Shown here in pieces: positions 1 to 64,000 of a stretch of 64,000 nt of DNA. The stretch spans positions 1 to 64,000 of the forward strand of contig MU626261.1 of the NCBI GenBank assembly GCA_025603075.1. Reading direction: 5' to 3'. The stretch is from Neoconidiobolus thromboides FSU 785 (Eukaryota; Fungi; Entomophthoromycota). Positions within the stretch are counted from its first letter, which is position 1, and every line of letters begins with the position of its first letter. The position numbers and the translations under genes were made by a program. The notes beneath the pieces are model-generated. The model ran no database searches and had not been told where the DNA came from. It saw nothing but the letters and a program-made list of their open reading frames with translations.

Positions 1-699
1 ATCCACAATGCCTTTATCAAGGGCTTCTTTTCCACTTATCCTTTTACCTTGTAAAATCAGATCTCTTAAATCCTTACTATTAGGAACTGAAGTCTTCAAT
101 ATTGACATCATACCAGGAGATAAAGCACTAGGTAAATCAATTTCTGGCATACATAAAAATCCACGATCTTGTCGCATCACTTTGTAGTCATGACATAAAG
201 CTAACATCATACCACCTGCAAATGCATGACCATTAATAGCTGCTACAGTTGCAAAAGGAAGATTGAGTACTCGTAAACATAATTGATGATAGTAATTCTC
301 AAAGAAATCAGTAGTGCTTATTTTTCCTGACATTATTAATTCAAAATCTAGACCATTAGAATAAATATGACCATTTCCTATGGTGACTAAGGCGGCACCA
401 GTAAGTGACTTGGATGCTTTGATATCTTCTTGACGTATTGTTAAAAAATCTTGCTCAATTTCATCCATAGCTTGAATCAATACAGGAATTGTTGCTGGTG
501 TCAATCGATTGTCTTTGTTTGTAAGCTTCATAACGTAAATATTTCCTTGTTTTTGTACTTCAGCAATAATAGTACCATCATTGAGTGAATAACCAACTTT
601 AGTTTGGTTATTGTATTTTGATGTTAGACCTCTAGTTGAATTCCGTTGGAATGCTTTAATTATTTCCTTTTGCACTCTTTTTCTGTAAATTGTAAACAT
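1..699 (-). CDS. Enoyl-CoA hydratase/isomerase (crotonase superfamily, ECI-like); 3' end runs off the window
   Basis: Manual translation from ATG at 699 is open to position 1: MFTIYRKRVQKEIIKAFQRNSTRG...GHIYSNGLDF...ATVAAINGHAFAGGMMLALCHDYKVMRQDRGFLCMPEIDL, with crotonase oxyanion-hole motifs. The basic N-terminus resembles a mitochondrial presequence. Confidence 0.85.
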   Translation of the reverse strand, partial: MFTIYRKRVQKEIIKAFQRNSTRGLTSKYNNQTKVGYSLNDGTIIAEVQKQGNIYVMKLTNKDNRLTPATIPVLIQAMDEIEQDFLTIRQEDIKASKSLTGAALVTIGNGHIYSNGLDFELIMSGKISTTDFFENYYHQLCLRVLNLPFATVAAINGHAFAGGMMLALCHDYKVMRQDRGFLCMPEIDLPSALSPGMMSILKTSVPNSKDLRDLILQGKRISGKEALDKGIVD

Positions 700-1058
700 T
701 ATAAACAAAGAAATAGAAGATTTCACTTTAAGAACTTTTAGTGATTTAAACCATTTTTTAATGACATGCTGCAAAAGGTGTCAAATTCCGAGGCATTTGA
801 TTGCAAAATGTTTTCTTTACATAAATATCTAACAAACTGCTCTAAAAAAAATTTGTTTGCCACTTGTCTAACAAAGCAAAAATATGTTTATTTTCAGAGC
901 AGAATATTTTAGATTATAAAGATTAATTGTCAGTTATCCTGTGATATAATAATTGTTCATTATCAGTATTACCACCAAGGTAATTTTGACACTTAAAAGC
1001 ATTGTAAGTTAAAATCTGCTTATTAAATTTGATTTAAAACAAAGCTAGAAATATTACC

Positions 1059-1857
1059 CTATACTCTGGAATAAGTAGGAACCTGGTCATGTTCACCAAG
1101 TTTATCTTTGATAATATCAACTTGATTTAATTCAACATCATGTATATGCTCAACAAATTGGATTGTTTGCTGAAAGCTAATAAAGATATCCTCAGTAGAA
1201 TCGATTAATAAATGCTTTGATGATGAAGCATAACTGATATTGTTCAATGAGTCAGAAGTAATGATATATTGTGGAGGTGTCTTTTTCCATGCATCTGGTT
1301 CATTAGTATCAAATGTATGTTCAATAAATTGATAAACATACAAACTATCTTATTTATTTGATAATTCTAAATCAAATATACCATCGGTTGAAACAACTCG
1401 TTTAGTCTGATTTAAAAACTTATTGTTGTTGTTACCACCAATATACTGGTTAGTATACAATGGTAATAAAGCACTTAAATAAGCACAGAAGAATGGCTAG
1501 CTACAAAATTTTTATTCTCATTTAAACCAAATCGACTTGATGAAGAAGGAATTTAGTAAAGGAATTTACAGTATTACTAGTATGGTTTGGGTGCTCAATG
1601 CTGTCATTTCAATGCTTTTAACTCAAAAGATAGTGAAATATAGTACTTAAAATACTATGATCTTCAGCTAAGTTTTATACCATAATTCTATTTGGCTTTG
1701 TGCTTTCTGATATCCAGGCTCCACTTGGAATAAATAGCATTAAGGGGGGTTTTGAGGTGTAATTTGAAGGAGTAATTAAATTAAAGTAAATATTTTGATT
1801 TAAATCATTATATATATAGTTTCTTATTACATTTTCAAGTTTAGCATGATGTTTCAC
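1059..1857 (-). pseudogene. Degenerate alpha/beta-hydrolase (HGGxW esterase / kynurenine formamidase-like), copy 1
   Basis: PLMLFIPSGAWIS (decayed HGGAW), EHPNH, ASHSS (decayed GxSxG), GIFDL, DSTED and GEHD appear in the expected order but are broken by stops and frameshifts. Homologous to the copies at ~20 kb and ~45 kb. Confidence 0.7.
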
Positions 1858-2741
1858 TACTAACTGAGCAGTGCTAATTAAGCGACAACTATTTTTTCAA
1901 TGTTTCATAAATTTATCAATAATTTCTTACGCTAATTTGTGAAAGTTTAGGTTCTACAAATTTCAATAGATAAACTTACATCAATATTACAAGCTATACA
2001 TGCTAATTTTGATAAATTTAAGCCAAATACTATACTGGATAACAAGTTTATATTAAAAACTACAAATTGAGACAATGTAAAAAACAATTTTTCTTTTTAA
2101 TGTTTGGCTTTAAGTAATACAAAAGTACAATACTTGGCAAAAATGAGTAAATGCCTATAATTTTTTTAATTTTGATAAAATAAATAAACTGCAAAAAAAT
2201 CATACCACCCATAATTTAAAAAACGTATCGATAATCAGTTATCATATAAAATACCACTGAAAATGTTTTTAATAATTATGACCTAGCTGCAAATTTACTA
2301 AAAAATACAACAGAAAATAAAAGGCATATGAAAAGAGAACTAAATTTAAAATAGTGTCCTTTAATAAAATTTGTATTGTTTTAACCCATCATAGTGAGAC
2401 AATTAAAATCTGATGTTAATTAGCAAGCGTAAATACTATTTAGTTAATTATTAGATATACATAATTTGATTGCTTACTTTTTAACCAAAATGGGTTTAGT
2501 GCCTTTGATTATGTATTTAATAGTCCAGCTAAAAAGCTATATACAATATTATTTGTAAAGCCTGAGAAAATTTATGTCACTAAAAAAGCCAATTTAGAAT
2601 AATTATTGTTTTTGAATGAAATTGGATTTTGTTGTAACATTAATTTCTAATTAAATTTTAATCAACTTTAATTAAGTTTGATATTTTGTTATTCCTTTTT
2701 ATTCACCTCATTTCCTCATCTTACTATTAAAGTTTATTATC

Positions 2742-2844
2742 ATAGGGGGATGTGTTTTTATGTTTAAGAATTTTACTAACAAATTTTCCACTTAAATAGG
2801 ACTTAAGATAGAAAAAATAATGAGGCCAAAAAAACACCCCCATA
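2742..2844 (+). mobile_element. ~100-bp MITE-like dispersed repeat
   Basis: TAGGGGGATGTGTTTTT...AAAAAACACCCCCATA imperfect terminal inverted repeats with the conserved family interior (TTTAAGAATTTTACTAACAAATTTTCC...). Confidence 0.8.
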
Positions 2845-2943
2845 CCTTGTTTTTTTTGTAAACATTATAGGTACTTTGTTTCTTAGGTAGATGATTTTAA
2901 AAGCGAAGCAAAAAAAGAGAAAAGTCAAGGATAAATAATGAAA

Positions 2944-4095
2944 CTAGGTATAAACTTTATTTGTGATTCGACTTTTTAAATTCAGGACTACCCAAAATTT
3001 TAATTTATTAATAATATCAAATAATAAATCATTTTTATTAAGACTTGAAACTAAATCTTGAATTTGAATTAATAATTGATTTAAATAAGCTTTAGTGTAT
3101 TTAAAGGAGTTTATTTTTTCCATTAATAATAAGACAAGTTCCTTCAAGTTGATATTTTCGGTACGCTGTTTTAAAACATCTAATATAATAGAAATGATAT
3201 AATAACCAATATATACATGGTGTAAATGTCATATAATGGATTAGTTACTTTCTAACTGATGTATATTATCTCCAGTTCTCAAAGAATGGATGATAGGAAA
3301 TGAATACTTTCCTTCACTTAAATCTTGACAATAAACTTTAGCAGAGTGGTACTAAAAATCATTGAAGTTGATGAAAATATTTAATTTTAATGCAATTACA
3401 TCTTCTGCCTTTAAATTAACATAATCATCTCGAATCTGATGGTGCTCACCTAATAAATTAACTAAATGCATGTAATCTCTATTTCAAATTGACTATCAAT
3501 ATATCATTATGATTATGTATTAATGATAAACTTACACATTAGGATTTGAAGCTTGCTGCATCATTTTAATTCCTAACCTCAATAAATCCCAGTTTCTAAA
3601 ATAAACTAAATACAAAATACAGATCTAGAATACAAAAAATACTATTTTTAATCATATCTGAATATTAACATTCAGAAGGACAAATATTTCTATCTTTATA
3701 ATGCAACTCCATTCCTTGACCTTAGAGCAATTCGATTAATTCAGTAGAATAAACTTGTACTAATTTTGGATCATTTAACTTATAAACCTTTTGTAATGCT
3801 AAAAATAGATATAATTAGCGCAGTTGATTGTTATTGATATTTTATAAATGCAATGAGCAACTTTATAGAACTAGCTTAAATGCCAGTTATAAGCCTTGGT
3901 TCATTTAAATTACCTGAATTTACTCTTCTTAATTCAGAATTATATTGTACGCCATCAACTAATAATGAAGCATTGTGTAGCATCTTCATAGCCCTGCCAA
4001 CTATTTTTGACTTTTCTGGATCTATCTTTAGCCAAAATCAAAATGCTCCCAATAACTTGGTTCGGAACGTTTTTCTAGGATTACTACATATATAA
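2944..4095 (-). pseudogene. Geranylgeranyl pyrophosphate synthase pseudogene (BTS1/GGPS1-like)
   Basis: Minus-strand fragments: PRKTFRTKLLGAF*FWLK, MLHNASLLVDGVQYNSELRR (first Asp-rich motif decayed), NCANYIYF, ELIELL*GQGMELHYKDRNICPSEC*Y, LLRLGIKMMQ, HQIRDDYVNL, CQDLSEGKYSFPIIHSL, VLKQRTENINLK. Has in-frame stops (e.g. 3722-3724), frameshifts and intron remnants. Confidence 0.85.
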
Positions 4096-5400
4096 CTATA
4101 TAGCTCTAGCAGTAAATAAATGGAGCTTAATTATTTTATTATTAATTTCATTATGAATAATTTATGTTGTCCTTTATTTCTATTGCTTCTGAGCTAATAG
4201 TAACGCCCATGATATTTGAATTTAGGCTTATAACAAAAAAATATTTTTTAATGAAACTTATAATTAGAAACAACTTATCTATTAGTTCATATAGTACGTT
4301 GTAATAGTTTAATATGTTAATCTGTTTTAGATCAAATTAAATCAAACTCTTATTAAATATTTTATTTTATTTTATTCTATTAAACCTTGGTTCTTCAATC
4401 CGAATGTGGCTACTCTGCTACTTATATAACTTTATTATCCCAAATTTACTTTAAAGAACTCATTAATAATTCTTTAGCTCCTTGGAAATGCAAGATAATC
4501 CTTTACTTTGTATACATTGAAGCCCAACATGAGTAGCTCTCATAAACTTTGTATCGGTTCACAGCCAAGATAAGAAGCTTATACCAACTTAAAGATTCAT
4601 AGGATTAATACTACTCTTATTTATAAAATAAACAATAATATAGGCATACATTCTTTTTGAAAATTATTTTACAATGAATAAATAATCCCGAAATTGGCGT
4701 TTTAATAATTTTCAGGATTCATGTAAATAGCACGACATGTTAAGAATAGATACATAATCAATTTTACTTTATTACTATATTATATATTAACTATTATCTC
4801 ATTCGTTTAATTTAAAATTACAAAAATATCGATTCATTGTAATGTTAATTAAAGTCATTTTAAATAATGCACTTTAAAAAAGCAACGTCACTGAATTATT
4901 TGAAAATTAAAACAACTAAAAAGTATTAAATGATAACTACTGGATAGTCCCATTTATATTACTATATTCATGAACTATAAAAAAGAACAGGACAAAATAT
5001 AACCGCAACAAATACCTTTCAAGTCCAAATGCAATAACTATTTTAACATAATTTAGCCGTTGTAATCGCATTTTTTTGCTATTTTTTGAGGCACATGGAC
5101 ATAGCCATGAATAGGGCTGTATAATAGTAATTTAATCCTACAGCTATTATGTATAGTCCTGAAACCCCTTTTTACAGCTATTTATGTTCAATAAATTGAG
5201 TATAGTTACAGTATATACATATTTATAATTGATAAGAAGGTGGATATTGCAAAGTCGCATTTGATTTGTATAAAGTGTCTAACCTTGTAAAATTATTAGT
5301 CAACTAATTTATAAATGTGTTTTGGGAAGTCAGATTGATTCCACCCAAATGTTATATCACTATACATCTTAAGTTGATATTGATTGAGAGTTATTATCTA

Positions 5401-6896
5401 TATGGGGATGTATTTTGTGTTTAAGAATTTTACTAACGGTTTTTCCACTCAAATAGCGCTTAAAAAATGGAAAAATAATGAAACCAAAAAAAACAGCCCC
5501 ATATGTATTAAAAAAGTTGAATATTGACAAATAGCTTGTTAAAATATTATAAAATTTATTGGATAAAGTATAGTTTGAATTATAAAGCTTATGGGTATTA
5601 AAGCATCTCTTTAAAACTAGAATTTGTATGTGGATGTTTTTTGGCTTAATTACTTTTTCCATCTCTTAAGCATTATTTGAGTGGAAAGATTGCTAATAAA
5701 ATCCTTAAACACAAAAATACATCCCCATGCTGTGATCAAAAGTGGCTACTAACTGTATTTATTGTATTATTTTATACATTTTTTTATGCTTTTACTTCCA
5801 AAATCTTATATAATTTTTCATTAAATAGAGGCCTTTATGATATATGCGGCTTTTTTATGAACTTATGTGTTATATATTAACACATTGATTAAATAGATTT
5901 AATTAAAAAAAATTGTCTAGCTATTATCTAAATAGCGGTGCTTTTATTCATTTGTCTTTGAATGATTTTTCTCGATTATTTAGATTAGTCAATAAACTTT
6001 AGAGAACGTTTTTCTGAGTAAATGTTACACAGATCTTTATGGATTTTCAAAGACAGATTTGTATAGACTAAATTCATTCAACAGATATGGGGATGCATTT
6101 TTGTGTTTAAGAATTCTACTAACAATTTTCCACCCAAATAGCGCTCAAAAAATGAAAAAATAATGAAGTCAAAAAAAACACTCCCATATGCTATCTCAGA
6201 TTGTTACTTTCATAACTAATAGCATTGTGTTGTCATTTTACTGATTGAATTATACTTAAAATTAAGGATTTTAATTTTACTTTCTTTAAGCATAAAAATC
6301 ATAAACTATATACAATAAAATTATAGCTGTTAAAGTTTGATATGTAATTTCTTGTGAGTTTCTTCGAGCATTATTTATTTAATTGTTCTTTTTAAATGTG
6401 CATTCTTAAACTTTAATGAGATTTGTGACTAAAATTCTATTCTGAAATGAACGGTTAGCTGCATCTTTGAGCTTTAACAGCTGTAGCCCAGCTTATTACT
6501 TGAACTTCAAATAAGCTAAATAAACTAATGGGAATGCTTTTTTACTTCAGGATTTAGCTGCTAAATTCCTTTCCTTTACACTAGGTAAAAAATGGTCAGA
6601 ATGATACAAGATAAAACATGGGGATATATTTTTGTGTTTAAGAATTTTACTAATTTTTCGCTCAAATAGCACTTAAAAAAAAATAGAAGTGATGAAGCCA
6701 AAAAAAACACCCACATATATTAATTTTTCGAAATTTGGATCTAGATAAACTAGAAGTTTTCTTACTGTAGCCAAAGCTTTAAATTCATCTATATAGGGAT
6801 GTATTTTTATGTTTAAGAATTTTACTAATAAAGTTTCCGCTCAAATAGTGCTTAGAGGATGGAAAAAGTAATGAAGCCAAAAAAAACATCCCCATA
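5401..6896. mobile_element. Cluster of five MITE-like copies (5401-5503 +, 5627-5728 -, 6086-6188 +, 6617-6717 +, 6792-6896 +)
   Basis: Each copy matches TATGGGGATGTATTTTTGTGTTTAAGAATTTTACTAAC...AAATAGCGCTTAAAAAATGGAAAAA...GAAGCCAAAAAAAACAYCCCATA and has different flanks. Confidence 0.85.
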
Positions 6897-7169
6897 TACT
6901 AAAATATCAAAGTAACTCTACTTTAATAAAAAGACCAAATTGAAGCATGCTAAAATATAGTGAACATACGATACTGTTTATGAAAAATGAAAATACTAAC
7001 TAAAAGTATTAAATTTTATTTAAAAATGAGAAGAAAGTGTAGCCATCATTCATCTCAAAAATGGCCATCACAGCGTGTACAAAAAACTACAAAATTAAGG
7101 AAAATATAAGCTCTAAAAAGCAAACTACATATCGCATACTATTAGTTAAAATTCATTCTCACTCACCCC

Positions 7170-10100
7170 TTATTTTTTAGCTCTATTGTGTTGCATATGG
7201 CTTTGAACTAAATGACCTGCTGCCAATGCGGACATAAGTGAGAGTTCACCAGCCATAACAGCTGCACAGATCACACGTGCTAATCGGCGTGCATTCGCCC
7301 CAGGCTCTTGTGGATGGGCGCCACGTACTCCAAGTAAATCAAGACAAGCTGCTTGAGCAGGAAGCTGAGTGCCGCCACCGATGGTACCAACCTCAATAGA
7401 TGGCATAGAACATGAGATTAATAAATCTTGACCTTGGTTAACAGCTTTCATCAATGTAATACAATTGGAACTTTCTACATTTTGAGCTGGATCTTGACCA
7501 GTGGCTAAAAACACAGCTGTGAGCATATTTGCCGCATGTGCACTGAATCCACCTACTGACCCAGCCATGGCTGAGCCAACTAAATTTTTCGATATGTTCA
7601 GTTCTACCAATGCACTTACAGTCGTCTTTAATACCTTCTCAACAACATTTTTGGGGATCACTGCTTCAGCAACTACTGATTTACCTCGTCCTTCGATCCA
7701 GTTGATAGCTGCTGGCTTTTTATCCGTACAGTAATTACCGCTGATGGAGATGATTTGCATAGCTGGGAATCTTTCTTGAAGAGCAGCAAGAGCCTTTTCA
7801 GATCCTTTTGAAACCATGTTCATACCCATAGCATCCCCAGTCGAGGTAGCAAATCTGATAAAGAGCAAACGTCCAGCTAAGGCCGCTTTTATCCTTTGTA
7901 AACGTGCAAAGCGAGAGGTAGAGTCAAATGCTTGTTTAACATGATTATATCCTTCTTCAGATTCAATATAGTCTTTGCACTCAAAAGCTTCTGTTAAACT
8001 GGGGAATTCAACGCATGGTCCACGGGTAATACCGTCTTGACTAAGTACAGTGGTTGCTCCGCCGCCAAGATTGATTGCTTTACATCCACGAGAGGTAGAA
8101 GCAACCAAGCAACCTTCAGTAGTAGCCATAGGTACATGGTAAGAAACACCATCTACATTGATAGGGCCAGCAATACCCACTGGTAAAGGCATATATCCAA
8201 CCACATTTTCACAGCATTGGCCAATCACTTTGGAATAATCGTAATGTTGGAAAGGAAGGAAACTGCTAGCTAACCCAGGGGAAATAAGGGAACGACGGAT
8301 ATTGACCGCACGTGTAAGGTCACCTAACGTTTTTTCAAGTGCATATGAAGCAAGTTTACCTGCTTTAACAAGTTGAAGGACCTCTAAATCTGATAAAGCT
8401 TCCGGTGCAATTTTAATGATCTCAGCGCACTCTTCAATATCACGTACTTGATCACCATCAATTAAAAATTTACATACTTTAGTGGTCGAATCCTCTGTAG
8501 GTGATTGGGGAGCCTTTTCGATTGGGGTCATAGCTAATGCAGCTGGGGTTGAAATTGGGATAGAGGGAACAGAAACTGGGGGGGTAATCGTCTTTTCAGT
8601 TTTAGTTTGGTTAGTAGAGAGATACATCATCGCATTTATCGTCAAAGAAACAATCAATAAAGAGCCAAGAACCTTATTAGTGAAATCAGAAGCACCAAAG
8701 AGAGAGTTGAGGGAATCGATGAAGCCTAATTGACGGCCGATAACAACAAAAGGAGTGCATACTTTAATGGTATACTCACTAAGGCCAGTCCGTTTTGAAA
8801 TAGCTTCTAAAATAAAATTGTAATCCATTGGTTCCAAAATATTGTTTGTAATTGCTGGGCTTTTATTGATCAAGCCAGGTGCTTGCATCAATACAAAAGC
8901 TAAAATTAGTAATATTTTAACGTGTGAAATAGTAGAGCTAGAGGGATCATTTTCAGAATAATCATCTACCAAAGCTCTTAATGTGATCTTTTTATAATTG
9001 GCTGGGTTGGTTAAATCAAGCTCGGAACTGACTTTTTTGATTTTGTTTTCACGTTTACGTAACAATTCTACTTTAAGGGTGAGAATAGCTGGGAAAGTAG
9101 TAAATAAAAAGATAGCATCGTATAAGACAGTTAAGGCGCTAAGTAAACAAAACTCTGAAAGCCCTTTGATGCCAGTAGCAGCACCAAGAGATAAAACGCC
9201 GATTTCAAAAGAATATTCTCTAAGTAAAGAAGAGGAAATCGATTCTACCCCTGAAGCGATGATCTCTGAAGAACTCTTTGCTTCATCTTTGGATTCATTA
9301 TTGTATTTATCTAAAACAGCACGGAACATTTTACATGGTTTATTAAATCCAATAGCACTGACAAAGAAAGGAATACCTTCAGTAAAGATAACCAAATCAA
9401 CTTCGCTACCAATAAGCCCAAGCGTAAGTAAAGAGCATAAGAAAGCACTGATTGCCAATAAAAGGGAAGACAAAGGCAAAGTGACATAAGATCCAATCTG
9501 TCTCATTTTATAAAACAAAGCGACAAAGGTAGCGTACATCATGAGATAACCAGCGAATACAGTAAAAACCTCCGCATTGCTAGACTCTTCAAATAAAATT
9601 TTGAACTTTAAGCTTAAAATTTTCAAGTCACCAAACACGGAATTTGAATCCGAATTGTTAGTAAAATTAAACGATGAGCTGAGTGGTTGAGCGGTAAAGT
9701 TACCAAACTTAAAGTTGTGTAAGTTTCTCTCCCATTTATTAAATGACTCTGTGAACTCATTATTAATGGTTGGAATTACAAACGAAATCAACAATCCAGA
9801 TGCATTAAGCAACTCTTTCTCTTTTGATATGGTATGGTCTACAATTAAATTGGAATATATGCTTGATGTTAATGCAAGATTCTGGATTGTAGCACTTGGG
9901 TTCTCATCCCTATTTAAAATTTCCGAATCATTTTCCCACGCATCGAAAACACTATACATTAAACAAGAGGAATCGAAAGATTTGGCATGTTGACAAAGAT
10001 CGAAAAGAGTAGTTCCTGTTTGGTTAATAGTCATGTTTTTAGTAATATGATTTAAATAATCTAAACCATGGACCAAAGTAGGCTTATTAAGTACTCCGGG

Positions 10101-10370
10101 ATATTCAGAACCATGAGGAACAGTGATCAAGATGCTTTTTAAGGTGAATTTAGGTTCATCTTCCATAATCCTTTCTCCATCTAACGAATAGGATTGAGTT
10201 CTGTAGGTTAAATCTTGGATTCTATCATAACTAAAAATCCTATCTCCGCTCAATAAACTCCATACATATGTTATAACAAAACTTAAAACCAGAATACACG
10301 TTACCACCATTTCAATAGGGTTCTTTGTGGACCGGTTAATCACACTACGCAATAGAGAGTGCCCAAACAT
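7170..10370 (-). CDS. HMG1: HMG-CoA reductase, class I, with membrane/sterol-sensing N-terminal region; intronless, 1066 aa
   Basis: [88 protein letters not shown]; multiple N-terminal hydrophobic segments. Confidence 0.98.
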
Positions 10371-12537
10371 TTTTTAATAAGCAACCTTGTTGAAAAGTTT
10401 TTTAGTTTGGAAAATAAAAGGTTGAGCTTCAAGTTCGAACTAAAGCTCATATTTTATAATTGTTACCTAATTTTAAAGGCCAATTAAATCGAGTTTCAAT
10501 TTTATAAGCTTTTGATTGGCTTAAATCGCTGGTGTAAATGTTAAATTTGATAATTATCCCTTTGATTTTCTGTTTTTTTTCAAGGATGGTTTCTCACTGT
10601 AAAACCCGGTTGTAGCTGCCTTAAAATAAAAGGCCCCTAATGCATTATTTATTTATTCTTATCTTTTATCATCGAGTTTACTTATATTTTGTATTATCTT
10701 ATCATTATAAAAATCCTCATGACTAAGATTCACTTCTAAGTCTGCAACAAATCGGTTGTTTTGGTAATTGATGAGCTTAAATTTTAAATAAAGTATGAGC
10801 TTTTATTTTATGTCAATTAAAAATTAATTTATTTATGAGCTTTCTATTATTATTATAATCTTCATATTTATTCCAAATTTGTAATTTAATACAATAATTA
10901 TTCATAATCTGCCATATTTAATTGGCCTATTCTCTTTATTTAATAATAATTCAAGAATTTAGAAGAACATTCCCTGAAAATTAATTTATAAAAATTTCAT
11001 GAATACTTCAATACTTCAATTAGCCCTAAAAAATTTATTTGCTATTTAAAATATTCAGCATTTAGAATTGTTTTTAATTAAAATTTTAAGTTTATTTTTT
11101 AATATAAATTTCTTACTATTTTCAACTATTGTGAAAAAAACGTTCTATATTAAATAATATTTTATCGTACCATTTTAAATATTTTGGGGTTTAATTAAAT
11201 CCAAAACCAATCATCTTAACTTTCAATTTTAACAACCCAAAAAATTAACAAAAATTTAAAACAGCTAAACTTCCCTAATCTAGCTAGAAAAAATTCTTTA
11301 GATTGTTCAACTTCCAGCTGTATATCATTCCTATTTAAATATAAACTTATGGAGTCTTTACTATTTATAATGAAATAAAATCAACTATATTATCTTTTAT
11401 AAAAGAAAAGATTCTATAATCTAATCCTATCACCCTACTTTACTTGTATCAAATTACTCCATCCTCTTATCAAAACATCCGATTTATGCAGTTTCAATTT
11501 GCAAAAAAGGCGTGTTCGAAATTCTGCAGGAAGAAATTGGAACATTGAAGTTATTATTAATTTTAGTGGCGCAAAGCAGGAGGATCTCAAGGAATAATTG
11601 AAGTTGGATTATTGAAAATACTATAAAGTTTTAAAGAGTAGTATTGAGCAGTATAATCTTACTCATCTATTTAGAATTTTGTGAGCAATATTTCTATTTT
11701 TGTTTTAAATTTCAAAACTAAACAAAGTTGTATACCCCGTGGGAATATTATACAACTAATCCCCGATTTTTAAGGGTACCAAATATCACGCTGGTATTTA
11801 TTAAAGGATTTTTTTTAAAACAAAACGATGCTATTTATCAGATGAACAAAAACATATACCTTTTTATACCTAAAGCTTATGATATTTATATAAAGTTTGA
11901 ATATTTTTGTTGGTTTTTACTGCTTTTTTATCTTTATTTTGATATTATACTCCTATTGCCTTATGAGCCGATTCTTTGATTTTCTTTTCCTTCAGCCAAT
12001 AATTTTCGGTGACGCAAGCGCTACAGAATAAAAGAAACCATTGCAAGAAACATTTATAATTAGAAATAATTCAATTAACAAAAGCTAAAATCCACTTTAA
12101 CTACAAATGAAGAGTTTTCATTTCACTATAGCACGCTCTAACAAACAGCAACTAGGGCCTATCAACAGAGTATAGTTCTATCAGCAGTAATATTTATCAA
12201 TTAACCTCATCCCTTACATTATGGGATATAAACCCGAAATGTCTAATCCAAATAAAAAGAAGGTTCCACCTCATTGATTAAATAATTTCAAAGCTTCAAC
12301 CAATTCACTCACTTTCACTGGTTGTAAAGAAGAATAGAGCTCATATTTAGCCACTGATTGGATAAAATCTAAATCTGAAAAAAGCTAATAAAATCATTAA
12401 GTTGAAAACTAAGATTCCTCATCTGCCATCGATAAACTTCCAATAGGGCTAAGGTGGCTAACAAAGAAATAGATTGCAACATACACTATAAAGCCATAAT
12501 TTTATAAGAGTATAACATAAACTATCATACTAACGCG

Positions 12538-15500
12538 ATGTCAAGACAACGCAATCCACCAGCTAATAAGCCAGCTGCGTCAACTTCCGCTGCCGATGCT
12601 AACCAAGTAGAAGAAGAAAAGTACATCCAAAGGAAGATTGAAAAAGAGCAATATGATAACCGTCAACATATCACACGTACTCATGTATCAATGAGTTTAT
12701 TTCTACTATACATTCTCATGCTTTTAGCTTTTGGCAGCCGATTTTTTAAAGATGGGTTCCTATTGACCAGAGTGACTTTGGACAATGAGACTGTAGATTT
12801 AGGAAGTAGTAAAATAGAACCGAAATTCACCAAAAGTATCATTGTATTAATTGATGCCTTAAAGTATGAGTTTATTTCAGAAGCTAAAGATAGTGAGGGT
12901 AAGCTAATTAAGGATAAAGAATATTTGAATCAGTTTGAAAAAGTGAATGAATTGTTGTCAGAAAAAGATAATAATTTGTTATTTAAATTTATCGCCGATG
13001 CTCCAACTACTACTCTGCAAAGGATCAAAGGTTTAACCACTGGTTCATTACCAACTTTTATCGATGCTGGTGCTAATTTTAATGGAGGAAATATAACAGA
13101 AGATAATATAATTAGCCAATTAGTGAATAATAATAAATCGATTGCCTTTTTAGGAGATGATACTTGGTTAAGCTTGTATCCTAATAAGTTTGATATAGAG
13201 TTAGGCTCTGATTCATTCAATGTTTGGGACTTAGATACCGTAGATAATAATATATTTCAACAATTTGATGATGTATTTTACAATAAAAGCTCAGAAAGGG
13301 AATGGGATGTGATTATTGCTCATTTTTTGGGGGTCGATCATTGTGGGCATAGATATGGACCTAACCATAGCGAAATGAAAAGAAAATTGAAACAGATGGA
13401 TGAGTTTATCTTTGATTTATATCAAAAGATGGATGAAGATACAATACTATTTGTATTTGGTGACCATGGTATGGATATGAAAGGAGATCATGGTGGAGAA
13501 AGTAATAATGAGATTGAAGCTGGATTGATTGTTTTGAGTAAGAAGAAGATTAGGAATTATTATCAACAGAATGAGTTATTTATGAAATTAAACTTATTGA
13601 ATGAAAATAATAGTTATAATGAATTAATTAATGGAAACCAAATCAATCATGTATTTAACGATAAGGTACGTACTGTTAACCAAATTGATTTTGTACCAAC
13701 GTTTAGTTTATTAATGGGCTTAGAGGTACCTTTTAATAATTTGGGTAAAGTAATTTTAGATTTATTTTTAAGTGACGTAAATGATGTTGGATTTATTAAT
13801 TATCTCAAAAGAAACATAAAGCAAATATATACGTATTTAAATGAATATAACAAATTAAATTCAAATGATCCATTACACATCAACGATGAATTGTTGGAAT
13901 ATTACAATAAGTTTAATGATGTTACTGAGAATGTCAATAACAAAGAGAACGTTGATGTTAATGATTTAAAGCAGTTAATTTTAAATTCCTACCAATTTTT
14001 TAATTTGAATTTAAATAATTGTAAAAATCGATGGGCCCAATTTAATCAAACGAATATTCAGATGGGGTTATTTTTACTATTAGTAAGCTGTATAATCTTA
14101 GCATGTGAAGTAATGTTTAAAACATATCCTACAAAGCAATATGAAAAGAACTTTAATCTAAGGATGGGCAGATTATTATCTTTATTATTCGGAACAGGAT
14201 TTATCGGTGGTATCTGTGGATTGTTAGGTGTAACTAAAGTTACCCCAGCCTTAGAAGATAATTTTATCTTTTCAATATTAGCATCATCAGTTATTGGATA
14301 CTTTATCAATTTTGGCTACGAAATTATCGAAAATGAATCAATTGTTAAGTTTAATATTAAGAATATTGTTAATGTCAATTATAATTCTATGGACTTGTTC
14401 TTTATAGTAAATAATATAATCACGATATTATTTATTATATTTACCAACGCTTCAGTCAATTTAGTAATCAGTGAAGACTCTTTAATTTATTATTTATTGG
14501 TGTTTTATCATGTTGGACTCATTTGTTATTTAAAGTTTTACTTAAACAATAATAACAATATAGATAATAGGAGCAATATTATAAAAACAAATAGTAATAA
14601 ATTAATACAGTACAGCTTAGCTTTATTACTATTATTTACAATTCAATATCAAATTACTATTTGTAGAGAAGAGCAGATGGAATATTGTAAACCAACATTT
14701 TATAATTTGACTAACATTTTATTCAATAATAAGTTGTTTGCTATGTTGAGTAATGTTAGTAATTCTTTAGAGTCCTTTTCAACTATTACATCTTATCCAG
14801 TCATATTAATTAGTTTGATAGTAGCATTTCTGTTAAAGAACTTGATAGTTCATCAATTTAAACAAACAAAGAGTTATTTTACATCAGCACCCATTTGGAT
14901 GGATTATTTATTCCCAGTTTATGTAGTATTAATAATATTATATTATTTTATAGACAATAATAATATTACATTAATCAATGAAAATCCAGTATATTTTGAT
15001 TTACTTAATTTTATCAAGATCTATTTGATACGTTTAACAATTAGTTTATTTTTAATTACTGGTTTATTCTTATTTTTCAGTAATCCATTACTTATTAATG
15101 TTGAAATGATTCAATACAATAACACAAATACTGATGATAAAGATAATAATAATAGTGTAATTCATTCGATGGTAGTATTAGGTATTGGTAATGGGTATGG
15201 TGCTCCAATCTTATTATTTTTAAGTATAATTTACTTGTTACTAATCTCAGTACAATTACCCATGGGAAGTATAGTAGTATCGCTTGGGTTCGTAGCAATA
15301 ATAATATATTCCAATATTGTTGATTTAATTAAGGAGATTTACTTATTATTACCTAGAGGTGATAATAATAGATCATCCATTTTACCAAACTCTCTTCAAA
15401 TTAGTTTTATATTATGGTTGTTTTTAGTATCCAAATTAATATTTTTTTCAACTGGGCATCAAGCCACCTTATCTTCATTACAATGGAATATTGGGTTTGT

Positions 15501-15900
15501 TGGTTTATATGAAAAGCATAACTTACTTTCTCCTTTATTAATCATCCTTAATACTACCTCAGGACAAATTTTAATAGCCTTAGCTATGCTTTACATTTAT
15601 TATTTTAAATCAGAACCTAACTTAAATAAGTTATATACTACTATACCACATTGTTTGATGAGATATTTTAATGTATATTTCTTAATCTTTAGTTTAGATT
15701 TAGCATTTTCTTCATTATGGGCAGGATATCATCAACGTCATTTAATGGTTTGGAAATTATTTGCCCCACGTTATATATTTGCTGTTGTCACTTGCTTTTC
15801 CGCTATTTCTGTCAACCTATTCGTAACTCTCTTTTTCCCATCTGTCATTGTACTTAATGAAGTTACGGACATTTTAACTATTATTGAGAATAAAAGATAA
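12538..15900 (+). CDS. GPI13: GPI ethanolamine phosphate transferase 3 (PIG-O)
   Basis: IDALKYEF, ADAPTTTLQRIKGLTTGSLPTFIDAGANF, GDDTW, AHFLGVDHCGHRYGP, GDHGMDMKGDHGG, C-terminal multi-TM region with FFSTGHQATLSSLQW and RHLMVWKLFAPRYIF. Confidence 0.93.
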   Translation: MSRQRNPPANKPAASTSAADANQVEEEKYIQRKIEKEQYDNRQHITRTHVSMSLFLLYILMLLAFGSRFFKDGFLLTRVTLDNETVDLGSSKIEPKFTKSIIVLIDALKYEFISEAKDSEGKLIKDKEYLNQFEKVNELLSEKDNNLLFKFIADAPTTTLQRIKGLTTGSLPTFIDAGANFNGGNITEDNIISQLVNNNKSIAFLGDDTWLSLYPNKFDIELGSDSFNVWDLDTVDNNIFQQFDDVFYNKSSEREWDVIIAHFLGVDHCGHRYGPNHSEMKRKLKQMDEFIFDLYQKMDEDTILFVFGDHGMDMKGDHGGESNNEIEAGLIVLSKKKIRNYYQQNELFMKLNLLNENNSYNELINGNQINHVFNDKVRTVNQIDFVPTFSLLMGLEVPFNNLGKVILDLFLSDVNDVGFINYLKRNIKQIYTYLNEYNKLNSNDPLHINDELLEYYNKFNDVTENVNNKENVDVNDLKQLILNSYQFFNLNLNNCKNRWAQFNQTNIQMGLFLLLVSCIILACEVMFKTYPTKQYEKNFNLRMGRLLSLLFGTGFIGGICGLLGVTKVTPALEDNFIFSILASSVIGYFINFGYEIIENESIVKFNIKNIVNVNYNSMDLFFIVNNIITILFIIFTNASVNLVISEDSLIYYLLVFYHVGLICYLKFYLNNNNNIDNRSNIIKTNSNKLIQYSLALLLLFTIQYQITICREEQMEYCKPTFYNLTNILFNNKLFAMLSNVSNSLESFSTITSYPVILISLIVAFLLKNLIVHQFKQTKSYFTSAPIWMDYLFPVYVVLIILYYFIDNNNITLINENPVYFDLLNFIKIYLIRLTISLFLITGLFLFFSNPLLINVEMIQYNNTNTDDKDNNNSVIHSMVVLGIGNGYGAPILLFLSIIYLLLISVQLPMGSIVVSLGFVAIIIYSNIVDLIKEIYLLLPRGDNNRSSILPNSLQISFILWLFLVSKLIFFSTGHQATLSSLQWNIGFVGLYEKHNLLSPLLIILNTTSGQILIALAMLYIYYFKSEPNLNKLYTTIPHCLMRYFNVYFLIFSLDLAFSSLWAGYHQRHLMVWKLFAPRYIFAVVTCFSAISVNLFVTLFFPSVIVLNEVTDILTIIENKR

Positions 15901-15941
15901 ATGATTTTCTTGAATATTTAAAACCTTATTCATTTTTATTA

Positions 15942-16631
15942 CTAATAAAACAAATCAATTTCTCTTACACTTGATAACAATGAATCTGAACCATGAAACC
16001 CGTTTTTAGTCTTATCTAAACCTATCAAGGCACGTAAGCTAATATATGGTTAATGAAATTGAGATTGTTAGTCTACATAGTTTTATACTATTGATATTGT
16101 CATTTTACCTATTTACATTATTCTTTCTGTCAACTTCTGGATCAGTACTACCAATATAATTACGCCACCTACTGATAGCTTTATATCCTTTTAATTGAAA
16201 TAGATAAACTTCATCACTATTGTTTTTTTTTAATAAGCTAAAAGTATTAGAGTATAATGTGTCTTATTTTACCTAATCATATATTTCACCAAATCTTCAA
16301 AAAATCCTTTACCCTCGTGTTCTTCATAAAATTCTTCTACCCTCTTTTTATCCAGTTTTTCTTTTCTCCAATTAATAAGTTCCAATTTTTGTCCTTCTTC
16401 GCTCCCTTGGTTTATTATATAACTAGAAATAATTCCCATATTATTCACATTGGCAAACTCAGGCTTAACTATAGCAAGCGTAGTTTCCTAAAAACAGAGT
16501 ATTATATTAATATATCATATCTTAAATTTTTAATATGTCTTTACTTGATTATAGTACCAGTGAGTTAAATCACAGCTAGTTATTAAATATATTAAATTTA
16601 TTATTTGGAAGTAAGTAATAATAAGCTTCAT
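15942..16631 (-). CDS. Nucleoside diphosphate kinase with signal-peptide-like N-terminus; 4 exons (16631-16545, 16487-16273, 16216-16109, 16038-15942); absent from the ORF track
   Basis: GT-AG splicing gives MKLIITYFQIINLIYLITSCDLTHWYYNQ-ETTLAIVKPE...FYEEHEGKGFFEDLVKYMIS...AISRWRNYIGSTDP...SLRALIGLDKTKNGFHGSDSLLSSVREIDLFY*, with all NDK motifs including the phospho-accepting His of HGSDS. Confidence 0.88.
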
Positions 16632-17329
16632 GACTGATAATTATATTTCTTTTTTTTTCGGATAAAAAGAATGAATGATGGGACTATAAGGTTCATTAAT
16701 TTATAAGCAAAAAAATAAATAGATTGAAAATTAGAAGTTAGATGAATTAATTTAATAAAAATCATCACTCTATCCCTTAATTATTCTAAAATAGTAGGAG
16801 TCTCAATTTAATATTAATGGCAAAAATTTGAAATATTATTTATTTTAAAATTATCTACTAGTGATATTTAAATTTCGATTTTATTTTTTATTTAATTATT
16901 ATTTATTATAATCAACTATTTTGTACCTCAATCATATTACAAATAGACTACTGCAAACCAACTATTTAATTCTTCAAAATAATAGAAGCGAGTATAAGAA
17001 ATAAAGCAAACTTAATGATTGGTTCAAATCTGAAAAAAAGTGAGTCATTGAATTTAAATTTTCAAGAGATTGACTAAATAAGTTTGAAAAGTCTTAACTC
17101 AAATAAAAATCTATCAAATTCAAAGAATAAAAAAGCGAAATTTTTCATCCTTTAAAGGCTGTTAATTGATTGGACCTTCAAACTACTAAGAAATAGAAGG
17201 TAATCGAGATCATTGGCTAACATCGAAACTAACCAAAGGAAGCTTACTAAAAAATCGAAGGTATAAAAAGAAGATATTACAGCTAGACGGCTCTATTTTT
17301 TTAAACTAAAAATAAATACATACTAAACA

Positions 17330-18501
17330 ATGACTGCTACTAATGCTCAAAACAATGTTTCCACTGCCACTTTCGAAGTTAAAGCTGGTATGGCTAAAAT
17401 GTTGAAGGTAATATATTATTTTCTATCTATTTTTATTGAATATTCCAATTTTATACAATAATCACGCTAATAAGCTAATATTAACTGTAAATAAATATAT
17501 TAATTCAATTATTAGGGAGGTGTCATCATGGATGTCGTAAATGCTGAACAAGCTCGTATTGCTGAAGAAGCTGGGGCCTGTGCTGTTATGGCTTTAGAAA
17601 GAGTACCAGCTGATATCCGCAAAGATGGTGGTGTAGCACGTATGTCTGACCCAGATATGATCAAAAAGATTAAAGAAGCTGTAACCATTCCAGTTATGGC
17701 TAAAGTACGTATCGGTCACTTTGTTGAAGCTCAGGTAATTTAATTTGTACTATTTTTCAGTCATTTTTTTATTCAATATATAAAGATCCTTGAAGCTATT
17801 GATATCGATTACATTGATGAATCCGAAGTACTCACTCCAGCTGATGATGAACATCACATCAACAAATCTGACTTTAAAGTACCTTTCGTTTGTGGTTGCA
17901 AAGATCTTGGTGAAGCTTTACGTCGTATCAATGAAGGCGCTGCTATGATTCGTACCAAGGTAATTATAATTTAATTTAAGAAAATCAATCTAAATTGACA
18001 ACTTTTATTTTTCAGGGTGAAGCTGGGACTGGTAATGTTATTGAAGCTGTACGTCACACCCGTACTGTTTCTACTCAAATTCGTCGTGCTCAACTTATGT
18101 CCGAACAAGAATTATATGCTTATGCTAAAGAATTACGTGCTCCATTTGAATTATTAAAGGAAACCGCTAAATTAGGTCGTCTCCCAGTTGTTAACTTTGC
18201 TGCTGGTGGCGTTGCCACCCCAGCTGATGCTGCCCTTATGATGCAATTAGGCTGTGATGGTGTTTTCGTTGGATCTGTAAGTTTTTATGTAAATATGTTA
18301 AATTAGTGCTAATGTTTTTATTAGGGTATCTTTAAATCAGGTGATGCTGCTAAACGTGCTAAAGCTATTGTACAAGCTGTTACCCATTATAAAGATGCTA
18401 AAACACTTGCTGAAGTATCAGAGAATTTAGGTGAAGCTATGGTTGGTATTAACTGTGATGATCTCCCAGCTAGCCAAAAATATTCTCAAAGGGGATGGTA
18501 A
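17330..18501 (+). CDS. SNZ1: Pyridoxal 5'-phosphate synthase subunit Pdx1/Snz; 5 exons (17330-17407, 17516-17734, 17786-17959, 18016-18276, 18325-18501)
   Basis: [101 protein letters not shown]; introns splice in frame. Confidence 0.97.
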
Positions 18502-18775
18502 ATAATTGACGTTTAACAGACTTACTTTTGAAATTTTAAAAAATATGAATAAAATATAAATGTATTTAAACTATTTATTGTTTATTATTTGAAGGGGTAA
18601 TTCGTTAAGGATATGTTTTAGAAAGTTGTTTTAATAAATATAAGAGTAATAATTTAAAAAAGTTTTAATTATTCTAAAAAGACTCAATATAAATATTTGG
18701 AATTAAACATAAGAAAAGACAACATTAAAGTTTATTAGTAGCAGTTTAATATTGTAGTAATAATAAATCAAATGA

Positions 18776-18810
18776 AATAGTTAATAGTTAATAGTTAATA
18801 GTTAATAGTT
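18776..18810. repeat. 7-bp tandem repeat (AATAGTT)x5
   Basis: Direct reading of the sequence. Confidence 0.85.
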
Positions 18811-19889
18811 AATATTAATAACATAACTGATGATGAATACTAAAGTACCAAATTTTAACAAATCATGGACAAATTAGCTAAAAAATTTAATTTATTAAAA
18901 GCTTATCTTGATATTAAATAACATCATTAATATAGCTTACTAGTTTACAGCTATTTATCCTATCTACTTTACATTTTCCAAGGATCAAGATTTATATACA
19001 TATTATAGTTAAAAAAGTAACAATTGAACTGAGTTTAACGAATGATTTTTTTAATATGCAATTCAACGTCAAAGATATAATTAAGCCAAATATTATTTAA
19101 TTGTTTTTTAGGATCCATGATTTGAGATGTTATTTTATCAAATAATTTTTATATTATATTTGTTTATGTTTGTTTTAAAATTCTATTTTATTACAGTTTA
19201 CTTTGAGTTGATCCTTATTTTTTGATAATTCAAAATACCTAAACATATGTAATTTTTTGTTATACAGAGGATTCTTATATTGCTTTTTTCATATTTTTGT
19301 TTCAATAAGTTAAAATTGTTACTAAGAAATTTGGGACAGGGTAATAAAGCTTAACTATAATTACATCTGATTATTTTGATTGTTTTTGGCAATTTATACA
19401 CAATCGAATGAATGTGTTTACTAAAAGTTCTTAAATTGAACCTTCATGTTTTAATCTTTTATAAAGTAAAGTTCACTCCAAGACTATATTTTATAGGAAC
19501 GATAAAGCTATACCATTACAGTTGTATTAAGAAAATGTCTACTTGTTTTCTATAACTTAGAGCACTATGCGTATAAAGGATTTTGTTAAAAGAGTTACTA
19601 TAATGTATTGCTTATATCTTTATACAAAGGTATATAGACAGTTAGTCTTTTACTTGAAGAATATAAAAACTCAACTAAACTATTATAGACGCATTCAAAC
19701 AATTATTCATTATCTCTAAATTTAGGTATTAAAAATGAAATTACTAAGCGTCGTCATTTAATCTATTTTTTTTACTGTGAGTTTATTGCTAGTTTCACTT
19801 AGTTAAGATTTAATATTCTTGAATTGGTTTAAAAGCTCCATAGATATTTGTAGAAATGAGAAGTTTTTTTCATTTAAAGCTATTCACCA

Positions 19890-20782
19890 ATAGTTAAAAA
19901 TTATCCTAAACCTGAAAATGTAAACGAGAAGACTTGTAGATATGGGGATGTATTTTCGTATTTAAGAATTTTACTAACAATTTTTCCACTCAAGTAGCGC
20001 TTAAAAGACAGAAAAAGTGAAGTCGAAAAAGACATCCTCATATAACAATTTAAATCTAAATAATTTTTATGATTCAATTGCTCTTTCAAACTACATTTCA
20101 AATTCTCCTTTATTAATATGGATTTCAAGTAGTGCCTAAGTATCTGAAGATATAGAACCAAGTAAAATTATGGCAGCCAGCTTAGTTAAAGATTATGGTG
20201 CTGTAACTGCTATCATATACCATCCTTTAAATCAAAGAGGTAGAGAAAATGGAGTTAGGGATTCAAGTCATATTAAAGACATCATAAAGGCTTTCTTTAA
20301 TATTACTTCTTCTTTTAATCATCTTAATCTAAAAGATAGTAAAATAACTATTGATAATTACTCAACAGGTGCTCTTTTAAATGCTTTATTGGCATTAGAT
20401 ATTAACCAATATACTAATAATAGTAAGTTTGTAAATCAAGTCAAAAACGTCGTTTCAATTGGTGATATCTTTATCTTGGTTTGGAATCATTAGCTAAATA
20501 AGATAGTTTGTATATTCATCAATTTATTGAGCATACATTCGGTACTAATGAATCAGATGCATGGAGAAAGGCATTTCCACAGTATATTGTTACTTCAGAA
20601 TCATTGAACAAAGTCAGTTATGCTCCACTACCAAAGTGTTTATTATTTGATTCTACTAAGAATATACATGTTAAGTTGTAACAAACAACTCGATTCACTA
20701 AATATTTACATGATATTCGATTAAAGTAAGTTGATGTTATTCAAGGTGAACATGGCCGAATTTCTATTCATACTAAAGTATA
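19890..20782 (+). pseudogene. Degenerate alpha/beta-hydrolase copy 2, interrupted near its 5' end by a MITE-like element
   Basis: Aligns to copy 1: PLLIWISSSA*VSEDIEPSKIM, NYSTG, GDIF, AK*DSLYIHQFIEHTFGTNESDAWRK, FDSTKN, GEHG. Homology continues on both sides of the repeat at 19941-20043. Confidence 0.7.
19941..20043 (+). mobile_element. MITE-like copy inserted in hydrolase pseudogene 2
   Basis: ATAT-GGGGATGTATTTT...GACATCCTC-ATAT with the family interior. Confidence 0.8.
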
Positions 20783-21716
20783 AAGTAATATTGGTAAATT
20801 CATTTTAAATTAAGTAAAGTTAATATTTTAATATACCAAATTTAACTTTCATTTTAATTTTGAGTTTTTTAAATAAACTAATTTTAGTAAGCTAAATAGA
20901 TCATAATTTTAATAAGGTAACTAACTAACATTTTGATTTTATTAAATTGTTTAACAATAGTAAATACCTATAAATTCAATAACTGATAATCAACTAAATA
21001 ATAAGGCATTAGAAAAACTCGATTACTTATATACGATTATATAAAGAATAAAGTAAACTTATAATGAAAAAAAGTAAAACTAATGAAATATAGTATTCAA
21101 TTTTAAAACCAATACTTAATAAAGTTAAAAATAACTTACTTTATATATAATAGTTATAAGAAAGCAAATCGTAAAAATAGTTTAAACTAAAGTAATAAAA
21201 AACATCAATATTTATAAATTTATAAAAACACGATTCTTAAAATTTAATAAAGGGTTAACAGCACATTTAAAAACAATAAAGTATATAAATGTAATATAAA
21301 TTATAAATTGACCAATAAGTCACTTCTACAACTAAGTTTCATGATATTTTGATATAACTTTGACATCAAATAAACTATTGAATGTTGATAATTTTTTTCT
21401 CAAACATTAAAAAAATGGGAACACGCTAAAAGAATTAAAAATTTTAACCTCTTTTAATTGGTTATAAAATCCTCGTTTTTGAATTAAGTCTTAATTTACC
21501 TAGAATAGACACTAAAATATCAAAATATTATGGGAGAAATTGGAACTATTAATTGTTAACTCAATAATAACGAATTAAACTCGACCTTAATGAGAAAGCG
21601 TGTTTCTAGCCAATGATTTGTCTTAGAAACTAGTGATGAAGGATAAGAATAAAAATCAACTTGATCAATATTGATCAAAATTACCTTAATCAAATTATAA
21701 TATTCAATTCATTAAG

Positions 21717-22457
21717 ATGCTTGAAGCTAAATTAACCCAAGGCAGTGTATTAAAAAAAGTAATTGAAGCATTAAAAGATTTAGTTAATGAAGCCAATTTC
21801 AACTGTGATGATCATGGTATTAAGGTACAAGCTATTGATCCCAGTCATGTAGCTTTAATTTCCTTATTATTAAAAGCAGACGGTTTTGAACCATACCGAT
21901 GTGATCGTCATTTGACTCTTGGATTATCCTTGTTATCTTTGAATAAAATATTAAAATGTTCAGGAAATGATGATAGTATTGTTTTAAAAGCAGATGATGA
22001 AGCTCAAACTTTAGGATTGACTTTTAGTTCTCAAAGTAAGTTAAAATTTTAGTTTTGGTTTAAAACAATGATATTGAATTTTTTTAAAATTTTTATTAGA
22101 TGAAACTAGAGTTAGTGAATTTGATCTTCGTCTTATCAATCTTGATGCTGATGATTTTGGTATCCCAGAAACTAAATATGATACCGTTATTACAATGTCT
22201 TCAGCTGAATTTTTTAAAATTTGTAGAGATCTTAGTACTTTAAGTGATTCAAGTAAGTTTTTTTATTAAAAAAGTTTAATAAGATTGTTTAATCAAAGTT
22301 GAATTTTTTAGTTGTCATTGAAGTTTCGAAAGGAAGTATTAAATTTGGTGCTAGTGGTGAAACTGGCAATGGCTCTACCTGTATTAAACCAGGAAATAGC
22401 AGTATTGATAATGTAAGTTTTTAAAATAATAATAGTAATAGTAATCGTTGTTTTTAA

Positions 22458-22495
<38 letters not shown>

Positions 22496-22727
22496 TAATA
22501 ACTAAAAACTAATTTTATAGGATACTGTAGAAACTGTAATTCGATGTGCATCCCCAATTACACTAAGATTTGCTGTCAAATATCTACTTTCATTTGCTAA
22601 AGCTACTCCTTTATCACCAACCGTTTCTTTAAATATTTCAGAAGGTTTACCTATCTTAATTGAATATCCTATTAATGATATGGGTCATTTACAATACTTT
22701 TTAGCTCCTAAAATTGATGACGAATAA
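21717..22727 (+). CDS. POL30: Proliferating cell nuclear antigen; 4 exons (21717-22035, 22100-22252, 22312-22412, 22521-22727)
   Basis: MLEAKLTQGSVLKKVIEALKDLV, DPSHVALI, YRCDRHLTLG, KILKCSGNDD, GIPE, EFFKICRDL, AKATPLS, GHLQYFLAPKIDDE*. Confidence 0.96.
22457..22500. repeat. (AAT)n microsatellite in PCNA intron 3; similar tracts at ~24460-24545 and ~26505-26610 (the latter encodes poly-Asn)
   Basis: Direct reading of the sequence. Confidence 0.85.
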
Positions 22728-23158
22728 ACTATTTTTTGCTTTCTTTTATTACTTGAGTTATTTTTAACACCAAATTATCATTGTTTTATTTGTCTAAAAA
22801 GAGTGTATTGATATAAATGAAACTTAAGGTGGGATAAAGTCAAACAGGGATCAAGCTTCATAAAAGTAAGTTAAAAAAGACACCATGGAGCGATCAAAAT
22901 CAGTCATAAAGGTGGGGATCATAGACTTTATATTATTATGTTTGTTATGGGCAGGTTTTATTTTGAATTTATAAATTAAATCTACCAAATTTTATATTAA
23001 CTTATATATTCAATTTTAAATATAAAAGAAATTTCTTCAACAAAAAGAATTGAAATTGTTAAAAAAAATTGGGATTTATAAAAATAGGATCAAAATGTAG
23101 AAATTCATCAAATTTCAATTTTTTGAATTTCTTAACTTTTGAATTTTACTATTTTAAA

Positions 23159-24469
23159 ATGATAGCCTCAACACTAATTAAAGGAAATAAACCTTGGGTC
23201 GGATTGAAACTAGTTCAACAAACTAGTAGTTTAAGGTATTTTAATACCATTGGTGGATTATGTTTAAAATCAGGTATGTTATACAGCTTGAATTTGAAAT
23301 CAAGGTTAGAATATTAAATTTTACTCAATTTGATTAGGCGGTACAGTCAAAAAAACAACTGCATTTACTAAAAAATCAGGACCTAGTAATACTAGTAAAA
23401 GAGTAAGTGCTTAGATATTTATGATGTTCAAAACTTGTGAAAAAAAGTATTAATATTGAGTAAAAATAGGTCATTTCTTTAGAACAAGTTAAACCTGAAA
23501 ATTGGAGTTTAATGCAAGCAACTAGTTTAATGGTACCTGAAATGAATGTGGTAAGCATTTATTCTACAATTTGAAATGGAATTTAATTTTCAATGAATCA
23601 ATTTCTTTTATTAATAGGAAAATATGGTGGAAACAAATGAAAATATAGTATTTTCTTTACCTAATGTATTAAAAAAATCGGATAAATTAAAATTATTACC
23701 CAAATTTTTAGAAAAAGAAGTAAGTTTTATTACGATTTGTATAAAGATGATAATATTTATTCAATATTAATAATTTAAAAGTTTAATTTTATTGGGGAAG
23801 CCAGTTTGTTATTAAGAAATTCAAGTTTAAAATTAATTAATTTAATTAATGAAATGGATGCTAAAAAACAGCAATTACCTATCATTCTTGGTAAATATTA
23901 ATTATATAATAAATATAATATTAATATACAATCTTTTTATTATAGATGGTATGTCTGGAAGTGGAAAGAGCAGTCATTTACTTCAATTAGTATCATATAG
24001 TTTAATTAAGAAAAACTGGGTTGTAATTTATATACCAAATGGTAAACTTAATATAATCATAATATAATCATAATAATTTCAATTATTTATTTTATAGCTA
24101 TTAATTGGGTTAATGGTACAAGTAGTTATAATCCAGATATTGAAAAAGATTTATATCAACAACCTCAACTTACTAATGAATTTTTAAAACAAATTCAATA
24201 TCTTAATAAAGATAATTTAGATAAAGTAAGTTTATGTAATAATAACATAAAATAATAAATTTAATTAATATTATTTTTATTTAGATTGTGTTAGAAAATG
24301 ATGTAACTTTTAATCAAGTTAAATTTTCTAAAGGAACTAAATTAAATCAAATAATCCTCAATGGTATTAATGATTTAGCTGTATCAACAGATTGTATGAA
24401 ATTATTATTTGATGTACTTGAGAAACAAAAAGAGTAAGAATTAATTTTATATTTAATAATAATAATATC

Positions 24470-24501
<32 letters not shown>

Positions 24502-25167
24502 TCTAATAATAATAATAATAATAATAATAATATCTAATAATAATAATATTTTTTATTAGATTCCCAGTTTTATTAGCAATTGATGAAATTAATAATTTCT
24601 ATGGTACAACCGCTTATTTTAATAAAAATAGTGAGCCTATTCAAGCCACTCAATTATCGTTTATTAATCAATTGAATCAATTTATTAGTGGTAAAAAGAA
24701 ATTTGTAAGTTTCATTATATTTCATATTTAATAATATTTTTTTATTCTTTTAAATAGAATCAAGGATTAATTATTGGAGCTAATTCTACTATTGATTTGA
24801 AATATAGTAGTAATGAATTTAATAATAAGAATAATAAAGAAGAGATTAAATATAATGAATTTCTATCAAGGGTATCAGAGAATAAGAAGATTCAATATCA
24901 ACAATTTAATATTAATAATTTCAATCTAAAAGAAGCAGAAAGTATTTATAAATATTATAATGAAGCTCATTTAATTTTTAAAGGTAAGTCAAATTTATTA
25001 GATTTCGTTCTTTTTATATATATTATTATTCTAATTTATTATTGTATTTAATATTAATCATTTTATTTTTATTTTTAGATTTCTCTTTAAAAGAATTAAA
25101 TCGTAAATTTCTATTATCTAATGGTAATCCTAAACAATTTTTTAAATCAACTGTATGTACAGTTTAA
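23159..25167 (+). CDS. RSM23: Mitochondrial small ribosomal subunit protein mS29 (DAP3/Rsm23), multi-exon
   Basis: Presequence-like MIASTLIKGNKPWVGLKLVQQTSSLRYF; P-loop DGMSGSGKS; WVVIYIPN-AINWVNGTSSY; YQQP; FPVLLAIDEIN; last exon LLSNGNPKQF. Internal exon boundaries are approximate. Confidence 0.85.
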
Positions 25168-25277
25168 ATTTAAATAAAAAATAGATCAAGATTAGACATA
25201 AAATAAATTAAAATAAACTTCTTAATTTTAATTTTAATTTTAATTTTAAATATATAAATCAAATGCTAATAATTCAC

Positions 25278-26558
25278 CTAATAGAATAAAAAAATCAATG
25301 TATTAGAATCATATAAAAATAATAAAAAATATATTAATAACTTACAAATAAAATAATTGACATTAGATTTTGCTAAGATACTTAATGTATTAGATAAAAA
25401 TCGTTGGTGATTATCAATTTCTTTTAATAAATTCAAATTATTTTGTTCAATATTTAAACTTAAGTTTAAGATTTCAATTATGCAATTCATAATTGGTTTG
25501 GCCTAAAAAATAGGAATAAATAAATAACAACTATTATTTTATTATTAAACTTACGTTTGGTTTAACAAAACAAAAATTAGCCATTTTATTAATAAAATTA
25601 TTATGTTCTTTTTTTAATAAAAATAAATCTTCAATCTCATTTAATTTACTATTAAATATTATACATTCTGAATGAATTACCTATTAAAATTAAAATTAGA
25701 ATTATTACAATGAATTAGAATATTAATTTTAAAATTACGGTAGTTAAAAAATAAGATAATAAAGTATTAATAATAAATAATAATCGAAATCGTGCTATTA
25801 TAAAGATTGAATTATTAAATTTATCTTTATCTAAAATAAAAATGTTAATTAGTATTCTCATTATCTTAACATATAATAATATTCAAATACTTACTAATTT
25901 TTAACTTAACTTCTAGAAAAAACTTGGTGAATTTTAATTTACAAATTAATTGAAAGATTGATTGATAATATGCTAAATAAATATTATCTAATAATTTAGT
26001 AATAATTGTATAATTATATGTTAATTCATTAATATATTTAAATATTGTTATATTATTATTATTATTTAATAATATATTAACATTTTCATTGTTGAATCCA
26101 ATATTATCAAGTAGAATGGTATATTCTTTAGATGAAAATTGATTTGATGTTGTTATTATTACACTTACTTGATTATGACTTGCTTTTTTTAATAATTCAT
26201 TTAATTCATAATTATTAGGGTATTGAGCTTGATCATGAATCTAAAATAGGATAATTTAATATTAATATTATTATTATTATATTATTATTATTATAAACTT
26301 ACTTTTAAAAATAAAGAAGAAACAAACAAATGAGCAATTGAATTAAATTGAAATAAATAAATGGACTGAAATGATAAAAAATAATCTATTAATTGATAAT
26401 TTTGATTAAATAATTTATAAATTATTTTTGATGTTTGTTGATATTCTTTTAATATAATTTGTTCAATTTGAATTTCAATTTTTTTGGATATATTTTTAAT
26501 TATTATATTATTATTATTATTATTATTATTTATTACATATTTATTATTATTTATTACA

Positions 26559-26605
<47 letters not shown>

Positions 26606-28312
26606 TATTATTTGATTTGATTGGTAATTTAATTGAAATGATAATTGATTCAAGTTTAAATTAAATTGATTATTATTAATATTATTAAACAAAGGTAACG
26701 AACTATTAGTTTTAAGTAATATATCCTCACTATTATTATTATTATTATTATTATTTGGTAATAAAGACATAATAAATTGATTAAATTGATGTTCAAAATC
26801 ATCATAATTTAAACTATTATTAATATCACCCTAAATAATATATATGATATATAATATGATTAATATTTATATAAAATATATAATATAACAATTACCTTAT
26901 ATTTTTTAATTAGAATATTAAATTTACCAATATTTAATAATTTATCAATAATATGATTTAAAAAATTAGGATAAGATAAAATTATTAATTGAATTGTATT
27001 ATTAATCTTATTAATACTACACTTTATGCTTGTATATTTCTTATTTTTATTATATTGAATAAAAGTTAATATATTATTATAATCTTTGTTGTCTTTTATA
27101 ATAATATTTAAATTAAATTGTTTTTTAATAATAACTTGAGATAATAATGGATCCATATCTAAAAGATAAGTATTAAATAATATAAAGTACTCCTTATATG
27201 GATCATTTAATAAATTTCCCATTATTATCCATTCATATATTAATTTCATTATTATTTTAATACTCTTTTGAAATATTTTATTATAAATTAAATATCCTTC
27301 AATATCATTTAATTTTTCTTTCTCTTCCATTTTATATAATATTATTTCAATTATTATTGTATTAATATACACATTTTCTGATTGTTCAATTAATTCAACT
27401 AAAATAAAAATAAAAGTAAAAATAAGATAAATAAATTACTAATATACTAAATAGATTAAAATAATATTTACTTAATCCTAAGTCCATCAATAATTCAATT
27501 AATTCTAATAAATAATTTAGGGGTTTTAAATTAATTTTGATAAACTGTATGAAATTTAATAATGTATTTCTATTCTTTGTGTTTCTTAATATTTCCATTT
27601 CAAAGTAACTAATCTTATTTTGAATTTGATATAATATTCTATTAAATTCTTGAATTAATTTCAAAAATAATTGACTTGGTTGATACGCTCCTCTTGTTTT
27701 AGAATATCTAATATTAATTGAATTATTATACTATATACTATTATATATATATTATAATAAAACCTACTTTTTAATCCATAACTTTAAATAAATTATTAAT
27801 TTTAAATAGAAACTTAGTTCAATTGATAAATTAAATAGAGCCTTAGGAGATACATGAGAAAAACACAAGTTTTTACGCATCTAAAAATAAGTAAATATCT
27901 CATCAACACATTACCTACAACTAAAATCACTTACAAAAACCTTTATATTATTTAAACTCTTCAGATTCCTTTCTCCTTTTTTAATTTCAACTTTGAAGTT
28001 ATCAAAATATTCTCCAATATTCACTAATTGAAACAAATAAACCCATTGTTTTAATAAATCAATTTCTTTCATTTTATATAAAAATAATTCCATCTCAGTT
28101 TCATTTGAATAATATTCACTTCCCTTTTCCAGTTTAATATATTCTATTGAGTTATTAAAATATTGTTGATTATTGATTATTCTTTGATTAGATATTCCAT
28201 ATAATTTCTCTGTTTTTATATTGAGTAAAGTATCTATTTGAATGAAATTGGTTTTAAATATAACAGGACATTTAAAATAAATTACCAACAAAGTGAATAT
28301 TTCTGATTCCAT
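25278..28312 (-). CDS. Gamma-tubulin complex component (Spc97/Spc98 GRIP family), multi-exon, extremely AT/Asn-rich; boundaries approximate
   Basis: Exon peptides LIYEWIIMGNLLNDPYKEYFI, YPNFLNHIIDKLLNIGKFNILI and LIDYFLSFQSIYLFQ...FVSSLF resemble GRIP1/GRIP2 motifs. The exact GCP paralogue cannot be resolved by eye. Confidence 0.65.
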
Positions 28313-28537
28313 TGTTACATTCTATCTTTTCTTTTTTATAAGGCGAAACTATTCTTTCTTTACTTTGTTGATTAATATTCATTGATTTCATTTGAATATC
28401 ATTATTAAAACTCATAATTTAAATTATTTTTTTTAAAAGAAGATTTATAATTTTGAAAAAAGTCAGCTTTATTCCCTTAGTTTTTATTAAATTTTATTTA
28501 GTCCATTTTAAAAAATAATAACTAAAAGTTTATCAAA

Positions 28538-28882
28538 ATGGTACAAATTCAAATCAATCCTAATGAACCCACTCAACAAATACTTCATAATTCGGAGTTA
28601 ATTCTCTTAGACTTACAAGGTGTTATTGAGCACAACATTGAGTCCTCAGCTTCTAATACTTCTATCACAGTAGGTGATTTAACTTTCTCTCCAACATCTA
28701 ACAAAGTATTATTAACTATTGAGAATTATCAATTAGAAGGTGAATTAATTGAACTAAAAAAAAAGTTAGCTTATATATCAAAGAAAGAGGATGATAAAGA
28801 TTATAAATTAAATGGCATTATTAATAAAAAAATTAGGTTTAATACAAGACCAACAATAATTACTGAAGTAGAGATGATCTGA
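28538..28882 (+). CDS. CTF8: Chromosome transmission fidelity protein 8 (Ctf18-RFC subunit)
   Basis: MVQI start, LLDLQGVIE, VGDL, LLTIENYQLEGELIELKK, IINKKIRFNTRP match the Ctf8 pattern. Confidence 0.8.
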   Translation: MVQIQINPNEPTQQILHNSELILLDLQGVIEHNIESSASNTSITVGDLTFSPTSNKVLLTIENYQLEGELIELKKKLAYISKKEDDKDYKLNGIINKKIRFNTRPTIITEVEMI

Positions 28883-29060
28883 GATAGGAGTTGATTGTAT
28901 TGAGTGGTTGGTTTTTATTGGTTAGAAATAGTTAATTGAACCAATAAAAAATTACATATATATATATCTGCATTTTTAAGTAATTATCATTTTAATATTT
29001 TTTTAATATATTTTTTATATTTTTTATATTTTTTATAATTTAACCTAATCTTCAGTTAAA

Positions 29061-29742
29061 ATGTTATACAATTTTTATATATTTAATCGAGAATGTGAGT
29101 GCGTTTATTATATTGAATTTCAAAATCGAATCAATTTTACTCAAACAGGAGGTTTAAAACCAGGAAGTACAATTGATTATTTTATTTGGCCGGATTATAA
29201 ACAAGGGTATGATATGGAATATTATAATATGAATTTTAATGAAGCTGAATTTATTGAGAAAAATAAGTTATTATATGGTACCATTTTCTCACTAAAAAAC
29301 TTTATTTTAAAACTATCTGAAAAATTAGAGTAAGTTTTATTTTATTTTATATCTATAATTTTTTATTGATTTTTTAAATTGATTTTTTAAATTTAGAGAT
29401 GGTTTCTTTACCTTTAGTACTGACTCGTATAAATTGCATTATTTTGAAACTTTATCAGGTTTAAGATTTGTATTAAATTCCGATATTAATTGTAAAAATC
29501 AAAAAGATACATTAAAATATATATTTGAATCCATCTATATCAATAATATACTAAAAAATCCACTGTCAATAACAACAAATACCAGTGCTATGGAAAATAT
29601 TAATCTTAACGATGATGATGAAGAAGGAGAAGAGATAAATAATGAAATAGAAGATAAAGTAAAAGGTCATTCTTGGTCTTTTAACAATCATTTATTTTCA
29701 TCAAATTTAATCAAATATTTAACACAATCAGGGTTAATCTAA
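29061..29742 (+). CDS. BET5: TRAPP complex subunit Bet5/TRAPPC1; 2 exons (29061-29329, ~29397-29742)
   Basis: MLYNFYIFNRECECVYY, KLLYGTIFSLKNFILKLS, GFFTFSTDSYKLHYFETLSGLRFVLNSD, ILKNPL (Sybindin-like fold). Confidence 0.85.
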
Positions 29743-29823
29743 AATAAAGAATATCATAATAGTTTTATTTTATTGCTTAATATTAAGTTATTCTTCATTT
29801 TCACTTTTATTTTTGTTTTTATT

Positions 29824-30612
29824 TTAAAACCTTCCAATATTAGCAATCAATTGATTAGCTTTTTCAACTAACATTTTAGGATCAAAAGTATCCACTTCAT
29901 CAACAGTATCTTTGGCATTTGGAAGCAATTCAGCTATCTTTAATAATAGTTGTTTTTCTAATAATAATAATAATAAAATTAAACAAATGAATTAATGTAT
30001 ATAAAAAACTCCTTACTTGAAGTAATGTCATCAAAACAATAAAATCCATTATCCAATAATAAATTTACTCGAATACGACCATAATTATCAAAATCTTTAG
30101 GATGACGTTTTAATACCTATTTAATATAAAGTCAATATTATTCATACTCAATATATGTTTCTTTAAATTCAATAAAAATTGATATTTAAACCAATAAAAA
30201 TCTTCCTTACTTCAAACGTTGTTTTTAATCCCAAATTATGTGTTACATAAAGTAAGTGTAAAACATTTGGTTTATCAATAGCTAATTCTTTATTAACCCT
30301 TCTACCACCACTTCCAAATTTTCGTGCTTTATCAAAATAAATTGGATAGATAACGGTCCAACTAATATAAAAAAAAGATGTTAAATTCCTTTCTAAATAC
30401 TTAAAAAAAGAGAATCATCAACTATTAATTTCTTTTTTTTAAAAGTAGATACAAAGTAATTAATAGAAACAAAAACAAATTCTAACTTACTCTTTAAACT
30501 TTTGTTCATCTTCAGAATAAATCATTTTCTTAGGTCCAACATTACTAAAATCATCCACAGCAACTACCCCTGGTAAAGGGAAATCCATATCATCAACATC
30601 TTCAGGATTCAT
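29824..30612 (-). CDS. SEC65: Signal recognition particle subunit Srp19/Sec65, 4 exons; absent from the ORF track
   Basis: Manual splice: MNPEDVDDMDFPLP...WTVIYPIYFDKARKFGSGGRRVNKELAIDKP...KRHPKDFDNYGRIRVNL...KQLLLKIAELLP. Confidence 0.85.
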
Positions 30613-30981
30613 ATTGAATTTCTTAAATTTTATATAAAAAATAAAATATCAACATTTAGGAACTTATTGAAATTTAACACATCAATAAAGTTGCAAAAAG
30701 TAACTGCAAAAGGCTACAATTAAAGAATTTGCTAATAGAGCAATTTAAATGTGAAGTTGAAGATTTTTTAAACAATTTTGGTTTTTTAAATATGAAAAGT
30801 AAACAAAATAGTAAAAAGCATCCCCAATATTTAAAATTATAATTTTATAATTACAAAGATTAATTATAATTTTAAACTTAGGTTAAACTAAAATATATAA
30901 ATTAAATAACTAAAAAATTAACAATATAATTTAAAATTTAAAATGATAGTATTTTATAAAAGAAATTATTAAACTATAAGA

Positions 30982-31086
30982 CATGGGGATGTATTTTTTC
31001 GTTTAAGAATTTTACTGATAGCCTTTCCACCTAAATGGTGCTTAAAAAAATAGAAAAAGTGATGGAGCCAAAAAAACATGTGCATA
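30982..31086 (+). mobile_element. MITE-like copy
   Basis: CATGGGGATGTATTTTTT...GGAGCCAAAAAAACATG, right end degenerate. Confidence 0.75.
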
Positions 31087-32368
31087 TTTTAGACAATAAT
31101 ATATAAATCAAAATATAATACTGTTTTGAAATACCACTAAGTAAAAGAAAGCAGACAAGCTGTTTCATAAATAAAATTATACATAACTTAACCTACACAT
31201 ATAAATCGTGAAATCTAGTACTCAATGATTGGAGTCAAAAACAGCTATTGCCTGGCTGATTACACTGTAAGTCGAAAGGTCTTAGTTTATGTGACTAAGA
31301 TAGATTTGAATTATGAAGAATAGCACATAATAGGCTACGGACTATGTAAGGCAAATAGAACTGATACTACTACTGTAAAATCTTCGTAAAATACTATTAA
31401 GTAAACTTAGTGGCTTTATTAAATGTTCAAGATATCAGGGAATAATTCAGTTAAAAAGCCTCGAGCTATTATGTTTTAGAATCTCTTTTATACTCCGACA
31501 AGTATATATATCAAAATGAGAGGATAATATTCTTTGAGACGAAGGTAGAAATTCTTATAGCAAATCAAAATAAGAGCACGGGATTGATTGTCTCTAAACT
31601 TGAGAACACAACACAGCTTAGGCGATTAGTATGTTATAATTAACTATGGGGCTGACAGAGCAATATCTCAAAATTAAACAAATAAATAATACTGTCAATA
31701 TTATATATACAGTCTATGAAAGTTATGATATAGAAACAAAGATTAAAATTATATATAAATATTTAAAAAAAGTTATTATAAAAAGTTAAATAAAGTGAAA
31801 TTAAGTTATAAATAAAAAATTATAAAAATTATATTATTAATAATCAAAGTATTATTATTAAAATTAAAATAATATTATAACTTAATATTAAAATTTGTAA
31901 TAAAATAAATAAAATCAAAACTTTTTCAAAAGCACAGATTACAATAAAGCTATAATAATATGATTTTTTTGATTTTAACTTTCATTTAATAGTTTGGCCT
32001 GACAATATCTACCTATCCATAAAACGACTATAATCCAATTTCAGAAGTGTTGACCTTCTAACTTATTTGTTCTTATTAATTTCCAAATAAGGACATTTAC
32101 TCTCTTTCAAGTTCAAGGTTTAAAAGATTTTTTTATCTTTTATAATTTTAACCAATCACTTAAAATTAAATAAGCTGTAGTTTCCAGCCTTTACTACTTT
32201 TATCAACCATCTCCTTTAATAAAACAATTCAATTAAACTTAGACCTCAATTACAGACAATTACTAACAATTAATGTCAACATAATAACTCTCAGTTTATA
32301 TTTAAAGATAATAAAAAATAATGTTTAATTTGAATGTTTATTTTATTTAAAATTAAAGATAATTAAGC

Positions 32369-34121
32369 TTATAACTCATCCTTTTCTTCTTCTTCAGCCT
32401 TTTCACTTGAGTCTTCTTCTTCAGCTGATTCTTCAGACTTCTTAAGTTCAACTTTAGCGTCATTACTAATAAAATAAATTAGTAAAAAAATACATAAATG
32501 AAATAACAAAAAGAAACTTACACAGCATTTTCAGCAAGGAATTTAGCTAAATCTTCAAGAGTACGATCACCTTCATATTCAACGATTTCCTTATCTTTAC
32601 CAGCTTTGAAAAGTTTGATTGTTGGGAAGCCATTGACTTCAAATTTAGCACCATATGGAAGATCGTTATCAATAACATCCATCTTAGCAATAACAATATT
32701 CTTTTTATCGGCATAAGCTTCACCAAGTTCCTTGTAGATTGGTTCTATAAATTAATAAGTGTCAATGATCCTGAAATTTTAAAAAAATAAACTTACCAAG
32801 CTTCTTGCAGTGTCCACACCATGGAGCATAGAATTCAACTAAGACATCCTTATCAGCTTCATTAACAATTTGATCAAATTCATCAGAAACAATAACCTTG
32901 ACAGGTCCATCGTTCTTTTCTGGGGCAGCGGCAGATTTAATAGATGGTTTTAAATCACCAGCTAAAAATTCTTTAACGAATTTGGTAATAGCCTTGGCAT
33001 TGAGTTCTTTAACACCATCAAGTGGGAATTTACCAGCTGGTTCAATTTGTTGAATACCGAAAGCTGGGAATTCTTCTTTAAGGTTAATAGATTCAGCATG
33101 ACGTCCGTAGAGAGTAGCATTAAGGAAAACAAAGTTAATCTTGCCTTTGGTTTCTTTAGCAAGGTCTTTGAGATCTTTATCATAAGTTTCACGATCTTCT
33201 ACTTTATCAACGAAGATGTAGGCAATTGGCTTCTTAGAATCCATATAAGTAGCAAAGTTGGAAGGACCAATTTCATCAATGAGAGGGATAGAGTTAGTTT
33301 TGATGAATTCAAGGAGATCTTCTTCGTTAACTTTACCATCATAAACGTTTTTACCTTCATCGAATTGTTTATAAAGGACAAATCCATTCTTAGAGGCACC
33401 TTCTTTCTTGGCTACTTTTTTATCTGAGACAGCACCAAAGAGGAAATCGTTACGGTGTTTCTTGGCAAGCTCATCAAGAACTTTACGTTCTTTGCTACCT
33501 TCTTCAACAAAACCAATAAGTACTACTCTATCGGAAGTAGAGAACTTTTCAAATTCATCAGCTTTGAGTTCAGAAACAGCTGGAAGAGCTTGTCTAAAAA
33601 GATGTTAATTATGTATAAACTAAGAGCAGTTATAAACCTACTTCTTCATGAAGCTAACTATAGCGTCACTCTTACGTTGACCACCATAACTGGAAGCATT
33701 ACCATCACTATTAAAAAGGTCAGTTCAAATCAAAAATAAATAGCATAGTGAAAATTACGAGAAAACTTTGAGGGATGGATAACCTTGGATACCTTCTTCT
33801 TGGCAGATATCTTGTTCAACGGTACAATCAACCTTAGCAATTTTGATGTTATGTTCTTTAAGGGCAGTAGCAGCAAGCTCGTATTCAGGAGCTAAATCCG
33901 GGTTAAACCAAGCCTAATTTAAACAAAAAATAAAACTTACCAAGAGCTTTGCAGTGACCACACCATGGAGCGAAATATTCAACTAAGATGAGTTTTTCAG
34001 CCTTAAGGGTACTAGCATAGTTTTCCTTGTTAAGGTCTAATACGTCAGAAACCTTAGCTTCTTCACCACGGAAACCAGCAGCGAAAAGTAAGGTATAAGC
34101 AATTTGATTTAAAAATTTCAT
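32369..34121 (-). CDS. PDI1: Protein disulfide isomerase (a-b-b'-a'), multi-exon
   Basis: Signal peptide, two APWCGHCK active sites, GYPS/GFPT cis-Pro loops, acidic tail ending KDEL*. Confidence 0.97.
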
Positions 34122-34686
34122 TATAGATATGACGGATGAATGAAAAGAATAGTTATCAAGTTTTTGCTTTTTGCTTTTTTTATATACTTTTTATTTTACT
34201 TGGTATCCTTTTATTCGCTGATATTCGACTCTAAACGAAGAGCCTTTTTATTGGTTAAGAATGAAGACTTTCAGGGAGTATTAAGCTCCTATGATGTAAA
34301 TAGCTAAGCTTATTCGCTACAGAGTAAACTGCATATATATTCATGAGGATGCCCCTTGATGTACTATAGCCATTTATAACTGTAGCTTTTTATTGTAAGT
34401 TCCTTTTCAAGCATGAAGTTTATTACCCACACTATTAGTAATATGCATATTAATCATTAATTATTTTACCTTTTTTTGTATTAATAATTTATTTAAACTA
34501 TCAAACTTAGCTGGCACTATTGATTGGTTTAATTACAATGAACAACTTATTGCTCAAATTAGTATCGGCCAATTAAGCTTGTCCATCTCATCGCAATAAA
34601 GTTGTAAGAATATGATTGGAGTAAATCTAAAAGTTTAATTTACATAAATAATAAAAATCGAAATTTCATCAACAAACAAAACTCAA

Positions 34687-35616
34687 ATGTTGGATCTATT
34701 ATTTTGTATTGGTGGTATCTATGGATGTTTTTTAACATGGGGGGTATTACAGGAGAGGGTATCAACAACAGCTTATGGTTTGCTAAATGAAAAATTCAAC
34801 TATTTTATATTTTTAAATTTTATTCAAGCTACTATTGCATGCCTGGTGGCATTTACTTATATTAAGTTGACAAAGAGGAGTATTGGTACACCAAGTAGAG
34901 AGTTATTGGCCAAGGTGGCCCAAGCTGCTGTGACTAATGCCTTAGCTTCTCCTTTCGGTTATGCTTCATTGAAACATATTGATTATCCCACTTTAGTATT
35001 AGGAAAGTCGTGTAAGTTGGTACCAGTCTTGTTATTAAATGTAATATTGTATAGACGTAAGTTCCCGCTATATAAGTATTTAACTGTGTTTTTTGTCACC
35101 TTGGGAGTAGCTTTATTCATGTATCTAGAGCCCAATAAGAAAAGTTCTAAAGTGGTAAGCTCTTCGGTTTATGGTTTATTTTTAGTGTTTATGAACTTAT
35201 TGATGGATGGGGTGACCAACTCAACACAGGATCAAATATTCATTAAACATAAACTTACCTCCCAGCAAATGATGTTTTATATGCAATTGTTTTCGGCTGG
35301 TTTGATGTTTTTTTGGTTGATAAATCCATATAATCCAGAACTTAGTCAAGCTTTGAGCTTTTGCTCAAGAAACTCACAAGTTTGGAAAGATATCTTATTA
35401 TTTTCTTTATGTGGTTCATTAGGTCAATGCTTCATCTTTTATACCTTGGAAAATTATGGGTCTTTGGTTTTGGTCACTGTAACAGTCACCAGAAAACTTT
35501 TTACTTTGTTATTATCCCTCTTTTTGTATAATCATACTCTCACATTTGACCGTTGGTGTGCTGTCGGTCTCGTTTTCTTTGGTATTGGAATCGAAACTTT
35601 TGCTAGACTCAAATAA
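34687..35616 (+). CDS. HUT1: UDP-galactose transporter homolog / ER nucleotide exchanger (SLC35B1 family), intronless
   Basis: GIYGCFLTWGVLQERV, SPFGYASLKHIDYPTLVLGKSCKLVPV, DGVTNSTQD, GQCFIFYTLENYGSL, VTVTRKLFT. Confidence 0.92.
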   Translation: MLDLLFCIGGIYGCFLTWGVLQERVSTTAYGLLNEKFNYFIFLNFIQATIACLVAFTYIKLTKRSIGTPSRELLAKVAQAAVTNALASPFGYASLKHIDYPTLVLGKSCKLVPVLLLNVILYRRKFPLYKYLTVFFVTLGVALFMYLEPNKKSSKVVSSSVYGLFLVFMNLLMDGVTNSTQDQIFIKHKLTSQQMMFYMQLFSAGLMFFWLINPYNPELSQALSFCSRNSQVWKDILLFSLCGSLGQCFIFYTLENYGSLVLVTVTVTRKLFTLLLSLFLYNHTLTFDRWCAVGLVFFGIGIETFARLK

Positions 35617-35800
35617 TAATCAATTTTGCTCTCCTTTTAATTTTTAATTCATCTCAATTTTAATTATAATAAAAACTCGAATTTATTTGTAATAAGCTAT
35701 TTCGAACTTTGTAAGGGTACAATTGTATAATTTAAAATAACTTTTTAAAACTATATTTAAATAAGATATAATTTATTGTAAAAATAATACCATATTACAT

Positions 35801-38800
35801 TTAATATCTTACTGGTTTAAGAGTTGTTTGTTTGGGGTCCCTATCGGGTTCGTTGAGCCTAATGAACTTAGTATCCGGACCCGCCATATATACAATATCA
35901 CTAGAAAATTAATTTAAATTTTTAAATAGTTGAATGAAATTTACTTAATGGATTGAGGGGTAATTAAAATATGTTGTACTCCTTTGGACATTCTAGCTGA
36001 ATTGATAAGTAGTTCGGCCGAAATTTTTCTATTAGCGTCATCCATAAATACATCAAATTCATCCAAGCTAAGTAAAAAAAGAGTAAATCGATAAGTTAAC
36101 TATTTGTAAGATTAAATACCATCTGATAGGACATTCAATAGCTTCCCAAAAGGAAAGTAATAAGCAGATGGTGGAATATGATTTTTCACCACCAGATAGG
36201 GATTTAGGATCATTACTAGAAGTCAAAGCTCCTCGATCACCTTTATTAACTTGAACCTAAGAATTATTAGTATGATAAGCCAATGACAACAACAATATTA
36301 ATACATGTGGAATTAATTTTTCGTTAGTATGGTCAATTTCTAATTTCCCAGAAAACCCACGGTGGGAAAGCTGATATACAAATAGAGAGCGTATTCTTTT
36401 ACTAATTGATTGCCTAAAAAACTCCCATTTATCTCTACGTAGTTGTAATGCATTATGAAGCTCCTGTTTGATAAAACATAAATTATCTCTTTCTTTAACT
36501 TTAACATTTTTTTACCTCAATAAAATTCTGCATACTATTTGTTTCGCTTTTCGCTTTTTTGTATCGAAGTTTCTTATCTTCATATTCAGTAAGACATTCT
36601 TGTAAGTTTTTACCAACACTAATCAAATGGATTATTTTATGGTTTTTAACAAATAAATATTCAATTACACATTCTGAGCCCTTTCTAATTGTTGCTCAAG
36701 TTTTTGGATTTCTTTGTCTAAAACCTCTGGCGTTTGTGTTACTTTTACCCTTTGCGGGCAATAAATCAAGGCTGTTTTCATCCTTTTCTATTTTGTTATA
36801 GAATTTGAATATTAAATAATCATATATTATTATCAATAAAAGCTTACCTCTAGCTCCTCTTGATTGTTATTGCGATCGACTTGGATGCGATCTAGATTAG
36901 TATTGAGCTCATTCAACTTTGCATTGTAGTGCTCAATCCTAAATCTTATTTTTTCAATGTTTTCAATTTCTTTATTTTTTCTTTCCTATTAAAAGCATTA
37001 ACAAAGACAACAAACTTACAATTTACAATTTACTTCAATTGAATGTTTGCCTTTTTTGAATGCTAGAATCTCTGTTCTAACCTTTTCAAATTCTTCAGCA
37101 CAATTATCCTTTTCAAGTTTAGCTATTCTATGTGATTCAACTGCTGCTTTGAATTGGTTTTTGAATATATCCCGTCTATTATTACTTTCCTAAAATCTAA
37201 TGTTAACTAAATTCTATTCAAAAACATCAAATTACTTGAAGAGATTCTTCCAATACTGCAATGTTAGCTGTTTCTTCTGCCTATATAGAAAGCATAAATT
37301 CATTTTAGAAATCAATCAAGTAATTAAGCATACTGCCAACTCTTGCTCTAAATCCTCTTTTCTAACTTTCAATTGTCGAATGTTGCCTTTGATAGTTATA
37401 TTATTATTCTAATAATTAGTAACCTGACTTCCTATTCTGAACTGACTATTACCTTGTATTCTCTAATTGTTTTATCTAAACCCCTTTCTTCGTTCTGGCA
37501 ATTCTTTAATATTTTGGTCTGCTCGTTCAACTCTTGTTGCAGCTGGTTGACTGCATCTCTCAACTTTTGAGATGCTGCTTCATTACCTTGACTCAATCTT
37601 GATGGTCCATTATATAGATTTATTGCTATTGTTTGGTAACCTCCGCCTCTATACAAAACAATGAGCAATTTTTATTTAAACTTAAAAAGAATTACTTAGT
37701 ACCAACTTGAAAGCCATCAACGGTAAAGCAAGAGGCAACATTATGAGGTGGTCGGTACATAACTTCATCAGCTGTTTTACGGTCTTCAATCAGAATAATC
37801 TTTTCTATTTTATTAGAAACAATCAACTGCCTTTTTACAATTTCATCTGAAAACTAAAATCAATTTTAGCCATTTTAATATATTAAGTGTATGTCCATTA
37901 TGCATTCACCTCTAGTGCTCTCAATATAGTTAGATAGCTTTTATCTGGCTCTCCTACTGAGTAATCAAATTGATCTAATGAAGACACGAATATACGATTC
38001 TGACTAAATTAAAAATTAAAATGGTATAAGTGTTATTCCGTAATAATTACCATCTTCTAGCACTCAGTATATTCTCTAACAATTTATGATCGCTATGATT
38101 CGTAACCATAAAAGCATCTAAAAAAGACCCAACTACTGATTCAACTACTTTGGTCCACTTAGGATGCTTAATTTTAACATATCGTCCAATTGGACCTATA
38201 GGCTTAACTGTGAATCTACGCTCCTTACTAATATCATCCAATACACCAGGTATATTAGAACCAAACACGCTTAAACTATTTGCTTTGATAGAATTATATT
38301 TATGGAGATTCTCTTTATACTGATATAATTTTGGGTCGATTTCCTTTATTTTCTGTTCTATTTGTGCAATTTCTTTCAATTTAGCCTCATGCTCTATTCC
38401 ATTATGATTGATTTTATCCTCATTCTAGTATATGTTATAACATAATATAAGAATAAATTAATCATGCTTACATCAATAATTTTTTGCTCGAATTCTTTTA
38501 ATTTTGAATCTATACTTTCGATTTTCTGAGCAATTTCTTTCTTCTTACTACCGTAGGTTAATGTTAATAGTTTACTATATATTTATAGTATTTACCTATC
38601 TCCATGATTTAGCTTATCATTTTCAGTTTGTATTTTATTCTTAAGATCTCCAATTTCAAGCTTATTCTTTTTTATTGTTGAAACTATTTCTTCTATAGTT
38701 TTCTAATTTAAACAAACGAATTATTGAATATTTTTCGTATAAAAATAAAATATTACTTCTGCATCGTCAAAACTAGCTTTTGATTGTTCACTTCTTTGTC

Positions 38801-40216
38801 TAACTGCATTCTTTTTCTCAGTCAATTCAGCTTCTTTCTCACCATGTTTTTTAGCTTCCTCTTCAATTTGTTTTAAACAATCTTGTACGTCTTCTAACTC
38901 TATTTTTCTTTGGTTGATTTTGTTGTGAACTAAATCTACTCTTTTCTTTTCCTCCTCTTCTTTAGCAATCAAGGCCTTTTCTTTCTTTATATAATGTCAA
39001 TAAAACAGCAGTAAATGTACCTAAATTGACTTACCTTTTCAAACTCAACAACCTGTGACCAAGCCATTTCCTTCTTCAATTCTTTAATACCATAATGAAG
39101 TTCATGGGCTTTTTCTAAACTTCTATATTTGGCTTCAGCTTGTAAGAAGTCTTCCTTGATGCTTGGTAATTCCTAAAATATTAAATTTATTATTTGTTTA
39201 GTTATGTATTATGTAATGTTTCTACTTCCACTTTTTCTTTAATGATTTTTTCTGTAGTTCTGGTAGCATCTGTAATCATTAAAAGATCCTCTGCCAACTG
39301 GCTTAAATTTGTTCCTTTTAAAAACATCTGGTGATAATTAAATATTAAATAACTGAATATGAAGCAAAGTAAAATGAAAAACCTTATATTTATCGTTTGA
39401 AGTAGTATTTCCAATAAACTTTTTAGCATTTTCTTGAGACAAAATAATGATAGGATTATCAGCTTGAATTTTCAAATGATCGCATATGGCACTGAGTTCT
39501 TCCTTCTTATTGCTGACTAATTTATCTTGACTATTTTTTATTTTGTAGACGCTACCAACGCCTTCTCTACTTATTCTCCTTTCGACTATTATTCTATCCC
39601 CATATATTTCTGATTTATAAGCTCCAGAGCCATTATTTGATATGACTACAGTTATTAAGGCAGTACTTAAAAAATATTAATTTAAAACAAAGTGTTAGTG
39701 AATAAGTTACTTTTGTCCTTCTTTAATCAAAGTTCTTAAATTAGTTGCCCTTTGGGTAAAGCCAACTCTTGAACCAAGACATATAATTAAAGCAGTCAAA
39801 ATAGCGCTTTTTCCACCTAAAGCATTATTATTATTATTATTATTATTATTTGACCATTATCAGTGAGTTGCATTACTTCCATTACTGCCAGTTATAAAAT
39901 TGACATTGGGCCCAAGTTTTACTTGGTAATGTTCGTGACACATAAAGTTGTTCAACGTAATAGATAGTATCTTTCCTGGACGTTCCTCGCCTATTTCATT
40001 GCCTCTGCTTCTTTTTTTGTCCTATTGAAAGTGAATTAATATATACATTCATTACAATGTCAAATTGTCTTTAATTTATAAAGTAACTTTTTACTTATAA
40101 ATAGCTAATTTATTAAGAAATGCACAATTGATTACATTTGTAGTAGGCACCTTTTGGACTTCTTCACTTTCGATGGAGCCTTGACTTTCATCATCAGATA
40201 ATACTCTTTTTTTCAT
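35801..40216 (-). CDS. SMC6: Structural maintenance of chromosomes protein 6, many exons
   Basis: ITLNNFMCH, Walker A NFITGSNGSGKSAILTAL, LSQENAKKF, hinge PIGPIGRYV, signature LSGGEKSYSTICLLLSFWEAIECP, Walker B CLDEFDVFMD, LITPQ; coiled-coil exons in between. Confidence 0.93.
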
Positions 40217-41539
40217 TCAAATAAAATTAAAAAAGCAATAACCCTAATTTGCCAATTTTAACTTTTGATCATATAGGGGATATTTTTTGCTCCGATTACA
40301 TTACTTAAATTCGACATTATAAGTAATTCTAGGCAATAATTGATTATCACGCTTTTTGCTGCTATAATCTCTAAGTGACTTTTAATGGCACGATAACAGC
40401 CAAACAATATGTTTGAAATTGATACAAAGAAAACTACAGATTGGTTTGGTAGAAGCTCAAATCTTATAAAATGAGATTTGTCACGTCTCCAGTTTCAAAA
40501 CATTTTCAATTTAGATTATGACAACATTCATTTTACTGATAACGTAAAATCATCTTCAGAAACCTAAAGAGGCAATCCACCACAATTAAAAAGCGTTAAG
40601 ATGCTATAGATCTTGAAGGGGTAAATATATCAAGTAATCTATCTAAAAAATTCCACCATGTTAATTCTATTGATGCCTTTGTGCTTGATATTTTTATCAA
40701 ATTTAAATAGCTATGATGAGGGCAAGAGCTTTATAGGCTTTACTATAGAGTGGAACTTCAAGTAAATTATAAAAACTAATATAACTTCTTGTGCTTTATT
40801 ATATTAAACTATCGAAAGTTAAATTATTGCTTCATAGCCATAGTATAGATATAGTTTAATTTGAACAATCATTTTAGAAAAACTAGATGCAATAATGGTA
40901 GGTAAACAATAATGGCAATGTTAAATAACATCGTTGACAATGATTTTTGGATGATAAAGCATTTGTGTTCAAATATTTATGTTTTTCATTATATTCAGAT
41001 TTTGCTAAAAGTTTTACAAATCCATTTTATTAAAAGATTGAATGGAAGTGCGAAGATAGTTATGGATCCGAAAATGAAAAATATTGTATACATACACATG
41101 AAATGAGATGCCTTTTTACTTCATTAAGCTCTTGAATAGATAACTGAGAAAAAAGCTTTTCACTCTTATTATGCTTCATAAATTATAAAATCTAGAATAT
41201 GAACTGTTAAATCTGATAAAGAAAAGGAATGTAAAACCAGACAAACAAAGAGAAAAAAACAAGAGAGAAATAAAGTGGAAAAGGCATGTAAGAATGAAAG
41301 TAAAGCTGATGTTGTTTTCTTATCAAAGGATCAAATGAGATTAAAGTTTTGTACCAGTCTTATTTCATGACATTAACATCAAAATACAATTTATTAGATT
41401 TATAAAAATAAAGATGTTTTATATGCCATTAATCAAAATAATCATATACTCATTTATAACAATGTAACTTAAACACAGTCGAAATCATATTACCTCAATA
41501 AATGTTTTTTACTATAGTTTTAAATCTAAATTAAGCAAG

Positions 41540-41640
41540 TGGGGATGTATTTTTGTATTTAAGAATCTTACTAACAAATTTTCCGCTTAAATAGCACTTA
41601 AAGAATGGAAAAAATAATGAAGTCAAAAAAGACACTCCCA
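41540..41640 (+). mobile_element. MITE-like copy, ~860 bp upstream of the trypsin gene
   Basis: TGGGGATGTATTTTTG...AAAAAAGACACTCCCA. Confidence 0.8.
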
Positions 41641-42500
41641 AGTATTGTTTTGTAGGTTAAATAGTTTTTTAAGCATTCTATTTAGTAACTTATAATACAA
41701 CCTTATTGTATAACTCTTAAATGTAAAAAATGGAATAATAAAAGTCATACCATTCCTCCTTTTTTCTTAAGGCTTTTAGTATAAAATCAATCTTATATTT
41801 AATCATAACTATTTAAAAATATATTAAAAATAAAATCAATTTTTAAGCATTTTTAATGTTATTTTATTAAAATATCTATAGCTATCGTTTAATAATTATA
41901 AATCAACTTTAATTAAAATAGTAGTTCAAATTAAATTACATATCAAGTATACTTTTTCATATAAAAATACATACAAATTACCTATTCTTTCATATTACTT
42001 ATCTAAAACTAGTTTCATTTACTTTAAAATGAACATTTAAATCATTAATGGAAATTGCTATTTTATTAAATTTCAATCAAATCTTTTAAATTTAACTTTT
42101 GATTCCAGCTTTATACGAATGACACCTATCCCTTAAGCCATTAGAATTCTTACATAAATAATTTAATAAATTAAAATCCGAGGGTTCTATTTTAAACCAA
42201 AAATAGTTTGACTTGTTATATGTATAGCAGTAAAATGAGTAATTAGTAAACAGGTGATAGTGGCATCTGATTTACTAAAATTAGATTCAGTAAAAGTTAA
42301 GATCACTCATTAAAAATAAATCTTGGTATTTAACAAGCTAACTTAAGTCCATTGAAGAAAACCTTAGTAATGACTTATAACATGAGCCTATCACTAGTCC
42401 AAAAATAATGTTTTTATCCTCTTGATATAGTTTTATTTCCACTATATAAATACTCTAATTAAATAGCTGTAAAAACATAGTTTTTTTAAAGAGTACAAAA

Positions 42501-43283
42501 ATGCTTACCAAACCCATCATTACCCTTACCACTTTTTTTAATTTTATCTATTCAGCCTCACAGATTCAAGATGATCGTATAGTTGGTGGCGTTGAAGTAA
42601 GCCCAAAATTTAAATATCCATGGTTAGTATCGTTACAAGTGAAAGGTGTCCACGACTGCGGTGGTATTATCCTTAACAGGGACACTGTATTAACTGCTGG
42701 TCACTGTTCTGAACTTCCGGCGTCTTCATATACTGTTAATGTGCATCGACACAATCTTAAACAATCCTCTAGCTCTGAAGGTGGACAATCTATTTTTGTT
42801 TCTAAAATCATCAATCACCCAAATTTTGATTCCTTTAATGCTACCAATGATATTTCTATTTGGAAGCTTGCTATCCCTGCTTCAGTTGGCATTGGTAGTA
42901 TTGATTTAGATGATGGTACTTATGGTGAACAAACAGGTCTTAAAGTATTAGCTGCTGGTTGGGGTGTCACCAAAGCTAATGGCCCCGGTTCCCCTGTATT
43001 AAGAGAAGTTAGAATTCCGATTTTTGACAAGAAGGCATGTGCTAGTTATTGGGCCAATAATGGTTATGATATTAATGTTGATTCACAAGTGTGTGCTGGC
43101 GCTGAAGGTGGTAAAGATGCATGTAATGGTGATTCGGGAGGCCCTCTTTTCATTATTGGTGCTAATGGACATCCAATTTTAATTGGAACTACTTCTTTTG
43201 GGGAACCCTGTGCTCATAAAGGGATACCTACTGTATGGACCCGTGTCTCTGCCTTCAGATCCTTTATTTTGCAGAATTCTTAG
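42501..43283 (+). CDS. Secreted trypsin-like serine protease (S1A), intronless
   Basis: Signal peptide, short propeptide DDR|IVGG, triad LTAGHC / NDIS / GDSGGP, Asp189-equivalent in GKDACNGDSG (trypsin specificity). Confidence 0.96.
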   Translation: MLTKPIITLTTFFNFIYSASQIQDDRIVGGVEVSPKFKYPWLVSLQVKGVHDCGGIILNRDTVLTAGHCSELPASSYTVNVHRHNLKQSSSSEGGQSIFVSKIINHPNFDSFNATNDISIWKLAIPASVGIGSIDLDDGTYGEQTGLKVLAAGWGVTKANGPGSPVLREVRIPIFDKKACASYWANNGYDINVDSQVCAGAEGGKDACNGDSGGPLFIIGANGHPILIGTTSFGEPCAHKGIPTVWTRVSAFRSFILQNS

Positions 43284-43812
43284 TCCAAATAAAAATTAAT
43301 TCAATGTGTTATTTATTCAATAGCTTATTACGTTCATTAACAATATTTGAAAAGCTAAATTCTTATTATTAAATAATGATTAGAAGTTCAAGATTGTACT
43401 TTAATAGATAAAATTTATTTAAGATGCTTTAGATAAGTATAAGGAAGTAGTATAAAATGCTTTGATCTATAAAATTTTAAATTAACCCACCATATATAAA
43501 AAATAAGTTTCAAAAGTAATAATAGGAACATACACGTCTTTTGTAATGTCTTTAAAAAACATTGATTTACGTCTTTTATTTAAATTAGTAAACACTTATT
43601 CAAAGATGCAAAGTAAATTATTAAAATAATAAAACTAATTTTTTTCTAATTATAAACAATGAAAAACATACTTTTTATAAGTATTTTAACATACATATTT
43701 ACACATTCTAACAAAGATTTGGTTTAATGTAGCTATAATTATAATAGATTAGGTTAATTTATTCTACAAAATACAATATATGAAATAACATAAATCACCA
43801 AATAATTCATTT

Positions 43813-44706
43813 TTAATAAAATAATATCCAAGGTATCAAAATACAATTGAAATAAATAATTGACTTTAACTTGGAACTGAATGCATTTGATGAGACCATA
43901 AATTTAGGATCTAAATTAGTTGGATCAAAAATAAATAATTGAGTAGCAGCCGCTATTAAATCCTTGCAATCATCAGAAACACTAGTATAGTCCAAGCCAT
44001 CTTGATGAATGAACAATCGATATTGACCTGAATTTAATGTAAACGTACGATTCTCCCTTTCATTATAAGCTCCGATATCCCAATTATAAGTACCGTTAAT
44101 TTTAGTCAACTTATCTGCTATTGGTATAACAGATATTCCATCCGTTCGTTTTTCTAACAATATATTCAATTTGAATGATTGTTTAGGTGGTGGGTCAATT
44201 GTCCATTTGATTGTTATACTACCATCAATTGGTGCTAATACCATTTTAGCTAAACTAGATTGTAATGGAGCAATAAAAAATATCCTCGATTGGGTACAAT
44301 TTTTTGTACTTGAATTATTATCTTTATTAGATGTGTTTTTATCATTATTATTACTATTGCTTTTATCTGTTGTACTAGATTGTGTACTACTCTTATCTGT
44401 TGTACTAGACTGTATAGTACTCTTATCTGTTGCAATAGACGTTGTGCTACTTTTATTGGTTTTACTAGATTGTGTATCACTCTCATCTCTTGTATTGCTT
44501 TTATTTGTGTTACTATCATCACTACTATCATTATCTTCCTTACTCCTTAAAAAGAACCTTGTTATGTGATTAGTAATAGGAAAATGAAAAGGTAATGCCG
44601 GTTTTTTATCATTAAATTGTAATATTCCTTTAATGTTTTTAAACGAAGATAAAAAGTTGATTGTTATTATATTGGTAATGAGTAATAAATAAATAAAGAA
44701 TTTCAT
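43813..44706 (-). CDS. Secreted, probably GPI-anchored Ser/Thr-rich cell-surface protein
   Basis: Hydrophobic N-terminus, S/T/D/K-rich repeats, beta-rich Ig-like-looking segment (ITIKWT...YNWDIG...GQYRLFI), SSNA small-residue site followed by a hydrophobic C-terminal tail. Confidence 0.7.
   Translation of the reverse strand: MKFFIYLLLITNIITINFLSSFKNIKGILQFNDKKPALPFHFPITNHITRFFLRSKEDNDSSDDSNTNKSNTRDESDTQSSKTNKSSTTSIATDKSTIQSSTTDKSSTQSSTTDKSNSNNNDKNTSNKDNNSSTKNCTQSRIFFIAPLQSSLAKMVLAPIDGSITIKWTIDPPPKQSFKLNILLEKRTDGISVIPIADKLTKINGTYNWDIGAYNERENRTFTLNSGQYRLFIHQDGLDYTSVSDDCKDLIAAATQLFIFDPTNLDPKFMVSSNAFSSKLKSIIYFNCILIPWILFY
44360..44479. repeat. 30-bp coding tandem repeat (~4 units) encoding (S/T)TTDKSS/TxQS repeats
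   Basis: CTTTTATCTGTTGTACTAGATTGTGTACTA-like units in tandem. Confidence 0.8.
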
Positions 44707-45149
44707 ATTTTTTTACAGAAAAGAAAAAATTCAGTTTGAGTTTATTTGTTTTCTATTTTCTATACGGAGAATTACTGTTTGTCCGTTTTTTAAGTATTCA
44801 AGGATTTAGTCTCCCTTATTTTTTTAAATTTTAATTAGAGTGAAATGAACTTAAAATTTTAAACCTTGGTTTGATTAAATGTAAAAATATTTAAATTTAA
44901 AGCTTCAAATACAATTATCATTATTTTTTTAAAATAATGTAAATAAAATTAAAACATTTTTTATAGCTATGATTACTTAATTTTGATTCCATTAAGTAAC
45001 TTTAATACTCTATTTAAAGCTTAGTTAGATCATATAAAGAAAGAAACATTTAAATAATCAATTGTTTATAACTTATCGAATTTGAAATTGAATAATTAAA
45101 ATGAAGTTATTTTATATAATATATTGAGCTCAATTAACAAAAATACCCA

Positions 45150-45935
45150 TAATAAATTTAAAAACATAAATAAAAGATCTCGTATTTAGATTCATTAATT
45201 TGAAGTATTTTTATTAATTTAATTATTCTTTAAAATAGATATTAAACTCATCATTATTGTATTAAATTTCAAATGGGACCGAATATCTGAAGATATGAAA
45301 CCAAGCAAAACCATAGCAACTGACTTTAGCCGAAGATCATGGCACTATAACTGCTATTATAACCCGTCACTATTTAAGTCAAAATGACAAAGATAATACT
45401 AATATCCATCCGAACTACATCAAAAATACTTCAAATGCTTTCTTTAGCATTATTTCTTGTTTGAGTAGTTTAAACCTAAAAGGTAGTAAAATAACTGTTG
45501 GTGATCATTCTGCTAGTATTGATCTAGGTGCTTTATTTGCATTAGATGCTAGCCAGTATACTAATAATGACAGCGTTAAGTCATTGAGCCAAATCAAAGG
45601 GGTGACTTCGGCTGGTGGGATCTTCAATATAGACTTATTAGCTAAATAAGATAATTCATACATTTATCAATTTATTAAACCTACCTTTGGTACTAATGAG
45701 TTAGGTATATGTAAAACGCATACTCAAAATACAATGCTACTTCTAACTCATTGAACAAGATCAGGTATCCTTCACTACCAAATCATTTATTGAATAGTAC
45801 TACTGAGGATACCTTTATTAGCTCTCAGCAAACAATTCAATCTGCTGAGTATTTGTATGATATTGAATTAAATTAGGTTGATATTACCAAAGGCAAACTT
45901 GGTGAACATGCCAGATTCTTACTTGTCCTAAAGTA
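45150..45935 (+). pseudogene. Degenerate alpha/beta-hydrolase copy 3
   Basis: ISEDMKPSKTIA, KITVGDHSAS (GxSxG remnant), SAGGIFNIDLLAK*DNSYIYQFIKPTFGTNE, STTED, KLGEHA; frameshifts and stops. Confidence 0.7.
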
Positions 45936-46132
45936 CAAAATAATATTATTAAATTTGTTTTAAATGAAATAATATTGAGATAGAATTTGGGTGTTATCAT
46001 TCTTTAATTTCATGTTTTATTTTTGTTATTCTATATTATCAAATGAATTTTATAAAAAGTTATATTAATTTAGAATATTTAGCTATACTAGATATAGAAT
46101 AAGCTAAAATTTTAATTATGATAGTTACAATT

Positions 46133-46234
46133 TGGGGATATATTTTTGTATTTAAGAATTTTACTAATAATTTTTCCATTCAAATAGTGTTTAAAAGATG
46201 GAAAAAGTACTGAAGCCAAAAAAAACACTCCCAT
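46133..46234 (+). mobile_element. MITE-like copy
   Basis: TGGGGATATATTTTTG...AAAAAAACACTCCCAT. Confidence 0.8.
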
Positions 46235-47455
46235 TTAGTAAAATATTAAATTGTTTTCAAAAATTCTTATTCAAACTTATTTTTTACTCAGTATTTTTTA
46301 TTTTAAAATCATTTATATCAAAAGTAAATGACATTATCTAAAAAACATTTATGTATTTTATTAAAAACTTACCAGTTTTTTATATTCAAATTACTTTATA
46401 AAATCTTTTATATATAAATTTAAAACATTTAAGAATATTAATAAGCATTTATTAATACTTTTTCAAAAAGAATTATAGCTTTTGTATTATCTACGTATTA
46501 TATATGTCAAACAATATACTATTATAAAACTTAAAATAATATTAAAGTGTTTAGAAATTGATTTTATTTTTAATTGAATTTTAAATAACTATGATCAAAT
46601 GTAGGTATGGTTTTGTACTATAAGTTTTGATGAAAAAAAGGAATGATACACATCACAACATAGCATTTGAGCTGAATCATTCAACTACAAGTAGTACTAA
46701 AAGTAATAGACCACTTATATTTACCTGATAAAAATTTAAAGACTAGAGTTTATTCGAGGGTACTAACAGTTAAATTTATAATAATTTTTAACCTATTTCT
46801 AAAACTATATTGATTGTAATTTAAGACTGCAACAACGAAATCAATTAAATTTATTCTTGAGTTAAAAAATCCTAACCAAATTAAGTCTCAAGAGTAACAA
46901 TTGATGAAAGTTGAAGAATAAACCCAGTCTATTTATTATCAAGTTGTTATCTATGTTTCAGGCATTTTCATTTAAATTTGTCATTATTTTTTTTATCTGT
47001 GTATAAAGGTTATATGTAATTGTATGATTTTAGATTCAGGTAAAAAAATTAACGACAAATTTAAATGGAAATAGTTGAAATAAAGAACGACATATTAGCA
47101 TGTTCTTTTTATACTGCTAATTTGTCTCAATTAATTTGATAGTTTTATAAAGTAAATGTTATTATCCTACTATGAATTCGCTAACCAGATTGCAACCTTT
47201 CATTTATGAAACCATTGAACTTTATGAGATAATTTACCAGTTCAAATATACTTACCTAATATTCGGTTTAAAAAATTCAATGGGTTTAAATTTGCATAAA
47301 AAACTATAATTTAATCCACCAATAAAAGTAGATCAATTCCCACCCCACCTAAATTTTGCCATGAATAAGGGGAAGTTAGTAATAAACATTTAATGAAAAG
47401 CTTTAATCATTCTTATTTACATGAAAACTATACTAGTTTGATTTAATATAATATA

Positions 47456-48244
47456 ATGGCAACACGTTTACAAGAAAATGGTATTAAAGAAGAAGAGTTT
47501 TCCATGGAACAAATAGGTGAATTACCTCCACCATTACCTATTCATTTAAAACAAGATACTCCACCAAAGGATAAGCTTAAATCCGTTTTACAAAATAAAC
47601 GATTAAGTACCAATCGGATCATAAGAAATAGTATCCTATTTCAAGATGGCAAATTATTTAAAGTACCAAGGGATTATTCTACCCCAGATGTACCTAAATT
47701 TGAAATGCAATTTCCTCCTATGTTAGCACAAAAAGTAAGCTTATTTTTTTAACTCTATTGGAATTATAATTCATTTATTTATTTTAATTTATTAGATACC
47801 ACCAGAAACATTTTATAATACCATAGATACTATCAATAGAATAATAAGCCAAGGGCATGGCGAAAAATTAAAAGATATTTTCACTTTCTTTTTAGATATC
47901 GCTTCTTGTTATACTTATACTCAATGTTGTAAAAATGATTTATATAAGGTAAAGCGATATAGTTATTCGATTTTTTTAATACCAGTATTTAAATGAAAAT
48001 GATTTGATTAGGCTGCTGAACAAGTGAGTAAATTTATTGAACAACAAAATATGGATGTTTATTACCCTATAGGCTGGTGCCTAAGAGATCCTACTAAAAG
48101 TGGCTTTTTATATGTAAGTTGTATCTAGTTTGGTTTTATATTTTTAAAGTATTAACCTGCTTTTAGCTTGAAATTTATGAGCTAGATAAAAGGCTGTTTA
48201 AAAGGAATTCCATTGTACCTTCGACTAGTTTGATGCGACTTTAA
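47456..48244 (+). CDS. Golgin A7/Erf4-domain protein (palmitoyltransferase accessory subunit-like), 4 exons
   Basis: VPRDYSTPDVPKFEMQFPPMLAQK-IPPETFYNTIDTINRII...FIEQQNMDVYYPIGWCLRDPTKSGFLY-LEI, matching the Erf4/GOLGA7 pattern. Confidence 0.75.
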
Positions 48245-48750
48245 TTTTACTATTCATTTAATTCTTCATTTCCTTTTTTGTTTATTTATAAATATTAGTA
48301 ACCTTTTTCTACATGCTTTTTATTGGTTTTCAAGTGAATTGTAATGTTAAATTTTCCTGTTTTAATTATTAAATGTTGTTATTAGTTGTTTTTATAATTA
48401 ACATATAGCTTAAAAGTTATATAAAATGCTATAAAGGATACTTGGGTTCTAAAAAATATCTTTAATACTCTTATGATTTTACTAAAGTAACATTGGTATA
48501 AGAAAAGTATAAAGTATTAAATGTAACGAATTGAGCATAATCAAGGATACTTTTAATTTGAATATCTTCAGTATACGAATTTATAGAAAAAATCCATTGT
48601 GTTATTAGAGAGCACTTATAGAGTTAATTTTCAAGTCTAATATGATATTATAATATTAATGACAATAAAATCAAAATAGTTATAAAATGCTTGAGAAAAT
48701 ATTTTTTAAATATAAAAGTGTTATGATAAACTAATATCAAGGTTTGTGTT

Positions 48751-48846
48751 GAGGGTGTTTTTTTGGCTTCAACACTTATCATTTTTTAAGCGCTATTGAG
48801 CGGGAAATATGTTAGTAAATTCCCTAAAAAGAGACATCTCCCCCTA
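48751..48846 (-). mobile_element. MITE-like copy, left flank of tRNA-Asn
   Basis: Reverse-complement family match, GAGGGTGTTTTTTTGGCTTC...GACATCTCCCCC. Confidence 0.75.
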
Positions 48847-48888
48847 TTTTAGGTAAAATAAAAGATTATCCACCAGGCTCATGATTTA

Positions 48889-48962
48889 CGCTCATAACTG
48901 GGATCGAACCAGTAACCTCCCGATTAACAGTCGGACGCGCTAGCCAATTGCGCCATACGAGC
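48889..48962 (-). tRNA. tRNA-Asn (GTT), intronless, 74 nt
   Basis: GCTCGTA/TATGAGC acceptor stem, TGGCGCAATTGG A-box, anticodon arm TCCGA-CTGTTAA-TCGGG, GGTTCGATCC B-box. Confidence 0.95.
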
Positions 48963-49008
48963 GCTCAAATTTTTCTTATTTTTCACAAGAGTTAAAAAAC
49001 ATAGCACC

Positions 49009-49098
49009 ATGTATTTTTTGGTTAAATTTTACTAATTCTCTTTCCACTGAAATAGCGCTCAAAAAATGGAAAAAGTGATGAAGCCAAAAAAGCACCCT
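49009..49098 (+). mobile_element. MITE-like copy (5' end degenerate), right flank of tRNA-Asn
   Basis: Interior AAATTTTACTAAT...AAATAGCGCTCAAAAAATGGAAAAAGTGATGAAGCCAAAAAAGCACCC. Confidence 0.72.
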
Positions 49099-49771
49099 TA
49101 ATATAAAGCTTAATATTAGTTTATAATAAAATAATGATAATAATTTGTTGCACTTTTTTGCCATTTTCTACTGTTTGATGATTATTCACCCTTAATTTAT
49201 ATATTGAGGCATTAAGATATTTAATTTTAATTTTGATTTTAATTTTAATTCAATCAACTTATCCTCAAAGATATTATAATTCTTTGATCAATTTTTGAAA
49301 CACTTTTTATTGAATTGGACTAATTACGAATTGTGTATATCACACAAAATTAAATATATCGTAAAATACGAAGCGATAAAGCAGATGTATTAGATTGGAT
49401 TTTCATCTTTAAATGAATTTATCTACGATATATAAGCTTTTCTGGACTATTAAATAATTTTAATTTTAATAAACTATATTTTAGTCATGACGCATCCGCC
49501 AACAAATTAGTTTTTTAAAGAATAAAATCCAGTCACACCAACTAGATAATGAGGTAAGTTTAGCCAGAACACTAAAATGAGGCGGAAGGAAAATAAGAAC
49601 CAATAAAAAAAGCAACTACCATGCTATAGTATGCAACCATTGGCTATTTAACAGAAATTAAGCGATTTATTTTTGGATAGTTACAAAAAGTATGATGATG
49701 AGTTTTAATATATGATAAATAAAAATTTTAAATATAGCTAATTTGTTTTTCTGCTAAATATTTGAAGGAAA

Positions 49772-51612
49772 ATGAAATTTGCTAAACAATTAGCCTTAAG
49801 GTCAATACCCACTTGGGCTATTTATTATATCGATTATAAACTTTTAAAAAAAGCAATTAAAGAGTATGAGGTCACTTATAATGGTAAGCTAAATTTAATA
49901 TGCTTATATGCCTTATTCTAATATATGATAAAGATAGCGTTAAAAGCGATGAAGTAAAAGACGATTTGATGAATGAGTTCAAAGAGCTTTTATTAGAAGA
50001 ACTAAATAAAGTAGATGATAGATATAAAGTAAAAGAAAATGAATTGAGAGAAAGACTAAATAGCTTAAAGAGTATTGTAAGACTATTTTTATACATTTTA
50101 TTTGTAGTATTAAAATATTTGGTAGTGGAGCGATGAAATGACTCAGAATGAAACAAATAGATGGTAGGAAATTCATTTTATTTTAAAAAAATAAATAACA
50201 ATTTACTAGGCGACAAGATTTTTCAAAACTGTTGCAACAATTAGAATATTTATTTGGTAATTATTTCAATTATTTAAAGTCATATTAATGTTTAGAGTTT
50301 ACTAATACAAATATCACTGGATTTCAAAAAATATTGAAAAAATTCGATAAGCATATTGATACCAATATAAGAGAAGATTGGTGGCCATTAGTTACTAATT
50401 GTTCCTTCGTTGCTAGTGAAAAAGATGAAAGTATGTTGTTTGAGGCTAAACAGGTTTGGAGAACTCATGTCCCGCCTGCACCATTAGCTCCGACGGAAGA
50501 TATCCATCCAGTTGAGCCCGTGGTTCCTACTGTAACTAACTTAGATTTAGATGCTTTACCAGGTGACAGGATCTCAAGGCTTTGGGTAGTAGTTGCTGAA
50601 GATGGTTTATCACTTCCGATTAAAGTTCCAGTTATTGTAGCCAAAGTGAGTTTGCAATTTAAATATTAAATATACCATATTGAATTATTTCTTAGGGTGT
50701 AAAACCTGGTCCAGTTTTAGGTATTACCGCAGCATTACATGGAAATGAATTAAATGGAATTCCTTTAATACATCGATTATTTCGTGAAATTAAAACGTCC
50801 AATTTACATGGAATCATTGTCGCTGTTCCAGTAGCAAATGTTCCAGGCTATTTAACAAGTCAGAGAACTTATGATGGGCAAGATTTAAATAGGTTAATGC
50901 CAGGGTAAAATATACTTAATACTTATGGGTTGGTCACTTACATCATTTAATTAGAAAAAAGAACGGATCTAGGCCACAAGTGTACTCTTATAATTTGATG
51001 GACCGAATAATAAATAAAATTGAGTATTTACTCGATTTACATACAGCATCACGAGGAAGAGTTAATAGTTTATATGTTAGAGCTAACATGATGGATTCAA
51101 AAACCAGAAATATGGCACAATTACAAAACCCTCAGATTATTGTACATAATACTTCTCCAGATGGTTCACTTAGAGGAGCAGCTATGGAATTAGGGATACC
51201 AGCAATTACTGTAGAAATTGGAGATCCTTCTAGATTCCAAAAAAGATTTATAAGATCAGCATTGATGGGAGTAAGTAATATCATGTCGCATTTGCAAATG
51301 ATTAACGAAGATGGTAATTTAACGCCATCCGAATATGCACCAGTAATATGTGCTAAGTCTTATTGGATTTTTGCATCTAGGGGAGGCATTTTAACTGTAC
51401 TTCCAGATGTTAATACATGGGTTAAAAAGAATGAACCGATTGCTACATTACACAATATCTTTGGTAACCTTGAAGAAACATATTTCGCACCAGAAGATGG
51501 CATTGTTGTGGGTAAAAATGTGGATCCAGTTTGTCAATCTGGTAACAGAATTCTTCATCTTGGTGTAGTCAATTCTGAGTTTCCAACTGTTTCCAATGAT
51601 GGTCATTTATAA
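49772..51612 (+). CDS. SPX-domain / succinylglutamate desuccinylase-aspartoacylase (AstE/AspA, peptidase M14-like) fusion; 7 exons (49772-49883, 49934-50076, 50126-50163, 50210-50256, 50296-50645, 50696-50904, 50955-51612), 518 aa
   Basis: Exons total 1557 nt in one frame with GT-AG introns. N-terminal SPX: MKFAKQL...IPTW...YIDYKLLKKAIK and FTNTNITGFQKILKKFDK. C-terminal M14: ITAALHGNELNG, QDLNRLMPG, LLDLHTAS, ITVEIG, plus a lipoyl-like tail (APEDGIVVG). Confidence 0.88.
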
Positions 51613-51862
51613 TATTATGATACATACTTTTAATTTTTAATGTGTTGTTAGAAGTGGATTTTTAACCACCCATTTATGTCATATTATTCTAACCATTAAA
51701 TATACTACTCTTTTTGAGTTCTCTTTAATAAATTATTAATTTTTTGAAAAATGTTTTATATTATAACAGTAAAATCAAGTTCAAAAACAAACCAAATTAT
51801 AACTATAAAATTAATACTATATATATTTATCTTTAAATTAAAAGCTTGCACTTCATTTACAA

Positions 51863-51969
51863 TATGCGGGTGTTTTTTTTAACTTCATTACTTTTTCCAT
51901 CTTTTAATCACTATCTGAATGAAAAAACTTTTAGTAAAATTCTTAAACACAAAAATACATCCTCCCATA
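51863..51969 (-). mobile_element. MITE-like copy between the SPX fusion gene and SPE3
   Basis: TATGCGGGTGTTTTTTTT...AAAAATACATCCTCCCATA. Confidence 0.8.
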
Positions 51970-52510
51970 CAAGAGTATCTTGTTTATTTCAGTAACTTGT
52001 TAGTATTTTCTAGATTTTATGCTATGTAGAAAATGAAAAAATGAAAAATCATTCCCATATTTTTGATTTTTAGTCTACTATTCTTGATAAAAAATCCATG
52101 ACTTAGGAATATCTTTTAAATTCAGCATTTTGTACGCTTTGTATGCAACATAGAATCAAGTGAAAGCATTAGTTAAATGTCGAAACAAAAGGATGCTTGT
52201 ATATAATGTCACTTTGTATTACTATCATTGTTAATTTTATTTTACTAAAATTCTTTTCAGAAATCATTTCCTCACTAAATTTATAGCTTGCCAATTTTCT
52301 GAAATAAATGCGGAGCTGTATAACTCCTAAATTAGTGGAAAGGCACATTATTTTAAAATAGCTAATAAAACAACAGGATTCTTTTTAAAGCCAATGAAAA
52401 CCGAAATATAAAAAAACAAAATAAAATTTGTACAAAGTTGACAAGTTAAAAGAAAATAGTTTTTCAAAATAAGATACTTGCACTTTATCAATACGATAAT
52501 ATCAAAAAAA

Positions 52511-53618
<1,108 letters not shown>

Positions 53619-54697
53619 TTATAGATTTCCCTTTAAGATAAAATCATGATATGAAAATAGATTTAAAAATGTTAACTATTTATTGTGTTAAATTAATGTT
53701 TTTGTATTTTATTTCGATTTTAATTTTTATATCAAATGAAGCATATCAATACATTTTAGCTAATTATAGTATCTTACGTGCACTTTATTTTACTATATAG
53801 ATACCATTTTTTACTTTGAAACAAGTATACTTAACCACACAACATAATAAGTTACTGCTTTTGAGAGTGATTTTCATAGATAAACTCAAAATATCCATCT
53901 TAAGATTTTTGTTTTGCCTTAGGATAAAGTAATTTTTAAAATGGGTCATTATTTCTAAAAGTAGATACTTCTAGTTAAGACGCTTCTATTGATATATCAT
54001 CAAACACGGGTGTTGTTTCTAAGGATAGTCTTTAAAATTTTATATTTTTTCAAAAATACACCCCAGATTAAAGGATTTAAAATAGTAATACTGGTGGAAG
54101 TTAGATGACCTGGTAATAGTGAGTGACTATTATCAACCTCTTCGCTAAGACTTTTATTTAAGTGTCAATTAGACTAAATAAACTTGGCTTCATTCGCTAC
54201 AAGGATTCAGCCCTTCTAACAGTAATACAGTTATCAAATTTAAAGCCTCAAACTTTAAGAAAGTTATATCCAAATTAAAATTTTAAGCTTATACTAAAAT
54301 TTTAAGCTCCACCGATTGCTAGTTCTTTTGTAGTTTTAAAAAATTAAAGATTCATTATAAATAAAATTCTAATATGAAGTAAAGAATAATGTATGAATTC
54401 ATTGATAAGTAAGGGGGTTTCATTTTTTTTGTGGTTTACGCTTAGTTAATGTAATAACCATCTTGTTTCAAATCGTAAGGCTCATTATATCATACACGAT
54501 CATATAAAGGATATAGATGATTTCAAACGTATATACAACAATGTAAATGTAATTAGCCTTTATAAAAAAGGAAGCTTATCCAAAATCCTTCAAAGTTCAA
54601 TAGTATAAACCTAAGTCAGTTTCATATATGCCCTATACTACTAATTTCAAGATATTAACGTTTTAAAAAATATAGTATTACATATTAAGAAAATATT

Positions 54698-54935
54698 TGG
54701 GGATGTATTTTTTTATTTAAAAATTCTACCAATAGTTGTTCCACCCAAATAGTGCTTAAAAATGGAAAAAGTGATGAAGTCAAAAAATAGCTTTATTTAA
54801 CATTCTTATCAGCTCCGATTTTTTACTACATATGGGGATGTGTTTTTGTGTTTAAAAATTTCACTAACAAATTTTCCGCTTAAATAGCGCTTAAAAAATG
54901 GAAAAAATAATGAAATCAAAAAAAACACTCCCGTA
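54698..54935 (+). mobile_element. Two tandem MITE-like copies (54698-54790, 3' truncated; 54831-54935)
   Basis: Family match on both copies. Confidence 0.8.
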
Positions 54936-56793
54936 TGTTAAATATAACAATAAACTTGATTTTGTTAGAACATTAGTTATAAGGTTCATGATTATTTAAA
55001 CATACATTCCTTGTTTTGGTTTCAACTTCAATAAGCTTCATCACTTTATTTTTTAATTGTTAAAATGTACTAAACTAAACAGGTTTCAATTTTAATGTAA
55101 GGGAGGGCAGAATGGTGGTAAAAATATGGTAAAAAATCCAGATCTGAACATTTTACCCCGTTATAATCAAAAGTAATGATGAAATTTTGATGTATTTATA
55201 GTTTATATAAGACAATAATTGATGTTTGAAAACTTCAAGGTTGAGTATTTTTATTAATTTTGTAAAGTTACTTATTAATAAATATATACCAATAGGAGAA
55301 AGTTTAATTGTTATACCCATGTTTACAATATCAAGGTTTTAGTTATTTTTAAACCAAACAATATTATAAAATTATTTTCACAGAGGATTTAACTAAAAAT
55401 AGAGCTATATACAATTGAAACTTTTTTAAAATTAATTTTTTTTATATTATCATATACACATTTATACTAAATACCATTTTTTAAATAGAAATATGCAATT
55501 TTTATTTCCAGATTAGAATTTTTCTAAGGGCAGAAAATATAAATCCCTTGAATAACCTTGTAAGTTTTAGAACTGTTGATGTAGTACTAGGGATAACTAA
55601 GAGTAGCTAGAGTTAAAACTAACCATTATTCTAAGTACTCTAACAGCAGAAGTGCTATGTGATTAAAAAATGCGTTGTAAGCTTTCAATGGTGTCGACCT
55701 TATTTTGAAACTGATAATAAAGTTTATGAAAAAATGTTCAAAATTCAATGAAATAAAAAAAATCTCAAAACGTATAGAATATAGGGTTAACCCCTTGTCC
55801 GCTGCCAAAGCTCATTCTCAAATCACCCAAAAAGCTATTATTTGATATTCCTTTGGTCATCGGATTTTTATCCATGACAATTTTTTGATATTCATATAAT
55901 GATTTTTAATAGCTACTTTGTTACTTTCTTTGCTTAACCACTCGAGTACCGTGGATGAAGCTATATTCACTATATTTTATAGAAAAATTAAATTATGGCG
56001 AACGTTGCTCACGTACGATCTTAAATCAAAATAAAGCCAGGGTGAACATTGCTAGTTAAATTAGCCCTGGCTAGGCAAAGATAAAGATCATTCTTCAATA
56101 ATTGAAAGATAGATCGATAGATCGAAAATTCCAATCCAATTGAACTTTTTTAAGATGTTTGGTACTCAAAGGGTTAAGATAATCTTACTAGTATCTTTTT
56201 AATATATTATGTATTTTAAAAAATGTATTATAGTAGAAAAAATCTGTGTAAAATAACATACTTTATATTTTAATACTAAAAATTGCTTTAAAAGCACTTG
56301 TTTTCAAACTTCTAAATCCATTAAAGGCAATTGATTAAAGTGATATTGTAGTTATCCCAATAGCTATAAAGGATGGACTTATAATTTTCATGTAAGTACT
56401 CCTATTTAAATAGCTTGAGCATTTTGTTAGTTTTAAATATAATAAGCACTTTAGAATATAACAAACCATCTAAGTGGAAAAAACTCGTGGAAAATATGAT
56501 ACAAGACATGAAAAAAGATCTATAACAGTGTCTGATTCGAGTTCCTTCTGATGTCCTTATATTTCTTTTGAGTCTTTAATATCTAAAATATGAGATATTA
56601 ATACTTCATACAAAACACCTGCTCTATATAAATAATATATATAGTATAACATTGTGGGTTGTATTTGGACTATTTGTAAAGTGATGTAATACATAATTTG
56701 TTTTATTAACAAAAGTACTTTATTTTATATTTTAAAAAACGAAAAAATAGCCATATAAATACAACAAAAGATGAGAAGAATAGAGATCTACAA

Positions 56794-57601
56794 TTATGTA
56801 AAGAATGTTGAATCATAATATAAGATATTTCCATTGGAGTTGTGATAGTTGTAATAAGAACTAGGGTGCGAATAACCCCCATTATATAATGAATTGTAGT
56901 ACTCAATTGGGTAGTAGAAAGGGTTATAATATTCATAGTAAGGCTGTATATCGGAGAATTCATCTTCCTTATTAGAGGAATCTATATAGTAAAACGGTGG
57001 AGAGGCAATGTTTTGAGCATTATACTCGTCTTGATAGTAAGAACTTAAATCATGACTTTTCAAGCAAGCTTCAAAAGGTATTTCTTCAATCTCCAAACTT
57101 GGTTCTAGTTCCTCACTTTTAGCTGAAATTTTAGATGTAATAGATTGGGTCGTTAATTGCGCTTTTATTAAATTAGAGTGTTTCACTTTTTGCCTTTTTA
57201 CTTTGAAAAGCAAATCAGGTTGGTCTTTTATAAAATATTCATGAGAAAATTGAGCATAAGAGAGCTTTTTACACTCTTTCCTCCGTCCATCGCTGATGCG
57301 ATAAAAGTTGTAAAGCTATAATCTAATTAGTAAAAATAATGTAGTAGAGATAATCTTTTACGTTAAGCTGACGAAAAAATGAGCCCAAATTTCGACTTTT
57401 AAAATGAAAACTAAGAATTTCTTTAAATTCACTGACGTTGAGGATCATAAAGCTTCTTCCCGTAGGGCCCCAGGATAACAATGAAGAGTATTTTTCATCA
57501 GAAAGCATTCTATATAACTGATTAATACCTATGATATAATATAGTTAAGTAATTTACTCATATAGCTTTAATACAAAGAGTGCGATCTTTGGACTTTTCA
57601 T
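56794..57601 (-). CDS. Small HSF-type DNA-binding-domain protein, 3 exons
   Basis: Splice gives MKSPKIALFVLKLYE-MLSDEKYSSLLSWGPTGRSFMILNVSEFKEILSFHFKSRNLGSFFRQLN-LYNFYRIS...QFSHEYFIKDQPDLLFKVKR, then an acidic, Tyr-rich tail. Confidence 0.85.
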
Positions 57602-58335
57602 ATTTGTGATATTAACAAAAAGTTAACTAATTTTTTGATCTTTAAATTTTTTGTTTAATACCTTTATATATGTACTTATGATTTCCTTAAACGAAAGTAA
57701 ATTGCTATACGTTTTGACAAAATATTGGTAATTTCAGGGATAAAACCAATGAACAAAGAATGAAAAATTCTGATTTATGTACCAGTTTTCAATGTACTCA
57801 TAGTATATTTAATAATAATAATAATAATAGCATGAAGACCTAATATAGTTTAAAAATAGAAAATTGATAAATAGAACATTACAAACGGTACTCCCTTATT
57901 TCTTAAATCATATGAATACTTTAACTAGTGTCATTAGCTTTACTAATATGGTTTATATGAATGAGCGATAATGGACTAGATACTAGTTCTAGAATATTTA
58001 TATAGTTATTTTAAAAACTCATCCTTATATTTCTAAAATATAAATACCTAGTTATTTCGACTAATAAAACCTATAATTTTTTCATTGAAGGTCTATTATA
58101 GAACAAAAGAAATATGAGAGTAAACACCTTAATACATATAATTGATCTGAAATTTGGTTATTAAAACTTTTTAAACAAAATTTTATTTATTGATAATAAT
58201 ATTAACTTGAAATATTATATATTTGTATTTAAAGGGTATGAAGTTTTTGAAAATATGTTAAATATAAGGATTATAATTCATTATGGATAACATGTAACCT
58301 AATGATGAAATAAGGCATACTTTCATAATGTTTTA

Positions 58336-58430
58336 TGAAAGCAATAATAAGGGATTTACCCTTTTGAAAGCAATAATAAGGAATATACCCTTTTTGAAAG
58401 CAATAATAAGGAATATACCCTTTTTGAAAG
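58336..58430. repeat. 30-bp intergenic tandem repeat, ~3 units
   Basis: TTTTTGAAAGCAATAATAAGGAATATACCC repeated. Confidence 0.85.
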
Positions 58431-59106
58431 TGACATAGTTTATTTATTATATCTATTAATTTATAAGGTATATTTGTTTATAAATAGGAATTTTAATTAA
58501 AGTTGTGGAAAAGTAAATACATACCGCTGCTTAGTACTTAACTTGGAAAACTAAGGATAGATAACATCAAACCAAACTTTTTAAACTTTTGTAAAATAAA
58601 TATCAGCTAACATGATATAACAAAAGACATATAACCAAAATTATTTAGACTATTCAAACTATTTATAAATGAGTGTTATAAATCGAAGTCAACCTATGTA
58701 TAAAATTAATGTTTATCATATTTTGGCGCAAATAGCTATAATAGTTTAATATTGATCAATCTAAGAGTGATAGGAATTATAGTTCGCAATTTTAAATTTA
58801 ATAAAGTGATTTAACATTTGAGTTTTTTAGAAACTATCAAACGCCATATTTGTATTAAATTAATATAGATTTTTAAAGCGGAATAGGGTACACTTCATGA
58901 TTAATACAAATAAAGTTTACTTTTTAAAATCGTAAACGTGATATTCAAAGAAACCTGATTGTTATTTTTGAAATGAGTCAGTTTTCATGAAATACTGGTT
59001 AGGGTTTTAAATTCAATTTATTTAATAGGAATGAAATAATGTAACATTATATTATTTAAATGGTTCCTAACCTCCTATTTATTAATAATGATAATAGTTG
59101 TTTATA

Positions 59107-59205
59107 TATGGTGGTATTTTTTGGCTTCATTTTTTCCATTTTTAAGCACTATTTAAGTGAAAAAATTGTTAGTAAAATTCTTAAACAAAAAAGTACATCT
59201 CCATA
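59107..59205 (-). mobile_element. MITE-like copy
   Basis: Reverse-complement family match flanked by ATAT on both sides. Confidence 0.78.
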
Positions 59206-60216
59206 TACTTTATAAGGTATATTGATGGAAGGTAAGCTACTATCATGCTGGAGTGTTTTAATTAAATTATCCTAGCTTATTCAATTTAGGCAAAGGTTTA
59301 ATTGTTGTGCTTAAATTGGTATTTCTAATTTGATTAACTATACTTTAAACCTTAAAGCTTATCCCTAAAAATGGTAACTATTGGAACTGATTATTACTAT
59401 TTCCATTTAGGTTGTTTTGACCAATCACATTTTCTAATTTAGTCCATTCCTATTCTAGAATAGAATTCAAAAACTTAAATTGTAAAATCTTAGTGGTCTA
59501 AAAGGTGGTAATTAAATGAAAGGATGCTGACTTTTAAATGTAGGTTTTTTGTATTAAATTGTATTTGACTTAATATTCTGTAAGTCTTAAAATAACTCAA
59601 ACTAAACCTTTGCTATTTTATTAATAGTGTTTTATATAATTTTTTGAATATAATGTAATAACAAGGCTGAAGAATTTTGCTGCTTTATAAAGCTAAACAC
59701 TTCAAATTGTACATTCGGATTAATTTATTTTTAAAAGGTAGTTATAAGTACCTAAAAATATTGTAGTGACTTTGCTTTTGTTCTCCAGCCAATGATTTTT
59801 GATGATATTGTGTTAAGATGCAATAAACTTAGTTTTATGAGGAACAGGACAAACAATAACTAAAATTTAAAGAGGAAGAATAATTGGAAATTTTGAATGT
59901 ACCATTGTAAATATTAATAAATTCATTTTCTTCCAAGTCTTTACCCTCGTTTTTTAAACTCATTTGTATAATTCACGATTGGTAGTAAAACTTATTTTGA
60001 AATAAGAAAACAACAACTTTAAGCTCATATTAAGGGTTCTTTGAGCAAATTCTTTTATAAAAGCTCAAAGCAAAATTTCATCACTACAATGATACTAATA
60101 AAAAAAAAAAGGTTAAATAGTCTTATTTTTGTTTAGAGATTTAATTATAATTTCGAAATTTCAACCTTAAAAAGCGGACAGAGTGAGATAGAAAAGATAT
60201 TCCCATTAACTAACAT

Positions 60217-61128
60217 TAGGAGATATATTTTTTGAGAATTTTACTAACAATCTTTCGACCCAAATAGCGCTTAAAAAATGGAAAAAATAATGGAACTAAA
60301 AAAAACACTCCCATTATATGAAAGTTATTTTCAAACAAAGATTTTTTAGATCTACATATGGGGATGTTTTTTTGATTTTATTATTTTTCCATTTTTTTAA
60401 ACACTATTTAAGTGAAAAAATTGTTAGTGAAATTCTTAAACAGAAAAAAACATCCCCATATGAAAATGCATTTTTTATTTTTTTGTTTTTTGTTTTCATC
60501 ACTTTTTCCATTTTCAAGGGCTATTTAAGTGGAAAGATTGCTAGTAAAATTCTTAAACATCTTCTTATCTTTTATTACAATCTTCTGAACATGTTATATG
60601 TCTGTGTTTATAGCTATTTGTTTTTGTTTTTGATAAAAAATTAAGAAAATGGATTTTGGGATTACTGATACTATTGTATCTTTAATAATTATTAGTGCAA
60701 TTTTTTTAACTGATGGTTTTAAAATCCAATTAAACTATTAACTGAGGATGTTTTTTTTGATTTCATCACTTTTTCCATTTTTCAAGCATTGTTTGAGTGA
60801 AAAGATTATTAGTTAAATTCTTAAATACAAAAATACATCCCCAACTGTTTATATTTGATTTAATGTTCAATATCAATATGTTTTACATGAAAATTTAAAT
60901 TTCAAATATTATAATGAATATTATACTATAATAAACTTTATTTAACAAAATTTAGAACTTGTATTAAATAAAAAGACTAACTTGTTTTTGTAACTTTTGG
61001 TTATTTTTAACTATTATTAAAAATAAGGGGATATATTTTTGTATTTAAGAATTTAACTAACAAATTTTCTGCTCAAATAGTGCTTAAAAGATGGGAAAAG
61101 TAATGAAGCCAAAAAAAACACTCCCATA
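60217..61128. mobile_element. Cluster of five MITE-like copies (60217-60314 +, 60357-60460 -, ~60486-60560 - partial, 60743-60843 -, 61024-61128 +)
   Basis: Family matches in both orientations with unique spacers. Confidence 0.82.
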
Positions 61129-61457
61129 ACTTATTTTAAAATATAAAAATTTGTGAAGACTAAATTTTAACATGCTATTTAAAGTACCTTTGCTTCTTAT
61201 TGTACAGTATACAATATGAACTGTAAAGAGTATAGTTTAAACAATCGAGGTGTTTTATTTTTTTTAGGCATCAAGAAATAATATCAGGTATAAGTTTACA
61301 GTGAATGCATTGCTTATTTAAAATTAATTTTAGAAATATTAATAAAGCGGAAAAACTATACAGTATAAATCTATAAAGTGCATATTTTACTTTTGATTAG
61401 AATAAAGTTCAAGATATTGGAATAAAAGACTTAAGTAAATAATTATTAGATGTCAAA

Positions 61458-63961
61458 TTAAAGGTCCCTGGTTGCTGTATATGGATTAGAGCTTGGAGGC
61501 TGTGGTGGATAAGTAGAGTTTTGGGGAGGACGATCATTATAGAATGTTTCTTTATTCTTTACATATTGATTGATAAGAGGAGCTGCAGTCGGTATGATCC
61601 TAGTATACCTACTTTGTATTGGTGCCATGGTATAGTTACCATTGTAACCACTTGATTGATGCGGGGTATATGTATTGTGATTACTATATTTCATATAATT
61701 GGGCCTTGGTTGTAATTGGTACTGAATGTTGGGAGTATAATAAGTACTAAAACCATTATTGGGTACGTTATAGGTGTTTGGGGTGTTTTGTGGGTAGAGC
61801 TGCCGTGTGGCTGTTTGTAGTGTACTCGCATTTTGGTTTACACTTGTTTGGAGACCCTGTTCAACAGTGCTGAACGAATCCCCTGGGACATTAACGTAAG
61901 AATTTGAAAAAAGCTCTGGCGTTGTTGCCCTCCTAGGAATTTTAGAAGGTGTATCATTTTTTAAAATATTAGATGTACCAACTTCCTGAGCTACATTTTC
62001 CTCGTGTGCGTTTACCTTACTCGGGGTATTACTTTGACCACCGTTAACTGAAGGAGGGTCATGGCCTGTTTCATCATCACTTAAGGTAAGATCAATTATT
62101 GTGTCGGCTGGATTATTTTCAGGAGCCGGGAATTCTCCAGGTAGAACCAGGCTATTAGTTTGGTTGTTTTCAATATCACGTCCACTACATGAAGGGTCAG
62201 ATGACGATAACAAGTCTACTTCTTCAATGTAAGCTTTTTTTTCAACAGTAATCTCTTCTAGTAGGGCCTTTGAAGATGTCCTTTTTTCTTCCGATTTCTT
62301 ATCTGTTTTTAAAGACCAAGCACCGCTAGGCTCCAAGAAAACGCTTTCAGCATCTTCCGGAGTGTTTTGCAATATCTCCATGAAAAAATTGTCTCTAATG
62401 AAATCTTCCCAGGGATTTATATATTTTTGGCAAACTGGACATTCCCATGTTTCCATCTGTTCATTCATTTCTAGGAAGTTATAGGCATCAAAGCACTGGG
62501 CATGCACACAATTTTTGGAACGGAATGGTTCTTTGATTCTATTAAACAAAAGCTTTTATCTATTAAATTGATTTCTAAGTTATTTGGTATTCTTAATTAC
62601 CGGACATCTAAGTGAGAGTTCGACCGTTACTTCAATGTCATCTTCTTTTTTATTAAACACTTTAGCAATTAGTAATAGCTATATAAATTTTATTATCACC
62701 TTACATTGTTGGAAAACCTTTTCTTTACTCATTGATTTTTTTTCTACTATGTTTTTGATAATTGAATCGATGTTAATATTTTTTACCAAAAACGGTACCA
62801 TTACCAAAGACTACTATTGTTAGACTATTTTCTATAATATTAAATGGAAAAACCTCAGACAAATTCATGTAAATTAACTCAACATGGTTTCCGAATCCAG
62901 ATACCAATTTAAGGTATGGATTTAAATCTGGAGCCCGTACAGAATCTGCTTTGTTTTTTTTACCTCTAATATTCTATAAAGGTCAAAGTAATTATGAGAC
63001 TTGTTAATTAAATATTACTGAAGCAATCTTGGTTCCATTTACATAAAGCTCAGATACATGAGGATACTTTAGGCTGACTTTTGTACAATTGGATGTTTGT
63101 GTCATAGGGGAGAAATCAGAAACTTGAGCACATAAAAGCTTTATCCCAGGTTTGTAATTATCTCCAGGAGTTCTATAATCGGAATAAACAATATATTTCT
63201 TGAACTTATAGATACTTACGATAAAAATTTGATTATCTCATCATTAAGCTTGATTTGAAAAACGACAGAATGTCTATCACTATTACCTTTAAAAGTAAAT
63301 CCATTAGTACTTGAATCTCATTTTTAGCTAATTACTTACTAGGACAAAATGTATGAGGATCAATTGGATTTATTAAAGAATAAAATACAGTATTTTTAAA
63401 TGAATTAAGCTGCGAAGGGCTTAGTCTAAAAACTAAAAGAAAATTAGCTATTAACAATATACTCAGCTATATCTTACCATTAATTGGGCTTGGTTTAGAT
63501 GTAATTTTCATCGAAGGGTTTAAATAGCTTTGATATTGTGGTCTTATGGGTTGTTGAGCTCCATTGTTTACGCTTGGTAGAGTATTGTGTTGGTAATTGA
63601 TAGGAGGATTCCTATTTTAAAATAATTATTAAATACTAAAAAACAATTCTAAACTTACACATTAGGACCTTGATCTTTAATTATTTTCCTTAATTCCATA
63701 ACACTGGCGTGAGGTTCGGTCTCTACGAAGCTTCTATAGTACTCAAGAATCCTTTCTACAAGCTCTTTTTTTAATCCCGTTGAAAGAAAACTTGTACTAT
63801 AATTCGAATTTATTTCCCTTATCACATTTTTTAAATTAACAACTAAGTACACCGGTATAGTTCTTTCCATTTCCTATATCAAAGATGAATATTGACTCTT
63901 GTTTTTAGACTATATTTACTTTTATCAGCTGTATTTTCTGGAATTTGGTTAATCTAGTCAT
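61458..63961 (-). CDS. SIZ1: SIZ/PIAS-type SUMO E3 ligase (SAP, PINIT, SP-RING), multi-exon; start codon tentative
   Basis: SAP-like VVNLKNVIREIN...GLKKELVERI; SP-RING LSLRCP...RIKEPFRSKNCVHAQCFDAYNFLEMNEQMETWECPVCQK; SIM-like acidic motifs IEEVDLLSSSD and IIDLTLSDDE. Confidence 0.88.
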
Positions 63962-64000
63962 CTCGTTCCTTTTTCAATTGAATTTTATAACAAAACAATT

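Follow-up and report, generated by a model that had tools for sequence, protein, structure and literature searches.

An expressed gene of seven exons and six introns is located within the 64-kb stretch of Neoconidiobolus thromboides DNA that was analysed (the window), which is eukaryotic in character, AT-rich (27% G+C) and marked by very short introns. The joined exons form a coding sequence of 1557 nt that specifies 518 amino acids plus a stop codon, and an in-frame TGA is found 9 nt 5′ of the ATG. All six introns have GT..AG boundaries, span 39–50 nt and contain 15–26% G+C. The positions of the gene and its features are collected in Table 1. The encoded protein carries an N-terminal SPX domain, a short linker and a zinc amidohydrolase module of the AstE/AspA type. 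Its translation matches a GenBank entry, deposited as ‘hypothetical protein K502DRAFT_362010’, at every one of the 518 residues (100% identity). The window corresponds to positions 1–64,000 of record MU626261.1 in assembly GCA_025603075.1.

The original prediction that the seven exons join into one 518-residue frame is borne out by transcript data. The spliced RNA contig of run X1 lacks all six introns exactly as modelled, and five of the six joints are also present in runs X2 and X3, which belong to another study than X1. The sixth joint is matched in X2 and X3 by loose contig ends at 50164 and 50209. Given that intron-free contigs cannot derive from genomic DNA, these data represent one mature transcript, with joints that recur in two studies, rather than the products of two separate genes. 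Read depth in X2 and X3 climbs only near 49770, and therefore the usual 5′ end of the transcript is probably near the ATG. The fifth exon is a single open frame in which the final SPX helix (GFQKILKKFDK) is followed by the opening strands of the hydrolase, and thus the fusion is independent of any splice between the domains. There is very little doubt that this gene encodes one expressed SPX plus AstE/AspA-type protein with the anatomy given here.

Table 1. Positions, in the window, of the SPX–AstE/AspA gene, its transcript and its protein-level features.
Feature	Position	Strand	Remarks
Whole gene, 7 exons + 6 introns, 518 aa	49772..51612	+	P0164; N. thromboides K502DRAFT_362010
Exons 1–7	49772-49883, 49934-50076, 50126-50163, 50210-50256, 50296-50645, 50696-50904, 50955-51612	+	
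Spliced RNA contig of run X1, 2281 nt	49335..51899	+	Six introns removed exactly as in the model
SPX domain, aa 1–171, six helices, exons 1–5	49772..50468	+	Pfam, AlphaFold2, phmmer
Tyr22 to Lys26 codons (YKLLK), SPX phosphate-binding cluster	49835..49849	+	Aligned to XPR1 YIQYEAFK
Lys125/Lys128/Lys129/Lys132 codons (KILKKFDK), lysine surface cluster, helix 4	50328..50351	+	Aligned to XPR1 KILKKHDK
Pro-rich linker, 19 residues, aa 172–190	50469..50525	+	Sole low-confidence stretch; pLDDT <50 at 176–186
AstE/AspA-family zinc amidohydrolase module, bacterial-type, aa 191–518	50526..51609	+	Pfam, alignment, Foldseek
HGNE, zinc ligands His245 and Glu248	50738..50749	+	Invariant in 56/56; aligned to HGDE of 3cdx, 3na6 and 6twl
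DLNR, Asp293 to Arg296	50882..50893	+	D, L and N invariant; R in 54/56
His329 of DLHT, third zinc ligand	51040..51042	+	Invariant in 56/56
Glu387 of VEIG, catalytic glutamate	51214..51216	+	Invariant in 56/56; aligned to TELG of 3na6 and 6twl
Extreme C-terminal DGHL tail	51598..51609	+	Motif linked to SPX fusion

When the whole protein was searched against Pfam, both halves scored above threshold, as had been anticipated. The SPX model (PF03105) was matched with 71.1 bits against a gathering cut-off of 27.8, and exon pieces searched individually hit this profile in its N-terminal, middle and C-terminal sections. Searches with phmmer align the same half to the SPX structures of human XPR1 and fungal Vtc4 (best E value 2e-10). 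A model built with AlphaFold2 on a 56-sequence alignment (mean pLDDT 92.7, pTM 0.65) predicts a helical SPX domain, a disordered, Pro-rich linker and a mixed alpha/beta module at residues 191–518. The predicted SPX region is all-helical from residue 3 to residue 171, with helices at 3–10, 13–18, 22–38, 43–85, 92–134, 138–147 and 156–171 (pLDDT >90), and its two long core helices are those expected of an SPX fold. The placement of SPX on the hydrolase is not fixed by the model, given a pTM of only 0.65.

The residues proposed earlier to form the ligand surface, namely Tyr22 and Lys26 of YIDYKLLKK and the lysines of GFQKILKKFDK, are all present and align to XPR1. They occupy positions known to bind inositol polyphosphates and correspond to the phosphate-binding and lysine surface clusters that Wild et al. 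in 2016 reportedly defined for the SPX domains of Vtc4 and XPR1. Among 44 fused proteins compared from fungi, Rhizaria, Amoebozoa and one alveolate cluster, Tyr22 is kept in 38 and Lys26 in 41, and the helix-4 lysines 125, 128, 129 and 132 are kept in 40–43. The SPX domain is complete, with an intact predicted surface for inositol phosphates and pyrophosphates (InsP/PP-InsP).

The C-terminal half matches the Pfam model AstE_AspA_cat (PF24827) with 117.4 bits against a gathering cut-off of 25. It retains the HGNE, DLNR, DLHT and VEIG motifs noted at the outset, and in the alignment with solved relatives His245, Glu248, His329 and Glu387 coincide with their zinc-binding and catalytic positions. 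A further sequence specific to the subfamily, RGRVNSLYVR, lies immediately after DLHT, and its Arg335, Asn337, Tyr340 and Arg342 are invariant in 56 of 56 sequences. Arginines 287 and 373 are likewise invariant, which brings the number of invariant arginines to four (287, 335, 342 and 373). By Foldseek, the nearest folds are 3na6, DoeB (6twm and 6twl), 3cdx and 2qj8 (E ~1e-25, TM ~0.8 by target length, ~20% identity), with 3fmc, 3lwu and the cyanophycin-dipeptide hydrolase CphZ following. Thus, this half of the protein is a predicted zinc amidohydrolase of DoeB-like fold with all zinc and catalytic residues in place. The initial description of the enzyme as an M14 member holds for those residues, but it does not extend to M14 carboxypeptidases proper: the corresponding Pfam model (PF00246) gave no match to the whole protein at E ≤ 0.01, and the fold similarity reaches a TM of only 0.3–0.4. 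The first strands of the hydrolase, which had been taken for linker, are covered by the alignment with bacterial proteins.

Three more specific assignments were considered and rejected on the basis of equivalog scores. The protein reached 66.2 bits for DoeB (TIGR02994; cut-off 402.7), 29.8 bits for aspartoacylase (NF002601; cut-off 180) and 21 bits for AstE (TIGR03242; cut-off 305.65). Because all three cut-offs are missed and identity to solved relatives is only ~20%, a substrate cannot be transferred from any of these enzymes. Given the far-below-threshold TIGR02994 score, the name ‘DoeB’, which is attached to a relative in Smittium, is unjustified. All other database names of the fused proteins are either ‘hypothetical’ or ‘SPX domain-containing protein’.

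A search of the full library with exon 7 recovered many long proteins with the hydrolase at their C-terminus, most of which have SPX at the N-terminus according to Pfam. In a second search, both domains are tagged in more than 90 of the 120 cluster representatives listed. Fused proteins are found in Kickxellomycotina (Coemansia, Linderina, Ramicandelaber and Smittium), Mortierellomycotina, Glomeromycotina (Geosiphon and Ambispora), Entomophthoromycotina (Basidiobolus and Massospora), many chytrids (including Synchytrium and Chytridium) and Taphrinomycotina (Saitoella and Pneumocystis). Outside the fungi they occur in Plasmodiophora, Spongospora and Balamuthia, and one further cluster, from dinoflagellates, holds a Symbiodinium fragment. 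The architecture is conserved in early fungi and in a number of protist lineages. Given that the SPX ligand residues (38–43 of 44 proteins) and the catalytic set (56 of 56) are conserved, both halves are under selection for function.

A full-text literature search retrieved no paper on a fusion of SPX with AstE/AspA, aspartoacylase, succinylglutamate desuccinylase, deacylase or M14 domains, in agreement with the original statement that no SPX-M14 fusion had been described, and a search on COG3608 gave nothing useful. The sole other SPX-hydrolase fusion to surface was an unrelated SPX-S28 protease-permease protein of Onygena, mentioned in one paper. The fusion cannot be called hidden, as was first claimed, since GenBank already holds the exact model and the relatives listed above are tagged with both domains. 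Rather, this is a conserved, uncharacterised family whose architecture is plainly visible in sequence databases and absent from the literature we found.

The hydrolase module (residues 190–518) aligns from end to end with stand-alone proteins of ~330 amino acids at 50–56% identity, and related stand-alone genes are present in genomes of Saprospiraceae, Myxococcota, Planctomycetota and Bdellovibrionota. In a maximum likelihood tree of 110 hydrolase modules (LG+G4, short search, SH-aLRT support only), the eukaryotic sequences all group in a single clade (SH-aLRT 99) that is nested among bacterial ones. Read with a provisional root and direction of transfer, this topology fits a single ancient acquisition of a bacterial-type gene, followed by fusion to SPX. 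The fungal part of the tree broadly follows taxonomy, and the data indicate an old eukaryotic family that has been inherited vertically.

Four proteins in this tree (from Absidia, a chytrid and one further source) carry a HutD domain (PF05962) at the N-terminus where other members carry SPX, and they group together with full support within the SPX clade. In the Atlas, 72 HutD-fused proteins of this kind are recorded from Mucoromycota. The HutD fusions share the hydrolase clade and the presence of an N-terminal accessory domain with the SPX fusions, but their C-terminal tail reads KKxGExLPKEAKENY rather than DGH. The nested position of the subclade suggests that HutD took the place of SPX. HutD has been implicated in preventing the accumulation of formylglutamate during histidine catabolism in Pseudomonas (PMC8034625). 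It is a small-molecule-linked cupin. A replacement of SPX by HutD fits an arrangement in which an N-terminal sensor controls the enzyme, and also fits a substrate of the N-acyl-Glu type.

A second indication of the chemistry involved comes from the bacterial gene neighbourhoods, for which 80 loci of the closest stand-alone homologues were examined. A gene for a protein of ~485 amino acids is present in 40 of these loci, and 37 contain a gene for an ATP-grasp ligase resembling GshB and RimK (PF02955, ~335 amino acids). Both partners are mostly adjacent to the deacylase gene, on its 5′ side and on the same strand, with a median spacing of ~400 bp for the ~485-residue partner and a 6-bp overlap for the GshB-like ligase. 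Examples of such cassettes are those of Enhygromyxa salina DSM 15201 and Phaeodactylibacter luteus KCTC 42180, and three-gene versions occur in Saprospiraceae. The ~485-residue partner has no sequence match in Pfam, NCBIfam or the PDB, and the Atlas groups it with ATP-grasp and GshA-like folds. The association of the nearest bacterial relatives with amide-forming ligases suggests that the hydrolase undoes an amide bond made by an ATP-grasp enzyme.

Eukaryotic counterparts of the partners were also sought. A cluster in the Atlas with a fold nearly identical to that of the ~485-residue partner is 86% eukaryotic, mostly from Mucoromycota, and constitutes a lead by fold; the best 120 records of a protein search with this partner are bacterial by name or unnamed. 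For the GshB-like ligase, no eukaryotic cluster was found in the Atlas. In N. thromboides, the same strand carries a gene with Spermine_synth domains ~900 bp further downstream. We discarded a link to spermidine synthase, because no such gene lies beside the orthologues in Basidiobolus, Linderina, Plasmodiophora and Entomortierella, and comparison of these four loci revealed no conserved gene neighbours.

The extreme C-terminus carries another characteristic feature of the family. In ~39 of 43 SPX-fused proteins, the chain ends with (D/N)DGH followed by 0–2 residues, located ~14 residues past LHLG(V/I)V. This tail is absent from all bacterial homologues compared and is replaced in the HutD-fused proteins. 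Because the DGH tail goes with SPX, it is a candidate part of a switch. The enzyme family recognises free carboxylates, and the terminal motif might therefore serve as a pseudo-substrate.

Comparison with known systems helps to define what is distinctive about the fusion. DoeB/EutE (N-alpha-acetyl-L-2,4-diaminobutyrate deacetylase) and the structures 3na6, 3cdx and 2qj8 have the two-lobed AstE/AspA fold in common with the fungal module, and DoeB, 3na6 and 3cdx also share its HxxE...H zinc ligands, NR motif and catalytic glutamate. However, DoeB has neither SPX nor a DGH tail, and it carries another sequence where the fungal enzyme has RGRVNSLYVR. Aspartoacylase (ASPA) and AstE belong to the same Pfam family and share its catalytic chemistry, yet AstE structures reach a TM of only ~0.55 to the fungal hydrolase. 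The closest resemblance is to the bacterial stand-alone ‘predicted deacylases’, which have the same invariant residues along the full length of the module, but which lack both the N-terminal sensor and the tail and reside in cassettes with two ATP-grasp-type ligases.

On the sensor side, yeast Gde1 combines SPX with a glycerophosphodiester phosphodiesterase, and SPX is also joined to effectors in VTC, Pho81, Pho87/90/91, XPR1/Syg1 and SPX-RING proteins. The present fusion follows the logic of these proteins, in which an N-terminal SPX sensor is attached to a catalytic or transport output. It differs from them in its output, a zinc amidohydrolase for which no phosphate-containing substrate is evident.

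With these comparisons in mind, we consider it probable, by a modest measure, that the protein is a soluble, cytosolic zinc deacylase that is gated by inositol pyrophosphate through its SPX domain. The characterised enzymes AstE, aspartoacylase, DoeB and CphZ remove an acyl or aminoacyl group that is attached to the alpha-amino nitrogen of a free amino acid. The fungal hydrolase would likewise act on an N-acyl or peptidyl amino acid, at an amide bond adjoining a free carboxylate. The amino acid is probably acidic (Glu or Asp type), as suggested both by the arginines that never vary and by the connection with HutD, and an ATP-grasp ligase may produce the substrate. InsP7 or InsP8, which would report cellular phosphate and ATP status, could bind to SPX and switch hydrolase activity up or down by changing the contacts between SPX and the catalytic module. 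The DGH tail linked to SPX may be a docking element or a plug that mimics the substrate.

Alternatively, SPX might have no regulatory role in catalysis: the deacylase would be constitutively active, and SPX would be a scaffold for its localisation or oligomerisation that might, for instance, recruit it to other SPX-binding partners or to the polyphosphate machinery. Consistent with this arrangement, the linker varies greatly in length between lineages, from ~20 amino acids in N. thromboides to more than 200 in Mortierellomycotina, and the AlphaFold2 model offers no confident interface between the two halves. Contacts between SPX domains are also known in VTC (PMC10167327). However, the retention of the Tyr/Lys ligand set throughout the family points to selection for ligand binding that goes beyond maintenance of the fold, and a tail motif linked to SPX sits on the catalytic module itself. 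We therefore regard a pure scaffold as rather unlikely, and continue to favour gating of the deacylase by inositol pyrophosphate.

A different question is whether the enzyme acts on a protein or peptide tail, trimming C-terminal or side-chain residues of the Glu type that have been added by an ATP-grasp ligase, such that SPX ties this modification to phosphate status. The bacterial relatives are in operons with a RimK/GshB-like ligase and a second ATP-grasp-like ligase, and the fold is distantly shared with the deglutamylase CCP5 and with MpaA (Foldseek ranks 34–42). Its role would resemble that of cytosolic carboxypeptidases, which oppose tubulin tyrosine ligase-like enzymes, or that of a hydrolase opposing RimK. 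Against this proposal, all characterised members with the nearest folds (DoeB, AstE, aspartoacylase and CphZ) act on small molecules, the Pfam M14 model is not matched, and the TM to cytosolic carboxypeptidases is only ~0.3. On balance, a peptide-tail substrate seems improbable to us.

The roles of the two halves could also be reversed, with the hydrolase as the sensor and SPX as the output, in which case occupancy by substrate or product would alter the binding of SPX to, for instance, a transcription factor. Stand-alone plant SPX proteins do act by binding partners, as SPX1 does with PHR1. However, the complete catalytic set is invariant, a pattern typical of active enzymes rather than of modules that only bind, and the bacterial ancestors are plain enzymes. 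This reversal is thus very hard to credit. Finally, the idea that the fusion is an artefact of annotation or assembly that joins two neighbouring genes, for which no supporting evidence was found, is refuted by an RNA contig that spans all seven exons, by joints shared between two studies, by the presence of both domains in one frame of exon 5 and by the same architecture in the more than 90 listed proteins from many phyla, and we assign it essentially no weight.

A more elaborate version of the gated-deacylase proposal can be formulated, which we advance only as a long shot. In a cycle of ligase and hydrolase that eukaryotes inherited from bacteria, the SPX-deacylase might be the breakdown arm, gated by PP-InsP. 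The synthetic arm, consisting of one or two ATP-grasp ligases, would build an amide-linked compound or protein tag, probably containing Glu, which the hydrolase would remove according to phosphate and ATP status, and the DGH tail would act as an autoinhibitory pseudo-substrate. If true, PP-InsP would control a metabolite or modification that is new to science in plasmodiophorids, amoebae, dinoflagellates and early fungi, the last including Pneumocystis and relatives of arbuscular mycorrhizal fungi.

Almost all known SPX outputs handle phosphate itself, through polyphosphate synthesis, phosphate transport, glycerophosphodiester breakdown or regulation of the PHO pathway. No SPX-amidohydrolase is known in the well-catalogued SPX sets of Saccharomyces cerevisiae and Schizosaccharomyces pombe, and the absence of the architecture from baker’s and fission yeast would explain why it has never been studied. 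The bacterial cassette provides a practical route to the substrate, and the HutD swap and the DGH tail define concrete mutants. The organisms that carry the fusion either manage phosphate in unusual ways or matter to ecology and medicine, and include arbuscular mycorrhizal relatives, Mortierella, Pneumocystis, the clubroot agent Plasmodiophora, Balamuthia and the Symbiodinium-containing cluster. With a conserved zinc amidohydrolase under SPX control, the reach of inositol-pyrophosphate signalling would extend to the metabolism of amides or amino acids.

Stand-alone homologues of the deacylase occur in two recurrent bacterial gene contexts. The first is a conserved three-gene cassette, present in Saprospiraceae, Myxococcota, Planctomycetota and Bdellovibrionota, in which the deacylase accompanies a GshB/RimK-like ATP-grasp ligase and an ATP-grasp-like protein of ~485 amino acids. 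The latter protein is unannotated and matches no Pfam family, and Atlas gives hints of a eukaryotic (Mucoromycota) counterpart. A different context surrounds the same deacylase in Phaeodactylibacter and its relatives (loci L010, L011, L017, L018, L026, L043 and L058), where genes for a response regulator, a 2OG-Fe(II) oxygenase and a SET-domain protein precede it and a large alpha-amylase-family protein follows, with a GNAT plus CN-hydrolase gene located upstream on the opposite strand.

One relative, P0163 from Smittium culicis, is labelled ‘N-alpha-acetyl-L-2,4-diaminobutyric acid deacetylase’ in both GenBank and UniProt. Given that the family scores far under the cut-off of the equivalog for this enzyme (DoeB), this name is probably an over-annotation.

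Features of the N. thromboides gene and its surroundings are collected in the table. The spermidine synthase gene lies ~900 bp downstream of the SPX-deacylase gene and on the same strand, an adjacency that is not kept in the four other species examined (Basidiobolus, Linderina, Plasmodiophora and Entomortierella). The RNA-derived contig of run X1 carries 437 nt that precede the ATG, a region with almost no depth in runs X2 and X3, which come from another study. This RNA may stem from a distal, alternative start site, or one sample may contain read-through. At the opposite end of the gene, the RNA contigs exhibit a roughly ten-fold depth spike and many loose ends, because a copy of a 31-nt sequence sits just past the transcript's 3' end. 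This sequence occurs 15 times in the 64-kb window, versus 0 copies expected by chance, and resembles one terminus of a MITE-like repeat with dispersed copies.

Coordinates of features in and around the SPX-deacylase gene, and of bacterial cassettes
Feature	Coordinates	Strand	Remark
Three-gene cassette	L008:3506-6966		bacterial locus
Three-gene cassette	L034:3523-6957		bacterial locus
Three-gene cassette			~35 more bacterial loci
tRNA-Asn (GTT) gene	48888-48963	-	~800 bp upstream of SPX-deacylase gene
Upstream RNA of X1	49335-49771		
Codons of C-terminal DGH tail	51598-51609		SPX-deacylase gene
31-nt repeat copy	51932-51962		
31-nt repeat, other copies (14)	e.g. 2748, 5694, 6091, 6622, 6797, 41543, 46136, 60810		
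Spermidine synthase gene	52478-53650	+	Spermine_synt_N and Spermine_synth domains

Nearly all SPX-fused deacylases in the family alignment end in a conserved DGH(L/M/T/K) at the extreme C-terminus; this tail was not found in the aligned bacterial homologues, and another tail takes its place in relatives that carry HutD (PF05962) at the N-terminus. The HutD plus AstE_AspA_cat architecture is represented by P0024, P0270, P0029 and P0032, whose sources include Absidia and a chytrid, and by an Atlas cluster of 72 proteins, all from Mucoromycota. The four proteins are nested within the SPX-fused clade, and their N-terminal accessory domain seems to have been exchanged, HutD taking the place of SPX.
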